A stretch of DNA of 64,000 bases from NCBI GenBank assembly GCA_037189525.1, contig JBBCJC010000001.1, positions 800,001 to 864,000 on the forward strand, read 5' to 3'. The notes under the pieces are model-generated. The model saw only the letters and a program-made list of their open reading frames with translations. It had not been told where the DNA came from and made no database searches. Below, one piece after another: positions 1 to 64,000 of this stretch. The stretch comes from Gemmatimonadales bacterium (GTDB lineage: Bacteria > Gemmatimonadota > Gemmatimonadetes > Gemmatimonadales > GWC2-71-9). Within the stretch, counting starts at the first letter, position 1, and each line of letters opens with the position of its first letter. The translations under genes and the position numbers were made by a program.

Positions 1-1
1 C

Positions 2-1171
2 ATCAACATCCCGAGCGGCACGCTCAACGTAGCCGGAGTCCGCGAGGTGGGTCGCGTCTATCGCCGTGAACTCGATGCGATCGGATTCAAAACCAGTTGG
101 GTCGAGCTGCCGCCGGCCTTGCGACGGGCCGGTCATCTCGTGGCCGAATGGCAGGGGCCGCGCTTCCGGCCCGGCGGCAAACGGCTCCTTCTGATCGGCC
201 ATCTCGACACGGTATTCGAGGGCGACTCCGAGAGGTTCGTGCGCAGCGACAGCGTGGTGCGCGGCGCCGGCGCGGTCGACATGAAGGGCGGCAACGTCGC
301 CGTGATCCTTGCACTCAAAGCGCTCAAGGCGTCGGGCGCGCTCGACGCGACCTCGATCATCGTGATCTTCACGGGCGACGAAGAATCGGCCGGCCGGCCG
401 CTGGAGGTGTCCCGCAAGGCGCTGATCGACGCGGCCCGCCGGAGCGACCTGGCTCTGGCGTTCGAAGGTGGCGACGCACGCACCGCGACGATTGCCCGCC
501 GCGGCGCCTCGAGCTGGGTGCTGACCACCACCGGTAAGCAGGCCCACTCTTCGGGCATCTTCCGGGAAGGCACCGGTTTCGGCGCGATCTACGAAAGCGC
601 CCGGATCCTGAACGAGTTCCGGGAACGCCTCTGGAAGCAGCCCTATCTCACCTTCAGCCCCGGCACCATCGTCGGCGGCACCGAGGTGGAATACGACACC
701 GCCACGGTGAGCGGCAAGACGTCGGGCAAGACCAACATCGTGCCACAGCGCGTCGTGGTCCACGGCGATCTGCGCACCCTGACCAAGGGTCAGGAAGATT
801 CGGTCCGCGCCGTGATGCGCGAAATCGTTTCGAACCACCTTCCCGGTACCAGCGCGCGGATCGAGTTCGAAGACGGCTATCCCGGCATGCCACCCACCGA
901 CGGCGGGCGTCAGGCGCTTCGCGTCTTCGATCAGGTGAGCCAGGACCTGGGCTACCCGCCGATCGAAGCGCTGCCGCCTGAGCGACGCGGCGCCGGCGAC
1001 ATCGGGTTCATCGCCGAGATCATTCCCGGCCTGGACGGATTGGGGGTGGACGGCTTCGGCTCACACGCGCCGAGCGAGGGGATGTATCTGCCGTCCCTTC
1101 GGATGGCGGCGCTGCGCGGCGCGGTGTTGATCAACCGTCTCTCGCGCCCGGCGCAGCCCGCCACCGACTGA
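2..1171 (+). CDS. M20/M25/M40 family metallopeptidase (carboxypeptidase G2-like), 5' truncated by the window edge
   Basis: Frame is open from position 2 (INIPSGTLNVAG...). M20 motifs LIGHLDTVF, GAVDMKGG, DEE, GKQAHS and a C-terminal HAPSE are present. Confidence 0.85.
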   Translation: MNIPSGTLNVAGVREVGRVYRRELDAIGFKTSWVELPPALRRAGHLVAEWQGPRFRPGGKRLLLIGHLDTVFEGDSERFVRSDSVVRGAGAVDMKGGNVAVILALKALKASGALDATSIIVIFTGDEESAGRPLEVSRKALIDAARRSDLALAFEGGDARTATIARRGASSWVLTTTGKQAHSSGIFREGTGFGAIYESARILNEFRERLWKQPYLTFSPGTIVGGTEVEYDTATVSGKTSGKTNIVPQRVVVHGDLRTLTKGQEDSVRAVMREIVSNHLPGTSARIEFEDGYPGMPPTDGGRQALRVFDQVSQDLGYPPIEALPPERRGAGDIGFIAEIIPGLDGLGVDGFGSHAPSEGMYLPSLRMAALRGAVLINRLSRPAQPATD

Positions 1172-1175
1172 AGGG

Positions 1176-2330
1176 TCAGTACCGATTGAGGGAGGGATCC
1201 ACGTCGGTCCGCCAGGCGAGGATCCCGCCCGACAGGTTGGTAACCTGGGCAAACCCGGCATCGACCAGCTGTTCTGCTGCCTGCAAGCTCCGCACACCAC
1301 CCTTGCAGTAGACCACGATCTCTCGATCACGCGGGAGCTGCTCCAGCGACCGACCGACCTCGCCCAACGGAATCAGCTCGGCCCCTTCGATCCGCGCGAT
1401 GGCCCATTCATGCGGCTCGCGCACGTCGAGCAGGAAGAAGTCGTCGCCCCGCTTCCGCTTGGCATCGAGCTCGGTGGCCGAGATGTCGCGCACGCCGGAC
1501 TTGGCGGGCGGCACTTCGCAGGCCACGTCGAGATCGACCAGTTCCTTGATCTCGCGCGTCCCGCACGCCGGGCAGTTCGGATCCTTGCGCACCTTGAGCC
1601 GGCGGAACTGCATGTCGAGCGCGTCGACCAGCAGCAGCTCGCCGATCAGCGGCCGGCCGATGCCCAGCACCAGCTTGATGGCCTCGGTGGCCTGAATGGT
1701 TCCGACCAGACCCGGCAGGACACCCAGCACGCCACCTTCGGCGCAATTGGGCACCGCGCCGGCCGGCGGCGGAACCCGGAAGAGGCAGCGATAGCAGGGA
1801 CCATCCTTGGTCGCAAAGACCGACGCCTGGCCTTCGAACCGGAAGATGCTGCCGTACGCGTTAGGCACCCCGGTCAGCACGCAGGCATCGTTGACCAGGT
1901 AACGGGTCCCGAAGTTGTCGGTCCCGTCCACCACGACATCATATCCTTCGATGATCTCGAGCGCATTCTCGGCCGAGAGCCGCGTATCGTAGCGCTCGAT
2001 TTTGGTGTACGGGTTCAGATTGAGCAGCCGCGCTTCGGCGGAGTCGAGCTTCGACTGGCCGACCGTGCTGGTGCTGTGCAGGATCTGGCGCTGCAGGTTC
2101 GAAGCATCGACCGTGTCGAAATCGACGATTCCCAAATGACCGACACCCGCAGCGGCCAGATAGAGCGCCACCGGCGAGCCGAGCCCGCCGGCGCCGACGA
2201 CGAGGATACGCGCCTTCTTGAGCTGTTCCTGCCCGGCAAGCCCGACTTCCGGCAGAATGATATGGCGGCTGTAGCGAACCAGTTCGTCCTGGTTCAGCGT
2301 CCCAGCGGCCCGAGGAGCAACTGATGCCAT
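1176..2330 (-). CDS. moeB: MoeB/MoeZ-type sulfur-carrier adenylyltransferase with C-terminal rhodanese domain
   Basis: RYSRHIILPEVG, GAGGLGSP, SNLQRQ, DGTDNF, CYRC and CPAC zinc motifs, rhodanese LLDVREPHEW...CKGGVRS. Start placed at ATG 2330 after a GGAGG-like RBS. Confidence 0.92.
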   Translation of the reverse strand: MASVAPRAAGTLNQDELVRYSRHIILPEVGLAGQEQLKKARILVVGAGGLGSPVALYLAAAGVGHLGIVDFDTVDASNLQRQILHSTSTVGQSKLDSAEARLLNLNPYTKIERYDTRLSAENALEIIEGYDVVVDGTDNFGTRYLVNDACVLTGVPNAYGSIFRFEGQASVFATKDGPCYRCLFRVPPPAGAVPNCAEGGVLGVLPGLVGTIQATEAIKLVLGIGRPLIGELLLVDALDMQFRRLKVRKDPNCPACGTREIKELVDLDVACEVPPAKSGVRDISATELDAKRKRGDDFFLLDVREPHEWAIARIEGAELIPLGEVGRSLEQLPRDREIVVYCKGGVRSLQAAEQLVDAGFAQVTNLSGGILAWRTDVDPSLNRY

Positions 2331-2334
2331 CGTG

Positions 2335-2610
2335 TTACCCTCCTGCGATGGCGGACACGACACTGATGTCGTCGCCATCCTTGACCGGGGTGTCGAGGCC
2401 GCTCAGGAACCGGGCATCCTCGTCGTTGACGTAAATCGTGACGAACGCGTTGGCCGGATCGGTGGCCTGTTCGAGCCGGCGACCGAGTTCCGGGTAGTCG
2501 CGGGTGACGTGACCGAGCGCCTCGCCCAGCGTGGCACCGGCAACCGTGTGAGCTTTGAGACCGCCGGCGTGACGCGCGAGAACGGTGGGAAGCGTGATGG
2601 TGACAGCCAT
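2335..2610 (-). CDS. MoaD/ThiS/CysO-family ubiquitin-like sulfur carrier protein (91 aa)
   Basis: MAVTITLPTVL...FVTIYVNDEDARFLSGLDTPVKDGDDISVVSAIAGG; C-terminal Gly-Gly; lies between the thrC-like gene and moeB. Confidence 0.92.
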   Translation of the reverse strand: MAVTITLPTVLARHAGGLKAHTVAGATLGEALGHVTRDYPELGRRLEQATDPANAFVTIYVNDEDARFLSGLDTPVKDGDDISVVSAIAGG

Positions 2611-2626
2611 GATAATACTCCGTTCT

Positions 2627-3880
2627 CTAGTGTTGGTACGCGTCCACGACCTTCGCCACTTCGCCGAGCTTGCTCGAGACGACGGGAATGTCGAAGAAGT
2701 CGGGTGATACGGCATCGGGCGTCTTGAGCCCGTGCGCCGTGACACAGATGACAACCTCGTCATCCGCCTTGAAATGCCCCTTCGCAGCGAGCGCCTGCGC
2801 CGCAGCAGCGGTGACACCGCCAGCCGTTTCCGTGAAGACGCCGGTCGTCTCGGCCAGGATCCGGATGGCCTTGATCAGGTCCTCATCCGAGACCGCCGCA
2901 GCCCAGCCGCCGCTGTCGCGGATGCATTGGGCCGCGCGGGCGCCGTCCGCCGGCGCGCCGATCGCCAGCGACTTGGCGATGGTGTTCGGAATCACCGGCG
3001 TGATCGTCGTGGCCCCGCTCTCGACCGCATTGACGATGGGCGAGCAGCCGGACGCCTGCGCTCCGTAGAGCCGCGGCGCCGGGCCGTCGACCAGACCGGC
3101 GGCGCGGAACTCGCCGAAGCCCTTGTACAGCTTCGACAGGAGCGACCCGCCGGCCAGCGGTGCCACCACCGCCGTCGGCAGCCGCCATCCGAGCTGCTCG
3201 GCGATCTCGAACGCCACCGTCTTGGAGCCTTCGCCGTAGTAGGGGCGCAGGTTGACGTTGACGATGCCCCAGGCGTAGCGATCCGCCAGCTGGGCACAGA
3301 GCCGGTTCACGTCGTCGTAGTTGCCCTTGATCTTGAGCACCCGCGCGCCGGCCACGGCCGAGGCGAGGATCTTGGCGGGCTCGAGCGTCTCGGGCACCAG
3401 GACCCAGGCCGGAATCCCGGCCCGCGCCGCATGCGCAGCCACCGCGATGGCGAGGTTCCCGGTGGAGGCGCAACCGATCGTGCCGAGGCCAAGGCCGGCC
3501 GCTGCGTTGATGGCACTGGCTACGACGCGATCTTTGAACGAAAGGGTCGGGTGGGCTACCGTGTCGTTCTTGACCCAGGCCCGGGCCACCCCGAGCAGGG
3601 CCGCCAACCGCGGGGCTTCGACCAGCGGAGTAAAGCCGGTGTCGAGGGAGTGGATCGGCTCGCCCAGGAACGGGAGCCATTCACGGTAACGCCAGAGCGA
3701 GGGGGCCCGATCCGCGATCTCTTCGCGGCTCGGCAGGCGCCGGCTCGGATCGTAATAGGGCTCGAGGGGTCCGAGACATTCCGGACAGATGGCCTGCGCA
3801 ATCGGCTCGTGCGAGATCCCGCAGTGGCCGCAGACGAGGGGAACCGGCTGGGTAGCAGCTTCGAGCGAAACGACGGTCAA
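2627..3880 (-). CDS. Threonine-synthase-family PLP enzyme (candidate O-phosphohomoserine sulfhydrylase)
   Basis: PTLSFKDR PLP-lysine motif, CASTGNLA, EGSKTVAFEIAEQLGW, N-terminal CxxC...CxxC. TTG start with a GGAG-type RBS. Confidence 0.88.
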   Translation of the reverse strand: MTVVSLEAATQPVPLVCGHCGISHEPIAQAICPECLGPLEPYYDPSRRLPSREEIADRAPSLWRYREWLPFLGEPIHSLDTGFTPLVEAPRLAALLGVARAWVKNDTVAHPTLSFKDRVVASAINAAAGLGLGTIGCASTGNLAIAVAAHAARAGIPAWVLVPETLEPAKILASAVAGARVLKIKGNYDDVNRLCAQLADRYAWGIVNVNLRPYYGEGSKTVAFEIAEQLGWRLPTAVVAPLAGGSLLSKLYKGFGEFRAAGLVDGPAPRLYGAQASGCSPIVNAVESGATTITPVIPNTIAKSLAIGAPADGARAAQCIRDSGGWAAAVSDEDLIKAIRILAETTGVFTETAGGVTAAAAQALAAKGHFKADDEVVICVTAHGLKTPDAVSPDFFDIPVVSSKLGEVAKVVDAYQH

Positions 3881-3968
3881 GGGACTCTCTCTCCATCCCC
3901 ACGCGTCTCTGGTCTCGAGGCACCGGCAAAGAAAATCGCCCGGGTGCCAAAAGACACGCGAGCGCGTG

Positions 3969-4020
3969 GCTTTTTAGCGTTTGTTTAGCGTGGCCGCAAT
4001 ATGCCGCAAATTGCCACGAG
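3969..4020 (-). ncRNA. SAM-II/SAM-V-like riboswitch aptamer
   Basis: Minus strand reads CUCGUGGCAAUUUGCGGCAUAUUGCGGCCACGCUAAACAAACGCUAAAAAGC. P1 is CGUGGC/GCCACG; loop UUUG and UUGCG can pair with 3' CAAA and CGCUAA, the SAM-II-type pseudoknot. It sits in the 5' UTR of a sulfur-related operon. Confidence 0.75.
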
Positions 4021-4037
4021 CCAACAATTGTCCCCAA

Positions 4038-4066
4038 ACGCTAACACTCGGCCCCGAATCGCGCAA
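4038..4066 (-). promoter_or_regulatory. Putative sigma70 promoter for the riboswitch/thrC-like operon
   Basis: TTGCGC-N17-TAGCGT on the minus strand; predicted start about 4031, just upstream of the aptamer. Confidence 0.5.
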
Positions 4067-4078
4067 GGGGGTGGGCTC

Positions 4079-4107
4079 TTGCGGCCGGAAGGGCCGCTCA
4101 CTAGCTT
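4079..4107 (+). promoter_or_regulatory. Putative sigma70 promoter for leader-asd-lysC
   Basis: TTGCGG-N17-TAGCTT; predicted start at about 4114-4115, coinciding with the leader ATG. Confidence 0.55.
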
Positions 4108-4114
4108 GTCGGCC

Positions 4115-4213
4115 ATGTTCGCAACGAAGCGCACCGGCACGACGTCCACGACCTTCATGACGAAGGGCGGCATGACCATGTGCAGCCGGCGCGGCGCGAA
4201 CGACACAGACTGA
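4115..4213 (+). CDS. Putative attenuator leader peptide, 32 aa, Thr/Met/Lys-rich
   Basis: MFATKRTGTTSTTFMTKGGMTMCSRRGANDTD: 9 Thr, 4 Met, 2 Lys; followed by an intrinsic terminator and then asd. Confidence 0.75.
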   Translation: MFATKRTGTTSTTFMTKGGMTMCSRRGANDTD

Positions 4214-4242
4214 CGCAAGTAACCAGACTGGATTGTCCAACG

Positions 4243-4278
4243 CCCCGCGCCTCGAACGAGCGCGGGGTTTTTCATTTT
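4243..4278 (+). terminator. Attenuator terminator hairpin upstream of asd
   Basis: CCCCGCGC-N9-GCGCGGGG followed by TTTTTCATTTT, ending about 15 nt before the asd start. Confidence 0.8.
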
Positions 4279-4292
4279 CGAGGAGCGTTCTC

Positions 4293-5348
4293 GTGACGTC
4301 CCGCATCCCTGTTGCCATTCTCGGTGCCACCGGCACCGTCGGCCAGAAGCTGATTCGCCTGTTGGACAACCATCCCTGGTTCGAAGTCGCCGTGCTCACG
4401 GCCTCCGATGCCAGCGCCGGGCGCCCCTACGCCGAGGTGGTGCGCTGGCGCGAGTCTACGGAGCTGCCGGAACGGGTCGGCAAGCTGGTGATCCAGTCGA
4501 GCACCACCGCCGCCGATGTCCCGCTCGCATTCTCCGCGCTCGACACCCAGGCCGCGGTCACCATCGAACCGATCTGGGCCAACGCGGGTGTGGTGATCGT
4601 CACCAACGCCAGCCCGACCCGGATGGACCCCGATGTCCCGCTCGTGGTGGCCGAGATCAACCCGGAGCACATCGGCCTGCTGCCGCATCAGCGCACCAAG
4701 CGTGGGTGGCCCGGCGCGATCGTCGCCAACCCGAACTGCACCACGACGGGATTGGTCCTTGCCTTGGCTCCGCTACATGCGCAGTTCGGGATCGACCGCC
4801 TGGTGGTGTCGACCATGCAAGCCATCTCGGGCGCCGGCTGGCCGGGAGTGGCGTCGCTCGACATTACCGGCAACGTGGTGCCCTACATCGGCGGCGAGGA
4901 GGAAAAGGTCGAGAGCGAAACCCGGAAAATTCTGGGTCGGTTCGACGGCACTGCGATTGCCGAGGCGCCCGTGATCGTGAGCGCGCACACCAACCGCGTA
5001 CCGGTCATCGATGGGCACACCGAAACGGTGTCGATCGGATTCACCAGGCGGGTGTCGCCCGAAGAAGTTCGTGAGGCGCTGGCCTCCTGGCGTCCGGATC
5101 CGCGGATCCAGGCGCTGCCGTCGACGCCAGATTATCCCGTCGTGGTCGACGACCGCCCCGATCGGCCGCAGCCGCGGCTCGATATCGAACGGGGACGCGG
5201 CATGACGGCGACGGTCGGACGCATCCGCCCCTGCCCGGTCTTCGACATCCGCTTCGTCGTGCTGAGCCACAACACGGTTCGCGGCGCGGCGGGCGCCACC
5301 ATTCAGAACGCTGAACTGCTGGTCAGCGAAGGGATCGTGGCGCGATGA
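4293..5348 (+). CDS. asd: Aspartate-semialdehyde dehydrogenase
   Basis: VAILGATGTVGQ Rossmann motif, ANPNCTT catalytic Cys, QAISGAG, RVPVIDGH, HNTVRGAAG. GTG start after GAGGAG. Confidence 0.95.
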   Translation: MTSRIPVAILGATGTVGQKLIRLLDNHPWFEVAVLTASDASAGRPYAEVVRWRESTELPERVGKLVIQSSTTAADVPLAFSALDTQAAVTIEPIWANAGVVIVTNASPTRMDPDVPLVVAEINPEHIGLLPHQRTKRGWPGAIVANPNCTTTGLVLALAPLHAQFGIDRLVVSTMQAISGAGWPGVASLDITGNVVPYIGGEEEKVESETRKILGRFDGTAIAEAPVIVSAHTNRVPVIDGHTETVSIGFTRRVSPEEVREALASWRPDPRIQALPSTPDYPVVVDDRPDRPQPRLDIERGRGMTATVGRIRPCPVFDIRFVVLSHNTVRGAAGATIQNAELLVSEGIVAR

Positions 5349-6682
5349 TCATCGCCAAGTTCGGCGGCACCTCGGTTGCCGATGCCGCCGCCATCAAGCG
5401 CCTGGTGAGCATCATCGCCTCGCGCCGCGAAGAACGGCCGGTCGTCGTGGTCTCGGCGCTGGCCGGCATGACCGACGCGCTGCTCGATCTCGAACATGCC
5501 GGGGCCACGATCGAGCCTCGTCTTGCCGCCATCCTGGAGCGTCACCGGACCGTGGCCGCCGAACTGGCGCTCCCCGCCGCGGTGATCGGTCGGATCGAGG
5601 ACGACATTCTGGCGCTCCGGCAGTGGCTCCTGGTCCGCACCGGTAGTCCCTGGCGACCGTTCGAATCGGATCACGTCGTGAGTCACGGCGAACTCTGGAG
5701 TTCGCGACTGGTGGCCGCCGCGCTCGAAACGGCATGGGTCGCCAGTACCTGGATCGATGCGCGTCACGTCGTCGTCACCGACGCCCGGTTCACCAAAGCG
5801 GCACCCCAGATCGACGAGATCCGGCGCCGCGCCCGACAGATCATTCTCCCGCCGACCGACACCGGCATCGTGCCCGTGACCCAAGGGTTCATCGGCGCCA
5901 CCGCCGACGGCCAGACCACCACGCTGGGACGCGGCGGGTCCGATTACACCGCCTCTCTGCTGGGCGCCGCACTCGACGCCGCGCGGGTCGAAATCTGGAC
6001 CGATGTCGATGGCATCCTCTCGGCCGACCCGCGGATCGTGCCCGATGCGCACCTGCTGGCAGAAGCCAGCTATCACGAAGCCGCGGAGCTGGCGGCGTTC
6101 GGTGCCAAGGTGCTGCACCCCGCGACGCAGTCGCCGCTGGTCGACGCCGGGATTCCCTGCTGGGTTCTCAACTCGTTCGCACCCGAACGGCCGGGCACCC
6201 GCATCGTGGCCGGCGCGCGACCGACCTTCGTGGGGAACTCGCCGGTGCGCTCGATTGCCTGGAAGCGCGGCATCACAATCATCAACGTGCGGGCGCCCCG
6301 CCGGCTCGGCGCGGTCGAGTTCCTGCAGCAGCTGTTCGGCGTCTTTGCCGCTCATAGCGTGGCGGTCGACGTGCTGGCATCGAGCGAAGTCAACGTCTCC
6401 GTCACCATCGATGGCAGCAGCGAGCGGACCGGCCTGCTCCGGGATCTGCAGAATCTGGGCACCGTGACGGTCCTCGACGGCCGAGCCATCGTGGCAGTCA
6501 TCGGGGTCGACCTGCGAGGCAGCCGAGGACTCTCGGCCCGCTTGTTCCACGCGGTGCGTGACGTCAACATTGAGGTGATCTCGCAGGGAGCCTCGGAGAT
6601 CAACGTCACCTTCGTGGTCCGCGAAGAGGACGGGCCAGCGGCGGTCAAGGCACTCCACCGGGAGTTCTTCTCCGCCGCCTGA
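5345..6682 (+). CDS. lysC: Aspartate kinase with C-terminal ACT domains
   Basis: KFGGTSV, VVVSA, TTTLGRGGSDYTA, IWTDVDG, FGAKVLHP, ISQGASEIN. ATGA overlap with asd. Confidence 0.95.
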   Translation: MIIAKFGGTSVADAAAIKRLVSIIASRREERPVVVVSALAGMTDALLDLEHAGATIEPRLAAILERHRTVAAELALPAAVIGRIEDDILALRQWLLVRTGSPWRPFESDHVVSHGELWSSRLVAAALETAWVASTWIDARHVVVTDARFTKAAPQIDEIRRRARQIILPPTDTGIVPVTQGFIGATADGQTTTLGRGGSDYTASLLGAALDAARVEIWTDVDGILSADPRIVPDAHLLAEASYHEAAELAAFGAKVLHPATQSPLVDAGIPCWVLNSFAPERPGTRIVAGARPTFVGNSPVRSIAWKRGITIINVRAPRRLGAVEFLQQLFGVFAAHSVAVDVLASSEVNVSVTIDGSSERTGLLRDLQNLGTVTVLDGRAIVAVIGVDLRGSRGLSARLFHAVRDVNIEVISQGASEINVTFVVREEDGPAAVKALHREFFSAA

Positions 6683-6705
6683 TCGGCTCTGCCCAGGGGG
6701 CGCGC

Positions 6706-7587
6706 GTGCCGGAACTACCGGATATCGCCACGTATGTCGAAGCGCTGGGGGAACGGATTCAGGGCCACGTGCTCCAGGACGTCAGGCTGCGCACGCCGTT
6801 CCTGCTCCGCTCCGTCGATCCGCCGCTCAGCGCCGTGCACGGCAAGCGGGTCGACGCGATCAGGCGGCTCGGCAAGCGGATCGTCCTGGTGTTCGAGGAC
6901 GATCTCTTCCTCGTAATTCACCTGATGATTGCGGGACGGCTCCACTGGAAACCAGCCGGCGCCAAGATCGGCAGCAAGATTTCCCTCGCGGCATTCGACT
7001 TCGACACCGGCACGCTGACACTGACCGAAGCGGGCAGCAAGCGGCGCGCTTCGCTGCACGTGGCACGCGGTGACAACCTGGCGGAGTTCGATCGGGGCGG
7101 GCTCGACCTCTTTACCGCAACGGTTGACGATTTCCGGAACCGCATCCTGGCCGGCAACCACACCTTGAAGCGCGCCCTGACCGACCCCAGGGCATTCGAC
7201 GGCATCGGCAACGCGTTTTCTGACGAGATCCTTCACGCTGCGCGGCTATCACCCCTCAAGCTGACTCGCCGGCTTTCGGACGAGGAGATCACTCGGCTCT
7301 TCGAGGCCTGCCGTTCGGTGCTCCAGACCTGGATCGTCCGCTTCAGGAACGACCGGGCCGGCGACTTTCCCGAGAAGGTCACCGCTTTCCGACCCGAGAT
7401 GGCTGTGCATGGTAGGTTCGGCCAGCCTTGCCCCGACTGCGGCACTCCGGTCCAGCGAATCCGCTACGCCGACAACGAAACCAACTACTGCGCCCGCTGC
7501 CAGACCGACGGCCGCCTCCTCGCGGATCGGGCCATGTCGCGCTTGCTCAAACAGGACTGGCCGCGCTCGATCGACGAGCTCGATTGA
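6706..7587 (+). CDS. Fpg/Nei family DNA glycosylase/AP lyase
   Basis: N-terminal MPELP, RLGKRI, HLMIAGRL, H2TH GIGNAFSDEIL, C-terminal CPDC...CARCQ zinc finger. Confidence 0.9.
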   Translation: MPELPDIATYVEALGERIQGHVLQDVRLRTPFLLRSVDPPLSAVHGKRVDAIRRLGKRIVLVFEDDLFLVIHLMIAGRLHWKPAGAKIGSKISLAAFDFDTGTLTLTEAGSKRRASLHVARGDNLAEFDRGGLDLFTATVDDFRNRILAGNHTLKRALTDPRAFDGIGNAFSDEILHAARLSPLKLTRRLSDEEITRLFEACRSVLQTWIVRFRNDRAGDFPEKVTAFRPEMAVHGRFGQPCPDCGTPVQRIRYADNETNYCARCQTDGRLLADRAMSRLLKQDWPRSIDELD

Positions 7588-7794
7588 TCGACCCCGCGCC
7601 GAGACTCAACCGTTCGGTGCGTTCAATCGCAGTCATCCGGGTCCTCCTCGCTCCTCAGGCTCTGATTTCTAGGGCGAGCGGACCTTTTCAGACCGACACG
7701 AAACTCGTTCCAGTTAGAAACCTTTCCGAATCGCCAGACGTAGGTGGACAAATCCCGGTCCCTTCACGCCCGCACCACCCGAGCTCAAGTGCCC

Positions 7795-10233
7795 ATGTCG
7801 ACCCTGCTTCGCGACCTCAGGCATGCCGTCCGGATGTTGGCCCGACGGCCGGTTTTTACTCTGGTGATCATCGGCACCCTCGCCCTCGGTATCGGACTCA
7901 ATACCGCGGTCTTTTCGGCCGTCGACGCGCTGATCCTCCGCCCGTTGCCCGGCGTCGATCGGCCTAACGACCTGCTCCAGCTCTATCGGAAGTGGCCCGG
8001 ATCGGAGCACGGATCGAACTCCCCGGCGCACTACATCGACGTGCGCGATCGCACCAAGGATGTCTTCTCGAACGTTGCCGCCTGGTCGATCGAAGTGCTC
8101 AACCTCTCGGCCGATGGTCAGCCGAGACGGATTTTCGGAATGATCGCATCGGCCAATTACTTCACGATGCTCGGCGTGGTACCACGTCAGGGCCGACTCT
8201 TCGTGCCGGAAGAAGACGTCGGAGAAGGCGCGCATCGCATCGTCGTCCTGAGCCACAAGGGCTGGGTCGACTCCTTCGGGCGCGATCCGAACGTGTTGGG
8301 GCGCTCCATCCTGCTCAACGGGATCGGCTACACCGTCGTGGGCATTGCCCCCGAAGAGTTCCGGGGCACCATGCCGATCATCACGCCCACCCTGTGGATG
8401 CCCTTCACCCAGATCGCCGAAGCGCGGCCCGGGAGCAACAATTCGTTTCAGACGCGGGGCAACAACTTCCTCAACGTGATCGCGCGACCCGCAGCGGGTG
8501 TTTCGGCCGGGGCAATCCAGGGCAGGCTCGAGGCGGTCAGCCAGCAGCTGCGCGAGGAATATCCGGACAGCTATCGGGATGCGAGCATCAGTATCGTCCC
8601 GCAGTCGGAGGCGGGGTTTCATCCCGAGGTGCGCGACGCCCAGTACGGTTTGACCTCGATCGTCATGGCCGTCGTCGTGCTGCTGCTCCTGATCGCCTGC
8701 GTCAACGTGGCCAACCTCCTGCTGGCGCAAGCGCGGGAGCGGACCCGCGAAATGGCGATCCGCCTGGGACTCGGCGCCAAGCGATCGGTCATCATTCGCC
8801 AGCTCCTGACCGAAAGCGTGTTGCTTTCGATCGTGTCCGGCGCCATCGGTGTCGTGCTCGCCTGGTGGGCCATCGGGCTGGCCAATCAGATTCGCCTTCC
8901 CGTGGTCGTGGACATGACCCCGGGCCTCGAGGTCAACACCACCGTCCTGCTCTTCACGCTCGGCGTGTCGGTGCTGACCGGGCTGGTGTTCGGCCTGGCG
9001 CCCGCGCTGCAGGCAACCCGCCCCGATCTGATACCGGCCTTAAAGGGCGAATCGCCCTCCGGAGGCAGCCGCTCGCGGTTGACCCGCGGTCTCGTGGTTA
9101 CCCAGGTAGCGCTGTCGATCATCCTGCTGGTGTCGGCCGGGCTCTTCCTGCGCAACCTCGAACACGCCACGCAGGTCGACAAGGGTTTTGACAGCAGCAA
9201 CCTCCTGATCGCCGACTTCGACCCCGGCCTGCAGGGCTACTCACGCGCCCGCAGCGAACAATTTTATCAGCAGCTCACCGAGCGGATCAGGGCCAATCCC
9301 GCGGTGGCGGGCGTAGCGCTGATCAACGACGTGCCGCTGGGCATCGGTAACAGCGACTGGGGCGTACAGATCCCGGGCTATATGCCGCAGCCCACCGAGC
9401 GAATGTCGATCGACGTAGCCATCGTGTCTCCCGACTACTTCAGCGTGATGGGCACCCGCCTCACGGCCGGTCGTGAGTTCAGGGCGACAGACGACAGCTC
9501 CGCAGCCCGCGTCATGGTCATCAATCAGCGCTTCGTCGATCGGTTCTGGCCCGGCCAGGATGCGATTGGCCGGACCGTTCGTACCAGCGGGCGCGACTAC
9601 ACCGTGATCGGCGTAGTCCCGACCGGGAAGTATCGCCGACTGGGTGAGCCGCCGACCGCCTTCATGTGGCTTCCCCAGTCGCAGGCCTGGCAATCGGGCA
9701 TGTCGCTGCATATCCGGACCAGCGGCGATCCGCTCGCGCTCTCGTCGCTGGTGCGGAGTGAAGTGGCATCGCTCGATGCCAACCTGCCGGTCAGTAATAT
9801 CCGATCGATGGAGCAGCATCTCGGCATCGCGCTGCTACCCGCGCGGATCGCGGGGAGCGTACTGGGGCTCTTCGGCGTGCTGGGCCTGTTCCTCGCCTCG
9901 ATCGGGATCTATGGCGTGATGTCGGGCGCTGTCGTACAGCGAACCCGGGAAATCGGCATCCGGATCGCGATCGGGGCGGCGGGGAGCGCCATCGTCAGGC
10001 TGCTGGTCCGGGAAGGGCTCGTGCTGGTGGGAATCGGAACCGGAATCGGCCTGGTCGGTGCGCTGGCGGCGTCCCGGCTGATCCGCGGCATGCTCTACGG
10101 AGGTAGCGGAATCGATCCGGCCACGTTCACCGCCGTTCCGCTGATCCTGGGCGCGGTGGCGCTCCTGGCCATCTGGATTCCGTCGCGCCGGGCCTCGACC
10201 GTCGATCCGATCGAGGCGCTGCGCAGGGAGTGA
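7795..10233 (+). CDS. ADOP-type duplicated MacB/FtsX ABC permease without an adjacent ATPase
   Basis: LRDLRHAVRML, TLALGIGLNTAVFS, LIACVNVANLLLA, RTREIGIRIAIGA, C-terminal VDPIEALRRE. Confidence 0.9.
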   Translation: MSTLLRDLRHAVRMLARRPVFTLVIIGTLALGIGLNTAVFSAVDALILRPLPGVDRPNDLLQLYRKWPGSEHGSNSPAHYIDVRDRTKDVFSNVAAWSIEVLNLSADGQPRRIFGMIASANYFTMLGVVPRQGRLFVPEEDVGEGAHRIVVLSHKGWVDSFGRDPNVLGRSILLNGIGYTVVGIAPEEFRGTMPIITPTLWMPFTQIAEARPGSNNSFQTRGNNFLNVIARPAAGVSAGAIQGRLEAVSQQLREEYPDSYRDASISIVPQSEAGFHPEVRDAQYGLTSIVMAVVVLLLLIACVNVANLLLAQARERTREMAIRLGLGAKRSVIIRQLLTESVLLSIVSGAIGVVLAWWAIGLANQIRLPVVVDMTPGLEVNTTVLLFTLGVSVLTGLVFGLAPALQATRPDLIPALKGESPSGGSRSRLTRGLVVTQVALSIILLVSAGLFLRNLEHATQVDKGFDSSNLLIADFDPGLQGYSRARSEQFYQQLTERIRANPAVAGVALINDVPLGIGNSDWGVQIPGYMPQPTERMSIDVAIVSPDYFSVMGTRLTAGREFRATDDSSAARVMVINQRFVDRFWPGQDAIGRTVRTSGRDYTVIGVVPTGKYRRLGEPPTAFMWLPQSQAWQSGMSLHIRTSGDPLALSSLVRSEVASLDANLPVSNIRSMEQHLGIALLPARIAGSVLGLFGVLGLFLASIGIYGVMSGAVVQRTREIGIRIAIGAAGSAIVRLLVREGLVLVGIGTGIGLVGALAASRLIRGMLYGGSGIDPATFTAVPLILGAVALLAIWIPSRRASTVDPIEALRRE

Positions 10234-10236
10234 TGA

Positions 10237-10479
10237 TTACGCCGGCTGTTTCTTGAGCCAGCGGTAGGCGACGAGGATGACGACGGCGCCGATCACCGAA
10301 CCGATGAAGCCGACGTTGGGGTTCATGCCAAGCACGCCGAAGAGCCAGCCCCCCACGACCGACCCGCCGATGCCGAGCAGGGTCGTGATGATGAATCCGC
10401 CCGGTTCCTTCCCGGATACCAAAAGCTTGGCCACAGTACCGACGATGAAGCCGATCAGGATGGTCCAGAGCAGTCCCAT
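10237..10479 (-). CDS. GlsB/YeaQ/YmgE family (transglycosylase-associated) small membrane protein
   Basis: 80 aa with three hydrophobic helices; IIGxxxGxxAK...PGGFIITTLLGIGGSVVGG pattern. Confidence 0.88.
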   Translation of the reverse strand: MGLLWTILIGFIVGTVAKLLVSGKEPGGFIITTLLGIGGSVVGGWLFGVLGMNPNVGFIGSVIGAVVILVAYRWLKKQPA

Positions 10480-10806
10480 GGTGCCTCCGACAAAATGAGC
10501 GTTCTCGAAAATCGGGGGCCCGATCCGCGACCCCGAAGCCCTTCATACGCGAGAAGGACCGGGATTGTGTCAGGTCAGTCGGCCTGACCGCGATTCGCCG
10601 AGGACTGCAGTAAGTCGCTGAGGGCCATTGGCCCCCACCCTCGCCGATCCGGGCAGTCCCGGTCCGGACTCCAACGCACTATCTCCAATACAATCAATGA
10701 CTTGCCCTCAGTGCCCCAGGTATCCTGGCCGACCGGAACCGGACTCGAAACCGGCACGAGATCTGCTCGGATCTACCGGTGCAATTCTCCTCAGAGGGAG
10801 TCCTTC

Positions 10807-11253
10807 ATGAAGCCCAACATCGTGGTGGCGCGGTTCCTGGACGGCCGGATTCTCAAGGGATCGAGTCTCAACGTAGATCCGAGTCGGCCGACCTTCCATC
10901 TTCGCACCGAGGACGGCGAGGCCGTCGTTGTCCGGCTTCAGGACCTGAAGGCGCTCTTCTTCGTCAAAGACCCGGGTGGCAACGCGGAGTTCCAGGAATC
11001 ATTCGAAGCCACCCCGGGCGATGCCCGCCTGGTCGGCGCCAGACGCATCTCCGCCAGGTTCGAAGACGGCGAGACCATCGTCGGGATGACCAACCGATGG
11101 CCGGTGACGGGCGACTCGTTCTTCATGGTACCGATCGATCCGAAGAGCAACAACCTCCGGATTCTGGTCAACCGCACGGCGGTAACGCAGATCGAACGAG
11201 TCGACGCCGGAGCCGCAGTGTCCGCCGCGGCTCCAGTCGTCGGGCAACGCTGA
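10807..11253 (+). CDS. Conserved hypothetical protein with internal duplication
   Basis: ATG after GGGAG; two similar halves (VVARFLDGRILKG / ISARFEDGETIVG). Confidence 0.7.
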   Translation: MKPNIVVARFLDGRILKGSSLNVDPSRPTFHLRTEDGEAVVVRLQDLKALFFVKDPGGNAEFQESFEATPGDARLVGARRISARFEDGETIVGMTNRWPVTGDSFFMVPIDPKSNNLRILVNRTAVTQIERVDAGAAVSAAAPVVGQR

Positions 11254-11257
11254 CGAC

Positions 11258-12946
11258 TCAGCGAGGCGGCCGCTGAGCGTCGCGCGCCGCCTTGAACTCG
11301 TTGCCGGGCCGCCACTCGGGGAATCGATCGCCCTGAGCCAGCCAGTAGCCGACCATCAGCACCAACTGCAGGTCCTCCACCGCACCGTCCATCCGCCAGA
11401 ACGGTTTGACCTCGTCCGTCGGCTTGTGATAGTCCTCAGCGATGTAATGCTCACGGGCCTTGGTACCGTAGTCCGGCGACTCTCCCACGAAATCGACGCC
11501 GCCATCGGTGTAGAGCGCCGGGACGCCCACCTTGGCAAAGTTGAAGTGATCCGAGCGATAGTAGTAGCCCTTTTCCGGTTCGGCATCCGGACGCACCACC
11601 CGTTTCTGGATCGCGGCCGCCGCCTGCACCTCGTCGTCGAGCTCCGAGGCGCCGAGCCCGATCACCGTCACATCGCTGGTGCGGCCGGCGACGTTGACGC
11701 CATCGACATTGATGTTGGCCACCGTCTTCGCCAACGGATAGAGCGGTCGCTCCGCATAGAACTGTGAGCCCAGCAGGCCCTGCTCCTCGGCGGTCACCGC
11801 CAGCATCAGCACCGAGCGGCGCGGGGGCTGGGGAAGCGCCTTGAAGGCCCTGGCAAAGGCCAGCAGCGCCGCGGTACCGGTCGCGTTGTCCAGGGCGCCG
11901 TTGTAAATCGAGTCGTTGCCGACCTTGGCGCCGATGCCGAAGTGGTCCCAATGTGCCGTGTAGATGACGTACTCGTCCCGACCCGCCGGATCGCTTCCCG
12001 CCAGCTTCGCAACGACGTTCCGGGATTCGACCGTTCGGCGTGCCGACTTGAGGTTCATCGACGCCGTCATGCCGAGCGGGACCGGAGCAAACTCCCGGGT
12101 GGCCGCCCGCGCCTTCAGCTGATCGAAATCCTGCCCGGCAAGCGCAAGGAGCGACTTGGCCTGATCGAGCGTGATCCACGCCTCGATCTTGGACCGGCTG
12201 GCATTGTTGTCCGGCGCAATGATGTTGAACCGCTCGCCGCCCATGCCCTGCACCACGGCAAAGGGATAGCCGGCCGGCTCCGTCTCATGCACCAGGATCA
12301 CGGCATCGGCGCCATGCCGCATTCCCTGCTCGTACTTATAGGTCCAGCGGCCATAATAGGTCATGGCCTTGCCGCCGAACACCGTGGAGTCGAGCCCGCT
12401 CGGGTTCTTGGGATCGGGAACGGGCGGATCGTTGACCAGCATGACCAGCGTCTTGCCCTTGGCGTCGAGCCCCTTGAAATCGTCCCACTCGTACTCGGGC
12501 GCCTGGACCCCGTAGCCGACGAACACCATCTCGGAATTGCGGATGGACACATCCGTCACGTGACGGGTCCAGCCGACCACGTCGTCCCGGAACCGAAGCG
12601 TCCGCGACTGGGCGCCCCGCCGGACCACCAGGGTCGAATTCGGATCAGGGGTGATGCCAACCAGGGGGACTTTCTGGATGAAGCTGCCATCCGGGTTGCC
12701 CGGCTCGAAGCCGATGGCGCGGAACTCCCGTTCGAGAAACTCGACCGTCCGATCCTCGCCGAGCGTGCCGGGACCGCGGCCCAGGAAGGCGTCGGACGCC
12801 AGAATCTTGATGTCGGCGAGCAGTTGGTCTCCCGAAATGGCGTTCAGGGCCGCCTCGGGAACCGTCGGCCGCGCTGGGCCTGAGCCGTCAGCCTTGGGGC
12901 CGCACCCCACCAGCGCCAGAACTACCGCCGCACTCAGTATTCGCAT
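11258..12946 (-). CDS. M28 family metallopeptidase lipoprotein with PA domain
   Basis: Lipobox LALVGC, YTAHWDH, NGALDNATG, TAEEQGLLGS, RSDHFNF, DYHKPTDE. Confidence 0.9.
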   Translation of the reverse strand: MRILSAAVVLALVGCGPKADGSGPARPTVPEAALNAISGDQLLADIKILASDAFLGRGPGTLGEDRTVEFLEREFRAIGFEPGNPDGSFIQKVPLVGITPDPNSTLVVRRGAQSRTLRFRDDVVGWTRHVTDVSIRNSEMVFVGYGVQAPEYEWDDFKGLDAKGKTLVMLVNDPPVPDPKNPSGLDSTVFGGKAMTYYGRWTYKYEQGMRHGADAVILVHETEPAGYPFAVVQGMGGERFNIIAPDNNASRSKIEAWITLDQAKSLLALAGQDFDQLKARAATREFAPVPLGMTASMNLKSARRTVESRNVVAKLAGSDPAGRDEYVIYTAHWDHFGIGAKVGNDSIYNGALDNATGTAALLAFARAFKALPQPPRRSVLMLAVTAEEQGLLGSQFYAERPLYPLAKTVANINVDGVNVAGRTSDVTVIGLGASELDDEVQAAAAIQKRVVRPDAEPEKGYYYRSDHFNFAKVGVPALYTDGGVDFVGESPDYGTKAREHYIAEDYHKPTDEVKPFWRMDGAVEDLQLVLMVGYWLAQGDRFPEWRPGNEFKAARDAQRPPR

Positions 12947-13138
12947 TCCCGATTCCTCATGAATTTTCGCCCGCAACCGGCGCTTACGCCGACTGCTCTC
13001 GGACAACGTGGGTTTCGTATGAAAGCCGGTGACAACCGCCCGGTCGTCTTTCAATAGTACTGCTCAACCGGGAGGGGCCCAAGACGCGTTCTGAACCGCC
13101 GAACTGTCCTGTCGCTGCGAATGAGGTATGCTTGAGAG

Positions 13139-13543
13139 ATGACCGCCCGTCGCCAGAAGGACAAACCGCCGGCCTCGACCCGGCAGGCGAAGCCCGGCTC
13201 GTCCAGCTACGCCACGATCTACGCCGCCGTGCGCCGAATCCCGCGCGGGAAGGTGATGAACTATGGCGCTGTGGCGACGCTCGCCGGACTGCCTGGTCAC
13301 GCCCGCCAGGTGGGCTACGCGATGCACGCCCTGCCGGCGGGCACCACGGTACCCTGGCATCGCGTGGTCAATGCGCAGGGAGCGATCAGTCGCCGCGCGC
13401 ATCCCGGCAGCGAATTGACCCAGCGCGTCCTGCTCGAACGGGAGGGTGTGCGATTCAACAGCGCCGGTCGGATCGACCTCGAAACCTACGCCTATCGTCC
13501 CGGGCGACGGACATCACGGAAGCGACCCGGCAAAACCGGCTAA
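13139..13543 (+). CDS. Alkyltransferase-like (ATL, MGMT family) protein
   Basis: IPRGKVMNYGAVA, ARQVG, and PWHRVV (Trp in place of the catalytic Cys of PCHR). Confidence 0.88.
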   Translation: MTARRQKDKPPASTRQAKPGSSSYATIYAAVRRIPRGKVMNYGAVATLAGLPGHARQVGYAMHALPAGTTVPWHRVVNAQGAISRRAHPGSELTQRVLLEREGVRFNSAGRIDLETYAYRPGRRTSRKRPGKTG

Positions 13544-14038
13544 CCAGCTCCAGACACCCTGAAACACGGTCACGGCCGCCCAGACCACGCCGACCACCGT
13601 CCCCAGCACGCCCGCGGTCACCGCACCAAGCAGCAGGGCGCTCCGCCGCCGAGTCCGGCGTGGAGCCAGACGCCATGACTCGAGCAGGTCGAGGTTCCGC
13701 CGGTTGGCCTTCCAGCCGATGTCGAACAGGTCGCCGAGCAGGGGAACCAGCCCGACCAGGGCGTCGACCCCGATATTGAAAAGCATCCGGCCGGCAATCG
13801 GGACCCCAACGCCCAGCCGGATCGAGGCAAGCACCAGATACGCGCTGACGACGGCCCCGGCAGCATCTCCGATACCCGGGATCAGACCGATCAGGCCGTC
13901 GAGCCCGATCCGGATACCCGTCCCCGGGATGGCAACGGCCTCGTCCATGAACCGCACCAGGGTCCGAAGCCGCTCTACCTCGCGCTCCTCGGCCTCGCCC
14001 GGCTCCGCCAACCCCTGCCCCGTGTCATCGATCGCCAT
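13514..14038 (-). CDS. DUF4112-like membrane protein
   Basis: MDEAVAIPGTGIRIGLDGLIGLIPGIGD...GLVPLLGDLFDIGWKANRRN signature. Confidence 0.85.
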   Translation of the reverse strand: MAIDDTGQGLAEPGEAEEREVERLRTLVRFMDEAVAIPGTGIRIGLDGLIGLIPGIGDAAGAVVSAYLVLASIRLGVGVPIAGRMLFNIGVDALVGLVPLLGDLFDIGWKANRRNLDLLESWRLAPRRTRRRSALLLGAVTAGVLGTVVGVVWAAVTVFQGVWSWLAGFAGSLP

Positions 14039-14147
14039 AGCTGTCTCCCCCGTGCCCGCTGAATTGTAGCGGTCACGCCGGAACATGCGGACCTCCGGCG
14101 TCTGACAACCAGTCCCGAAACCGTCACCCCTGGTCGAAGGGGGCAAA

Positions 14148-14187
14148 TTGACAGGTCTGACTAGACTAGTCATGTTGATAACATGAC
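14148..14187 (+). promoter_or_regulatory. Toxin-antitoxin promoter with two overlapping palindromic operators
   Basis: TTGACA at 14148; TGACTAG-A-CTAGTCA (14158-14172) and GTCATGTT-GAT-AACATGAC (14169-14187), the latter covering the antitoxin ATG. Confidence 0.65.
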
Positions 14188-14455
14188 ACGACGCTACTCC
14201 CTTTACGAGGCTAAGGCCCGGCTCTCGTCTCTCGTCCGGATGGTGCGCGAAGGCCAGCACGTCGTCATCACGGTCCATGGCGAGCCCGCCGTCGAGCTTC
14301 GGCCCGTGAAACCGCCGCCGCCGGACCTCGCGACCCGGCTGGCGCGACTCGAGGAGCGCGGTGTCCTCGTGCGGCGACCCGTCACTGCGGTAGCGCTCGA
14401 GCCTGCCGCCCGTCGACCCGGCGTGGTGGCTCGCTTCCTTGCCGACCGCGACTAA
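14183..14455 (+). CDS. Type II antitoxin, Phd/YefM family
   Basis: YSLYEAKARLSSLVRMVREGQHVVITVHGEPAVEL, a typical Phd N-terminus; 1-nt overlap with the PIN gene. Confidence 0.9.
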   Translation: MTRRYSLYEAKARLSSLVRMVREGQHVVITVHGEPAVELRPVKPPPPDLATRLARLEERGVLVRRPVTAVALEPAARRPGVVARFLADRD

Positions 14456-14835
14456 TGGCCTTCGGATACGTCGACACGTCGTATATCGCGGCCATCGCGT
14501 TGGGCGAACGCGGCAGCAACGCACTACGGCGACGGGCGGCGCAATTCGACAGCCTCCTCTCCTCGAATCTTCTCGAGGCTGAGCTGCGCGCCACCTTTCA
14601 ACGAGAAGGTGTCCAGGGTGAGCCGGCGGTGCTCGCGGTCATTTCCTGGATCGTTCCCGACCGGCCGCTGAGCCAAGAAATCGCGCGCGTACTGGAAACC
14701 GACTATCTCCGCGGCGCCGATTGCTGGCACTTGGCCACAGCCCTCTATCTCGCCGACGATCCCGCCAGTCTGACCTTTCTCACCCTGGACGAGCGCCAGC
14801 GCGCCGTCGCCAAAAGCCTCGGCTTCCCGGTCTGA
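14455..14835 (+). CDS. Type II toxin, PIN domain (VapC-like)
   Basis: YVDTSY, LLEAEL, LRGADCWHLATA, FLTLDERQ acidic PIN residues. Confidence 0.88.
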   Translation: MAFGYVDTSYIAAIALGERGSNALRRRAAQFDSLLSSNLLEAELRATFQREGVQGEPAVLAVISWIVPDRPLSQEIARVLETDYLRGADCWHLATALYLADDPASLTFLTLDERQRAVAKSLGFPV

Positions 14836-14999
14836 TCCGGGCTGGTGCCGCAACCGCGGTACCGGCTCCGTCGTAGGGTCGGACTTCCGGCCCGCGGAAC
14901 CGGCGGGCGAGCCCTGACCCAACCAAAGCCGGATCCGGCACCCGATTGAACCAAATTACGGGCCCGGGTGTCCTATCTGTTACCGAGTTCGGAGCGTTC

Positions 15000-15563
15000 A
15001 TGGACCACAATCCGGAGGCGGGCCTGATAACCCGGGTCCTCGGCGGTGATCGTCTTGCCGCGAGGGAGCTCTATGACACCCATGCCCGGCGAGTCTATCG
15101 GGTGATCTATCGACTGGTGGGAGACGACGTGCTGGCAGAAGAGTTTACCCAGGACACCTTCGTGAAGGTCTTTCGCGGGCTGGCAGGCTTCCGCGGACAC
15201 TCCCAGCTGGGCACCTGGATCCATAGCGTCGCCGTGACGACCACCATGAACGGGCTCCGGACCCTACGCCGCCGCTCCACTCGGGAGTTCGCGCTGGAGA
15301 CGGCGGCCGACATGCCGGCGCCAAGCCGGACGGTCGAACCCGATTTGAAGGACCGGCTGACGGCGGCCATCGATGCCCTGCCCGAAAAGTTCCGGGTGCC
15401 GGTCGTGCTGCACGATATCGAAGGCTTCACCCACGCCGAGATCTCCAGCATGCTCGGCGTACCGGAAGGAACCTGCAAGACGCGGCTGATGCACGGACGA
15501 GCCAAGCTCCGGCAGGTGCTGGCCCCATTTCAAGGTGTAGGTGGGACGGAGGTACCCTCATGA
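15000..15563 (+). CDS. ECF RNA polymerase sigma factor
   Basis: AEEFTQDTFVKVF, FRGHSQLGTWIHSVA, region 4 LHDIEGFTHAEISSMLGVPEGTCKTRL. ATG after GGAG. Confidence 0.92.
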   Translation: MDHNPEAGLITRVLGGDRLAARELYDTHARRVYRVIYRLVGDDVLAEEFTQDTFVKVFRGLAGFRGHSQLGTWIHSVAVTTTMNGLRTLRRRSTREFALETAADMPAPSRTVEPDLKDRLTAAIDALPEKFRVPVVLHDIEGFTHAEISSMLGVPEGTCKTRLMHGRAKLRQVLAPFQGVGGTEVPS

Positions 15564-16168
15564 ACGAACAGGAACTCGAACGCTTGCTGCGCGAAAGCGG
15601 AGATCGCTACCGGATTCCGCCCGAGCCGCGACTCGATGCCATCTGGCGCCGGGTCGAGCACGCCACTTTCGACGCGCCGGCGCCGGTCGTTCGGCGGCCC
15701 TGGCTCGGTCCGTTGGCGCTGGCGGCCACGCTCGTGATCGGCGTCGGCTTGGGCTTTGGCGCCTCGCGACTCGGCTTCGGGTCACGCAGTGTCGAACCGG
15801 CCGAGCCCGTCGTCGCCAGCGCGCCGGCGCCCAACCCGTTCGTCGGTGTGGCGGGTGACTACCTGCAGCAGACCAGCGCGCTGCTGGCGGCCGTGAGCCA
15901 TGACCCGTCCGGCGATGCCTTCATTCCCGGCGCCATCGATCGCGCCCGCGAACTGCTCTCGACGACGCGCCTCGTCCTCGATGCCGGAATCACCGACCCG
16001 GCGCTCCGCGATCTGCTCGAAGATCTGGAACTGGTGCTGGTTCAGATCGTTCGTCTGCCACAGAATCGCCCCGCTGCGGACGCGCAGCTGATCAACGAAA
16101 CCCTGGACCAGCGCGACGTGATGCCCCGGCTCTCGCTGTTCCTGACCAATGCCAGCCTTGCTCCATGA
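15560..16168 (+). CDS. Putative membrane-anchored anti-sigma factor
   Basis: ATGA-coupled to the sigma gene; single TM segment (LALAATLVIGVGLGFG). Confidence 0.65.
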   Translation: MNEQELERLLRESGDRYRIPPEPRLDAIWRRVEHATFDAPAPVVRRPWLGPLALAATLVIGVGLGFGASRLGFGSRSVEPAEPVVASAPAPNPFVGVAGDYLQQTSALLAAVSHDPSGDAFIPGAIDRARELLSTTRLVLDAGITDPALRDLLEDLELVLVQIVRLPQNRPAADAQLINETLDQRDVMPRLSLFLTNASLAP

Positions 16169-17877
16169 AGGAACCTGTCATGTCTTCGATTTACACCACC
16201 GCGCTCCTGGTCGGCCTGCTGCCGTTTGGCCTTGCTGCGCAACGGCCGGCGCCGCGGCCTGCACCATCGCGAGCGCCCGCTGCCGCTCCAGCTCCGCGAC
16301 CGTTCCCGGCGCCGGCGGCTCCGGAATGGTCCCACTGGGAGATCGTTCCCCATGCTCCCTGGAACATCGATCACGATGTCGTGGTCGACCTCGACCTGAA
16401 CATCAGAGCGATGGCGTTCGACTTCAGTCTCGACGGGGTTCCGGTCGCCCCCATGGCGCCGCTTGCTCCGCTCCCACCGAGCCCGGCCTTCTCGAAGGAC
16501 GCCTGGGCCAGCTGGGCTCCCCACGGGCTGAATGCCCTTCCGGGACTCAACAAACAGAGCGGACCCGACGACTCGCTCTATCGGCGCGCTCGCGAGACCC
16601 TCAACCGGGGTGAGTACCGCCAGGCCGCGGAACAGCTGCGCTCGCTGGCCCAGCGCTATCCCAACTCTCGGCACGTTTCGTCGGCGCTCTACTGGCAAGC
16701 GTTTGCCCTCTATCGCGCAGGGTCGGATGCCGAACTGCGTCAGGCCATCGAAGTGCTCGACGAGCAACAGAAGCGGTTCACCAATCGGCGGGAAGACGAC
16801 GACGTCAACGCCCTGATGACCCGGGTCGTCGCCACCCTCGCGACTCGAGGTGATTCCCGCGCCGCCACTCGCGTGCGTGAACGGGCAGCACAGGGCGGAC
16901 CGTCGTGCGACCAGGAAGATCTGTCGGTCCGCGCCGAGGCGCTTGGCGCGCTGGTACAGTCGGACCCGAGCGCCGCGACGACATTGCTGCAGCGCGTCCT
17001 GGCACGGCGCGACGAATGCTCGGCGCCGCTCCGCCGCCGCGCGGTCTATCTGATCGGCCGTGACGGCATCGGCGGCGGTGTTCCCGAACTGACCGAGATC
17101 GCCAAGAACGATCCCGACCTCTCGGTTCGGCGGGATGCCATTGCCCGGCTGGCGCAGCTGCCCGGAGGCAATCCGCTGCCGCTCCTGGAGCAGTTGCTGA
17201 TGAGCACGGACGAGTCAGGCCAGCGCGCCATCGTTCAGTCGCTGCGCAACATCGAAGGAACCGAGACCAACCGCGCCCTCCGCCGCGTCATCGAACGCGA
17301 GGACCTCGCTACCTCGGTCCGGGTCGAGGCCATCCGCAGCCTGGGACGCTGCTGCGGTCAGGTGCAGGTTCAGCCCGCCCGGCAGAGCGGTGTCACGGTC
17401 GCAGGCCGCACCGTCGTCACGGTGGGGCACGGTCGCTCGGGATCGACGCTGACCGATGCCGATGTCTCCTTCCTGCGCACCGTCTACGATCGCAGCGGTG
17501 ACCGCGAGATCAAGACGGCCGCCCTCGAAGCGGTGGCCGGATCGAACAGCGGTTCGGCCGATCAGTGGGTCATGAGCATCGTCCGCAACAGTAAAGAGGA
17601 CATCCGGTATCGCCGCTCGGCCCTGCTCCGGCTGCGGCGCTCCGATGTCCCGGTCGAGGAATTGGGCAAGCTGTACGACACACTCGACGAGCGCGAGCTC
17701 CGCTCCACCATGGTCAGCATCCTCGGCGCGCGGGAGGAGCCTGCCGCGACCGATAAACTGATCGAGATTGCCAAGAGCGGGACCGATCCGAGCATCCGCC
17801 GGATGGCCATCAACGTCCTGGCCAAGAAAAACGACCCCCGCACCACCCGACTTCTGCTCGAATTGGTGGAACGATGA
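16165..17877 (+). CDS. Secreted protein with Pro/Ala-rich linker, TPR-like segment and HEAT repeats
   Basis: Signal-like N-terminus, PAPRP repeats, YPNSRHVSSALYWQAFAL, repeated DPDLSVRRDAI/DPSIRRMAI motifs. Confidence 0.8.
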   Translation: MKEPVMSSIYTTALLVGLLPFGLAAQRPAPRPAPSRAPAAAPAPRPFPAPAAPEWSHWEIVPHAPWNIDHDVVVDLDLNIRAMAFDFSLDGVPVAPMAPLAPLPPSPAFSKDAWASWAPHGLNALPGLNKQSGPDDSLYRRARETLNRGEYRQAAEQLRSLAQRYPNSRHVSSALYWQAFALYRAGSDAELRQAIEVLDEQQKRFTNRREDDDVNALMTRVVATLATRGDSRAATRVRERAAQGGPSCDQEDLSVRAEALGALVQSDPSAATTLLQRVLARRDECSAPLRRRAVYLIGRDGIGGGVPELTEIAKNDPDLSVRRDAIARLAQLPGGNPLPLLEQLLMSTDESGQRAIVQSLRNIEGTETNRALRRVIEREDLATSVRVEAIRSLGRCCGQVQVQPARQSGVTVAGRTVVTVGHGRSGSTLTDADVSFLRTVYDRSGDREIKTAALEAVAGSNSGSADQWVMSIVRNSKEDIRYRRSALLRLRRSDVPVEELGKLYDTLDERELRSTMVSILGAREEPAATDKLIEIAKSGTDPSIRRMAINVLAKKNDPRTTRLLLELVER

Positions 17878-19154
17878 ACGCCTATCTCGTCACCGCATCC
17901 GCGCTGCTGGTTCTGACTGCGCCAGGCGCCGCCGATGCCCAGGATCTGCGCCGCCGGATCGAGTCCGGACCGGACGGCATCGTCACGCTGAGCTACCCCG
18001 CACGCCCCGACGCCTGCGGTTACGGATTGTCCGTGCTGCGCATCGGCAGCCCCGGCGGCGGGTGGGTCTACTCGAACATCGAAGGCGCCGACGGCAACCG
18101 GTGCGATACGGGGCCGGCCATCGCGGTGATCAATCGCGCCGGCGGTTCGGTCTTCTCGATCCGGGTCGGGATCGGCCCGGTACCCGCGCAGGTTCGGGGG
18201 ACCGATCTGGGGACCGTACCAGCTGCGCAGGCCGCCGAGTACTTCCTTGGGCTGGCGGAACGAAGCGACGGCCGGTTGGGGCGGGACGCGCTGCTCGCCG
18301 GCGTGCTGGCGGACCACCGGGACAACGCGACCGGCCTGCTGCGGATTGCGCGCACCTCGACGCTCTCCCGCGGGCTCCGTGAAAGCGCACTGTCGTGGCT
18401 CGGCCGCGAACTGGCACTGGACGGCGCCGGCGCCAACCGCGCCCTGATCAGCGCGCTGGTGGCCATGGCCCGCAACGAGAACGAGGCCTCCTCGGTGCGC
18501 GCCCGCGCCGTCAACGCGCTCAGCCGAGCCGAAGGGGCCGCCACGTCCGAACTCACCGCGCTGGCTCGTGACGAATCGCGTGAGGTGGCCCGGGCGGCGC
18601 TGTCTGCCCTGAGCCGGAGCCCTGACCCCAAAGCGCGCGAAACGCTCCGGCAGACCGCGCGCGACCGTTCCCTGCCCGAAGCGGTACGGATCGAAGCGAT
18701 TCGGGGATTGGGCGGCCGGGACGGCACCCCCGCCGAGCTGGCTTTCGTTCGCGGGCTCTGGACCGAGGAATCGCTTGGTGCGGAGACTCGGCAGCGGATT
18801 TTGCAGCTGGCGGGAGAGGCCGGTGGCACCGACAACACCCGCTGGCTGATGGGCGTCGTCCGGGACGAACGCCAGAACGCCAACGTTCGTGGCCGAGCGA
18901 TTCGGGCAGCGGAGCAGGCGGGCGTCGGTTCGGATGAGCTGGTCAAGCTCTACGACCAGAGTGCCGACCGGACCCTCCGCCGGGCGGTACTCGACGCCTT
19001 GGGACGGATCGGCGACAAGCGTTCCGTTGAGCGGATCAAGACGATTGCGACCAACGATACCGATCCGCAACTCCGCCGGGCGGCCATCAACTGGATTGCC
19101 CGAAGCGGCGACTCCGATGCACGGGCAGCGTTGGCGGATCTGGTCGAGCGGTAA
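17874..19154 (+). CDS. Secreted HEAT-repeat protein
   Basis: Signal peptide ending ADA-Q; repeated VRxxAxxAL motifs; DTDPQLRRAAINW. Confidence 0.8.
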   Translation: MNAYLVTASALLVLTAPGAADAQDLRRRIESGPDGIVTLSYPARPDACGYGLSVLRIGSPGGGWVYSNIEGADGNRCDTGPAIAVINRAGGSVFSIRVGIGPVPAQVRGTDLGTVPAAQAAEYFLGLAERSDGRLGRDALLAGVLADHRDNATGLLRIARTSTLSRGLRESALSWLGRELALDGAGANRALISALVAMARNENEASSVRARAVNALSRAEGAATSELTALARDESREVARAALSALSRSPDPKARETLRQTARDRSLPEAVRIEAIRGLGGRDGTPAELAFVRGLWTEESLGAETRQRILQLAGEAGGTDNTRWLMGVVRDERQNANVRGRAIRAAEQAGVGSDELVKLYDQSADRTLRRAVLDALGRIGDKRSVERIKTIATNDTDPQLRRAAINWIARSGDSDARAALADLVER

Positions 19155-19173
19155 GCAGCAGTACTCGGTGAGC

Positions 19174-19211
19174 AGGGCGGCGAGGTCAGTAGACCTCGCC
19201 GCCCTTTTTTT
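19174..19211 (+). terminator. Intrinsic terminator after the HEAT-repeat operon
   Basis: AGGGCGGCGAGGTC-AGTA-GACCTCGCCGCCCT followed by a T run. Confidence 0.85.
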
Positions 19212-19214
19212 CGA

Positions 19215-20822
19215 CTACCGCCGCGTCATCGAAAGGACCTGGCCGAACTTGCCGTCGGTCCAGCGACCCCCATCCAGCGCCAGCTTACCCGCCACCAGAA
19301 TCGTCTCCATCCCCTCGGCCAGCTGGTGCGGATCGAGGTAGGTGGCGCGATCACGGACCCGATCGAAGTCGAAAACGACGACATCGGCAATCGCGCCGGG
19401 CCGAATCACGCCGCGATCGGTCAGATGCATCACGGTCGCCGGCAACGAGGTCATACTGCGGATGGCCCAGGCAAGATCGATGACGCGCCGCTCCTTGACG
19501 TAGCGGTGGATCTTGCGCGGGAAGGCACCGTTGTAACGCGGGTGCGGCCGACCCTCACCCGGCGCGGCCAAACCGCCGTCCGACGATGTCATGACCCACG
19601 GCTGCCGCATGAAGTTGGCGATGTCGGCCTCGTCCATCACGAAGTAGACCAGCTGTGCATTCCCACGCTCCAGCATATCGGTCACCACGACCTCCGCCGG
19701 CTTGCCGTACTTGGCCGCAGCCTCCGCGAGGGTGAGACCTTCGAGCGACTCGTCGAACGACACCCGGCTGAACTGCATCTTGTCGGCGCCGCCCAGGCGC
19801 GCGATGCCAGCCACCGCCGCCGCGCGAATCCGGACCAGCGTGTCGGGGTTGCGAAGCCGCTCGAGCATCCGGGTCCGTCCGCCCTCGACCACCCAGCGGG
19901 GCAACACATTCGCGGCCAGGCTGGTGCTGGTCGCTTCGTAGGGATACTGATCGGCAAAGATCTGGACTCCACGTGTCCGCGCCCGCTCGATTCGCCGGAT
20001 GGCACCTTCCGACAACCCGTACGCCGCCTCCACCGCCGACTTGATGTGGGTCACCACCCCGATCAGCTTGGCCTCCTCGGCCACCTGAATCAGTTCGTCG
20101 ATTGCCTCGAACAGCTTCTCGCTCTCGTCGCGGATGTGGCTGGTGTAGACCCCGCCGTATTCGGCCACGATCTTGGAGAGTTCGACGAACTCCTCCGTCT
20201 TGGAGAAACTAGAGGGCGCATAGTACGGACCGCTCGACATGCCGAACGCGCCCGCCTCCATGCCCGCGCGGACGATCGCCTTCATCCGCTCCATTTCCTG
20301 CGGCGTCGGATCACGCGCATCCTGACCCACCACCTCGCCGCGTAACGAGTTGTGCGGCACCAGGAGCGCCACGTTCACGCCAAGCCCGTTCCGAGACAGC
20401 TCGGCACGCTGCGCCACGAGGTCGGTCGGCCCACCACCATCGGGATTGACCATGACGGTCGTCACGCCCTGGGCCAACAGCTGACGAGCGCCACTCAATT
20501 CCGGCCGCGCCAAGCCGCCGGCCGAGTGCGAGTGCACGTCGATGAACCCGGGCGAGACGTACCGGCCCGTCGCATCGATGACGCGTGCTGCCGTCGCGTT
20601 CCGCAACGACCCCACCGCGACGATGCGTCCGTCACGTATCCCCACATCGGCGAAATACCACGGGTTACCCGTTCCATCGAGCAACCGCCCGTTGCGAATC
20701 AGGACATCGAACCGCTCCGGCGACTGGGCGCTCACCGGCAGGGCGAGACATCCCAGCATTCCAATCCAGACGACACACCGGAGTACCGGTGAATAACGAC
20801 GAAACTCGGTCGACCCGAACAT
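19215..20822 (-). CDS. N-acyl-D-amino-acid deacylase (D-aminoacylase family amidohydrolase), secreted
   Basis: DGTGNPW, PGFIDVHSHS, SHIRDE, YPYEATST, HPRYNGAFPR. Start uncertain; ATG 20822 has a GAGG RBS. Confidence 0.88.
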   Translation of the reverse strand: MFGSTEFRRYSPVLRCVVWIGMLGCLALPVSAQSPERFDVLIRNGRLLDGTGNPWYFADVGIRDGRIVAVGSLRNATAARVIDATGRYVSPGFIDVHSHSAGGLARPELSGARQLLAQGVTTVMVNPDGGGPTDLVAQRAELSRNGLGVNVALLVPHNSLRGEVVGQDARDPTPQEMERMKAIVRAGMEAGAFGMSSGPYYAPSSFSKTEEFVELSKIVAEYGGVYTSHIRDESEKLFEAIDELIQVAEEAKLIGVVTHIKSAVEAAYGLSEGAIRRIERARTRGVQIFADQYPYEATSTSLAANVLPRWVVEGGRTRMLERLRNPDTLVRIRAAAVAGIARLGGADKMQFSRVSFDESLEGLTLAEAAAKYGKPAEVVVTDMLERGNAQLVYFVMDEADIANFMRQPWVMTSSDGGLAAPGEGRPHPRYNGAFPRKIHRYVKERRVIDLAWAIRSMTSLPATVMHLTDRGVIRPGAIADVVVFDFDRVRDRATYLDPHQLAEGMETILVAGKLALDGGRWTDGKFGQVLSMTRR

Positions 20823-21042
20823 CGAAAACCTCGAGTGATAAGGACATGATGCGCCGACGTGGCGTCGACACGAGGTCACGGCAGATGAAGACAGGAATGT
20901 TCGGCACGATGCCCGTCAGACGCAATACCAGACATGACCGGAAGCGCGGCCCCCGCCCCCTGCGCGACATCCGCGCTCAGCGCTACATTGAGACCATGAG
21001 TCCCACCATGCTTGCCGGCCGCAACGCCGATCCCGGCGCTCG

Positions 21043-22224
21043 GTGATACCGCAGCTGGCGCGCCAAACCCGCCTCTCGATCTGGGCGATTGCCCTGGCCG
21101 GCTGCCTGCCGGGCCGGGCGTCGGTCATCCCGCAGGCTAACGCAAGCTGGGCAGGGGCCGAAAGCGTACGGAGTGATACGCTCGGAGCCGGACTCGTCCT
21201 CCACACCCTCCAGATCAGCCGAGGACCCTGGGCGATCCATCTGCTCGAGGCAGACCGTGCTTCGTGCTGGTCTCCGGTTGCCGTGAAAGCGGGGGGCCAG
21301 GCGGTCGGCCGAGCGTCTACTTCGAGCCTGCTGCGCACACTTGCGGATACGCTGCCGGACCCGGTGGGAGGCGCGGTCAACGCCGACTTCTTCAGCTTCG
21401 AGCCGCCTGGGATCCCGCGGGGGGCCCATATCAACGACGGCCGGTTGATTTCCGGACCGGACCTCAACCGGCCAGTCGTCGCATTCGATCGGGATGGCCG
21501 GACCTGGATGGGCGTCCTGGGCACTGCGGGATTTCTCCGGTCGGCGGGCGATTCGATTCCGATTGCCGGCTGGAATCAGCGACGCGCTCCCGGCATCCGC
21601 TTCTTCGACGGCCGGTGGGGCGGCGTGACCGACTCGGCGGCTCACGTGCTGGAGCTTGCCGTCGACTCGTCAGGCCGAATCGTCACCATCGATACCACCA
21701 GCGCCGGCACCCGAATCCCGGCGGGCGGCAGCGTCGTCGTCATCGATCAGACCGACAGCTCGACCCATGCGCAGCGAGCTAGAGCCCTTCGCATCGGCGA
21801 TACCGTCACCTGGCGGATTGCCCTGGCGCCGTTCACGCCAGTCGTTGCCGTGGGTGGACTACCAGTCCTGCTGGCCGATAGCGTTACGACGCCGGGACTC
21901 GACAGCGTGGGCGGCGCCAATTTCGGTCCGGTCCGCCACCCGCGCACGGCGGTGGCCGTTCGGGGCGATCGCCGGCGGCTTCTCCTCGTGACTGTGGATG
22001 GACGTCAGCCCGGATACAGCGAAGGGATGACGCTGGTGGAACTGGCCGGCTTTCTGAGAGCGATCGGTGCGACCGATGCAATTAATCTGGACGGCGGCGG
22101 ATCGACGACGATGGCCGTTCGCCGCTCCGACGGTTCGGTTGCCGTCGTCAATCGTCCCTCCGACCGCACCGGCGAACGCGCGGTCGCCAACGCGCTGGCG
22201 CTGGTCAGGCGCTGCCGTCCGTAG
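21043..22224 (+). CDS. Phosphodiester glycosidase (NAGPA) family exported protein
   Basis: AVNADFF, RHPRTAVA, VTVDGRQ, AINLDGGGST, NRPSD...ERAVANAL. Confidence 0.88.
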   Translation: MIPQLARQTRLSIWAIALAGCLPGRASVIPQANASWAGAESVRSDTLGAGLVLHTLQISRGPWAIHLLEADRASCWSPVAVKAGGQAVGRASTSSLLRTLADTLPDPVGGAVNADFFSFEPPGIPRGAHINDGRLISGPDLNRPVVAFDRDGRTWMGVLGTAGFLRSAGDSIPIAGWNQRRAPGIRFFDGRWGGVTDSAAHVLELAVDSSGRIVTIDTTSAGTRIPAGGSVVVIDQTDSSTHAQRARALRIGDTVTWRIALAPFTPVVAVGGLPVLLADSVTTPGLDSVGGANFGPVRHPRTAVAVRGDRRRLLLVTVDGRQPGYSEGMTLVELAGFLRAIGATDAINLDGGGSTTMAVRRSDGSVAVVNRPSDRTGERAVANALALVRRCRP

Positions 22225-22816
22225 CAACCGTCTCCCGATCGACCCCCAGTTGGTCCGCAGCCTGGTCGAGGCGCTCGAGCCGGCCGCGGGCCCGCCGATC
22301 GACCCAGATGGCCCAGATCACGGCGCCGACGACGACCACAGCGGAAGGCACCCACCAGAGGGCAAACGGGGGAGGCCGGCGGATGGCCGGGTCGCGCACC
22401 AGCACCCAGACCGTGAAGAGGATGCCTTCCACCGCCAGAAGCCAGAGCGTGAAACGAGCCGCGCGACGTTCGCGCCGGCACCGCTCGCGCGCCAGGACCA
22501 GATAGTCCCGCATCGTTGCCCCAAGCGGCGACCAGACTCCGGCGCGATTCCTGAGACTAAAGCCCCAGATCACGACCGAATGGAGGATGGTGACACCGAG
22601 GATCGTCCCGGCGGCCAATGGGGGGAAGTTCCGCACCGTCCATGCGGTGGCGACGAGCACCACCACCGTTATGACGACCTCGAACCCCAGGAGCCAGCGC
22701 ATCAAGCGGCTCTGCCGTTCGACCATGCGGCGAACCCATCGGGCGGGAGCATCCTCGCCCACAGTACCCCAGGTTCGGGACCACTGCTGCCACTCCAGAT
22801 CACCGAGCGACGTCAT
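22205..22816 (-). CDS. Multi-TM membrane protein, putative anti-sigma factor
   Basis: Coupled downstream of an ECF sigma gene; WQQW N-terminus and four hydrophobic segments. Confidence 0.65.
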   Translation of the reverse strand: MTSLGDLEWQQWSRTWGTVGEDAPARWVRRMVERQSRLMRWLLGFEVVITVVVLVATAWTVRNFPPLAAGTILGVTILHSVVIWGFSLRNRAGVWSPLGATMRDYLVLARERCRRERRAARFTLWLLAVEGILFTVWVLVRDPAIRRPPPFALWWVPSAVVVVGAVIWAIWVDRRARGRLERLDQAADQLGVDRETVATDGSA

Positions 22817-23310
22817 TCTTCACCTCCCGAGGCGCCAAGCAGCAGTCGCAGTTCCTTGCGAGCGCGAGACAGTCGAACGGCCACGTTGTTCTCCGATATT
22901 CCCAACACCTCGCCGATCTCGGCGTGGCTCAACCCTTCGAGGCTGAGCAGCACGACCTGTCGGTGTCCATCACCGAGTTGGCGAATGGCGTCGAGCAACC
23001 GATCGCGCTCGGACGCCGCCACCGCCATCGCGTCGGGACCGGGCCGTTCGTCGCGGGCCGCACCGTCGAGTTCGACCGGATCGGGACGTCGCCTGCTCCG
23101 GTAGGTCAGCCCGCGATTGTGGCCGATCCGAAAGGCATAGGTCCGTTCACTGCAGTCGCCCCGAAAGGTCGGGAGCGAACGCCAGATGGCAAAGCAGATA
23201 TCCTGAAACAGGTCGTCGCCATCAGCCGCCGTACGGCCATAGGCAAGCGCCAAGCGGCGCAACGCCGGACCGTGCAGCCGGATGATGCGTTCGAATTGCG
23301 GCTCGCCCAT
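22813..23310 (-). CDS. ECF RNA polymerase sigma factor
   Basis: DLFQDICFAIWRSLPTFRGDCSERT, LEGLSHAEIGEVLGISENNVAVRLSRAR. Confidence 0.92.
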   Translation of the reverse strand: MGEPQFERIIRLHGPALRRLALAYGRTAADGDDLFQDICFAIWRSLPTFRGDCSERTYAFRIGHNRGLTYRSRRRPDPVELDGAARDERPGPDAMAVAASERDRLLDAIRQLGDGHRQVVLLSLEGLSHAEIGEVLGISENNVAVRLSRARKELRLLLGASGGEE

Positions 23311-23468
23311 TAGAGAGGTAGTCCCCGCCGACCGGAAAAGCTGTCAGGTCGGGCCGTGTGGCCGCCCGTTGCACCAGCGCCAAACGCCCGAGATCTTTGA
23401 CGGGCAGACCCAGGAATGATGCGAACGGTACCCGGTTCTCCACCCCAGTCAAACCGGAGCGATTGTCG

Positions 23469-23855
23469 ATGTCGAACGTCGATCTGCAGGAAGCCACGTT
23501 GGGACAGGTAGCCATTCGGGTCCACGATGTCGGCCGCGCAACCGCCTTTTACCGGGACCAGCTGGGCCTGCCGCTCCTGTTCGAGTTCACCGGACTGGCC
23601 TTCTTCCGCTGCGGCGATGTCCGGCTGATGCTCTCGACCGCCGAGAAACCGGAATTCGACCATCCCGCGTCGATCCTGTACTATCGCGTCCCTGATGTGG
23701 AGGCCAGCTACGCGGAACTCTCCGGACGCGGCGTCGAATTCATCGATACGCCCCATGTGATCCACCGGACCCCTGCATCCGAGCTGTGGATGGCGTTCTT
23801 CCGCGATTCCGAGGGCAACCACGCCGCGCTGATGGCGGAGAAGGCGGTCAGCTGA
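23469..23855 (+). CDS. VOC/glyoxalase family protein
   Basis: LGQVAIRVHDVGRATAFYRDQLGL, WMAFFRDSEGN. Confidence 0.9.
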   Translation: MSNVDLQEATLGQVAIRVHDVGRATAFYRDQLGLPLLFEFTGLAFFRCGDVRLMLSTAEKPEFDHPASILYYRVPDVEASYAELSGRGVEFIDTPHVIHRTPASELWMAFFRDSEGNHAALMAEKAVS

Positions 23856-24005
23856 CCGGACGGGCGGAACCGGCCGAGTCGCGTCGCTATGTCCCGCCGA
23901 CGCTGGTGGCACGGATGGAGCGGGCGGGGGCGAACGAACCGATCGATCAGCGTCACGACAAGGGCCCGCCTACTTTTTGACTGCGCCCATCAACGGTGAG
24001 TCCCA

Positions 24006-24380
24006 ATGAGCGACACGAGGCGTCACCACCGCACACCCGCAGTCCGAGCCCTGGCAATCGCAGTCGCGCTGCTCGCGGGCACCGCCGTCCTGCTGCAACT
24101 CGGCCTGTCGATCAGACTGGCCCAATCCAACGGACGCTCGATCGGCTGGGGTGTGGTGACCTATCTCGGGTACTTCACCATTCTGACCAACCTGCTGGTG
24201 ACCGCTGCGGCGGCGCTGCCGATCGCAGTGCCCGAGACACGGCCGGGGCGCTTCTTCGCCAGGCCGAGCGTTGCCACGGCGGTCGCGGCGGCCATCCTGC
24301 TGGTGGGAATCGCATCCTTGCTCGTGCTGCTCGGCCGGCTGCGCGACCGACACCTGAACGGACCCAGGTCCTTGGCTTAG
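24006..24380 (+). pseudogene. Short or internally deleted Pr6Pr-like membrane protein
   Basis: YFTILTNLLV N-terminal signature but only 124 aa; the later conserved His/Pro-containing segments seem to be missing. Confidence 0.45.
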
Positions 24381-27091
24381 TCTGAGCGCAGCGCCACGAC
24401 CGGATCGATGGCCGCCGCGCGCATGGCGGGGCGCAGACTGGCAACCACCGCCACCGCCGCCAGAACGGCAACTACGGCAATCAGCGTAACCGGATCGTTC
24501 GGCGCGACCCCGACGAGGAAGCTGGCCAGCAGACGACCCATCACCAGCGTACCAAGCAGACCGATGCCGATCCCGGCGGCAACCACCATCAGCGATTGCC
24601 GGACCACGGTCCGTCGGACCGACCCGGCGGGAGCTCCGATCGCGATCCGCACTCCGATTTCTCTGGTGCGGCGCGCTACGGTATAGGCAATCACCCCGTA
24701 GAGTCCGATCACACTGAGAAAGAGCGCAGCTGCCGCTGAAATGCCGAGCAGCAGCATCAGGACGCTGACACGGCGCATCGATGCGGTCACGATGTCGTCC
24801 ATGGTGCGAGGATTTTCCACCGCGGCGCCGGGGTCGATTTCGCGCACCAGTCGCCGTATTTCGGGCATGACGGCCAGCGGACTCCCGCCGCTGACTTTGA
24901 CGATCAGACGCATCCGCGCAGGCGGAGACCACAGCCAGGTACCCGGGATGGCCTCGATGGGGAAGTACCCCACTTCCACGGGCAGCCGATCGAGTCCCTC
25001 CCAGCGAAGATCCTGCGTCATGCCGACGACGCGATACATCGCGCCAGTGCGTGGCGACGGACCATTGACGGCCCGGTCGAGCACCCGACCATCGGGAAAG
25101 ATCCGGCGCGCCAGGGCATCCGAGATCAGCATGCCGCCGGTTTTTCCGTCGATGTCCGCCCAGGTCAAGTCCCGTCCGTCGAGCTTGATCCCGAGCGCCG
25201 TGAAATATCCCGGTCCCACGATGGCGTTGAGGATGCAGGCTACGTTGGTACTCGGATCGCGGTCGGGGTAGTCGAAGACCGAGCAACCGTCTTCGGCCTC
25301 GAGCGGCACTACGCTGCCGACACTCGCCACCTGGATCGAAGGCAACTCCTCGAGCCGCTGAGTCAGCAGGCGATAAAACTCGGTGGTCCGGTCGTAGGTG
25401 CGATACTCGTTGAAGGGTAGCGCCAGGTCCGCAACCATCACGCCGGAGGGATCGAATCCGGGATTCACGTTGCGAAGCGATTGCAGACTTCGGATCAGGA
25501 GGCCCGCCGCCGCCAGCAGCACCATGGCAACGGCCACCTGCGTCACGACGAGCAGGTGACGGGTCGCGTTCTCGCGTCGCGAGGGCGTGGTACCCTGCGC
25601 CGCCCGCACGGCCTCGCCGCCTTTGGGGTCGATGGTGAACTGAATCACGACGAACGCGAGACCGGCCAACAACGCGACCGCCGCGGCAAACCCGACCCCA
25701 TGCCCGTCGAGTACCACCTCGGTCAGCCGAGGCAGCGTCACACCGCCCGGGCCCGCCCCGTTCGGCAGGCCAGCGACCAGCATCCTGAGGCCACCCCAGG
25801 CGAGACCCAGGCCGACCAGAAGGCCGGCTCCGGCAACCAGAATCGCTTCCGCAAAGTGATGCCAGGCGAGTTGCCGGCGATTGGCCCCCAAGAGCGCCCG
25901 AACCGCCACCTCACGCCGCAGCGTCTGACTCCGGACCAGGAACAGGTTGGCCACGTTGGCCGCCGCGATCAGCAGGACCAGGATCGATGCGGCGAAGAGC
26001 ACCCAGAGCGTCCGCGGCGCCTCGCCGACCACGGTGTCCTTCCAGGGCACGGCGCGGGTCGTGAAACCGGTGTTCTCCATGAAGCGCTGCGAGTACACCG
26101 TGGGAAAGCGGTCGATATAGCCGGCCGCCAGCGCGGCGAGTTCTCGCGAGACCGTCTCCGGTGTGGCGCCTTCGGTAAGCCGCGCAATGGCGCGATAGAC
26201 GTGGCTGTTATGCGGTGGTCCGCCCGGCTGATACCGCTGGGGTACCCAGAGGTCGACCGGCCAGTCCGGAAGCGCGACGTTACCGGCAACCACGCCGACG
26301 ATCTCCGCCGTCGCTCCTTCGATCCGGATCGAGGCCCCCACCACGTCGGGCGCACCTCCGAATCGACTGCGCCAGTACGGCTCGCTGAGCACGACGACGG
26401 TCGGTGACGCCACGTCATTGTCGCTCTCGACCAGCAAGCGGCCCAGAAGGGGCGACGCGCCGAGCAGCGGGAGGGCGCCGGCCGATACCATGCCGGCGTT
26501 GATGCGGTTGGCCTGATCATCGATCGAGACGGTCAGCCGTTGGTTGCCGTAGAGCGCCACGACGGCGAGGCTCCTGGCTTCCCGCTGGAACAGCTCGAAC
26601 TCCGCAATCGAAATATTCCACTCGTGTCCCGGGCCGATCTTGGGCACCGGGTGCATGATGCGAACCAGGCGATCGGCGGCCGGATACGGCAGCGGGCGGA
26701 GCACGATGGCGTCGAGCACCGTGAAGACCGCCACGCTGGCGGCAATCCCGACCGCGAGCGTCATCACAGCCACGAGACTGAAGCTCGGAGTGCGGCGCAA
26801 CGATCGCCAGGCGCGGCGTATCTCCTGCCGAGCAACCGTAAACGACTCCCGCCGCTGATCGCTGCGGCGATGGGAACGATCTTCGCGATGGGCCTCCCGC
26901 CGGTAGCGCGTCACGTCGCCGAAACGCTGCCGAGCCTGGGCTTCCGCTTGCTCCGGTGTCATCCCGGCGGCCAGATTGGCCTCGATCTGCGCTTCGAGAT
27001 GGTGGGTCATCTCATCCTGAAGGTCGGCGTCGACATCGCCCCGACGCACGAGGTCCCGCAACGGCTGGTACTTGTCCGGAAGCCATCCCAT
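24377..27091 (-). CDS. ADOP-type duplicated ABC permease with N-terminal permease prefix domain
   Basis: DADLQDEMTHHLE...GMTPEQAEAQARQRFG prefix, LRPLPYPAADRLV, RTREIGVRIAIGA, IDPVVALRSD. Confidence 0.9.
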   Translation of the reverse strand: MGWLPDKYQPLRDLVRRGDVDADLQDEMTHHLEAQIEANLAAGMTPEQAEAQARQRFGDVTRYRREAHREDRSHRRSDQRRESFTVARQEIRRAWRSLRRTPSFSLVAVMTLAVGIAASVAVFTVLDAIVLRPLPYPAADRLVRIMHPVPKIGPGHEWNISIAEFELFQREARSLAVVALYGNQRLTVSIDDQANRINAGMVSAGALPLLGASPLLGRLLVESDNDVASPTVVVLSEPYWRSRFGGAPDVVGASIRIEGATAEIVGVVAGNVALPDWPVDLWVPQRYQPGGPPHNSHVYRAIARLTEGATPETVSRELAALAAGYIDRFPTVYSQRFMENTGFTTRAVPWKDTVVGEAPRTLWVLFAASILVLLIAAANVANLFLVRSQTLRREVAVRALLGANRRQLAWHHFAEAILVAGAGLLVGLGLAWGGLRMLVAGLPNGAGPGGVTLPRLTEVVLDGHGVGFAAAVALLAGLAFVVIQFTIDPKGGEAVRAAQGTTPSRRENATRHLLVVTQVAVAMVLLAAAGLLIRSLQSLRNVNPGFDPSGVMVADLALPFNEYRTYDRTTEFYRLLTQRLEELPSIQVASVGSVVPLEAEDGCSVFDYPDRDPSTNVACILNAIVGPGYFTALGIKLDGRDLTWADIDGKTGGMLISDALARRIFPDGRVLDRAVNGPSPRTGAMYRVVGMTQDLRWEGLDRLPVEVGYFPIEAIPGTWLWSPPARMRLIVKVSGGSPLAVMPEIRRLVREIDPGAAVENPRTMDDIVTASMRRVSVLMLLLGISAAAALFLSVIGLYGVIAYTVARRTREIGVRIAIGAPAGSVRRTVVRQSLMVVAAGIGIGLLGTLVMGRLLASFLVGVAPNDPVTLIAVVAVLAAVAVVASLRPAMRAAAIDPVVALRSD

Positions 27092-27106
27092 GGTCTCGCT
27101 CCTGGT

Positions 27107-27445
27107 TTACGCCGATCGACCCGGTTCACTCGCCATGACCAGCCCGACCACCTGAGTAAATCGGTTCCAGTTCCGGCTCTCGGTGGACAGCTGCTCCCGC
27201 CCCGCCGGCGTCAGTTCGTAGTACCGGGCCCGGCGCTTGTTGGCCGTGATGCCCCATTGCGCCCGGAGCCACCCCTTTCGGGTCATCCGGTGGAGCGCCG
27301 GATAGAGCGACCCCTCCTCGATGACCAGGGCGTCCCCGGTCCGCGCCTCGATCCAGCGCGCCACCCCGAAACCATGATTCGGGCCCCAGGACAGGGCCTT
27401 CAGAATCAGCATGTCGAGCGTACCCTGCAGTAGATCCAGGCTCAT
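27107..27445 (-). CDS. PadR family transcriptional regulator (ADOP-associated type)
   Basis: LLQGTLDMLILKAL, HGFGVARWI, EEGSLYPALHR, RRARYYELTPAGR. Confidence 0.95.
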   Translation of the reverse strand: MSLDLLQGTLDMLILKALSWGPNHGFGVARWIEARTGDALVIEEGSLYPALHRMTRKGWLRAQWGITANKRRARYYELTPAGREQLSTESRNWNRFTQVVGLVMASEPGRSA

Positions 27446-27460
27446 TGGCGACCTCCATTA

Positions 27461-27477
27461 CCATAGACACTCTATGG
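27461..27477. promoter_or_regulatory. Palindromic operator, probably bound by PadR
   Basis: Perfect CCATAGA-CAC-TCTATGG 15 nt upstream of the padR start. Confidence 0.6.
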
Positions 27478-27571
27478 AAACGGAACGTTGCAATCCCAGG
27501 TTTCAACCCTGCCCCCTGCCCCGTCGCCCCGGCACTATCTTCTCCGAATCCCACGACTCGGGGGGCGCGCG

Positions 27572-28675
27572 GTGCGATGGATCGTCGGAGTCCTGATCGG
27601 GCTGCACGGCCTGATCCACCTGCTCGGCTTTGCCAAAGCCCTCGATCCGGGCGCGATCCCGACCCTGCCGCTGACCATCTCGCGGGGTATGGGATGGTGG
27701 TGGTTGCTCGCCGGCATCCTGTTGATCGGGACGGCGGTGATGTCGATGCTGAGGCTCCCCGGCTGGTGGCTGCTGGGCGGCGTTGCCCTGGTGCTGTCGC
27801 AGATCCTGATCGTGACAGTCTGGTCCGAGGCGTGGGCGGGCACCATCGGCAACGTGGTTCTGTTGGTTGCCGTACTGCTAGGCTGGTTTCTCTACGGCCC
27901 GGCGAGTTTCCGCCGAGTGATGGATCGCGACATCGCACCCCGCTTCAGCGCGGCAGCGACGGACGCGATCAGCCCAGCGGACCTGGCGGGATTGCCAGAG
28001 CCGGCCCGTCGGTTTCTCGCGGCCTCGGGCGTGATCGGCCAGCCCAGAGTGCGCAACTACCGGATTCGGTTCCGCGGCCGGATCAGGGGCACGCCCGACG
28101 CGCGGTGGATGCCGTTCACCGCCGACCAGCAGAGCTTTGCCTACCAACCGGCCAGATTCTTCCTGATGCACGCCCGGATGTTCGGGCTTCCGGTCGAGGC
28201 CTTCCATCGTTTCGCCGACGGCGAGGCCTCCATGCAGGTCAAGCTGCTGGGCGCCATCCCGCTCGTGCACGCCGCCGGCCGGGAGATGAACCGGATCGAA
28301 TCGGTGACGCTGCTCAACGACATGGTGTTGATGGCGCCAGCCACCCTGCTCGATCCGAGGGTGACCTGGGAAGCAATCGACGACGACCGCGTCCTGCTCC
28401 GGTTCGTCCACGGTCCCGATACCGTTTCGGCTACCCTCGTGATCGACGCCGGCGGCCAGCTGGTCGACTTCGTATCGGACGACCGCGCCCGGCTATCCGA
28501 GGACGGTAAGCGCTTCGAAGCGGCGCGGTTCTCCACGCCGATCCTGACCTATGGAACGTTCGGTCCCATGCAGCTGCCGAGTCTTGGGGAAGGCCGCTGG
28601 TCGCTTCCAGACGGCGGCAGCTTTGCCTACGGCGAGTTCGAAATCCTCTCGGTGGAGTACAACGTTCGGCCCTGA
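27572..28675 (+). CDS. DUF6544-like membrane-anchored protein
   Basis: HGLIHLLG N-terminal TM domain; DLAGLPEPARRFL, WMPFTADQ, APATLLDPRVTWEAID, FVSDDR. Confidence 0.75.
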   Translation: MRWIVGVLIGLHGLIHLLGFAKALDPGAIPTLPLTISRGMGWWWLLAGILLIGTAVMSMLRLPGWWLLGGVALVLSQILIVTVWSEAWAGTIGNVVLLVAVLLGWFLYGPASFRRVMDRDIAPRFSAAATDAISPADLAGLPEPARRFLAASGVIGQPRVRNYRIRFRGRIRGTPDARWMPFTADQQSFAYQPARFFLMHARMFGLPVEAFHRFADGEASMQVKLLGAIPLVHAAGREMNRIESVTLLNDMVLMAPATLLDPRVTWEAIDDDRVLLRFVHGPDTVSATLVIDAGGQLVDFVSDDRARLSEDGKRFEAARFSTPILTYGTFGPMQLPSLGEGRWSLPDGGSFAYGEFEILSVEYNVRP

Positions 28676-28853
28676 TTGCATCCACTGGATTGGGTGGATC
28701 AAGCGCCGGTAGACCATGTGCTCATGAGGACTGTCCTGAAAAGAAAATCACGCCAGGAGGTACCTCTCACTGGCGTGAAAACTTCCAAGGCTCCGCAGGA
28801 TGAATAAAGGAGTCGGCCTCGTCAGCACATGACCTTTTGCAGGCCCCCTACGT

Positions 28854-29306
28854 TTAGATGCTATCCCGCCGAGCAGGCTCGATACCCGACGCCGCCTGGA
28901 CTTTACTCAGCCGAAATCGAAGCTTGGCCACAATCCCCGGCGCGGTGTTCTTCTCGTGGACTTTGAACACGAGCCCTTCAGCATCCGTCTCGGTCTGCGT
29001 CGAAATAACGATAAAGTCTTCCCGCTTCGACCCGGCAAAGATTCCGAAGGCCGCCTTCTTCACCAACCCAGCGTCTTTCCGCTCAGTCGAATTGCTCACC
29101 TCAGTGATGGTCTGCACAGGAATCGAGAGCAACGCCTTTCCCTTTTTGTCGACCAGTTTGATATCCGATTCTCCGATGAGGAGGGTTCCTTTCTTCTGGT
29201 CCTCCATCCCGGCTTTCCCACCGATGTACTCGACGTTCGGGAACATGTCCTGGGCCGACGCCGGTGCCGAGATACCCAGAACCAGGATCAACAATGGGAG
29301 ACGCAT
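28854..29306 (-). CDS. Hypothetical secreted protein (lower GC)
   Basis: AGGAAGG RBS; signal peptide MRLPLLILVLGISAPASA-Q; Lys-rich beta-strand-like body. Confidence 0.7.
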   Translation of the reverse strand: MRLPLLILVLGISAPASAQDMFPNVEYIGGKAGMEDQKKGTLLIGESDIKLVDKKGKALLSIPVQTITEVSNSTERKDAGLVKKAAFGIFAGSKREDFIVISTQTETDAEGLVFKVHEKNTAPGIVAKLRFRLSKVQAASGIEPARRDSI

Positions 29307-29365
29307 GCAATGCTTCCTTCCTACGGGGTGATACCCAGTCAAACGGTTGAAAATGGCCTCGTCGA

Positions 29366-29405
29366 TACCATTGGAATGGCTACCATTAGAATGGCTACCA
29401 TTGGA
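29366..29405. repeat. 15-bp tandem repeat (about 2.7 copies) with internal palindromes
   Basis: TACCATTGGAATGGC TACCATTAGAATGGC TACCATTGGA; full units contain CCATT-NN-AATGG. Confidence 0.9.
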
Positions 29406-29445
29406 CTGTTGCAAGGGTCGGGCCTAACCGCGCCCTTTGTAGGCC

Positions 29446-29667
29446 ATGTCCAGCCCTCGAATCAAATTCGGCAGCGCAGTTCGGCGACTCAGGATCGCCC
29501 AAGGCTTTTCGCAGGAAGGATTTGCGGAGGCATGTCGATTTCACCGAACCTATATCGGAGCCATCGAACGCGGGGAGAAGAATGTCACGCTAGACAGCAT
29601 GGTTCGTATCGCTGACACTCTCCAGCTATCTGTTTTTGCCCTGTTTCGGGAGGCCGAGAAAGGCTAG
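29446..29667 (+). CDS. XRE/HTH_3 regulator resembling restriction-modification controller (C) proteins
   Basis: FGSAVRRLRIAQGFSQEGFA...HRTYIGAIERGEKNVTL; 73 aa; no obvious RBS. Confidence 0.88.
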   Translation: MSSPRIKFGSAVRRLRIAQGFSQEGFAEACRFHRTYIGAIERGEKNVTLDSMVRIADTLQLSVFALFREAEKG

Positions 29668-29690
29668 AGGGGACTCCAGCCGCAGGGTAC

Positions 29691-29719
29691 TTGACATTCC
29701 CGAACAAAAACCGAAGATT
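29691..29719 (+). promoter_or_regulatory. Sigma70 promoter overlapped by a LexA-like direct repeat
   Basis: TTGACA-N17-AAGATT with GAAC-N7-GAAG (29702-29716) in the spacer. Confidence 0.55.
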
Positions 29720-29750
29720 GGGCGAAGTTCCTGGCAATGGAAGCCCGATC

Positions 29751-29873
29751 ATGTCCGTCGAATTGTCGCCCAAGCCGACCGCGGTCCGCGTCTGCCCCGA
29801 ATGCGCCGGTCCGATCATGCACGGATCGGCCTGTGTCTCCTGTCTCCAGTGCGGCTGGGCCCGATGCGGTTAG
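29751..29873 (+). CDS. 40-aa Cys-rich zinc-ribbon mini-protein (NrdJ C-terminal-tail-like)
   Basis: MSVELSPKPTAVRVCPECAGPIMHGSACVSCLQCGWARCG; overlaps the start of the radical SAM gene. Confidence 0.6.
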   Translation: MSVELSPKPTAVRVCPECAGPIMHGSACVSCLQCGWARCG

Positions 29874-30898
29874 CCTCCGACCAGATCGGGCTCGAGCTGT
29901 CCACGGGCCGAGTACCGCTCCCGACCCTCGATCGGCGCCAGCGGGGTACCGACTTCATCGGGATGCAGATCACCCGGCTCGCCAACGCGCCGGAGTCGAC
30001 CGGGATGCCGTTCTGGTCGATCAACCCGTATATCGGCTGCGAGTTCGGCTGCAGCTACTGCTACGCGCGAGACACCCACCGATGGACCTCGGAACGCAAC
30101 GAGCTGACGCGCGAGCGGCTGCCATCTGAGGAGTTCGAGCGTCGCATCTTCGTCAAGCAGAACGCCGCGCTGATGCTGCAGCAGACCCTGGACCCGGCCA
30201 AGGTCGGGCACAGCCCGATCGCCATCGGGACGGCCACCGACCCCTACCAGCCCGCCGAGCGCCGGTTCGGCGTCACCCGGTCGATCCTGGAGGCCTTCCG
30301 CGGCTACCGTGGCCTGTCGATCCATATCACGACCAAGTCTCCGCTGGTGGCGCGCGATATCGACCTGCTGCTCGAGCTCGGCCGGCGCCATCGGATCTCG
30401 GTCAACATCTCGCTGATTTCCCTCGACGCCGAGCTGATCCGCCGTCTCGAACCGAAAACGCCGTTACCGCACGCCCGCTTGCGCGCCTTGCGAGCGCTGA
30501 CCGACGCCGGGATCAACGCGGGGCTGATGATCGCGCCGATCATCCCGGGGCTGACGGATGGCTGGGGAGCGCTTGGTGGACTGATGGCGGCGGCGAAGGA
30601 GGCCGGAGCGTGTTTTGCCGACGGGTCTGCGCTCAGACTCGGCCCGGTGGCGCGTTCCGGTTTTCTTCCCGCCCTGGAACGCGAGTTTCCCAAACTGCTC
30701 GATCGGTATCGTCGCCGGTACGCGCGCCGGCACGATGCCGGTCGAGACTATCTCGAAGCGCTAGCCAAGCGGCTCCGCACCCTGCAGCGGATTCACGGCT
30801 TCCCGGAGAACTTCAGTCACCGGTCGACCCAACCGCGACCGCTCTTCGAACAACGCCGCGCTCTGACCGCGCAGCCGAATCTCACCCTGGTACCGTGA
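29864..30898 (+). CDS. Radical SAM protein, spore photoproduct lyase-like (Rv2578c-type)
   Basis: INPYIGCEFGCSYCYAR (CxxxCxxC), IGTATDPYQPAE, ITTKSPLVARDIDLL, APIIPGLTD. Confidence 0.9.
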   Translation: MRLASDQIGLELSTGRVPLPTLDRRQRGTDFIGMQITRLANAPESTGMPFWSINPYIGCEFGCSYCYARDTHRWTSERNELTRERLPSEEFERRIFVKQNAALMLQQTLDPAKVGHSPIAIGTATDPYQPAERRFGVTRSILEAFRGYRGLSIHITTKSPLVARDIDLLLELGRRHRISVNISLISLDAELIRRLEPKTPLPHARLRALRALTDAGINAGLMIAPIIPGLTDGWGALGGLMAAAKEAGACFADGSALRLGPVARSGFLPALEREFPKLLDRYRRRYARRHDAGRDYLEALAKRLRTLQRIHGFPENFSHRSTQPRPLFEQRRALTAQPNLTLVP

Positions 30899-30965
30899 CT
30901 GCGGAGCAACAGCCACAGCGATCGGGGTGAAGTAGTTCGAGCAATCCCCCGTCGCGGCCGAGTTG

Positions 30966-31934
30966 CTACCAGACCAGCACGATCTTGCCGAATACTTCGT
31001 TCGCTTCCATAGCCGCGTGCGCCTCGGCAATAGCGGTCATCGGATAGACAGCACCGACGATCGGCCGGAGCCGCCCCGCCGCGATCTCCGGCACTACTCG
31101 CGCAACGAATTCGCTGACCAACGCCACCCGTTCGTCACGGGCCCGGGATCGCATCACCGTGCCGATCACCTCGAGCCGGCCACGGAGAACCCGGCCCAGG
31201 TCCACCCGCTCCGCCAGGGCGCCCTGCATGGTGCCAAGCAACACCAGCCGCCCGCGAAGCGCGAGGGCGGCCAGGTTATCGGCCAGGGCGCCGCCGCCGA
31301 AGAAATCGAGAATCAGATCGACCGGCGCATCCAGCTGCTCTCGAAAGCTGCGGACCGACGTGTCGATGCCAAAATCGAGGCCGAGTGCTCGGGCGCGGAC
31401 CAGCTTGTCGGCGGTCCGCGAAGTGCCGAGAACGGTTGCGCCAAGCCATCGGGCCAGCTGCACCGCCGCGGTTCCCACGCCGCTTCCAACGGCGTGGATC
31501 AGGACGCGCTCCCCGGGTGCCACTCGCCCGCGCGTAACCAGCGCATCGAACGCCGTGAGGAATGCCTCCGGTACGGCCGCCGCCTCGACCTCACCGAGTG
31601 CGTCGGGAATCGGAATGGCCTCCCGCTCGTGGACGACGACGTACTCTGCCTGCGCTCCGCCTCCGACCAACCCCATGACGCGCGCACCGGGCTGCAGCCG
31701 GTCGGCGCCAGGTCCGCAGGACTCGACGACTCCGGCGTATTCCAGTCCGGGGATGTCCGGTGGCCAGCCCGGCGGCGCCGGGTAGTGCCCGAGGCGCTGG
31801 ACCACGTCGGCTCGATTGAGTCCCGCAGCGATGACCCTGATCAGGATCTCGCCCGGACCCGGCTCCGGTCGCGGCGCGTCGTCGATGGCGAGCACCTCGC
31901 GACCACCGGCGCCCCGGTACCGCACCACCCGCAT
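30966..31934 (-). CDS. NAD(P)H-quinone oxidoreductase (MDR family)
   Basis: AAGLNRADVVQRLGHYPAPPG, PGLEYAG, HAVGSGVGTAAVQLA, FGKIVL. Confidence 0.92.
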   Translation of the reverse strand: MRVVRYRGAGGREVLAIDDAPRPEPGPGEILIRVIAAGLNRADVVQRLGHYPAPPGWPPDIPGLEYAGVVESCGPGADRLQPGARVMGLVGGGAQAEYVVVHEREAIPIPDALGEVEAAAVPEAFLTAFDALVTRGRVAPGERVLIHAVGSGVGTAAVQLARWLGATVLGTSRTADKLVRARALGLDFGIDTSVRSFREQLDAPVDLILDFFGGGALADNLAALALRGRLVLLGTMQGALAERVDLGRVLRGRLEVIGTVMRSRARDERVALVSEFVARVVPEIAAGRLRPIVGAVYPMTAIAEAHAAMEANEVFGKIVLVW

Positions 31935-32035
31935 CGTCTCAGGTGTCAAACCAGCCATACCACTCGTCTCCCTTCAGATACCCTTCAACGCCGGAACTGC
32001 TCCGGCGCCGCTTCAGCCACGGGGTTGGACACTGC

Positions 32036-33196
32036 ATGAGATTACCTGGAATCGTCTGCGTCAGCCTGCTCGCCGTCAACCTGGCCGCATGTACCGATAG
32101 CAACGGTCCCGACGACGATCCGCCCGATCCCGGGACAGGCCTGGGCCTCGAGGACGTGGGAAACTTCAGCTTCCCCATCCTGCTCACGGCACCCCGCGAC
32201 GACGCCCGGCTCTTCGTGGTCCAGAAAGGCGGCGCCATCCGCATCGTCAAAGACGGGGCGACGCTGCCCACCCCGTTCCTCAACCTGGCCGGTCGCATCT
32301 CCACCGGCGGCGAACAGGGCCTGCTCGGCCTGGCGTTCCACCCGGCCTATCAGACCACTGGCCTCTTCGTCGTCAACTATACCGGCACCAATGGCGACAC
32401 CCGAATCTCCCTCTTTCGGGTGGGGTCGAATCCCGATGTGGCCGATCCCGGCAGCGAGCAGGTGATTCTCGAGGTGCCGCAACCGTTCTCGAACCACAAC
32501 GGGGGGATGCTCGCGTTTGGTCCGCACGATTCGAATCTCTATATCGGGTTGGGCGACGGCGGGTCCGGCGGCGACCCGCAGAATCATGCGCAGCGGCGCA
32601 ACAGCCTGCTCGGCAAGATGCTCCGGCTCAGGATCACCGGAAGCGGCCAGGTGGTGATTCCGCCCGACAACCCGTTCACCTCGGACACCGACGCCCGCGA
32701 CGAGATCTGGAGTCTGGGTCTGCGAAACCCCTGGCGCTTCAGTTTCGATCGGCAAACCGGCAACCTCTACATCGCCGACGTCGGACAGGATGCGCGCGAG
32801 GAAATCAACGTCACCAGCGGCTCCGCCAGCCGAGGCGCCAACTATGGCTGGAAGATCATGGAAGGCGGGAGTTGCTATCAGGCGTCCAGCTGCAATCAGA
32901 CGGGGCTCACCCTTCCCGTCCTGGAATACCCCCGGTCCGACGGCTGTTCGGTCACGGGCGGCTTCGTGTATCGGGGCACCCGGATCCCGAACCTGGCCGG
33001 AACGTACTTTTATGGTGACTACTGCCGCGGCTGGGTGCGCAGCTTCCGTTGGAACGGAAACGCCGTCACCGATCAGCAGGAATGGGCCACGCTGAACCCG
33101 GGCAGTCAGCTGGTCAGCTTCGGCGAGGATGCGGCGGGAGAGTTGTACGTGCTTGGTCAGAACGGGCGCGTCGCGCGGATCGTCTCGGCGCCGTGA
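32036..33196 (+). CDS. PQQ-dependent glucose/sorbosone dehydrogenase family lipoprotein
   Basis: Lipobox LAAC, EQGLLGLAFHP, NHNGG, GDGGSGGDP, GLRNPWRFSFD, SFGEDAAGELY. Confidence 0.92.
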   Translation: MRLPGIVCVSLLAVNLAACTDSNGPDDDPPDPGTGLGLEDVGNFSFPILLTAPRDDARLFVVQKGGAIRIVKDGATLPTPFLNLAGRISTGGEQGLLGLAFHPAYQTTGLFVVNYTGTNGDTRISLFRVGSNPDVADPGSEQVILEVPQPFSNHNGGMLAFGPHDSNLYIGLGDGGSGGDPQNHAQRRNSLLGKMLRLRITGSGQVVIPPDNPFTSDTDARDEIWSLGLRNPWRFSFDRQTGNLYIADVGQDAREEINVTSGSASRGANYGWKIMEGGSCYQASSCNQTGLTLPVLEYPRSDGCSVTGGFVYRGTRIPNLAGTYFYGDYCRGWVRSFRWNGNAVTDQQEWATLNPGSQLVSFGEDAAGELYVLGQNGRVARIVSAP

Positions 33197-33205
33197 GCGC
33201 CGGCG

Positions 33206-33553
33206 TCAGGTCAGCGGTCGGGCGCGTCGCCGGCGAGGAGTCGAACCGGAGCGGCGGCTGAAGGAGCGCACCGCCTGGTGGGCAGCGAGCGCAAGCTTCG
33301 GCAGCTCCGCTGCATGACTGGAAGCCAGGTCCACCGCAACCCATCCCAAAGCAGCCGGTACCACCGCTCCGATTGCTGCGTGCCCACGCTCCACCTCGGC
33401 GCGAGCAACCGGAACCGGCAGTCGGAGCCAGATCGTGGTCTCGCCGAGCAGGGCGAACATCCGCCCTGCGGTAAAGAAGCCATCGCGCACGCCCATCCGC
33501 CGCATCGCAACGTGGGGCAGCGCTCGCAATTGATCTCGAATCGGACTGGACAT
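33206..33553 (-). CDS. Hypothetical protein, TfoX/MmcQ-like fold possible
   Basis: LPHVAMRRMG...GRMFALL...GWVAV pattern and a basic C-terminal tail; fits the gap between neighbouring genes. Confidence 0.55.
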   Translation of the reverse strand: MSSPIRDQLRALPHVAMRRMGVRDGFFTAGRMFALLGETTIWLRLPVPVARAEVERGHAAIGAVVPAALGWVAVDLASSHAAELPKLALAAHQAVRSFSRRSGSTPRRRRARPLT

Positions 33554-33614
33554 CGGGAGATTGTACCTCCCGATTCCGACTCCCGCTACACGAGCCGGGA
33601 AATCGTTACCTGGG

Positions 33615-35084
33615 TCAGGCGACTCGCCGCATGGCGAAGACACCATTGAGGAAGTGGCTGGCTTTGCCTCCCTCGCTGCCCCAGAATGCGACATCCCAGC
33701 CGCGATTTCCGCCCATTGCTGGATCGACGGGGAGGAAGCGATCGTCGCCCATCGGGATGATCTCGGAGACCATGTTCGGCTGATCGCTGCCGCGCCCGAA
33801 CACCCGCGCCACCAAGCGGCCGCTCTCATCGGTAAAGGTCACGCGATTACCCCACGCTTCGAACCGGCCCACATAGCGCTGCAGGTCGACCGGAACCCGT
33901 TTGACCGTCTCCGCCGTCGGCAGCTTCGGCTTGGCAATCCCGAACATCTCGCCCAGTACGGCGTCGAAAACCCGATCGGCCAGCGGGTAGCCCTGGTTCG
34001 GCACGTTGGCGATCGTGGCAATGGCCATCCGCTTGGCGGGCGACCAGAGCAGCACCGAGGAACCGCCGCTGCTGGTGCCGCTGTGCCCGAACAGTTCCAC
34101 CCCGCCCCACTCCTTCCAATACGGCCCGCAGCACCAGCGCTGCGCAATCAGCTTGGCGGGCAGAGTCGCCACCGGCGTATGCATGGTGCGCACGGCCGCC
34201 GACGAGAGCACTCGGGTGCCGGATGTCGCCACGCCATCGTTCATGAACATGCGGGCAAAGCGGACCAGGTCGCCGGCGCTGGTGCAGAGCGTGCCGCCGG
34301 CGGGCGCCATGGAGCGCGGCAGCCCCCAGGCGCGGACCCGGGTGTAGTCGCCGCCCTGACCGGCGCGATAACCGAGTGCGACCGGGTGGAACAGCAACTC
34401 CTCGGCAAAGGTGGCTGCCTGCGTTAATCCAGTCGGCCGCAAGACCCGCTCGGCGAGCAGCGTTTCCCAGTTGCGGCCGCCCACGAGTTGCGCAGCAAGG
34501 CCGGCCACGTTGCTGCCGGCATTGGCGTAGCCGTACCCCGTGCCCGGCTGGTACACCAGTGGAATAGACGACAGAGCGGCGACGTACCGGACCACCGCGT
34601 CATCGCCCCGACCGTAGTCCTGGTAGGGTCCGTTGTCGAGACCGGAGCTCATCGACAGGAGCTGGCGCAGCGTGATCCTGGCGGCGGCACCGGACTCCGG
34701 CACCCGGAAGTCCGGAATCGCCGCCGTGATCGGCGCATCGAGGTCGAGTTTGCCTTCGTCCACCAGGCTCATCACCACCGCGGCATTGAACACCTTGGTG
34801 GTCGAACCGATCTGAAACAGCGTATCGGTGGTGACGGGAAGATTGCGTTCGCGATTGGCGAGCCCGGTGGCAAACTCGTGGACGGTCTGTCCGTCGAACA
34901 CCGCGAACTGCGCCCCGACGATGCCCAGCGAGCGGGCCGTCTCGTCGAGCAGCGCCTGCAACCGCTTGGGATCCAACGAACGCCCGCCCGATGCGAGGGT
35001 GAGCCCGGAGGCGCTCAGGTTCGGCGCCCCGACGATTCCGGCCACGGCGGTCGCCGACGTCAGCATGAAATGGCGTCTGTCCAT
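33615..35084 (-). CDS. Tat-exported serine hydrolase (beta-lactamase/AmpC-like family)
   Basis: MDRRHF twin-arginine signal, FQIGSTTK (SxxK), YAN, GHSG. Confidence 0.9.
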   Translation of the reverse strand: MDRRHFMLTSATAVAGIVGAPNLSASGLTLASGGRSLDPKRLQALLDETARSLGIVGAQFAVFDGQTVHEFATGLANRERNLPVTTDTLFQIGSTTKVFNAAVVMSLVDEGKLDLDAPITAAIPDFRVPESGAAARITLRQLLSMSSGLDNGPYQDYGRGDDAVVRYVAALSSIPLVYQPGTGYGYANAGSNVAGLAAQLVGGRNWETLLAERVLRPTGLTQAATFAEELLFHPVALGYRAGQGGDYTRVRAWGLPRSMAPAGGTLCTSAGDLVRFARMFMNDGVATSGTRVLSSAAVRTMHTPVATLPAKLIAQRWCCGPYWKEWGGVELFGHSGTSSGGSSVLLWSPAKRMAIATIANVPNQGYPLADRVFDAVLGEMFGIAKPKLPTAETVKRVPVDLQRYVGRFEAWGNRVTFTDESGRLVARVFGRGSDQPNMVSEIIPMGDDRFLPVDPAMGGNRGWDVAFWGSEGGKASHFLNGVFAMRRVA

Positions 35085-35102
35085 CAGATCCTCCGGGAGG
35101 AG

Positions 35103-36311
35103 TTATCGAATCAGGGCAACGGGGTCGTACCCGGCGGTCGCAGTAATCCGCGCTACGGTGTCGCCGATCTTGTTGTTGGGCGTCGAGGCGCCGGCCGTGA
35201 GCCCGATCCGGCGGGCGGCACCCAACCAACCGGCATCGACGATTTCCGCCTTGGCGCCCACCGGCTGGTGGCGAATCGTCCCGGCCTCGGGGTCGATGCA
35301 ATCGGCGTCTTCGATGTGGTAGGTCCGCACGCCGCGCCGATGACAGAGGGCGGCCAGATGGCAGGTATTACTCGAGTTGTATCCCCCGACGACGACCATC
35401 AGGTCGAGCGGCTCTTCGAGCAACTGGACCACCGCGTCCTGACGCTCCTGGGTCGCGGAACAGATGGTGTCGAAGGTTCGAACGTGGTCGGCCTCGTGTT
35501 CCGCACCATAACGCCGGATCATGGCCTGGCGGAAACGCTCGGCAATGGCCAGCGATTCCTTCGACAGCATGGTCGTCTGATTGGCAATGCCGACCCGGAT
35601 CAGATCGCGGGAAAAGTCGAATCCCTCGGACACCCGAGATGCGTAGCGAGCGCGAATCGGCTCCACCTCGCCGCCTTCTTCGATGAACCGGCAGACCTCA
35701 TCGGCCTCGGCCATGTCGAAGACGACCAGGTACCGGCCTTCGATAAACTTGGTTACCTGGCTGGCGGTCGCCTTGGTTTCTTCGTGCCAGTGCTTGCCGT
35801 GAATCACCGCGGTGTACCCGTCGCGGGCGTACTTCTCGACCCGTTTCCAGACGTTGAGCACCGAGCCGCAGGTGGTGTCGACCAGCACGCAGCCGATGCC
35901 GCGCAGCGTGGTGAAATCCTGCACCGTGACACCGAAGGCCGGCAGAATGACGACGTCATCGGGCGTGACCGATGAGAAATCGAAAGCGCCGTGGTCATCG
36001 CGCAGGATGAAGCGGATCCCCATGTCCTCGAGCTTCCGATTGACGTGAGGATTGTGAATGATCTCGCCGACCAGGATCAGCTGGCGGTCGGGAAACTTGG
36101 CTCGCGTCTCGTACGCGTACTCGACAGCCCGATCGACACCATAGCAGAAGCCGAACTCGCGGGCCAGCCGGAACTCCAGATCGCCGAGCCGAACGCGGTA
36201 GTCGTTGGCTTTGAACGACTCGATCAGCGCGCTGTGGTAATCGGCCGTGAGCACATGTTCGATGGCGCCCTTGAGACCGAACCCTTTTCGGTAGTAAGTC
36301 GTGTCAGTCAT
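35103..36311 (-). CDS. ispH: 4-hydroxy-3-methylbut-2-enyl diphosphate reductase
   Basis: FGFCYGVDRAV, EIIHNP, VDTTCG, NQTTM, DTICSATQERQ, GGYNSSNT, GLTAGASTP. Confidence 0.96.
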   Translation of the reverse strand: MTDTTYYRKGFGLKGAIEHVLTADYHSALIESFKANDYRVRLGDLEFRLAREFGFCYGVDRAVEYAYETRAKFPDRQLILVGEIIHNPHVNRKLEDMGIRFILRDDHGAFDFSSVTPDDVVILPAFGVTVQDFTTLRGIGCVLVDTTCGSVLNVWKRVEKYARDGYTAVIHGKHWHEETKATASQVTKFIEGRYLVVFDMAEADEVCRFIEEGGEVEPIRARYASRVSEGFDFSRDLIRVGIANQTTMLSKESLAIAERFRQAMIRRYGAEHEADHVRTFDTICSATQERQDAVVQLLEEPLDLMVVVGGYNSSNTCHLAALCHRRGVRTYHIEDADCIDPEAGTIRHQPVGAKAEIVDAGWLGAARRIGLTAGASTPNNKIGDTVARITATAGYDPVALIR

Positions 36312-36834
36312 CCGAACTCGCTTTCGGACGGAACACCCGGCCGCACCCTTCGGGCGCCGGCAGGATCGGAACGTCCGTGAAGGTGCCGGAAAGGCGCAAC
36401 GTATCGAATCCCTCGCTCTGCTTGAGACGGAACTCCAGGGTTCCCGAAATGCCGGCGGGTGTCACCGTGGTCACGTTGACGGCTCCCCCGGTTGCTTCGT
36501 AGCCGCGGAGCGCGGTATCTGAAATCCATCGCAAGGCACCAAAGGCCAACGGGCGCCAGCTGACCGGGATCGACCCCGACACAATGGGGTGTTGAGCCGG
36601 GGCCAGGGTATCGACCGGCAGAACGGTAAAGCCGACGCCGAAATCGTTCTTGATCGCCAGCACCTCGAGCAGCGAGTCGGCCGCGCACCACAGCCCCTCG
36701 GCACGGGCCGTATTGCTCCCTTGCGTCACCCCGTCCCATTCGACGGAAACGACACCGCTGCCCCGTTCGATCGGCGGGACCGGTTTGACGCACGCCCCGG
36801 CCATCACGGCCAGGCCCAGAAACCAGTGACGCAT
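36304..36834 (-). CDS. Hypothetical lipoprotein
   Basis: Signal ending MAGA-C; overlaps the ispH start. Confidence 0.65.
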   Translation of the reverse strand: MRHWFLGLAVMAGACVKPVPPIERGSGVVSVEWDGVTQGSNTARAEGLWCAADSLLEVLAIKNDFGVGFTVLPVDTLAPAQHPIVSGSIPVSWRPLAFGALRWISDTALRGYEATGGAVNVTTVTPAGISGTLEFRLKQSEGFDTLRLSGTFTDVPILPAPEGCGRVFRPKASSDD

Positions 36835-36934
36835 ACGCAAGGGAAGCTAGGCCAATCGGACCCTAAAGGCGACCGCCCGGATCGAGCTGGATCCGGGCGG
36901 TAGATGGACTTCGAGGACCTTACTGCCAGCGGGT

Positions 36935-37384
36935 TTACGAGGCCTGGGCCCACTTGCTCCGGCCATCGCGGTGCAGGCCATACGCCCGCAGCCGGCGCCA
37001 CAGCGTGGTCCGGCTGATCCCCAGGCTCTTGGCCGTCTCGGCCAGCCGCCATCCGTTGGCATCGAGGGAGCGAACGATCGCCTCTTTTTCTCGTTCGGCC
37101 AGCGTCTTGGGGCCGACGGTGCCGGGCAGGAACATGGCCTCGCCCAGATCGAGCGTACCGACTTTGAGCGGCTTGAGCCGAGCACCCAGTTCGGCCAGTT
37201 GCGGCATCAGTTCCCGCGAAGTCTGGCTGAAGTCGAGGCCCAAATCCCGGGCGTGCTCATTGGCATAGAGCACCTTTCCCTGGGTGTCGAAGACCACCAC
37301 GCCCTCGGCAAAAGCATCGAGCAATGTCTTCGCGAGGGGCGAGAACACCGAAGGCATTGGCGTAGAAGACGGGTTCGTCGTCAT
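36935..37384 (-). CDS. Small regulator with PAS-like N-terminus and Fis-type HTH
   Basis: LLDAFAEGVVVFDTQGKVLYAN (PAS start); LAEREKEAIVRSL...TAKSLGISRTTLWRRLRAYGL (HTH_8). Confidence 0.82.
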   Translation of the reverse strand: MTTNPSSTPMPSVFSPLAKTLLDAFAEGVVVFDTQGKVLYANEHARDLGLDFSQTSRELMPQLAELGARLKPLKVGTLDLGEAMFLPGTVGPKTLAEREKEAIVRSLDANGWRLAETAKSLGISRTTLWRRLRAYGLHRDGRSKWAQAS

Positions 37385-37506
37385 GGTTCAGATAACGTCG
37401 GCACGTTGCAAAAGGTTTCGAAAGTAGACGAGTCGACGCAAAAAATCCAAGCACGACCCGATCTGACATGACCGCAAATCTAGTCTATAGACGCCACGAA
37501 CGCCTC

Positions 37507-37534
37507 TTGACCGTCCGGTCAGTCTGGGTAGACT
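37507..37534 (+). promoter_or_regulatory. TetR promoter with palindromic operator
   Basis: TTGACC-N16-TAGACT overlapped by TGACCG-TC-CGGTCA (37508-37521). Confidence 0.6.
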
Positions 37535-37560
37535 ACAACCTAACCTCACCCGTCAACGCT

Positions 37561-38064
37561 ATGCGCAACAATATCATAAGTGCATCGGTCCGGACGCTGA
37601 GTAACGCTGGCCTCATGGGATGGTCGCTCCAGCAGGTGGCGACCGAAGCCGGATGCGCCAAAGGCCTGGTGATCCATTACTTCGGCACCAAGGCGTCACT
37701 TCTGCTCGAGACCGGCGACCGGATTGCGACCGTGAGGGCGCAGCGTCGCCTGCAGGCGGTCGGGACCCGGGGCACGGTCGGCATCGACCGTCTCTGGCAG
37801 GTCATCACCGAAGACACCGCCCTCGGCACTTCGGCCGCCGCCCTGGCCCTGGCGAGTCACGGCATTCCCAGCCGTCGGCCCGGCGACCCGGCCGAGCTGC
37901 ATGCGGCACTGGCGCGTTGCCTGGGGATTCCCGGGGATTCGCTGGCCGAGCCGCTGGCGCTGGCGGCCATGCTGGAAGGGATCGAATTGCAACTGGTCCG
38001 GGGCACGCCGGTTGGAGTGGTCCGGGCGGCTTTCGATCGGCTCTGGCTCACCCTGATCGAATAG
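37561..38064 (+). CDS. TetR/AcrR family transcriptional regulator
   Basis: WSLQQVATEAGCAKGLVIHYFGTKASLL HTH. Confidence 0.88.
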   Translation: MRNNIISASVRTLSNAGLMGWSLQQVATEAGCAKGLVIHYFGTKASLLLETGDRIATVRAQRRLQAVGTRGTVGIDRLWQVITEDTALGTSAAALALASHGIPSRRPGDPAELHAALARCLGIPGDSLAEPLALAAMLEGIELQLVRGTPVGVVRAAFDRLWLTLIE

Positions 38065-38138
38065 TCGGGGCCGCGCCGCCCTTATTAGGGACAGCCTGCT
38101 CTCCTGCATGACGACATGTCTATTTTATGACATTTTTT

Positions 38139-38231
38139 CGACAGATGAAGCACATCTGTCGTTGCGATCGACACATCTTTACAACGTGTCGATATTTTCA
38201 ATATATTTCGACATATCAGAGAAACATGTCG
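38139..38231. repeat. Three CGACA-N13-TGTCG inverted-repeat boxes
   Basis: Boxes at 38139-38161, 38169-38191 and 38209-38231 in an AT-rich patch upstream of fic. Confidence 0.9.
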
Positions 38232-38275
38232 AATCGCAGGACACTTCGTCACTCCGGAACTAGAGCTGAAACCCT

Positions 38276-39391
38276 GTGCCAACATTCGATCCTGCAAGGG
38301 CTTACAACGAACTACCTCCCCTCCCGCCGCAGATCGACCTGGAGAGTCGGGCCATCCTCAAGGCATGTATCGAAGCACGGGCAGCCATCGCCGAGCTCAA
38401 GCAGGCAGGACGACTGTTACCGAATCAGACCATTCTGATCAATACGATTCCGCTCCTCGAGGCTCGAGCGAGCTCGGAAATTGAGAACATCGTCACCACG
38501 ACCGACCGGCTCTTTCGATTTGCGCAGGCCGATCGTGAGGAGTTTGCCGATCCAGCCACCAAAGAAGCCCTTCGATACCGAACCGCCCTTCGGCAGGGCA
38601 TGGAATCGCTGAGCCGGAGACCCCTCGCCACGACCACCGCCGTCGAAGTCTGCCGCACACTACTCGCCACAGACTTGGATGTGCGCCGCCTCCCCGGCAC
38701 GGCCCTGGCCAACGAAGCTACCGGCGAGGTGGTTTATACCCCACCGGAGGGCGAGTCGCTGCTCCGCCAACTCCTGGGTAACTGGGAACGGTTCCTCCAC
38801 GAGGGAAAAAGCGTGGATCCGCTGATCCGTATGGCCGTGGCCCACTACCAGTTCGAAGCCATCCACCCTTTCACTGACGGCAACGGGCGCACCGGTAGAA
38901 TCCTCAACCTGCTATTTCTCATCGACCAGGGGCTTCTGGACCTTCCGGTGTTGTATCTGAGCCGCGCCATCATCCGGCGCAAGGCCGATTATTACAGGTT
39001 GCTGCTCGAGGTGACGGTGCGAGGCGCTTGGGAGGATTGGATCCTGTACCTGCTCCGCGCGGTCGATGAGACCGCCCGCTGGACCACCCAACGGATCGAG
39101 GCCATCTGCACACTGATGCAGGACACGATCGAGTACGTCCGGAACCAGGCGGAAAGCATCTATCGCCGAGAGCTGGTGGAACTCCTCTTTACTCAGCCGT
39201 ACTGTCGCATCAAGAACGTGGTCGACGCCGGCATCGCCCGGCGACAGACCGCCGCCAGCTATCTCAAACAGCTGGCCGATATCGGCGTGGTGGAAGAGAT
39301 CAAAGTCGGGCGCGACAAGCTATTCATCAACTCACGCTTGATGCGGATCCTGATGGATGGCACCCCCGGCGATCTCTCGTTCCCGGCCTAG
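38276..39391 (+). CDS. fic: Fic family protein adenylyltransferase (N-terminal inhibitory motif, C-terminal wHTH-like region)
   Basis: [12 protein letters not shown]ic motif; SSEIEN inhibitory motif; [16 protein letters not shown]-terminus. Confidence 0.93.
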
Positions 39392-39433
39392 ACCGAACCG
39401 CATCGACACCATCGGTCGCGCGAGGCGATTCAC

Positions 39434-40288
39434 GTGACGCACTTCGTCTATTCCGAGCATCGGATGGATTCGCCCACTCGGGAGCTGGCTCACGGCGCGT
39501 GGTGTATGGAAGCATCCCATTGCACGGCGGCCGTCGAGGCGGCGCTGCCCGACGGCGCCGTCAATCTGTACCTCAATCTCGGTGACGGCGGCCGGCGTCT
39601 GTTCCAGCCATGGGAGACTGACGCCGCGGTGTCGCCCAGGGCCGCGTGGGTCGTGGGTCCCCGATCGCGGACCATTCTCATTGCCAAAGAACTTCGCAAC
39701 TGTAACATCGTGGGCATCAAATTCCATCCGGGCATGGCGCAGGTCGTGCTCGGTGTGCGCGCCGACCAGCTGACGGAGCACCTCGTCGACCTCGATGCCT
39801 GCTGGGGTCGCAGTCGGGTCGAGCGCATGCGCGATCGGCTCGCATCAGCTCCGTCACACCCGATGCGGTTCGCGATCGTCGAGCAGGAGCTTCGGAACGT
39901 CACAGCGCAATGGCATACCCGACACCGCACGTGGCATCGGGCCGTCCATCACGCATGCCTGCGAAACGCCGCCGGGACGGTGCGGGAGCTCGCGGCGGCC
40001 GCCGGGCTCACGTCTCGCGCCACCATCGCGTACTTCCGCGAGCACGTCGGCCTGACCCCGAAAACATTCCTGCGCGTCGCGCGGCTCCGGAGAGTGATCC
40101 GCGCCATTCATACCGGACGATGTATCTCCTGGACACGGGTAGCGCTCGATGCCGGGTACTTCGACCAGTCCCACTTCATCCACGACTTCCGCCGGCTCAC
40201 CGGATTCAGTCCGGCCGAGTACGAGTTGCGCCGGATGGGGGTGGGAGAAGGCTTCGTACGGTACCGGGCGGCGACCGTCGACCCCTGA
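39434..40288 (+). CDS. AraC family transcriptional regulator
   Basis: LPDG N-terminal motif; FREHVGLTPK; ALDAGYFDQSHFIHDFRRLTGFSP. Confidence 0.9.
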   Translation: MTHFVYSEHRMDSPTRELAHGAWCMEASHCTAAVEAALPDGAVNLYLNLGDGGRRLFQPWETDAAVSPRAAWVVGPRSRTILIAKELRNCNIVGIKFHPGMAQVVLGVRADQLTEHLVDLDACWGRSRVERMRDRLASAPSHPMRFAIVEQELRNVTAQWHTRHRTWHRAVHHACLRNAAGTVRELAAAAGLTSRATIAYFREHVGLTPKTFLRVARLRRVIRAIHTGRCISWTRVALDAGYFDQSHFIHDFRRLTGFSPAEYELRRMGVGEGFVRYRAATVDP

Positions 40289-40334
40289 CAAAAAAGTACA
40301 AGCGCGCGATCGAGCCATTCGCTACGCATGAGGG

Positions 40335-41408
40335 ATGCGAAACTCCCCCGGACGCAGGACCCTGACCGCCACCGCGCTCGGCGCAGCGCTTCTGACGACG
40401 GGCTCGGCGGGCGCCCCGCTCCTCGTGCCGCGGGACGCGGCCCAGACACCCGCCCTCGTTTTCCTCAACATCATCGCGTTCGACTCCGACCGCGATGGCG
40501 GCGAGGAGGTCTATGTGATGGATGCGGACGGCACGGATCCACGGCAACTGACCCGCTCACAATACGCCAACGCCTGGCCACAGTGGTCGCCGGACGATTC
40601 GCGCATCGTCTTCTCGTCGACGCGCGACGGCGATTGGGAGATCTACACGATGGCGGCCGACGGCTCCGATGCCCGGCGACTGACCTACAGCCCGGGTCGC
40701 GATGCGCATCCGGCGTGGCTCGGCCCGAGTCGGATCGTGTTCCAATCGCCGCGGCATTCCGCCGACGCGAGCGAAGTGGACCTCTTCACGATGAACACCG
40801 ACGGGCTGCGCCAGCAGCGGTTGCTCGCGACGCCGGGATTCGACGGCGTGGCCGTCCCGTCGCCGGATCACCGATGGATCGCCTTCCAACGTGGCGTGCC
40901 CGACCTGCGCCGTCCTTCGGAGCAAGCGTACCGGTGGGAGCTCTTTCTGGTCGATTCATCCGGCATGAATGAGCGAAGACTCACACAGGGCCCCTGGAGC
41001 AGCCAGGTACCCAGCTGGAGCCCGGATGGTACACGCCTCGCGTTCCATTCCGATTCCACGGGGCGTGATCAGCTGTACCTCCTGGAGCTGGCGACCGGCG
41101 GGACGACATCGCTCACCACCAGCACGGGAAGCGACCACGCGCCAAGCTTCTCACCCGACGGCCTGTACGTGGCATTCACGTCCGACCGCGACGGGTCGAT
41201 GGACCTGTACGTGCTCCGCATCGCCGACGGGACGGTGCGGCGTCTCACACACGATCTCATCACGCGGTCCCAGCCTTCATGGAGTCGCAACGGCCGGCGC
41301 ATCCTTTTCTCCGGTGCCGGGACCGGTGTCGATGAAGTCTATGTCATCAACCTCGACGGGACCGGCCTTGCCCGGCTGACAACCGGTACCGAGGGGATAC
41401 GGCCGTAA
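40335..41408 (+). CDS. TolB-like PD40 beta-propeller exported protein
   Basis: Repeated P-x-WSPDG-xx-I-x-F-x-S-x-R-DG...IYxMxADG units; signal-like N-terminus. Confidence 0.88.
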   Translation: MRNSPGRRTLTATALGAALLTTGSAGAPLLVPRDAAQTPALVFLNIIAFDSDRDGGEEVYVMDADGTDPRQLTRSQYANAWPQWSPDDSRIVFSSTRDGDWEIYTMAADGSDARRLTYSPGRDAHPAWLGPSRIVFQSPRHSADASEVDLFTMNTDGLRQQRLLATPGFDGVAVPSPDHRWIAFQRGVPDLRRPSEQAYRWELFLVDSSGMNERRLTQGPWSSQVPSWSPDGTRLAFHSDSTGRDQLYLLELATGGTTSLTTSTGSDHAPSFSPDGLYVAFTSDRDGSMDLYVLRIADGTVRRLTHDLITRSQPSWSRNGRRILFSGAGTGVDEVYVINLDGTGLARLTTGTEGIRP

Positions 41409-41422
41409 CCAGGTCTAACGGC

Positions 41423-41453
41423 ACGAGGGCGGGCCAACCTGGCCCGCCCTCGT
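41423..41453. terminator. Hairpin between convergent genes
   Basis: ACGAGGGCGGGCC-AACCT-GGCCCGCCCTCGT, a perfect 13-bp stem with no strong U tract. Confidence 0.65.
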
Positions 41454-41461
41454 CAATTGCC

Positions 41462-44400
41462 TCAGCGAATTCCCGCGGTGGCGGTCGGCGGACCGCCGTC
41501 CCACCACGTGCCGGCCCGAGGACGAGTCCTCGGATACGTTTCCCGCAGCGAGTCACCGTCGTACAACCGGCCGTTCTTCATGACATACCGGATCGTGTTG
41601 GTGTTCCGGATGTTCTCGAGCGGGTTGGCGTCGAGCACCAGGATATCCGCCATCTTGCCTGGCTCCAGGCTGCCGACATCCTCGCCCAGACCGACGGCCT
41701 CGGCGCCGTAGATGGTGGCCACCCGAAGGGCGTCATGGTTCGACATCCCGCCCGACGCCATGGCCCAGAGCTCCCAGTGATTGCCGATGCCCTGGATCTG
41801 CCCATGCGCACCGATCGCGACCCGCGCGCCGCCCTCGATCATTTTCTTCGAGAACTCGGCGTGCCGCGAGAAGACATACTCGTCGGGGTGGAACCAACCG
41901 CCCTGCTGATAGTTGGTCCCGCCACGCCGCAGCGCGCGCTGCTGGATCTGACCCTTCGGCATGAAGGTCGCCAGCTTCTTGTTGCCAATCACGTCTTCGT
42001 TCGTGTAGAAATACTCCTCACCAAACGGGCCGCCGTACGACACGAGGAGCGTCGGCGCGTTGGTGGTCTGGCTCGCCTTGAAGAGTTCCACCACGTCTTC
42101 ATAGATGGGCAGAATCGGCAAAGCGTGCTCGACGCCGGGGTAGCCGTCGAGCGCGTGCGTGATATCGAGTTTATAGTCGAGCCCGCCCTCGGTGGTCGGC
42201 ATGATACCGAATTCCTTGGCGGCCATGATGATCCATTGCCGCTGCTGGCGGTTACCCGACATGTACATCTTGAGGGTCTGGGTGCCCCAGTAGTCGCTGT
42301 AGCGCTTGAGGACGCGCTTGGCGTCTTCGAGACTGTTCATCGGCTCGTTATTGGGGAGACCGACGCCGGGGCCGGTCGAAAAGATCCGGGGCCCGATCAG
42401 ATCGCCCGTTTCGACCCGGTCCTGATAGCTCACGATGTCGCTGACCGCGGTCTGCGGATCGCGCGTCGTGGTCACGCCGTACGCCAGGGTCGTGAGGTAC
42501 TGCCAGACCTGGCCCGGGTGAATTTCAGGAATCAGCCACTGGGCATGGTAGTGGACGTCGACCATACCCGGCATCACGGTCTTACCCGACACATCGATGA
42601 TGCGCGCGCCCGACGGCACCGGTACGGAGCCCCGAGGTCCGACGGCAACAATGCGGTTGTTGCGCACCACAACATCGGCGTTCTCGATGATCTCCTTGCC
42701 CTTCATGGTGATGGCGCGGCCGCCGCGCAGCACGGCGGTCCCGGTCGGCAGATCACGCCGAACCTCGACCTTGATCCGCAGTTCGTCCGGCCGGTAACCG
42801 GGTTTGACCGGAGGCGTCTTGGCCTTGGTGGTATCCTTGGCTGCCGCCGAGTCCTGAGCCGGCGGTTTGGGCTTGGTGGTATCGGCCGCGGCCTTCCGGA
42901 CACTGTCGACCTTGGCGCGCTCGACCGCCTTGAGGCTGTCGGTCACGACTTTGGCGCGATCCAGGTTATAGCTGAAGAGCGCATTGCCGAGCGTGAAATA
43001 GACGGTCCGACCGTCGGCCGACCAGGAGGGGGATTCGCCACCGATATCCGACAACTTCTTGGTGGGCACCGAACCGCCCATCGCGACGTTGACCGTCGGC
43101 ACCGCGCCGCCCACGACGGGTACGACCGCGTGGTACACATCGGTGTTGATCTGCGCAATCGCCTCGCCGCCCGTAGGCGACATCAGCACCACACCGGCCG
43201 GCGTCGGCGTCGGATTGGGCTCCGTGGGCCCGTCCAGATGCGTCCCGCCCTTGTTGGAGACGTTGAGCACATCCGCGGCAAGCGGCGTCACCCGGCGCGG
43301 CAGGAAGGTCGGACTTTCATGCCCTGCATCGAAGGCGCTCGCATAAAACGGCATCGGCCCGACGATACGAACGTGCTGCTTGACGTCGGTACCGTCCCAA
43401 CGGAACGAGACCAGTCCCTCGAACGGATGCGACGCATAGATCCGATCGGGCTGGCTGCGCACGAAATGGGCAACGTCCCGGCCCGCCGTCGGCGCGATAA
43501 CCGTGACGTCACCTCCCGCCGTCGGGACCCAGACGAAATCGCCGCCCAGGACCCCGCCGCCATGTCCGGTCGCATCGATCAGGTCGCGCGCCGCCTGGCG
43601 GGTCGCCACGATTCGGCTGCCGTCCGGCGAAAAGACGGGGTTGGTATAGAGCGCCGACACCCGGGTCGCCGCAACCGGCCGGGCATTCCGCGCGCCGAGG
43701 GCGAGCATCATGATCTGCCCACCTGCCGCATCGCCCCAGGTAATCCAGGCCAGCGTCTTGCCGTCGGCCGACCAGGTCGGCTGGAACTCACCGACGTCGG
43801 CCGCACTGACGCGACGGGGCGTGCCGTTGGGCAGATCCATCAGGTAGAGACGGCTCAAGGCCACGAACGCCAGCTGCTTCCCGTCTGGCGACACAGCCGG
43901 ATTCCGGATCTGCCGTGCCGTGAAGGTCGCCGTCGTGTCCATCCGATAGACGAACTTCACTTCGGGACCGACATCGAGCTTCACATCGGCGCTGAAGGGG
44001 ATCTTGGACGGCCCGCTCTTGTCGACCGGCACCCGCCAGATCTCGCCGCCGTAGGAAATCACCACGGCCCGCGAGTCGGGCGTAAAGGCATAACCGGGCA
44101 GCGCATCGAGCGTGGCCCGCGCCTCCATGTCATCGCGCTGAATCGGATAGACCAGCCAGTCTTCGTCGCCGGTGGCCAGATTGCGGAGCCGGAGCCCGGT
44201 CTGGGTCTCGTGACGCGAGGCATAGGTCAGCCACTTGCCGTCGGGTGACACCTGCGGACGTACCGCCGAGCCGTAACGACCGCTCATCGGGTTCAGGGTG
44301 CCGTCGTCCCGATCGTAGTAGCCGATCTGATACTGCGGGAAGATGGCGTTATAGTGCCAGTCGCCGCTGCGCGCCGCAAACCAGACCCGGCGGCCATCGG

Positions 44401-44989
44401 GCGCGAACGAGGCGCCGATGGTTTTGAGCTGGGCATTCTGCGGCGTGGGCGGAATGAGGGGCAAGCCGGCGCCCCCGTCGACGTGGAAGAGCATCAACTT
44501 GGCCGTGGGGAAGGTGCCGCTACCACGGCTCACCGCCACGTACTTACCGTCGGGCGAGAACGTCGGGGAGATGTACTGGAAGTTGTTCCCCTGGGTCAGT
44601 TGGGTAGTGTCCTTCTTGTCGAGGGAGATGATCCAGACGTTGTCGCCCCCGCTCCGATCGGACGTGAACACCACTTTCTTCCCGTCCGGGCTGAAACGCG
44701 GTTGCGCATCGTACGCCAGCCCGGTCGTGAGCGGGGTCGCCTTACCGCCATCGATCGGCATGGTATAGAGGTCGCCCAGCAGATCGAAGACGATGGTCCG
44801 ACCGTCCGGACTCACGTCGAGCGACATCCAGGTGCCGCGCGTCGCCGTGAACTCGGCTTTGCGGGCTGCGTCGAGCGGCAGCGGTTTGGCCGGCGGCCCG
44901 CCCGGGGCGCCGGGGGCCTGGGCCGAGAGGGTCGGCGCGGTTCCGACCAACGCGGCAAGCGCCGCGGCAACTACGATCGATTTCGTCAT
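41462..44989 (-). CDS. Secreted amidohydrolase with N-terminal PD40/TolB beta-propellers (paralog 2)
   Basis: WMSLDVSPDG, PD40 repeats, PGMVDVHYH, GVTTTRDP, GSLEPGKMADILVL. Confidence 0.9.
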   Translation of the reverse strand: MTKSIVVAAALAALVGTAPTLSAQAPGAPGGPPAKPLPLDAARKAEFTATRGTWMSLDVSPDGRTIVFDLLGDLYTMPIDGGKATPLTTGLAYDAQPRFSPDGKKVVFTSDRSGGDNVWIISLDKKDTTQLTQGNNFQYISPTFSPDGKYVAVSRGSGTFPTAKLMLFHVDGGAGLPLIPPTPQNAQLKTIGASFAPDGRRVWFAARSGDWHYNAIFPQYQIGYYDRDDGTLNPMSGRYGSAVRPQVSPDGKWLTYASRHETQTGLRLRNLATGDEDWLVYPIQRDDMEARATLDALPGYAFTPDSRAVVISYGGEIWRVPVDKSGPSKIPFSADVKLDVGPEVKFVYRMDTTATFTARQIRNPAVSPDGKQLAFVALSRLYLMDLPNGTPRRVSAADVGEFQPTWSADGKTLAWITWGDAAGGQIMMLALGARNARPVAATRVSALYTNPVFSPDGSRIVATRQAARDLIDATGHGGGVLGGDFVWVPTAGGDVTVIAPTAGRDVAHFVRSQPDRIYASHPFEGLVSFRWDGTDVKQHVRIVGPMPFYASAFDAGHESPTFLPRRVTPLAADVLNVSNKGGTHLDGPTEPNPTPTPAGVVLMSPTGGEAIAQINTDVYHAVVPVVGGAVPTVNVAMGGSVPTKKLSDIGGESPSWSADGRTVYFTLGNALFSYNLDRAKVVTDSLKAVERAKVDSVRKAAADTTKPKPPAQDSAAAKDTTKAKTPPVKPGYRPDELRIKVEVRRDLPTGTAVLRGGRAITMKGKEIIENADVVVRNNRIVAVGPRGSVPVPSGARIIDVSGKTVMPGMVDVHYHAQWLIPEIHPGQVWQYLTTLAYGVTTTRDPQTAVSDIVSYQDRVETGDLIGPRIFSTGPGVGLPNNEPMNSLEDAKRVLKRYSDYWGTQTLKMYMSGNRQQRQWIIMAAKEFGIMPTTEGGLDYKLDITHALDGYPGVEHALPILPIYEDVVELFKASQTTNAPTLLVSYGGPFGEEYFYTNEDVIGNKKLATFMPKGQIQQRALRRGGTNYQQGGWFHPDEYVFSRHAEFSKKMIEGGARVAIGAHGQIQGIGNHWELWAMASGGMSNHDALRVATIYGAEAVGLGEDVGSLEPGKMADILVLDANPLENIRNTNTIRYVMKNGRLYDGDSLRETYPRTRPRAGTWWDGGPPTATAGIR

Positions 44990-44997
44990 GGCCCGCC

Positions 44998-47900
44998 TCA
45001 CCGGATTCCCGACGTCACGGCCGGAGCCGTCCGTCGCCACGGTTCATCTGCCGCCGCCTGCTGACGAGGCCAGATCTCATTCATCGTGTCACCCTCATAG
45101 AGCCGTCCATTCTTCATCACGAATCGGACGGAGTTGCTGTTACGAATGTCGTCGAGCGGGTTCCGGTCGAGCACCACGAGGTCGGCCAGCTTGCCGGCCT
45201 CGATCGAGCCGAGATCGCGCCCCAATCCGATGGCGCGAGCCCCGCAGATGGTGGCAATCCGGAGCGCATCATGATTCTTCATGCCGCCGCTCTGCACTGC
45301 CCACAGTTCCCAGTGATATCCCAGGCCCTGCAACTGTCCGTGGCTGCCGACCCCGCTGCAGCCTCCCGCCTCGATCAGGCGTTTGCCGAACTCGGCGTGC
45401 TTGCGGAACATGTACTCCGACTCGTGCGCCCAGCCGGTCGGCCCGGGGCCCGGGTTCCGGCGACGGATCTTGGCATCCAGTTCCTCGGGCGGCGTAAAGT
45501 GGCGCAGCTTCCGATCGCCCATGGTGTTTTCCCGGGTGTAGAAGTAATTCTCCGCCCAGGGGCCGCCGTAGGTTACCAGCAGCGTCGGGCTGTTGACCGT
45601 GCCCGATGCCTTGAACAGCTGGATCACGTCGTCATAGATCGGATAGATCGGCAAAGTGTGCTCGATGCCGGGATACCCGTCGATGGCGTGGGTCATGTTG
45701 AGCCCGAACTGCAGGCCGCCTTCCGTCGTCGGCATCAGCTTGAGTTCCTGCGACGCCATGATCAAATGCTGGCGTGCCTGCCGATTGCCGGCGATATACA
45801 TCTTGAACGTCTTGGTATCCCAATACTCGCTGTACCGCTTGAGCACGTCGCGGGCCCGCTGCAACGAGGTAATCCGGTGAGCGCCGAAGACGCCGGGGCC
45901 GGTCGAGTACACCCGCGGACCGTTCATCAGACCGGCATCGACCCGGTCCTGGTAGCTCAGCACGTCCGTGGTGCTGGTCTGCGGATCGCGCGTCGTGGTG
46001 ACCCCGTAGGCCAGGTTGATATCGTACTGCCAGTTCCGCTGCCAGTGGATGCCCCACGCGGGCCACATGTGGGCGTGGGTATCGACGAATCCGGGGATGA
46101 TCGTCTTGCCGCTGACGTCGACGACCCGCGCATCGGCCGGCGCGCTTCCCGCAGGACCGACACTGACGATCCGGTTGTTGCGGACGACCACGTCGCCGCG
46201 CTCGATGATCTCGTCGCCCCGCATGGTGACGACACGCCCGCCGCGCAGAACGACCGTGCCCTGCGGAACGTCGCGATCGACGCTGACCCGAATCCGCCGC
46301 TCGACGGGACGATACTGATGCTGGAACCGGATCGTGGTGTCCGCTCCGGCCGCAATCAGACTGTCGTCGACCGCGAGTCCGCGCTGCACGTCGTAGGAGA
46401 CGAACGCGTTGCCGATCGACCAGTGTACCGTCCGTCCATCGGCGCTCCAGACGGGGAATTCACCGCCGATGTCCGTCAGGCGGAGGATCCGCACCGCCGC
46501 GCTGTCCGGCTTGGCGACCGACACCGTCGGAACCACGCCGCCGATCTGCGGCACCCGGATCAGGTAGACATCCTGGCCGAACGCAGCGAGCGCGAGGTCG
46601 CCGCGCGGCGCCATCAGAATCGCATCGGCACGCGGTCCGACGACGGTCGGTTCCCGCGCATCGGCGAAGTTGGGCGGCAGGACATGACTGTGTTCATCGC
46701 GCGGCGCAAACGGGGCCTGGTACTCCGGACCGTTCCCGGGCGAGACGAAGCCGACCGGCAGCGGTCCGGTTGCCTGGAGGTGCTGCCGGAGATCGGTGCC
46801 ATCCCAGCGCATCGACGAGAGCGCGGCCGTGAACGACACCGGCGGCTGGCCGGGAGGCGGCGGGAAGAACCCGTAGAGATAGATGCGGCCGGTATCGGCC
46901 GTGAAATGCGGCAGTCGAAGATTGCCATTGGTCGACCGGATCACGGTGGCTTCACCGCCGGACGCTGGAACCCAGACGAACTCCGCGCCGAGCCCGTCAC
47001 CGACGGACGGGCCGACCTGTTCGACGAGATTCCGGCGCTCGGCGCGGACGGCCACGACCCGGCGGCCATCCGGCGAAAAGGCTGGCGTTTGCCAGTACGC
47101 GCTCTCGGCATTGAGCCGAGTCGGCTGACCACCGGCCAGATCGAGACGCATCAGGGCGCCGTCGCGACCGTCCCAGGTCACATACGCGAGCGCGCTGCCG
47201 TCCGGCGACCAGGCCGGGTAGTACTCGCCGACATCGCTGGTGGTCACCCGGCGCGGCGTGCCGTCCGGCAGGTCCGCGACATAAAGACGGTCAAGCGCGG
47301 TGAACGCCACGCGCCGGCCATCGGGCGACGGCACCGCGTTCCGGATCTGGCGCACCGTGAACGTCGGGGTGTCCTCGATCGGATACTCGAACGCCACCTG
47401 CGGACCGATCGCCACTTCGGCATCGACGCTGAACGGAATCTTGGCCGGCGCGGTGCCGTCGACCGGCACGCGCCAGATCTCGCCGCCGTACGAGAGCACC
47501 ACGGCGCGGGAATCCGGGGTGAAGGCGTAACCAGGCAGCGCGTCGTGATCGGGAATCGCTTCGATGTTGTCGCGCTGAATCGGGAAGGCCAGCCAGCGTT
47601 CGACGCCGGTAGCCAGTTCGCGAATCCGGAGCCCGGTCTGCTGCCCGTCGCGGCTGCCATAGGTCAGCCACTTCCCGTCGGGCGACACGGCGGGACGAAT
47701 AGCCGAGCCGAGCCGGCTCGACAGCGTCGTGGTGGTGCCCGCCTGGCGATCGTAGACGCCGATCTGGAACTGCGGCATGGCGGCGTTGTACTGCCAGATC
47801 CCCTGACGCGCGGCGTAATAGATGTAGCGGCCATCGGGCGACGGCGCTGCACCGAAATACGCCAGCGGGCCTGGCGCGCGGGTCAGCTGCAATCCGGAGC

Positions 47901-48393
47901 CGCCCGACACATCATATAGATGGAGCTTGGGCGTCCCGAAGTTCGTGGTCGACGAGGAGGCCACGATGTACTGCCCGCCGGGCAACCAGGCCGGCGAAAG
48001 GTGCCAGCCGTTGTTGCCGTAGGTCAGGCGCCGGATCCCGGACCCGTCGGCATTGGCGATATAGACGTTGTCGCCGCCGCTCCGATCGGAGACGAACACC
48101 AGCTTGGAGCCGTCGGGACTCCAGCGGGGCTGCGCGTCGTACGCGAGTCCGCTGGTCAGGCGCGTGGCTTTGCCGCCGGTGATCGGGATGGTGTACAGGT
48201 CACCGAGCAGATCGAAGACGATCCGACGGCCATCCGGACTCACATCGAGCGAAATCCAGGTCCCCTGTGTCGTAGTGAATCGGGCGACACGTGCCGACTT
48301 GAGCGGCAGACTGTCCGACCGATCCTGGGCCATTGCCGCGTGGCTTGACGCAAGACCGCCAAGCACGAGCAACGCCATGCGAAGACGTTTCAT
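44998..48393 (-). CDS. Secreted amidohydrolase with N-terminal PD40/TolB beta-propellers (paralog 1)
   Basis: WISLDVSPDG, PGFVDTHAH, GVTTTRDP, GSIEAGKLADLVVL. Confidence 0.9.
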   Translation of the reverse strand: MKRLRMALLVLGGLASSHAAMAQDRSDSLPLKSARVARFTTTQGTWISLDVSPDGRRIVFDLLGDLYTIPITGGKATRLTSGLAYDAQPRWSPDGSKLVFVSDRSGGDNVYIANADGSGIRRLTYGNNGWHLSPAWLPGGQYIVASSSTTNFGTPKLHLYDVSGGSGLQLTRAPGPLAYFGAAPSPDGRYIYYAARQGIWQYNAAMPQFQIGVYDRQAGTTTTLSSRLGSAIRPAVSPDGKWLTYGSRDGQQTGLRIRELATGVERWLAFPIQRDNIEAIPDHDALPGYAFTPDSRAVVLSYGGEIWRVPVDGTAPAKIPFSVDAEVAIGPQVAFEYPIEDTPTFTVRQIRNAVPSPDGRRVAFTALDRLYVADLPDGTPRRVTTSDVGEYYPAWSPDGSALAYVTWDGRDGALMRLDLAGGQPTRLNAESAYWQTPAFSPDGRRVVAVRAERRNLVEQVGPSVGDGLGAEFVWVPASGGEATVIRSTNGNLRLPHFTADTGRIYLYGFFPPPPGQPPVSFTAALSSMRWDGTDLRQHLQATGPLPVGFVSPGNGPEYQAPFAPRDEHSHVLPPNFADAREPTVVGPRADAILMAPRGDLALAAFGQDVYLIRVPQIGGVVPTVSVAKPDSAAVRILRLTDIGGEFPVWSADGRTVHWSIGNAFVSYDVQRGLAVDDSLIAAGADTTIRFQHQYRPVERRIRVSVDRDVPQGTVVLRGGRVVTMRGDEIIERGDVVVRNNRIVSVGPAGSAPADARVVDVSGKTIIPGFVDTHAHMWPAWGIHWQRNWQYDINLAYGVTTTRDPQTSTTDVLSYQDRVDAGLMNGPRVYSTGPGVFGAHRITSLQRARDVLKRYSEYWDTKTFKMYIAGNRQARQHLIMASQELKLMPTTEGGLQFGLNMTHAIDGYPGIEHTLPIYPIYDDVIQLFKASGTVNSPTLLVTYGGPWAENYFYTRENTMGDRKLRHFTPPEELDAKIRRRNPGPGPTGWAHESEYMFRKHAEFGKRLIEAGGCSGVGSHGQLQGLGYHWELWAVQSGGMKNHDALRIATICGARAIGLGRDLGSIEAGKLADLVVLDRNPLDDIRNSNSVRFVMKNGRLYEGDTMNEIWPRQQAAADEPWRRTAPAVTSGIR

Positions 48394-48632
48394 CCAAGCA
48401 ACTCCCTGATCCGAGTGTCGAGCGAATCGAAGACTCTGAGGAATCTACGAGCCCGGCGGCGTCCGTGTTCCAGGAACGCCGGCGAGGCGTGAAAGGTAAC
48501 TCCCGACCGACACCTGGAGGGTTTGCGGGCGCGACGGGTACCGTTCCTGTGCGGATCAGGCCAGATTTTGCGTCACCAACCTATGGTTGGCCATCGGGCC
48601 TACGCAGTTAGACCGGTACCCAAGGAGTCACC

Positions 48633-48953
48633 ATGGCGAGATCGACGCTCGGCAGTGCTGCTCGGAACGCGATCAAGAAGATCAAGAAGGCAGCTTCGAA
48701 GGTCGAGAAGAAGGTGCAGGGCGAGATTCGGAAGCGGAAGATCAAGCGGGGCCTCAAGACGGCGGCCAAGGGTGCGGCAGCCGTGGGCGCGGGCGCGCTA
48801 GCCGCCGTGGCGGCGACGAAGGGTGTCCGTACGCTGCGTGCACGCGCAGCCGCAAAGGCCAAGACCGTCAAGGCCAAGGCGGCGAGCGGGACCAAGCGTG
48901 CCAAGAAGGCCGTGAAGCGGACCGTGCGGAAGGCCAAGCGCGCCGCTCGCTAG
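48633..48953 (+). CDS. Highly basic Lys/Ala/Arg-rich small protein (histone H1-like composition)
   Basis: AAGGAG RBS; codon usage consistent with coding; only two acidic residues in 106 aa. Confidence 0.75.
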   Translation: MARSTLGSAARNAIKKIKKAASKVEKKVQGEIRKRKIKRGLKTAAKGAAAVGAGALAAVAATKGVRTLRARAAAKAKTVKAKAASGTKRAKKAVKRTVRKAKRAAR

Positions 48954-49052
48954 TTGAACGGGTTGGTTCCGAGCGCCCCTCCGGCCGGCACTCCGCAAGG
49001 TGCGCCGAGCCTGTGGGGCGTTCGCCGTCTTCGATTGCTCGAGGAGAATTCC

Positions 49053-50021
49053 ATGCGTTCCGCTCTGCTGGTTGCCGTGCTGGTCGCGGCCGGTGGCGCC
49101 CCGGTGTCGGTCAGCGCGCAGGTCACCGAGCCGCCCGTCGAAGCCATGTCGCTGCTCGGAAAGCCGCTGCGGCGGCCGGCGCTCTCGCCCAATGTCGAGG
49201 CCGTCTACGAAAAGAACCTCGCGTCCGCGCGAGCGGCCTGGGAGCGCACCCCGGAAAACGCCGACTCGATTATCTGGCTCGGCAGGCGCCTGGGCTATCT
49301 GGGCCGCCACGCCGAAGCGATCGAAGTGTTTTCGCGGGGCATCGCGCTGCACCCGAAAGATGCGCGGCTCTATCGCCACCGGGGCCATCGCTTCATCACC
49401 ATCCGGCGGTTCGATGCAGCCATCCAGGACCTCAATCAGGCCTACGCGCTGGTACGCGGGCGACCGGATGAGGTCGAACCGGACGGAATTCCGAACCCGC
49501 GTGGCATCCCGATCAGCACGCTCAACACCAACATCCGTTACCACCTCGGCCTGGCGCACTACCTCAAGGGCGACTTTGCCAAAGCGCTGCCGTTCTATCA
49601 GGAGGACGTGGCCGCGGCCGTCAATCCCGACATGGTGGTGGCCACCAGCCACTGGCTCTACATGACGCTGCGCCGGCTTGGCAGGCCGGCCGAGGCCGCC
49701 AAAGTGCTCGAGCCGATTGGGGCGGACATGGACATCATCGAGAACGGGGCGTATCATCGCCTGTTGCTCCTGTACAAGGGCCAGCTGCCCGTCGACTCGC
49801 TGCAGGGCCCATCCGGCACGCGCGATGCGGTCCAGGATGCCGGCATTGGATACGGCATCGGCAACTGGCATCTCTATAACGGACGTCGGGCCGAAGCGCG
49901 CCGAGTCTTCGAACAGGTCCTCGCGACGCCGCAGTGGGGCGCCTTCGGATACATCGCAGCAGAAGCGGAGCTGGCCCGCGCCAGTGGCCGACGCGGGAGC
50001 GCCAACGATCGCGGCAACTAA
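49053..50021 (+). CDS. Exported TPR-repeat protein
   Basis: GAGGAG RBS, signal peptide, TPR helices (IWLGRRLGYLGR, YRHRGHRFI, YHLGLAHYLKGDF). Confidence 0.85.
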   Translation: MRSALLVAVLVAAGGAPVSVSAQVTEPPVEAMSLLGKPLRRPALSPNVEAVYEKNLASARAAWERTPENADSIIWLGRRLGYLGRHAEAIEVFSRGIALHPKDARLYRHRGHRFITIRRFDAAIQDLNQAYALVRGRPDEVEPDGIPNPRGIPISTLNTNIRYHLGLAHYLKGDFAKALPFYQEDVAAAVNPDMVVATSHWLYMTLRRLGRPAEAAKVLEPIGADMDIIENGAYHRLLLLYKGQLPVDSLQGPSGTRDAVQDAGIGYGIGNWHLYNGRRAEARRVFEQVLATPQWGAFGYIAAEAELARASGRRGSANDRGN

Positions 50022-50068
50022 CCCGTCGTCGAGTCCGCCCAGGTAGCGGCTCGTGCACTGGAGGCTCG

Positions 50069-51265
50069 ATGCAGTCCTCCCGTCCTGGTCCGCAGGCGGC
50101 CGCGCTTGCGGCAACATTCTGGATCGTCGGTTGTGGGTCGCGACCCGACAGCCGCACGGTCGTGATCGACACCTTGCCGTCGGGAGTCGTCCAGGTCGTC
50201 AACAGCGAACCCGGCCAACGGGCGGAGTGGACTCTGTCAGCTCCGACACGGTTTGGCGATGGCGACGGCACTCCGGGTGAATTGATCCAGCCGAGCATCG
50301 TTCGGACCGATGCATGGGGACGGGTCTACATCGTCGACCGGCAGCCGACGACGCTCAAAGTGTTCGACAGCCAAGGAAACTTCCTCCGAACCATCGGACG
50401 GGCCGGCGGCGGCCCCGGCGAGTATCAGGTGGTATTTCCCGCGATTGCCGGCGGACGGCTGATCGTGCATGACCCGCAGCAGCAGCGCACTTCGGTTTTC
50501 GATACCAGTGGCGCCTATCTCAGCAGCTGGCCCTCGGCCTGTTGCCACTGGAGTCACATTGCCGTCGACAGCGCCGGGCGGATCTACGTACCGCTCAATG
50601 TGCTCCCCGCCACGCCGGATGCCCCGGCGGATGTCGCCTTTACCCGCTTCCGGTTCGACGGAACCCTGGTCGACACTGTGCGCTTGCCGGGTATGCCGCT
50701 GGCACGGTGGGAATTTCGCTGGTCGCGCGGCGGACGAAGCGGAATGACGGCGGGGACGGTACCGTTCGCTGCGCGCCAGTACCACGCGGTGCATCCCGAG
50801 GGCGGCTTCGTGATCGGTTGGAGCAGTAACGGACGGCTGGCGCGCACCCGCTCGGGCTCCGACACCATATGGGTCAGTGAGTGGCCCGTGGCGACGCGGC
50901 CGCTGCCCGACTCATTGCGGCAAGCGGAGACCAACCAGTTCCTTACGACGATGACGCAGCTGGTGGGTGAAGCCCAGGCTCGATCGGTCATTTCGATCAA
51001 CGACGTGCCCACGATCGCTCCGCTCTTCACCGCCATTACCGTCGACCCGCTCGGCTATATCTGGACCCGGCGACCGCCGCTTCCGGGAGACAGCACGACC
51101 GTGTTCGACACGTTCGACGCCGATGGCATCTGGCTCGGGAGCGTCACGGTGCCGGTTGTGATGATGAGTGAGGCGTCGGTCCATGTCAGCCGGGATGCCA
51201 TTTTCGCGATCGTGGAAGACGAAGATGGGCGTCCGACAATCCTTCGGTACTCCATTACCAGATGA
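50069..51265 (+). CDS. 6-bladed beta-propeller lipoprotein
   Basis: Lipobox IVGC; FDSQGNFLRTIGRAGGGPGEY; DTFDADGIWLGSV. Confidence 0.82.
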   Translation: MQSSRPGPQAAALAATFWIVGCGSRPDSRTVVIDTLPSGVVQVVNSEPGQRAEWTLSAPTRFGDGDGTPGELIQPSIVRTDAWGRVYIVDRQPTTLKVFDSQGNFLRTIGRAGGGPGEYQVVFPAIAGGRLIVHDPQQQRTSVFDTSGAYLSSWPSACCHWSHIAVDSAGRIYVPLNVLPATPDAPADVAFTRFRFDGTLVDTVRLPGMPLARWEFRWSRGGRSGMTAGTVPFAARQYHAVHPEGGFVIGWSSNGRLARTRSGSDTIWVSEWPVATRPLPDSLRQAETNQFLTTMTQLVGEAQARSVISINDVPTIAPLFTAITVDPLGYIWTRRPPLPGDSTTVFDTFDADGIWLGSVTVPVVMMSEASVHVSRDAIFAIVEDEDGRPTILRYSITR

Positions 51266-51283
51266 CTCGAGGCTCGTCAGACA

Positions 51284-51931
51284 ATGGATAGGGACTTCTG
51301 GCACCAGAAATGGGCCGACAACGACATCGGCTTTCATGAAGGACAACCGAACGCCCTGCTCGTGCGGCAGCTTCATCGCTTGGCGCTGGCACCCGGCGCG
51401 CGGCTGTTCGTGCCGCTGTGCGGTAAGTCGCAGGACATTCCCTGGCTCGTCGGCCAGGGCTTCCGGGTCATCGGCGCAGAACTGAGTCCGGTTGCCGTCG
51501 AACAGTTTTTCGCCGGACTGGGCGTCCAACCCGAGATTACGTTGGCGGGGCAGTTGGTGCGCTAACGAGCCGACGCCATCGACATTTTCTGTGGTGACAT
51601 CTTCGAACTGACATCGGCAAGATTGGGCTTGGTCGACGCCATCTACGATCGGGCGGCACTCGTCGCTCTGCCGCCGGAGATGCGCGGGCGGTATGCGAAG
51701 CGCCTGGTTGCCATTGCGGGCATCGTTCCGCAGCTGGTGATCAGTTTCGACTATGAGCAGTCCGCCATGAACGGACCACCATTCGCGGTGTCCGGGCGCG
51801 AGATCGGCGAACTGTATCGCGAGACTCATCGGCCATACTTACTCGAACAGCGGGAGGTTGCCGGCGGCCTCAAGGGTCAATGCCCGGCGAGCGAGCAGGC
51901 CTGGCTGCTCGAGCCGTTGGCTTCGCGATGA
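51284..51931 (+). pseudogene. tpm: Thiopurine S-methyltransferase interrupted by an in-frame TAA (51563-51565)
   Basis: FWHQKW...IGFH, FVPLCGKSQD, then stop, then in-frame IDIFCGDIF, YDRAALVALP, GPPFAV. Confidence 0.85.
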
Positions 51932-53079
51932 GTGTGCCATTCCGGCGCTTCTGGCACGGCGCTGCCCTGGCAGTTGTCCCACTCGTCCTGACGGTAGCGG
52001 GTTGCGGAGATTCGGAGTACCGACTCGACCCCGATACCCGTGGACCGACGATAACGCTGATCGACTCGACGGCGCTGCTCATTCCGACGGACTTTGGGGT
52101 CGATCCCGAACTAGTCCCATCACGGATCGGACAGGGATATCTCATCACCGATCGATTCCAGTTCCGGACCTATCGTTTCGACAGCACAGGCAAAGCAATC
52201 GGGACATTCCCGGTTCGCCCCTCCCCCGACCCGGGAGTTGAGGCTTCACCCGCCATTGTCCTGGCGGGCGATTCACTGATCGCAGTCCACGATTGGCGCG
52301 ACGAAGTCCTGCGAGTCTTCCATCTGGAATCCGGTGCGCGCCGTTACCAGGTGCGCGCACCATTTCGAATGGGGCACGCGGGCTGGGCCGCGAACGGGAG
52401 CGAGATCCTGATCGGTACCGGGTTTATCGGAACATCGATTGCCCGCTGGCCGGGAACGCAAGAGGATCCTGTGCTGGTGGGATCAATGCCTCGACGCCTG
52501 CTCGAATCACCACGTGTATACTTCCGATACGGAGGTACCGGCATTACGACCATCGATTCATCGCTCGTTCTCGCATTGCCGACCGAACCAGGAATCAGAA
52601 TTCTGATGTTGGACGGTGCTCTGGTTGATGGGATCGTCGTTCCCGCGGTTCGTCGCAAGGGAACGCCGGCTGGACTGCTCGAGCGTGAGAAACCGATCAA
52701 ACAGGAACGACGGTTTCATACTACCGGGTCGACCATCGGGGGCCTGCACCGCCGCGCTGACGGCGGTCTGCTGATTCACTATCTCGACTGGGATCAAGTC
52801 GGCCATGATTCGCTGGCAGTCCGTCCCGTGGGTCCACTTTGGGGCAACTATCATTCCTACTTGACGCTGCTCTCCCCAGACAGAACGCAGCTGTGTATCG
52901 ATGGCCACATCCCGGCACCCAGCGACCATCGCCATAGCATGATGACGCGTGGTGATACTTTGGAGTTGTTCGCCCGGCGCGACACCATACCGGGCCATGT
53001 CCGAGTCACCATTTACCGGTACCTCGTGTCGACCGAGGGATGCGACTGGGTCGACGCGCCGCGCTGGCAACCTGATTGA
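51928..53079 (+). CDS. Beta-propeller-like lipoprotein, paralog A
   Basis: Lipobox VAGC; highly similar to 53153-54304; ATGA overlap with tpm. Confidence 0.8.
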   Translation: MSVPFRRFWHGAALAVVPLVLTVAGCGDSEYRLDPDTRGPTITLIDSTALLIPTDFGVDPELVPSRIGQGYLITDRFQFRTYRFDSTGKAIGTFPVRPSPDPGVEASPAIVLAGDSLIAVHDWRDEVLRVFHLESGARRYQVRAPFRMGHAGWAANGSEILIGTGFIGTSIARWPGTQEDPVLVGSMPRRLLESPRVYFRYGGTGITTIDSSLVLALPTEPGIRILMLDGALVDGIVVPAVRRKGTPAGLLEREKPIKQERRFHTTGSTIGGLHRRADGGLLIHYLDWDQVGHDSLAVRPVGPLWGNYHSYLTLLSPDRTQLCIDGHIPAPSDHRHSMMTRGDTLELFARRDTIPGHVRVTIYRYLVSTEGCDWVDAPRWQPD

Positions 53080-53152
53080 GATCAGCAGGAATGTCTGTTT
53101 CTGTTCCGACAAATGTTGACGGCGACCGAGCCGGCCCGTCTCTGACTTCGAG

Positions 53153-54304
53153 ATGAACATGTTGTCCCGGCACCTCCGTCACAGCACCGTTCTGGCCGTC
53201 ATCACATTCATTCCGGTTGTGATGGGCTGCGGAGGTTCGGATTACCGACTGGACCCGAACACTAACGGTCCGACGATAACGCTGATCGACTCGACGGCGC
53301 TGCTCATCCCGATGGATTTCGAGATCGGCCCTGAGCTACTCCCGTCACGGGTCGGAGAGAAGTATCTCCTCACCGATCGATTCCAGTTCCGGACCCACCG
53401 TTTCGACAGTTCAGGCAAGGCAATCGGGACGTTCCTGGTTCGTCCTTCTCCCAAACCGGCGAATACAGCCTCTCCTGCCATTGCCCTGCCGGGCGATTCA
53501 CTAGTCGCCGTCCACGACCGGCATGACGAAGTTCTGCGAGTCTTCCACATCGAATCCGGTGCGCTCCGTTACCAGGTGCGTGCACCGTTTCAAACAGGAA
53601 GGGCAGGATGGACCGCGAACGGAAGCGAGATCCTGATCGGCACAGAGTTTATCGAGACATCGATTGCCCGCTGGTCAGGAACACGAGAGGATCCTGTACT
53701 GGTAGGATCGATGCCTCAGCGCCTGCTCGAAGCACGGCCCGTGTATCGCAGCTATGGAGGTACCGGTATTGCAGCAACCGATTCGTCCGTCATCCTGGCA
53801 CTGCCGACCGAACGGGGGATTCGGATTCTGACATTGGACGGCGCCCTGGTCGAAGGCATCGTCATTCCCGCAATTCGTCGCAAAGGCTCGCCGGCTGGAC
53901 TACTCGAACAGGAAAGAAAACAGCGGACCGAACGGTTTTTCCATACGATGGGATCGACCACCGGGAGCTTGCATCGCCGCACCGACGGAGGACTGCTGAT
54001 TCACTACCTCGACTGGGATCAAATCGGTCACGATTCGCTGAGAGTCCATGCGGTTGGCCAGCTTCTGGGCAACTACCATTCCTACTTGACCCTGCTATCC
54101 CCCGACCGAACCCGGCTTTGCATCGATGGCCATATCCCGGCACCCAGCGACTATCGCCATAGCATGATGACGCGCGGTGATACCTTGGAGTTGCTCACCC
54201 GGCGAGATACGGTGCCGGGCCACACCCGAGTCACCATATACCGGTATCTCGTCTCCACCGAAGGATGCGACTGGGTCGACGCGCCGCGCTGGCAACCCGA
54301 CTAG
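53153..54304 (+). CDS. Beta-propeller-like lipoprotein, paralog B
   Basis: Lipobox VMGC; shares long identical blocks with paralog A (GPTITLIDSTALLIP; VTIYRYLVSTEGCDWVDAPRWQPD). Confidence 0.8.
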   Translation: MNMLSRHLRHSTVLAVITFIPVVMGCGGSDYRLDPNTNGPTITLIDSTALLIPMDFEIGPELLPSRVGEKYLLTDRFQFRTHRFDSSGKAIGTFLVRPSPKPANTASPAIALPGDSLVAVHDRHDEVLRVFHIESGALRYQVRAPFQTGRAGWTANGSEILIGTEFIETSIARWSGTREDPVLVGSMPQRLLEARPVYRSYGGTGIAATDSSVILALPTERGIRILTLDGALVEGIVIPAIRRKGSPAGLLEQERKQRTERFFHTMGSTTGSLHRRTDGGLLIHYLDWDQIGHDSLRVHAVGQLLGNYHSYLTLLSPDRTRLCIDGHIPAPSDYRHSMMTRGDTLELLTRRDTVPGHTRVTIYRYLVSTEGCDWVDAPRWQPD

Positions 54305-54422
54305 GGCGCCGAATAGCATTGCCCCTTTACGACTGCTTGCCTGACGGGTAACGTCCGGAAACGCGCACATCCAGCCCTACCCGAGATCGTGCGCAGCGTC
54401 CCGATATGCAACCGAGGACCGG

Positions 54423-55526
54423 ATGACCTCTACCATCGCTGCTCGCGCGCTCACTGTGCTGGGTATGGCCCTCGTCACGGCCTGCTCCGCCGCGGACTCC
54501 GGCTCGGGAGATCAATCTCCCCTGGTCCTGATTGATTCGACCAATATTGCCGAGACGGACTCAACGATGCTCGGGTCCTACGCCTACCTGAGCTCCGGAC
54601 CCGATGGCAGCATTCTGATTGCCGACCCCGATGCAGGTCGCCTGCTTCACTACGCCAAGTCCGGAGCGTTTCTCCGCACCTTCGGCCGCAAGGGCGCGGG
54701 CCCGGGAGAAATGCAAAGTGCCATGACGGCGTTCCCTTTGCCGGGCGACTCGCTTCTGGCAGCTCTCGATGTCCGTCAGAGCGCCTTTTCGATCTTTGAC
54801 CTCGCCACCGGCGCCTTCCGGCGACGGGTTCGCGCACCGGTTCAAGCGGTCGGAACCAACTGGATCCGGCGTGGTGACACCGTGATCGTCGCCGTCAATG
54901 TCGCACCGGCGATCTTCGCAAAATGGGACACCAGAAGCGATAACATTGCCACGTTTGGAAGACCTCCCGCCGCGGCATCGACCCATCCCCATCTGTACAT
55001 GCTCTACGGCTTCCAGAACGTCGCCCTGCTCGGCGATCGTCTCGTTGCGCAGCTACCGATGGTTCCGGGGATCGTGTTTCTCGATGCCGACGGGACGATG
55101 ACCAGCGGATTGACCTATCCGCCCAAGGGAAGCCGAGGTGTTCCGGCCGACCTCGTCGCCCGACATGGGCCCGTTCCCGATCCGACGGCGCCGATGCTGG
55201 GGTCGTCGGCCATCGGCTTGCACGTGCTGCCATCCGGACACGTCGCTACGCTGACGCTGGAATACGACCGTCCCGATAAGCCGGAGACGATCCGCTTCTT
55301 CCTGACGCTCGTCGATGTCGATCGGAAGCAGGCTTGTGTCGACATCCCGCTGCCGGTGGCCACCGATGCCATGCTGCCGCTCCCGATCTTCCAGAACGGC
55401 CAGGTTCTCTTCCTCGCCCGGCACCTGGATGCAGGCACCAACCTCCGGTCCGTCCTCTATCGCTACCGGATCGACCCGAGCGCCTGTTCGTGGACCGCCG
55501 CAACCGAAACGGCCGCCCCCAGCTGA
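54423..55526 (+). CDS. 6-bladed beta-propeller lipoprotein, divergent paralog C
   Basis: Lipobox VTAC; FLRTFGRKGAGPGEM; shares LIDST, PGDSLLA, CVD...YRY...CSW with paralogs A and B. Confidence 0.8.
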   Translation: MTSTIAARALTVLGMALVTACSAADSGSGDQSPLVLIDSTNIAETDSTMLGSYAYLSSGPDGSILIADPDAGRLLHYAKSGAFLRTFGRKGAGPGEMQSAMTAFPLPGDSLLAALDVRQSAFSIFDLATGAFRRRVRAPVQAVGTNWIRRGDTVIVAVNVAPAIFAKWDTRSDNIATFGRPPAAASTHPHLYMLYGFQNVALLGDRLVAQLPMVPGIVFLDADGTMTSGLTYPPKGSRGVPADLVARHGPVPDPTAPMLGSSAIGLHVLPSGHVATLTLEYDRPDKPETIRFFLTLVDVDRKQACVDIPLPVATDAMLPLPIFQNGQVLFLARHLDAGTNLRSVLYRYRIDPSACSWTAATETAAPS

Positions 55527-55754
55527 GGATCCGAACACAGGCCAGCCGTCGCGTGGCACTGCCGCCCCTTGGAACCCACGGCAAAGACCGTGGGTCACAT
55601 CGGACTGTCATCACCCCGTAATGTTGATGTCATGCAGGGGCCACCTGCATTTCCAAGATTAGAGAGATACCCCTGCGTCCCTTTTCAGGGTTGGGGCATC
55701 CTAGGCACACCGCTCCCGTTTGGCGCACCTAACCGACCCGTGGCCCAAGGCTCC

Positions 55755-57059
55755 ATGGCTCTACGATCTATTACCCTTGCCGTCATACTTGGCATCGCGA
55801 TCCCGCACCCGGGGCACGCGCAAGATCGACGAATGACCTTACGGGAAGCCCTGGAGCGCGCCGAGCGGGTCGACCCCCAGGTCGTTCAGGCACTCGGCGC
55901 GTATCGCAATACCTCGGCTGCCGTGCGAACCGCCTACGGCCAGTTCCTTCCGGACCTCCGTGCCACCGCGACCTGGGGCACCAGCTTTTCCGATGGTCCG
56001 TCGCGGCTCGATCCGACCACCAACGAAGTGCTGCCCGGGGGCACCACCAACTCGAGTCTCAACCTCGGCGCCAGCGCGACCTATGACCTGTTCACCGGGT
56101 TCCGCCGCGGCCGGGATCTCACCGCCGCCAAGGCGTCCCGCGCCCAGGCCGATGCCACCGTCGACTATCAGCGCGCCCAGAACCGGCTCCGCACCACGAG
56201 GGCATTCATCGACGCAGCCCAGACGGCACAGCTCGTGGCGGTACGACGCGAAGCGATTCGGCGCGCCGAGGAACAGTTCCAGATCGCGATTGCCCGGCTG
56301 GCGACCCGGGCCGCCAACGTCGCCGACTCCCTGACAGCTACCGTCACCCTGAACGAAGCCCGCCTGCGACTCGCCTCCGAAGAACGACAGCTTGCCGCGA
56401 CCGAGGCGAGTCTGGGCCGGCTGATCGGCGAGGACGGCCGGGTGGTCGCGGTGACCGACTCGACCCTGTTCGGCGTCGCCGATGTGGCCGACACCAATGC
56501 CTTGCGCGCCGAGGCAATCAGGCAAGCTCCGCATGTGGTGCGCACCGAGGCGGCGGAGGACGCGGCCGCCGCCAACCTGAGCGCGGCCAAGTCACTCTAT
56601 TTTCCGAGTCTCAACCTGACGGCCAACACCTCGTTTGCCGGCAGCCGGTTCAACGATTATCAGCTCTACAACAGTCGCTCGCTGGGGCTCGGCCTGAGCT
56701 ACCCGCTGTTCAACCGCTTCCAGCGCGAGCAGCAGATTGCCGGCCGGCGGAGCGACTACGAATCGGCTGCTGCGCAGGCAGCCGACGCTCGCCGGGAGGT
56801 GGGCGCAACCCTCACGACCCAGCTTGCGGCCCTTCGCGCGGCGGAGGTTCGGGTCACCACGGCGTTTGCCAACCTCGACGCGGCGCGCGCGCTGGTTCGG
56901 GTCCAGTTGGAGCGCTACCGGATCGGGTCGCTGACCATCGATGTGCTGAGTCGGGCGCAGGAGCAACTCGACGCGGCCGAAGCCGAAGCGGTGCGGGCGC
57001 GGTTCGAGTATGTACTTGCCAAAGCCGAGATCGAAGCCCTGATCGGGAGGACGTTGTGA
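55755..57059 (+). CDS. TolC family outer membrane efflux protein
   Basis: Signal peptide, MTLREAL, FLPDL, YDLFTGF, YFPSLNL, LSYPLFNRF, ERYRIG. Confidence 0.9.
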   Translation: MALRSITLAVILGIAIPHPGHAQDRRMTLREALERAERVDPQVVQALGAYRNTSAAVRTAYGQFLPDLRATATWGTSFSDGPSRLDPTTNEVLPGGTTNSSLNLGASATYDLFTGFRRGRDLTAAKASRAQADATVDYQRAQNRLRTTRAFIDAAQTAQLVAVRREAIRRAEEQFQIAIARLATRAANVADSLTATVTLNEARLRLASEERQLAATEASLGRLIGEDGRVVAVTDSTLFGVADVADTNALRAEAIRQAPHVVRTEAAEDAAAANLSAAKSLYFPSLNLTANTSFAGSRFNDYQLYNSRSLGLGLSYPLFNRFQREQQIAGRRSDYESAAAQAADARREVGATLTTQLAALRAAEVRVTTAFANLDAARALVRVQLERYRIGSLTIDVLSRAQEQLDAAEAEAVRARFEYVLAKAEIEALIGRTL

Positions 57060-58198
57060 AGCGAACCCTAACGGGCGCGGCGCTGCTGCGCACCTTGATC
57101 GCCGTCGCGCTGCCGCTATTCGTGGCTACCGGCTGCACCAAAGCCGAACCGGATGGCGGCAGCAGCGCCGAGGGCGAGGACGGCGCCGAGTCGGGCGGTA
57201 GCAACGTCACCCTCCCCGTGGTGGGCCAGGCGGTCCGCAAGGGTGACCTGGTGCTCTCGATCGTGACGACGGGCCAGGTGCGCTCCGACGGCGTCGCGAT
57301 GCTCAAGAGCGAGACCACCGGGCCGATCACCGCCGTCAAAGTGCGCCCCGGCGATCGCGTCACCCAGGGGCAAGTGCTGGTCGAGGTCGACCCGCGCGAA
57401 CTCGATCTGGCCGTCGAGCAGGCCCAGGCATCCCTCGACGACGCCAAGCTCAGAGTCCTCGACAATGTCATCGGCGACTCGATCGTCACCGGTCGCGCTG
57501 TCACGGGCGAGCGGCTGCGCAGCGCCGAGATCCGCGCCGGCCTGGATAAGGCCAAGGCGGAACTCGAGCGGGCCAAATTGCAACGCGAGCGGGCCACCAT
57601 CGTGGCGCCGTTCAGCGGCGTGGTCGATGAGGTCAAGATCGCGGTCGGCGAACGGCTCAGCCAGGGCCAGGACATCGCCCGCATCGTGGATCTGTCGAAT
57701 CTTCGGGTCGAGGCCTCGGTGCTGGAGCACGACTTGCCGCTGATTCGCATCGGTGGTGACGCAACCGTCACCGCAGCTGCCGTAGCCGATCGTCCGATCA
57801 GCGGGCGGATCACGGCGATCCTGCCTATGGTCGACAGCACGACGCGAGCCGGCCGAGCCGTGGTGCGCATCGGGAACAACAGCGTGCTCCGCCCCGGCAT
57901 GTACGCCGACATCCGCCTCGAAGCCACTCGGCTGCCCGGTCGCGTCGTCGTACCGGCCTCGGCCGTGATCGAACGCGACGGACGCCCGCTCGTCTTCGTG
58001 GCGCGCGACGGGCGGGCGCAGTGGGTCTACATCTTCCCCGGTCGGAGCAACGGCCTGGAAACCGAAGTCCTTCCCGACAGCGCGACCGGTCAGATCCCGG
58101 TGGCCGCGGGAGACACCGTGCTGATCGAAGGCCACCTGACGCTGACGCACGACGCGCCGGTGCGCATGGTCGCTCGCCAGGAACGCGGCACGCCGTAA
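57056..58198 (+). CDS. RND efflux periplasmic adaptor (MFP) lipoprotein
   Basis: Lipobox ATGC; VRPGDRVTQGQVL, IVAPFSGVV, LRPGMYA, VVPASAV. Confidence 0.92.
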   Translation: MKRTLTGAALLRTLIAVALPLFVATGCTKAEPDGGSSAEGEDGAESGGSNVTLPVVGQAVRKGDLVLSIVTTGQVRSDGVAMLKSETTGPITAVKVRPGDRVTQGQVLVEVDPRELDLAVEQAQASLDDAKLRVLDNVIGDSIVTGRAVTGERLRSAEIRAGLDKAKAELERAKLQRERATIVAPFSGVVDEVKIAVGERLSQGQDIARIVDLSNLRVEASVLEHDLPLIRIGGDATVTAAAVADRPISGRITAILPMVDSTTRAGRAVVRIGNNSVLRPGMYADIRLEATRLPGRVVVPASAVIERDGRPLVFVARDGRAQWVYIFPGRSNGLETEVLPDSATGQIPVAAGDTVLIEGHLTLTHDAPVRMVARQERGTP

Positions 58199-58213
58199 AG
58201 GGGCCAGCTCCGT

Positions 58214-61200
58214 ATGTCGATTGCCGCCACGGCCCTCAAACGGCCTGTCACGACCATTGCCGCCGTGCTGGCGCTGGTACTGCTCGGCGCGGTATCGCTG
58301 GGCAAGCTGCCGGTCTCGCTACTGCCGGACGTCCAATTGCCGGTCCTCACCATCCGGACCGCCTACCCGGGCGCGGCCCCCGAAGAAGTCTCGCGATTCA
58401 TTGCCGAGCAGATCGAAGAAGCGGTCGCGGCAACTCCGGGACTGGTCGAACTCAAATCGGTGAGCCGTACCGGCGAAGCGACGACCACGCTGCGTTTCAT
58501 GTGGGGCACCGATATGGCCACCACGGTGCTGCAGGTGCGCGAACGGCTCGACAACGCCCGCGCCCGCCTGCCCGAGCGCGCCGAGCGCCCGACCCTGCTG
58601 ACCAGCGACCCCGGCGAGCGTCCGATAGCCGTGCTGGGCCTGACCGGCAGCGGTGACCTGCGCAGCATTGCCCGCACCGCGCGCGACGTCCATGCCCGCC
58701 GCCTGGAGCAGTTGGCTGGAATCGCCAGTGTGGCCGTCGTGGGCGAACCCGAGGACGAAATCCGGGTCGAGATCGACCCCGAACGCACCAGGGCGTTAGG
58801 CATCACGCCCGACGACGTCGCCGCGGCGGTCCGCGCAGCAAACCCGCAGGCGCCGGGCGGCACCATTCGACGGGGACAGTTCCGCTATTCGCTGCGCGCG
58901 CTGACGGAGTTCCAGACGGTCGACGAGATCAGCAGCACGCCGGTCGGCCCGGCACGCAGCGGCATCACCCTGCGCGACGTCGGCAAGGTCTCACTCGGCA
59001 TTGCCGATCCGACCACGATCACGACCCTCGACTCCAAGGCGGCGGTCGGCCTCGTCGTCTATAAGGACGCGGGCGCCAACACCGTGGCCGTGACCCGCGA
59101 CATCTACGACGCCATCGACCTCCTCCGGGAGGAGTTCCCCGATCTCCAGATCAAGGTGGTCGCTGCGCAGGCGGAGTTCGTCAACGACGCCCTCTCGAAC
59201 CTGATCCAGGAAATCGTCTTCGGTGGCGCGCTGTCACTGCTGGTCATCCTGCTCTTCCTGCGCGACTGGCGCAGCTCGCTGACGATCGGGCTGATGGTGC
59301 CGCTGTCGGTCATGGTGGCGCTGACGCTGCTCCAGCTGATGGGTGTCACGATCAACATCCTGTCACTGGGCGGATTGGCCCTGGGCGTCGGGTTGCTGGT
59401 CGACAACGCAATCGTGGTGGCCGAGGTGACCAATCGGCACATGGAGAACGGTTTGGGAAGGGTGGAGGCGGCGCGAATCGGCACCGAAGAGGTGACCGGT
59501 CCGCTGATTGCCGGCACCCTCACCACCCTGCTCGTTTTTGGTCCGATCGTCTTCGTCGAAGGGCTGGCCGCGGCGCTCTTCCGTGACCTGTCGCTCAGCG
59601 TCGTGATGTCGGTCGGGGCGTCGCTGGTCCTGGCGCTGACGCTGATGCCGGTCCTGATGACCCGCGGTAAGGCCCCCGTCAAGAAAACGACACGCACCTC
59701 GACCGGTTTCCTCGGCGCGGCGGACCGGCTCGGCCATCGCCTCGAGCACTGGTACGAAGCGGGAATGCGCTGGTCGCTGGACCATCCCATCCCCGTCATT
59801 GCCATCTCGATTGCCGTCACGCTGTTCACGGTGGCCATCGCGAGCCGCCTGCCGCGCGAAATCCTCCCGCGCGTCGACGAAGGAATTGCGGTGGCATATC
59901 TCCGCCTTCCGGAAGGGACGGCTATCGAGGAGACCGCGCGCCAGTCGCGCCGGATCGAAGAAGCTGCCATCGGGCTTGGATCGTCGGGGATCTACAGCCG
60001 GATCGGCGTGGCCACGGACGAGGAGGTCCTGGCGGGCGCAGACCCTGGTACCTCCGCATCGGCGCAGTTGCTGCTGCCGGTCCCGAGCGGCATGGAAGCG
60101 GCGGCGTTTGCCGAGCGACTCCGCAAGTCGGTTCCGGACCTGGCGCGCGGCGGGCTGGCCATCGATCTGGCCGGGCAATCCGAATTCGGCAGCCTGATCG
60201 GACGCGAAGGGCGGCTGGTACGTGTGGAGGTGGCAGGTCCGCGGCTCGACGAGTCGGCCCGCTGGGCCGATGTGATCCGGGAAAAACTCAGCGATGTCAC
60301 CAGCCTGGCCGACGTTCGCGACGCCTACGCGGGTACGCAGCCGACAGTCGAAGTGACGCTCGACCGGGCGCAGATGGCACGGCTCGGCGTCACGGCCGAT
60401 CAGGTCGCCAACACACTGGCGGGCGGGCTGGGTGGGGTTGCCTCGGGCGATTTCCGCGAAACCGATCGCCGCACCCCGATCCGGGTCCGATTCACCGGGT
60501 CCTATAACGAAGATCTCCAGACCGCGTTGGCCGTGCCGATTCGCGGCGTTCCGGTCGGGCAACTGGTCTCGGTGGCGGACATTCGCGCGCCGATCGAAGT
60601 CGTGCGTATCAACCAGCGCCCGGTCAGCGTGGTCGAAGCGGTTGCGGAGGAGGGAGGACTGACCCGCGCAACCCGCGATGTGCAACGCGTGCTAGCCGAC
60701 GTGGACCTGCCCCCTGGCGTGGACGTGACCCTGGGCGGCGCCGAGGCGGAGCAGCAGCGGACTACCAGCCAGCTGATGCTGGTGGCAGTGCTGTCGGTTG
60801 CGCTGGTGTTTCTCGTGCTTGCCGGAGAGTTCGCATCGTTCTCGACGCCGCTCGTCGTTCTGCTCACCGTGCCTTTGGCCGGGGCCGGCGGTATCCTCTT
60901 CCTCTGGCTGACCGGCCAGAGCATCAACGCCGTCGCGCTGATCGGCATCGTGGTAATGATCGGCATGGCTGACAACGAGGCCGTGGTCAAACTCGATGCG
61001 ATCGGCCGATTCCGTGAACTGGGCCATTCGATCGACGATGCCATCGTGCTTGGCGGGCAACAACGGCTGCGCGCCATCGCGATGACCTCGATTACGACCA
61101 TTACCGGCGTGCTTCCGCTGGTCTTCGGATGGGGTACCGGCGGAGAGCTCTATCAGCCGCTGGCCGCGAGCGTCATCGGCGGCTCGATCACGGCGCTCCT

Positions 61201-61279
61201 GGTCACCTTCTTCCTGATGCCCACCGTGTACGCCATGGTCGAGCGCCGGAAGCTGGCGCGAGCCGAGCGCGCCGCATGA
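58214..61279 (+). CDS. RND efflux permease subunit 1 (AcrB/MdtB-like)
   Basis: KRPVTT, LPVSLLPD, YPGAAPEEV, INILSLGGLALGVGLLVDNAIVV, RLRAIAMTSITT. Confidence 0.93.
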   Translation: MSIAATALKRPVTTIAAVLALVLLGAVSLGKLPVSLLPDVQLPVLTIRTAYPGAAPEEVSRFIAEQIEEAVAATPGLVELKSVSRTGEATTTLRFMWGTDMATTVLQVRERLDNARARLPERAERPTLLTSDPGERPIAVLGLTGSGDLRSIARTARDVHARRLEQLAGIASVAVVGEPEDEIRVEIDPERTRALGITPDDVAAAVRAANPQAPGGTIRRGQFRYSLRALTEFQTVDEISSTPVGPARSGITLRDVGKVSLGIADPTTITTLDSKAAVGLVVYKDAGANTVAVTRDIYDAIDLLREEFPDLQIKVVAAQAEFVNDALSNLIQEIVFGGALSLLVILLFLRDWRSSLTIGLMVPLSVMVALTLLQLMGVTINILSLGGLALGVGLLVDNAIVVAEVTNRHMENGLGRVEAARIGTEEVTGPLIAGTLTTLLVFGPIVFVEGLAAALFRDLSLSVVMSVGASLVLALTLMPVLMTRGKAPVKKTTRTSTGFLGAADRLGHRLEHWYEAGMRWSLDHPIPVIAISIAVTLFTVAIASRLPREILPRVDEGIAVAYLRLPEGTAIEETARQSRRIEEAAIGLGSSGIYSRIGVATDEEVLAGADPGTSASAQLLLPVPSGMEAAAFAERLRKSVPDLARGGLAIDLAGQSEFGSLIGREGRLVRVEVAGPRLDESARWADVIREKLSDVTSLADVRDAYAGTQPTVEVTLDRAQMARLGVTADQVANTLAGGLGGVASGDFRETDRRTPIRVRFTGSYNEDLQTALAVPIRGVPVGQLVSVADIRAPIEVVRINQRPVSVVEAVAEEGGLTRATRDVQRVLADVDLPPGVDVTLGGAEAEQQRTTSQLMLVAVLSVALVFLVLAGEFASFSTPLVVLLTVPLAGAGGILFLWLTGQSINAVALIGIVVMIGMADNEAVVKLDAIGRFRELGHSIDDAIVLGGQQRLRAIAMTSITTITGVLPLVFGWGTGGELYQPLAASVIGGSITALLVTFFLMPTVYAMVERRKLARAERAA

Positions 61280-64000
61280 TCCGCTGGGCAGCGGGCCGGC
61301 CGGCCGTCATCTGGGCGCTGGGTGCCGCGCTGATCCTCGCCGGTGGCGTGGCGTTCACCAAGCTGCCGTTGGCGACGCGCACCGCTGTCGAACTGCCGCG
61401 GCTGAGCGTCACGGCGTCGTGGTTCGGCGCATCGCCGGAACTGGTCGAGAGCTACGTCACCTCACCGATCGAAGAAGTCATCCAGGGCGTCCGTGGCGTC
61501 AAGAAAGTGTCGAGCCGGTCGGCTGACGCGACGTCATCTCTGACCGTTGAGCTGGAGCCCAAGACCGACGTTACGCTGGCTCGTCTCGAGATCAACGAGC
61601 GGCTCGAACTGTTACGGAGCCGTTTTCCAATCGGCGTCGTCGGTCCCTCGGTTGCGAACTATGCCCCGGAGGAGCTCGAAGAGCAGCCGCTCCTCACTTA
61701 CTCGATCATCGGACCGTACACCGCCGGTACGCTCACCAAGATCACCCGCGATCAGGTGATTCCGCGGATTACCGCCGTTCCGGGCGTGGCCGGCGTCGAA
61801 TTGTCCGGAACGGCCGAGCCCGGAGTTGCGGTGGTGTACGAGCCGCTCCGTCTCCGGCAGCTGGGCATCAACCCGACGCTGCTCCGCCAGGCGATTGCCA
61901 GCGCGCGGGCGGTAGAGGCACTCGGCCGCGAGCGCCGCGGGGCCAATGTGGTGACCGTCGCGCTCCGCGACCAGCCGCGCGCGCTGGAGGATCTCGGGCA
62001 ACTGGTGGTCCGAGCACCGAGCGGGCGGGTTTTTCGTCTGGATGAGATTGCCACGATCCGGCCGGACGAAGACAACCGCGGAGCTTTTGCGCGCATCAAC
62101 GGGGTTCCGACCGTGACGCTGCAGTTGTCGCGCCTGGCAGGGGCGGACGCCATCCGGACCGCGGCCACGATCAAAACGACGATGGAGGAGATTCGGCGTA
62201 TCCTCCCGGAGGGCGTCACCTTTCGCATCGAGAATGACGAGAGCCAGGACCTCCAGGATCAGCTCAACGACCTGCTGCTCCGGGGCGCCATCGCCTTTGC
62301 CGCGGTGATGCTGGTGCTCGCGGTGATGCTGCGCAACTTCACTTCGGTCTGGCTGGTGATGGGCAGCGCCGCCGTTGCCATCGCGGGCACGGCGCTCGGT
62401 CTCTACATCCTCGACATTCCGGCCAATCTGCTCACGCTGGCCGGGCTCGCCATGGGCATCGGCGTACTGGTACAGAACGGGCTCGTCGTGGTGGAGCGTC
62501 TCCGCCACGCTCCGGATACGCCGGAGGGACGCGCCGAGGCCGGGCGAAGGATCACGCCGGCGGTGATCGGCGCGAGCCTGACGACAGCGGTGGTCCTGCT
62601 GCCGTTCCTCTACCTGCAGGGGAACGCCCGCGCCGCCTTCCTGCCGTTTGCCGCGGCCTTCCTGCTGGCGCTCGCCTGGTCGGTCGTGAGCGCCATCGTC
62701 ATGATCCCCGCGGTAGGCTCCGGCCACGGGATGCAGCGCACGACCTATCGCCGCACCGTGCGCTGGTATACCCGGAGCGTGATCGGCACGGTGCGCTGGC
62801 GTCCGATTACCATCGTCCTGGCGCTGACTGCGCTCGGTACGCTGACCTGGGGCTTCATCAAGCAGGTACCGAAGAGTTCGTTCGGCAACTGGTACGGCCA
62901 GCGCTCCGAACTGTTCGTCGGGATCACCTTCCCTCACGGCTCCGATCCGCAAAGCGTCGACCGCGCTATGCGGGAGTTCGAACGGATTGCGGTTGGCCGG
63001 CACGGTGTCGACCGGGTCGAGGCCGTCGGATTTCCGATGTTCGGGCGCCTTCGCGTCACCTTCACGCGAGATGAGAGCTACGGCATCATCCCGGCGCTGA
63101 TGGAAGAAGAGATGACCCAGCGGGCCGTCTTCATCGGCGGCGCATCGATCAGTGTGCGCGGCCGAGGACCGGGCTTCTTCAGCGGCGGCGGGGGCTCGTC
63201 GGTGGCGTTCCGTATCAAGCTGCTGGGCTATTCCTTCTCGGGCGTCGAGCAACTGGCGCGCGACCTGCAGACCCGGCTCGAGCGGATTCCCCGGGTACGC
63301 GACGTCAACATCAACGCCGGCACCTTCTTCCGCGCCGAGCGGGCGGTGAGTGTCACGCTCGAACCCGATCGCCCTGCCCTGGCCCGTTCCGGCATGACGG
63401 CCACGGAGTTCCGCCAGGCCGTTGCCCGGGAAGTCCAGGGCGCCAGCGGCGGAGACCGCCTGGAGCTTGGCGGCGATGAGGTCACCGTCAACGTCAAAGC
63501 GCGTGGCGCACAGGAACGGGCGCTCGACGAACTCCGCGATGCAATCGTGCCAAACGATACCCGGTCCCCGGTGCGCATCGGCGACCTCTCACTCGTCTCG
63601 GAGCGCGAGGGGTTGAGCGCGATCAACCGCGAAGACCAGCAGTATGTCCGGATCGTGAGTTACGATTTCCGCGGCCCGCCCCGCCTGGCGCAGCGGACCC
63701 ACGAGTCGTTCATGAACTCGATCAGCGTTCCCGCCGGATACACGGTCGACGACGAGCGGTTCGAATGGGCTGAAGACGACAGTACCAAGGGTCTCTGGCT
63801 CGTATTGGCACTCGGCCTCACGCTGGTGGTGCTGTCGGTGGCGTTCGTGTTCAATTCGACCTGGGCCGCGTTGCTGGTCTTTGCGAGTCTGCCGCTGGCG
63901 TTAGGCGGTGTGGCTGCCATCTTCTGGGCCACCGGAACGGCATTCGGGCGCGAGGCGGCGGTGGGTGTCATCCTGGTGATCGGTCTGGCGACCAACCAGG
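61276..64000 (+). CDS. RND efflux permease subunit 2, 3' truncated by the window edge
   Basis: ATGA overlap with subunit 1. Absent from the ORF track because no stop occurs in the window. Reads MIRWAAGRP...GASPELVESYVTSPIE...NLLTLAGLAMGIGVLVQNGLVVVE...VGVILVIGLATNQ. Confidence 0.9.
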   Translation, partial: MIRWAAGRPAVIWALGAALILAGGVAFTKLPLATRTAVELPRLSVTASWFGASPELVESYVTSPIEEVIQGVRGVKKVSSRSADATSSLTVELEPKTDVTLARLEINERLELLRSRFPIGVVGPSVANYAPEELEEQPLLTYSIIGPYTAGTLTKITRDQVIPRITAVPGVAGVELSGTAEPGVAVVYEPLRLRQLGINPTLLRQAIASARAVEALGRERRGANVVTVALRDQPRALEDLGQLVVRAPSGRVFRLDEIATIRPDEDNRGAFARINGVPTVTLQLSRLAGADAIRTAATIKTTMEEIRRILPEGVTFRIENDESQDLQDQLNDLLLRGAIAFAAVMLVLAVMLRNFTSVWLVMGSAAVAIAGTALGLYILDIPANLLTLAGLAMGIGVLVQNGLVVVERLRHAPDTPEGRAEAGRRITPAVIGASLTTAVVLLPFLYLQGNARAAFLPFAAAFLLALAWSVVSAIVMIPAVGSGHGMQRTTYRRTVRWYTRSVIGTVRWRPITIVLALTALGTLTWGFIKQVPKSSFGNWYGQRSELFVGITFPHGSDPQSVDRAMREFERIAVGRHGVDRVEAVGFPMFGRLRVTFTRDESYGIIPALMEEEMTQRAVFIGGASISVRGRGPGFFSGGGGSSVAFRIKLLGYSFSGVEQLARDLQTRLERIPRVRDVNINAGTFFRAERAVSVTLEPDRPALARSGMTATEFRQAVAREVQGASGGDRLELGGDEVTVNVKARGAQERALDELRDAIVPNDTRSPVRIGDLSLVSEREGLSAINREDQQYVRIVSYDFRGPPRLAQRTHESFMNSISVPAGYTVDDERFEWAEDDSTKGLWLVLALGLTLVVLSVAFVFNSTWAALLVFASLPLALGGVAAIFWATGTAFGREAAVGVILVIGLATNQ

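Follow-up and report, generated by a model that had tools for sequence, protein, structure and literature searches.

The question raised by this locus is what governs a threonine-synthase-like (ThrC-like) gene on the minus strand of a 64,000-nucleotide stretch of Gemmatimonadales DNA, referred to here as the window, and what that gene is likely to do. Working from the letters alone, the original prediction had placed a SAM-II/SAM-V-type riboswitch in its leader and proposed that SAM represses the operon. The reading that we favor, to which we give roughly three chances in four, is that of a SAM-II transcriptional OFF switch ahead of a MetM-MetO-MoeZ-type homocysteine operon, carrying an unusual extra element. 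The features concerned are collected in Table 1.

Table 1. Leader and operon features, given as positions in the window
Feature	Position	Strand	Basis
Putative promoter: TTGCGC, 17-nt spacer, TAGCGT	4066-4061, 4043-4038	minus	read from sequence
SAM-II aptamer	4018-3968	minus	RF00521 match and 66-aptamer alignment
P1 helix: CGUGGC / GCCACG	4018-4013 / 3994-3989	minus	97.5% paired in 66 aptamers
L1 UUU	4010-4008	minus	
P2a helix: GGC / GCC	4005-4003 / 3970-3968	minus	93% paired, 8 double changes
P2b pairing: UUGC / GCUAA	3999-3996 / 3978-3974	minus	100% paired, invariant
Antiterminator: aptamer tail 3978-3970 / terminator loop and 3' arm 3953-3946	3978-3946	minus	predicted
Hairpin enclosed by antiterminator	3968-3964 / 3959-3955	minus	
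Intrinsic terminator: 11-bp stem 3964-3937, UUUU loop, imperfect U tract 3935-3928	3964-3928	minus	
Rod hairpin of read-through RNA: 3969-3936 / antisense-like strand 3929-3899, U tract at tip	3969-3899	minus	
Shine-Dalgarno-like GGAG, TTG start	3894-3891, 3880-3878	minus	read from sequence
ThrC-like PLP enzyme, 417 aa, probable MetM-type homocysteine synthase	3880-2627	minus	PF00291, TIGR00260
ThiS/MoaD-like sulfur carrier, 93 aa, C-terminal Gly-Gly, probable MetO	2616-2335	minus	PF02597
MoeZ-like ThiF and rhodanese protein	2378-1176	minus	PF00899 and PF00581

The aptamer, its class and its hosts

SAM-V aptamers have the same general pseudoknot fold as SAM-II, and the original prediction had suggested a covariance-model search against both families. 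RF00521 (SAM_alpha) matches the minus strand from 4027 to 3954 over all 79 model positions, with 34.8 bits (E 6.7e-6), which falls just below its gathering score of 36 bits; no Rfam family reaches its gathering score anywhere in the window. SAM_V (RF01826) is absent from the seven Rfam matches with E<=10 in the region 3500-4600, so that only the SAM-II half of the earlier call is retained. In the same search, RF01726 scores 16.4 bits. Orthologous aptamers pass the RF00521 cut-off, such as those of loci L008 (43.7 bits) and L014 (52.5 bits). The nucleotides that we take, after the solved SAM-II structure, to line the pocket (UUU in L1, which presumably forms triples with P2b as it does there, together with UUGC and GCUAAA) are identical to the Rfam consensus and invariant among the aptamers of relatives. 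The A that precedes the UUU of L1 is invariant except in four relatives (L117, L118, L125 and L130), which have a C there.

Pairing was assessed in an alignment of 66 aptamers, one picked per loop/tail type, in which most pairs never vary and therefore carry little information. For P2a, own and swapped partners scored alike in a test that allows any register (3.03 vs 2.93 bp); the column-wise count separated them. P1, the UUGC/GCUAA pairing, a second GCCACG at 3970-3965 and a CGCGUGG at 3905-3899, all described in the original prediction, lie on the minus strand as given. The UUUG/CAAA helix that it also drew does not hold up, as 79.5% of its cells are paired with no double changes in the 66 aptamers, and all four pairs are possible in only 62 of 124. 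The aptamer is very probably SAM-II; judged by its sequence, it should work like one, and SAM binding is predicted.

The relatives closest to the downstream ThrC-like protein are 62-69% identical to it and belong nearly all to Gemmatimonadota. Conservation in orthologous leaders, proposed earlier as a check, is found: of the 21 closest loci, 16 carry a same-strand aptamer upstream. The host genome has two further RF00521 copies above the cut-off, one preceding a MetH-like gene and the other an Hcy-methyltransferase/MTHFR gene. The Rfam match, these two copies before methionine-synthase-type genes and the 16 loci favor the proposal that a SAM-II riboswitch would repress the operon. RF00521 occurs at E<=0.001 in 71 of 101 sampled Gemmatimonadota genomes, and 66 pass the cut-off. 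Searches of the literature, which miss most subscription journals, found no published description of SAM-II in this phylum. SAM-II aptamers with terminators also occur around MetM-like genes in Acidobacteria loci (L028, L033, L034, L052, L060, L063, L064, L071, L074, L079 and L081), apparently in tandem in L028, L033 and L060.

For comparison, leaders were drawn from protein-based loci, Rfam-based loci and two pattern scans, which fixed the aptamer and the first bases beyond it and left the distal strand free; the metagenome scan contributed at least 120 rows. A pattern found 224 aptamers, 203 of them unique, among the matches listed. A downstream gene was assigned to 154 of the 203 leaders, and the 49 unassignable ones were dropped. 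Methionine or homoserine genes lie downstream in 142 of the 154, if the MetM-like gene is counted as such (96 MetM-like, 25 MetH, 16 homoserine dehydrogenase and 5 Hcy-methyltransferase/MTHFR), and the remaining 12 precede a PanB-like or aminotransferase gene. A PanB-like gene (PF02548) stands directly under the aptamer in L012, L013, L015, L017, L023, L086, L127, L142, L143 and L144, often upstream of a MetM-like gene. An aminotransferase class I/II gene is first in the SAM-II-led operons of L005 and L007, which also hold a carrier, MoeZ and a MetM-like gene.

After the aptamer, 80 leaders begin GCC(A/U)CG or GCCCUCG, as in the window. In 75 of these (the long leaders), 84-101 nt separate the aptamer from the start codon, in keeping with the extended platform of about 90 nt envisaged in the original prediction; four are short (62-63 nt) and one has no assigned start. 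Start codons were assigned by script, with one corrected by hand. Dereplication at 80% distal-strand identity reduced the long leaders to 52, and the alignments hold 51, leaving out L275, which is from an unpublished genome. L101 and L129, also from unpublished genomes, are among the comparison leaders, and no conclusion rests on either. Since the leaders are related to each other, the counts overstate independence.

The downstream operon

The locus has the gene set expected of the MetM/MetO route, in that the ThrC-like enzyme is accompanied by a sulfur carrier and MoeZ and preceded by a SAM riboswitch. The best NCBIfam matches of the third protein are MoeB/MoeZ, one of them above its cut-off, and its real start is probably at 2330. 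By sequence, the operon looks like the MetM/MetO homocysteine route. It resembles the MetM/MetO/MoeZ(/Mec) route of Streptomyces albulus, as outlined in the available parts of the secondary sources (PMC12172450; GapMind 2026), in its ThrC-like enzyme, carrier, MoeZ and upstream SAM riboswitch, although the phylum is different, the carrier here already ends in Gly-Gly, and the likeness is judged by gene content.

The earlier label of threonine-synthase-like stands at the level of the family, as the protein passes TIGR00260. That it is an ordinary second threonine synthase, and no homocysteine synthase, strikes us as improbable. Every source of names says threonine synthase: structure (PDB), homolog and atlas searches returned that label only and no named MetM sequence. 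MetM, however, is often misannotated as ThrC, according to the accessible part of GapMind 2026. The available text of PMC12172450 describes a cyanobacterial MetM homolog as mainly a ThrC/deaminase, and the genome has metY and a metX-like gene, so that a MetM route is not required. Against an ordinary threonine synthase stand the SAM control, the adjacent Gly-Gly carrier, which is near the ThrC-like enzyme in 65 of 80 related loci (flanks <=3 kb), MoeZ, near it in 23 of the 80, and a separate thrB-thrC pair elsewhere in the genome, whose ThrC is 32% identical to the ThrC-like enzyme. A MetM-type homocysteine synthase is the more likely function for the first gene. The metY and metX-like genes (the latter below its cut-off) lie at G000:C5:194976-197188 with no RF00521 match nearby, and may constitute a second homocysteine route under different control. 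A third ThrC-like gene of the host (L305, G000:C3:775116-776033) passes PRK08197, with no thrB adjoining among the frames listed. The match of the MetM-like gene in the relative L118 (G287:C1:351366-352613) contains a single in-frame TAA.

Transcription likely starts near a conserved ACAAY at 4031; in 48 of 51 leaders, this motif lies no more than 22 nt from P1. A strict promoter pattern matches in only 4 of the 51, and a scan with consensus promoters found none. Four public sequencing runs, with small shares, are available as contigs, a form that shows neither RNA ends nor RNA levels. The TTG start is shared by the near relative L116. On the opposite strand of the same intergenic region, before asd-lysC, positions 4118-4275 (+) hold a leader ORF of 32 codons, many of them for Thr, Met and Lys, and then a terminator-like hairpin at 4249-4268 (+). 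This is a probable ribosome-mediated attenuator, as judged from its sequence, that shares the intergenic region with the SAM-II leader. The leader ORF is kept in L116 and has diverged in L117, where it has a run of Thr codons; it was not seen before four other asd genes examined.

Terminator, predicted antiterminator and rod

Directly 3' of the aptamer lies a GC hairpin followed by a U tract, a feature of terminator-type platforms. The terminator folds at -17.4 kcal/mol (z -3.3), and in the leader alignment its stem is 85% paired, with 28 double changes as against 7.9 in shuffled controls. The structure is present in 73 of 75 long leaders, in every one of the 4 short leaders and in 68 of the 75 other leaders of the SAM-II class, and in coding controls for the three groups in 1 of 58, 0 of 3 and 2 of 72, respectively. 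The predicted antiterminator folds at -14.5 kcal/mol (z -2.5), and 5 of 200 shuffles fold as well. Its pairing is kept at 92.6% over 51 leaders, yet without covariation. It beats shuffles at p<=0.05 in 51 of the 73 long leaders tested and in 18 of the 68 others; the window itself has p 0.15. Given this terminator and antiterminator, which the original prediction overlooked, the main control is probably transcription termination and not occlusion of the ribosome-binding site. Its remark that SAM-II and SAM-V aptamers usually sit close to the ribosome-binding site gives only part of the picture, since terminator-type SAM-II leaders are described in the accessible text of PMC1273637 and PMC2258182, where terminators follow many of the aptamers.

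The leader is, in these respects, much like the SAM-II metA motif as presented in the available portion of Corbino et al. 2005 (PMC1273637), having a P1 and P2 pseudoknot with a conserved core, a place a few nucleotides past the probable start site and before methionine genes, and an intrinsic terminator thereafter. It differs in its host, since that motif comes from alpha- and other proteobacteria and Bacteroidetes, in its score just below the cut-off, and in the antisense-like strand after the U tract. The metZ and metA leaders of S. meliloti, as far as the available text of Scheuer et al. 2022 (PMC9373788) describes them, also join a SAM-II aptamer to a terminator, and the metA leader, which has about 74 nt from aptamer to start codon, is under multi-level control. 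There, however, the Shine-Dalgarno sequence is within the aptamer, whereas here it adjoins the start codon, and the terminator is predicted to be SAM-unresponsive, whereas here an antiterminator is predicted and the rod is conserved.

Some 35 nt 3' of the U tract constitute an imperfect antisense copy of the terminator region, which means that read-through RNA can form a rod of about 26 bp. This strand pairs with the 3' arm, loop and 5' arm of the terminator and with the P2a strand, in a 71-nt hairpin closed by CCACGCG/CGCGUGG; a fold of 3971-3895 has -43.2 kcal/mol (z -4.9), and none of 200 shuffles is as stable. The closing pair, proposed in the original prediction, is borne out by covariation and is the outer end of the rod. 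Among relatives, the rod has 23-33 bp (median 26), its longest uninterrupted helix has a median of 8 bp, and its last pair is at -15 from the start codon (10th-90th percentile -17 to -14). In the fitted alignment, both P2a-strand C residues find a partner in the rod in 49 of 51 leaders.

Expression platforms are, in general, poorly conserved, and covariation within them is rare. The distal strands of the 52 dereplicated leaders are 53% identical on average. With its own partner, the rod duplex has a mean of -43.7 kcal/mol, as compared to -38.0 with swapped partners, -33.3 with partners swapped between distant leaders, -28.3 for shuffled and -23.3 for coding controls. The rod beats shuffles at p<=0.05 in 50 of the 52 and distant swaps in 51; the own partner is the single best one in only 2. 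In a MAFFT alignment made without regard to structure, P1 and two rod helices are 84.7% paired, versus 35-48% when slid, with 24 double changes versus 8.8. An alignment fitted to the model, and hence biased towards the rod, gives 90.4% and 42 double changes. To illustrate the covariation, leaders with CCAC have a distal GUGG in 11 of 11 cases, and those with CCUC in 5 of 41, within a span fixed relative to the start codon. RNAalifold, run on the MAFFT alignment, returned P1 and one 3-bp hairpin and recovered neither terminator nor rod.

Of the 73 long leaders tested, 71 are rod-positive, compared to 7 of the 68 other leaders of the SAM-II class and none of the 4 short leaders, and the idea that the rod is a general SAM-II feature was rejected on the latter two counts. 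Four relatives with the same 5' platform are entirely without a rod. Of 24 further loci, four had no pattern match; the 20 tested gave five at p<=0.05, one at p 0.065 and 14 negatives. Previously unused leaders (L328, L330 and L340) show new compensatory rod variants, and the rod-positive further loci include such variants at the head of hom-metM operons. In L117 and L118, of the same genus, the rod is kept (p 0.02 and 0.003), with CCAC and an A.G mismatch at the covarying position in the best fold. As part of the platform, the covarying rod is new and well supported, its role being uncertain; the aptamer and the operon type were already known. No published description of the rod was found in searches that miss most subscription journals. 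A recent covariation study of whole riboswitches deals, in its available part, with fluoride, purine, SAM-I, ZTP, lysine, TPP and glmS.

Readings of the switch

In the scheme that we propose, the aptamer, itself evident in the sequence, would sense SAM. The SAM-bound pseudoknot would hold the tail (3978-3968), whereupon the terminator would form and transcription would stop at the U tract; without SAM, the tail would instead engage the loop and 3' arm of the terminator, and polymerase would read through. The read-through RNA would then fold into the rod, whose pairing is conserved and covarying, and would thereby take up the P2a strand. Because its distal strand is transcribed after the U tract, the rod should have no influence on termination, and its covariation implies selection on a later step, be it translation, processing or stability. 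The outermost pairs of the rod involve the P2a strand, a stretch that stays single-stranded next to the terminator unless SAM holds it, and this suggests a SAM-gated toehold. The rod may accordingly be a translation-ON form: SAM, in holding the P2a strand, would hide the toehold; the terminator hairpin would persist in leaky transcripts, and the G-rich strand left free in them would cover the start region. Such a SAM-gated second, translational layer acting via the rod is our leading guess as to its role, at somewhat less than even odds. The complete two-step switch, in which SAM decides termination and then, via the P2a toehold, the zipping of the 26-bp rod and the release of the start region, is possible, with the odds leaning distinctly against it.

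Attenuation combined with translational control, as proposed for the last step, has precedents in the trp leader (TRAP) and the fmnP FMN riboswitch of Bacillus subtilis (PMC12288461, PMC11602163). TRAP, however, is a protein and fmnP has another aptamer, the translational layer here is a proposal, and the available text of the two papers describes no full antisense copy of the terminator.

Energy calculations bear on the translational layer in several ways. The start region takes 9.6 kcal/mol to open in the rod state versus 13.4 in the terminator state, and the difference is at least 1 kcal in 42 of the 52. With shuffled distal strands, the region is closed just as well as with real ones (13.0 vs 13.4, p 0.88), and a selected anti-start sequence, being no better than shuffles by opening energy, was rejected. 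There is a small own-partner excess in the duplex of the distal strand with its own start region (-19.5 vs -17.7 with others, permutation p 0.0002; p 0.01 over a narrower stretch; coding control p 0.36). The U tract as an anti-Shine-Dalgarno was also rejected, as the terminator state does not make the Shine-Dalgarno sequence less accessible (accessibility lower in 13 and higher in 20 of 52). The terminator state is less stable than the free fold by a median of 6.7 kcal/mol, or 3.2 with P2a blocked. In the window, the rod exceeds the terminator state in stability by 8.9 kcal/mol even with P2a blocked, so that only kinetics could keep it from forming.

Two other roles for the rod leave the aptamer and terminator as they are, and each is unlikely, if a serious competitor. 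An RNA-processing or stability element, such as a site for RNase III or a hairpin protecting the 5' end, would suit the length of the rod, its fixed distance to the start codon and its thermodynamic preference over the terminator state. RNase III prefers about two helical turns, and the short uninterrupted helices speak against this role. SAM-II leaders of S. meliloti do affect mRNA stability, according to the accessible text of PMC9373788. The rod could, to the same degree of probability, be a passive insulator that soaks up the C-rich platform after read-through and so spares the ribosome-binding site, with no SAM dependence at that step. Such a role would agree with an outer end that stops just short of the Shine-Dalgarno sequence and with opening energies that give no selected anti-ribosome-binding-site signal against shuffles; but the four rod-less relatives manage with the same 5' platform, and the weak own-partner signal between distal strand and start region is also at odds with it.

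Very improbable is the switch of the original prediction, in which the second GCCACG replaces the 3' strand of P1 and this swap is coupled to the pair on the ribosome-binding-site side. The pseudoknot-free minimum-energy fold of the window does use the swap (-36.0 vs -33.5 kcal/mol), but no more than 20 of 154 leaders allow full replacement, and the variable position covaries with the distal strand while P1 is invariant. The swap is, moreover, compatible with an intact terminator and is thus no antiterminator.

For the SAM-II class, these results add most of the sampled Gemmatimonadota genomes, together with Acidobacteria loci, to the range, and for the enzyme family they support reading such 'threonine synthases' as MetM-type enzymes. 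The locus provides a small, testable example of terminator-type SAM-II switching, in which the rod-less relatives are natural controls. If the SAM-gated translational layer is true, the leader would be a natural toehold-gated strand-displacement platform situated downstream of its own terminator.
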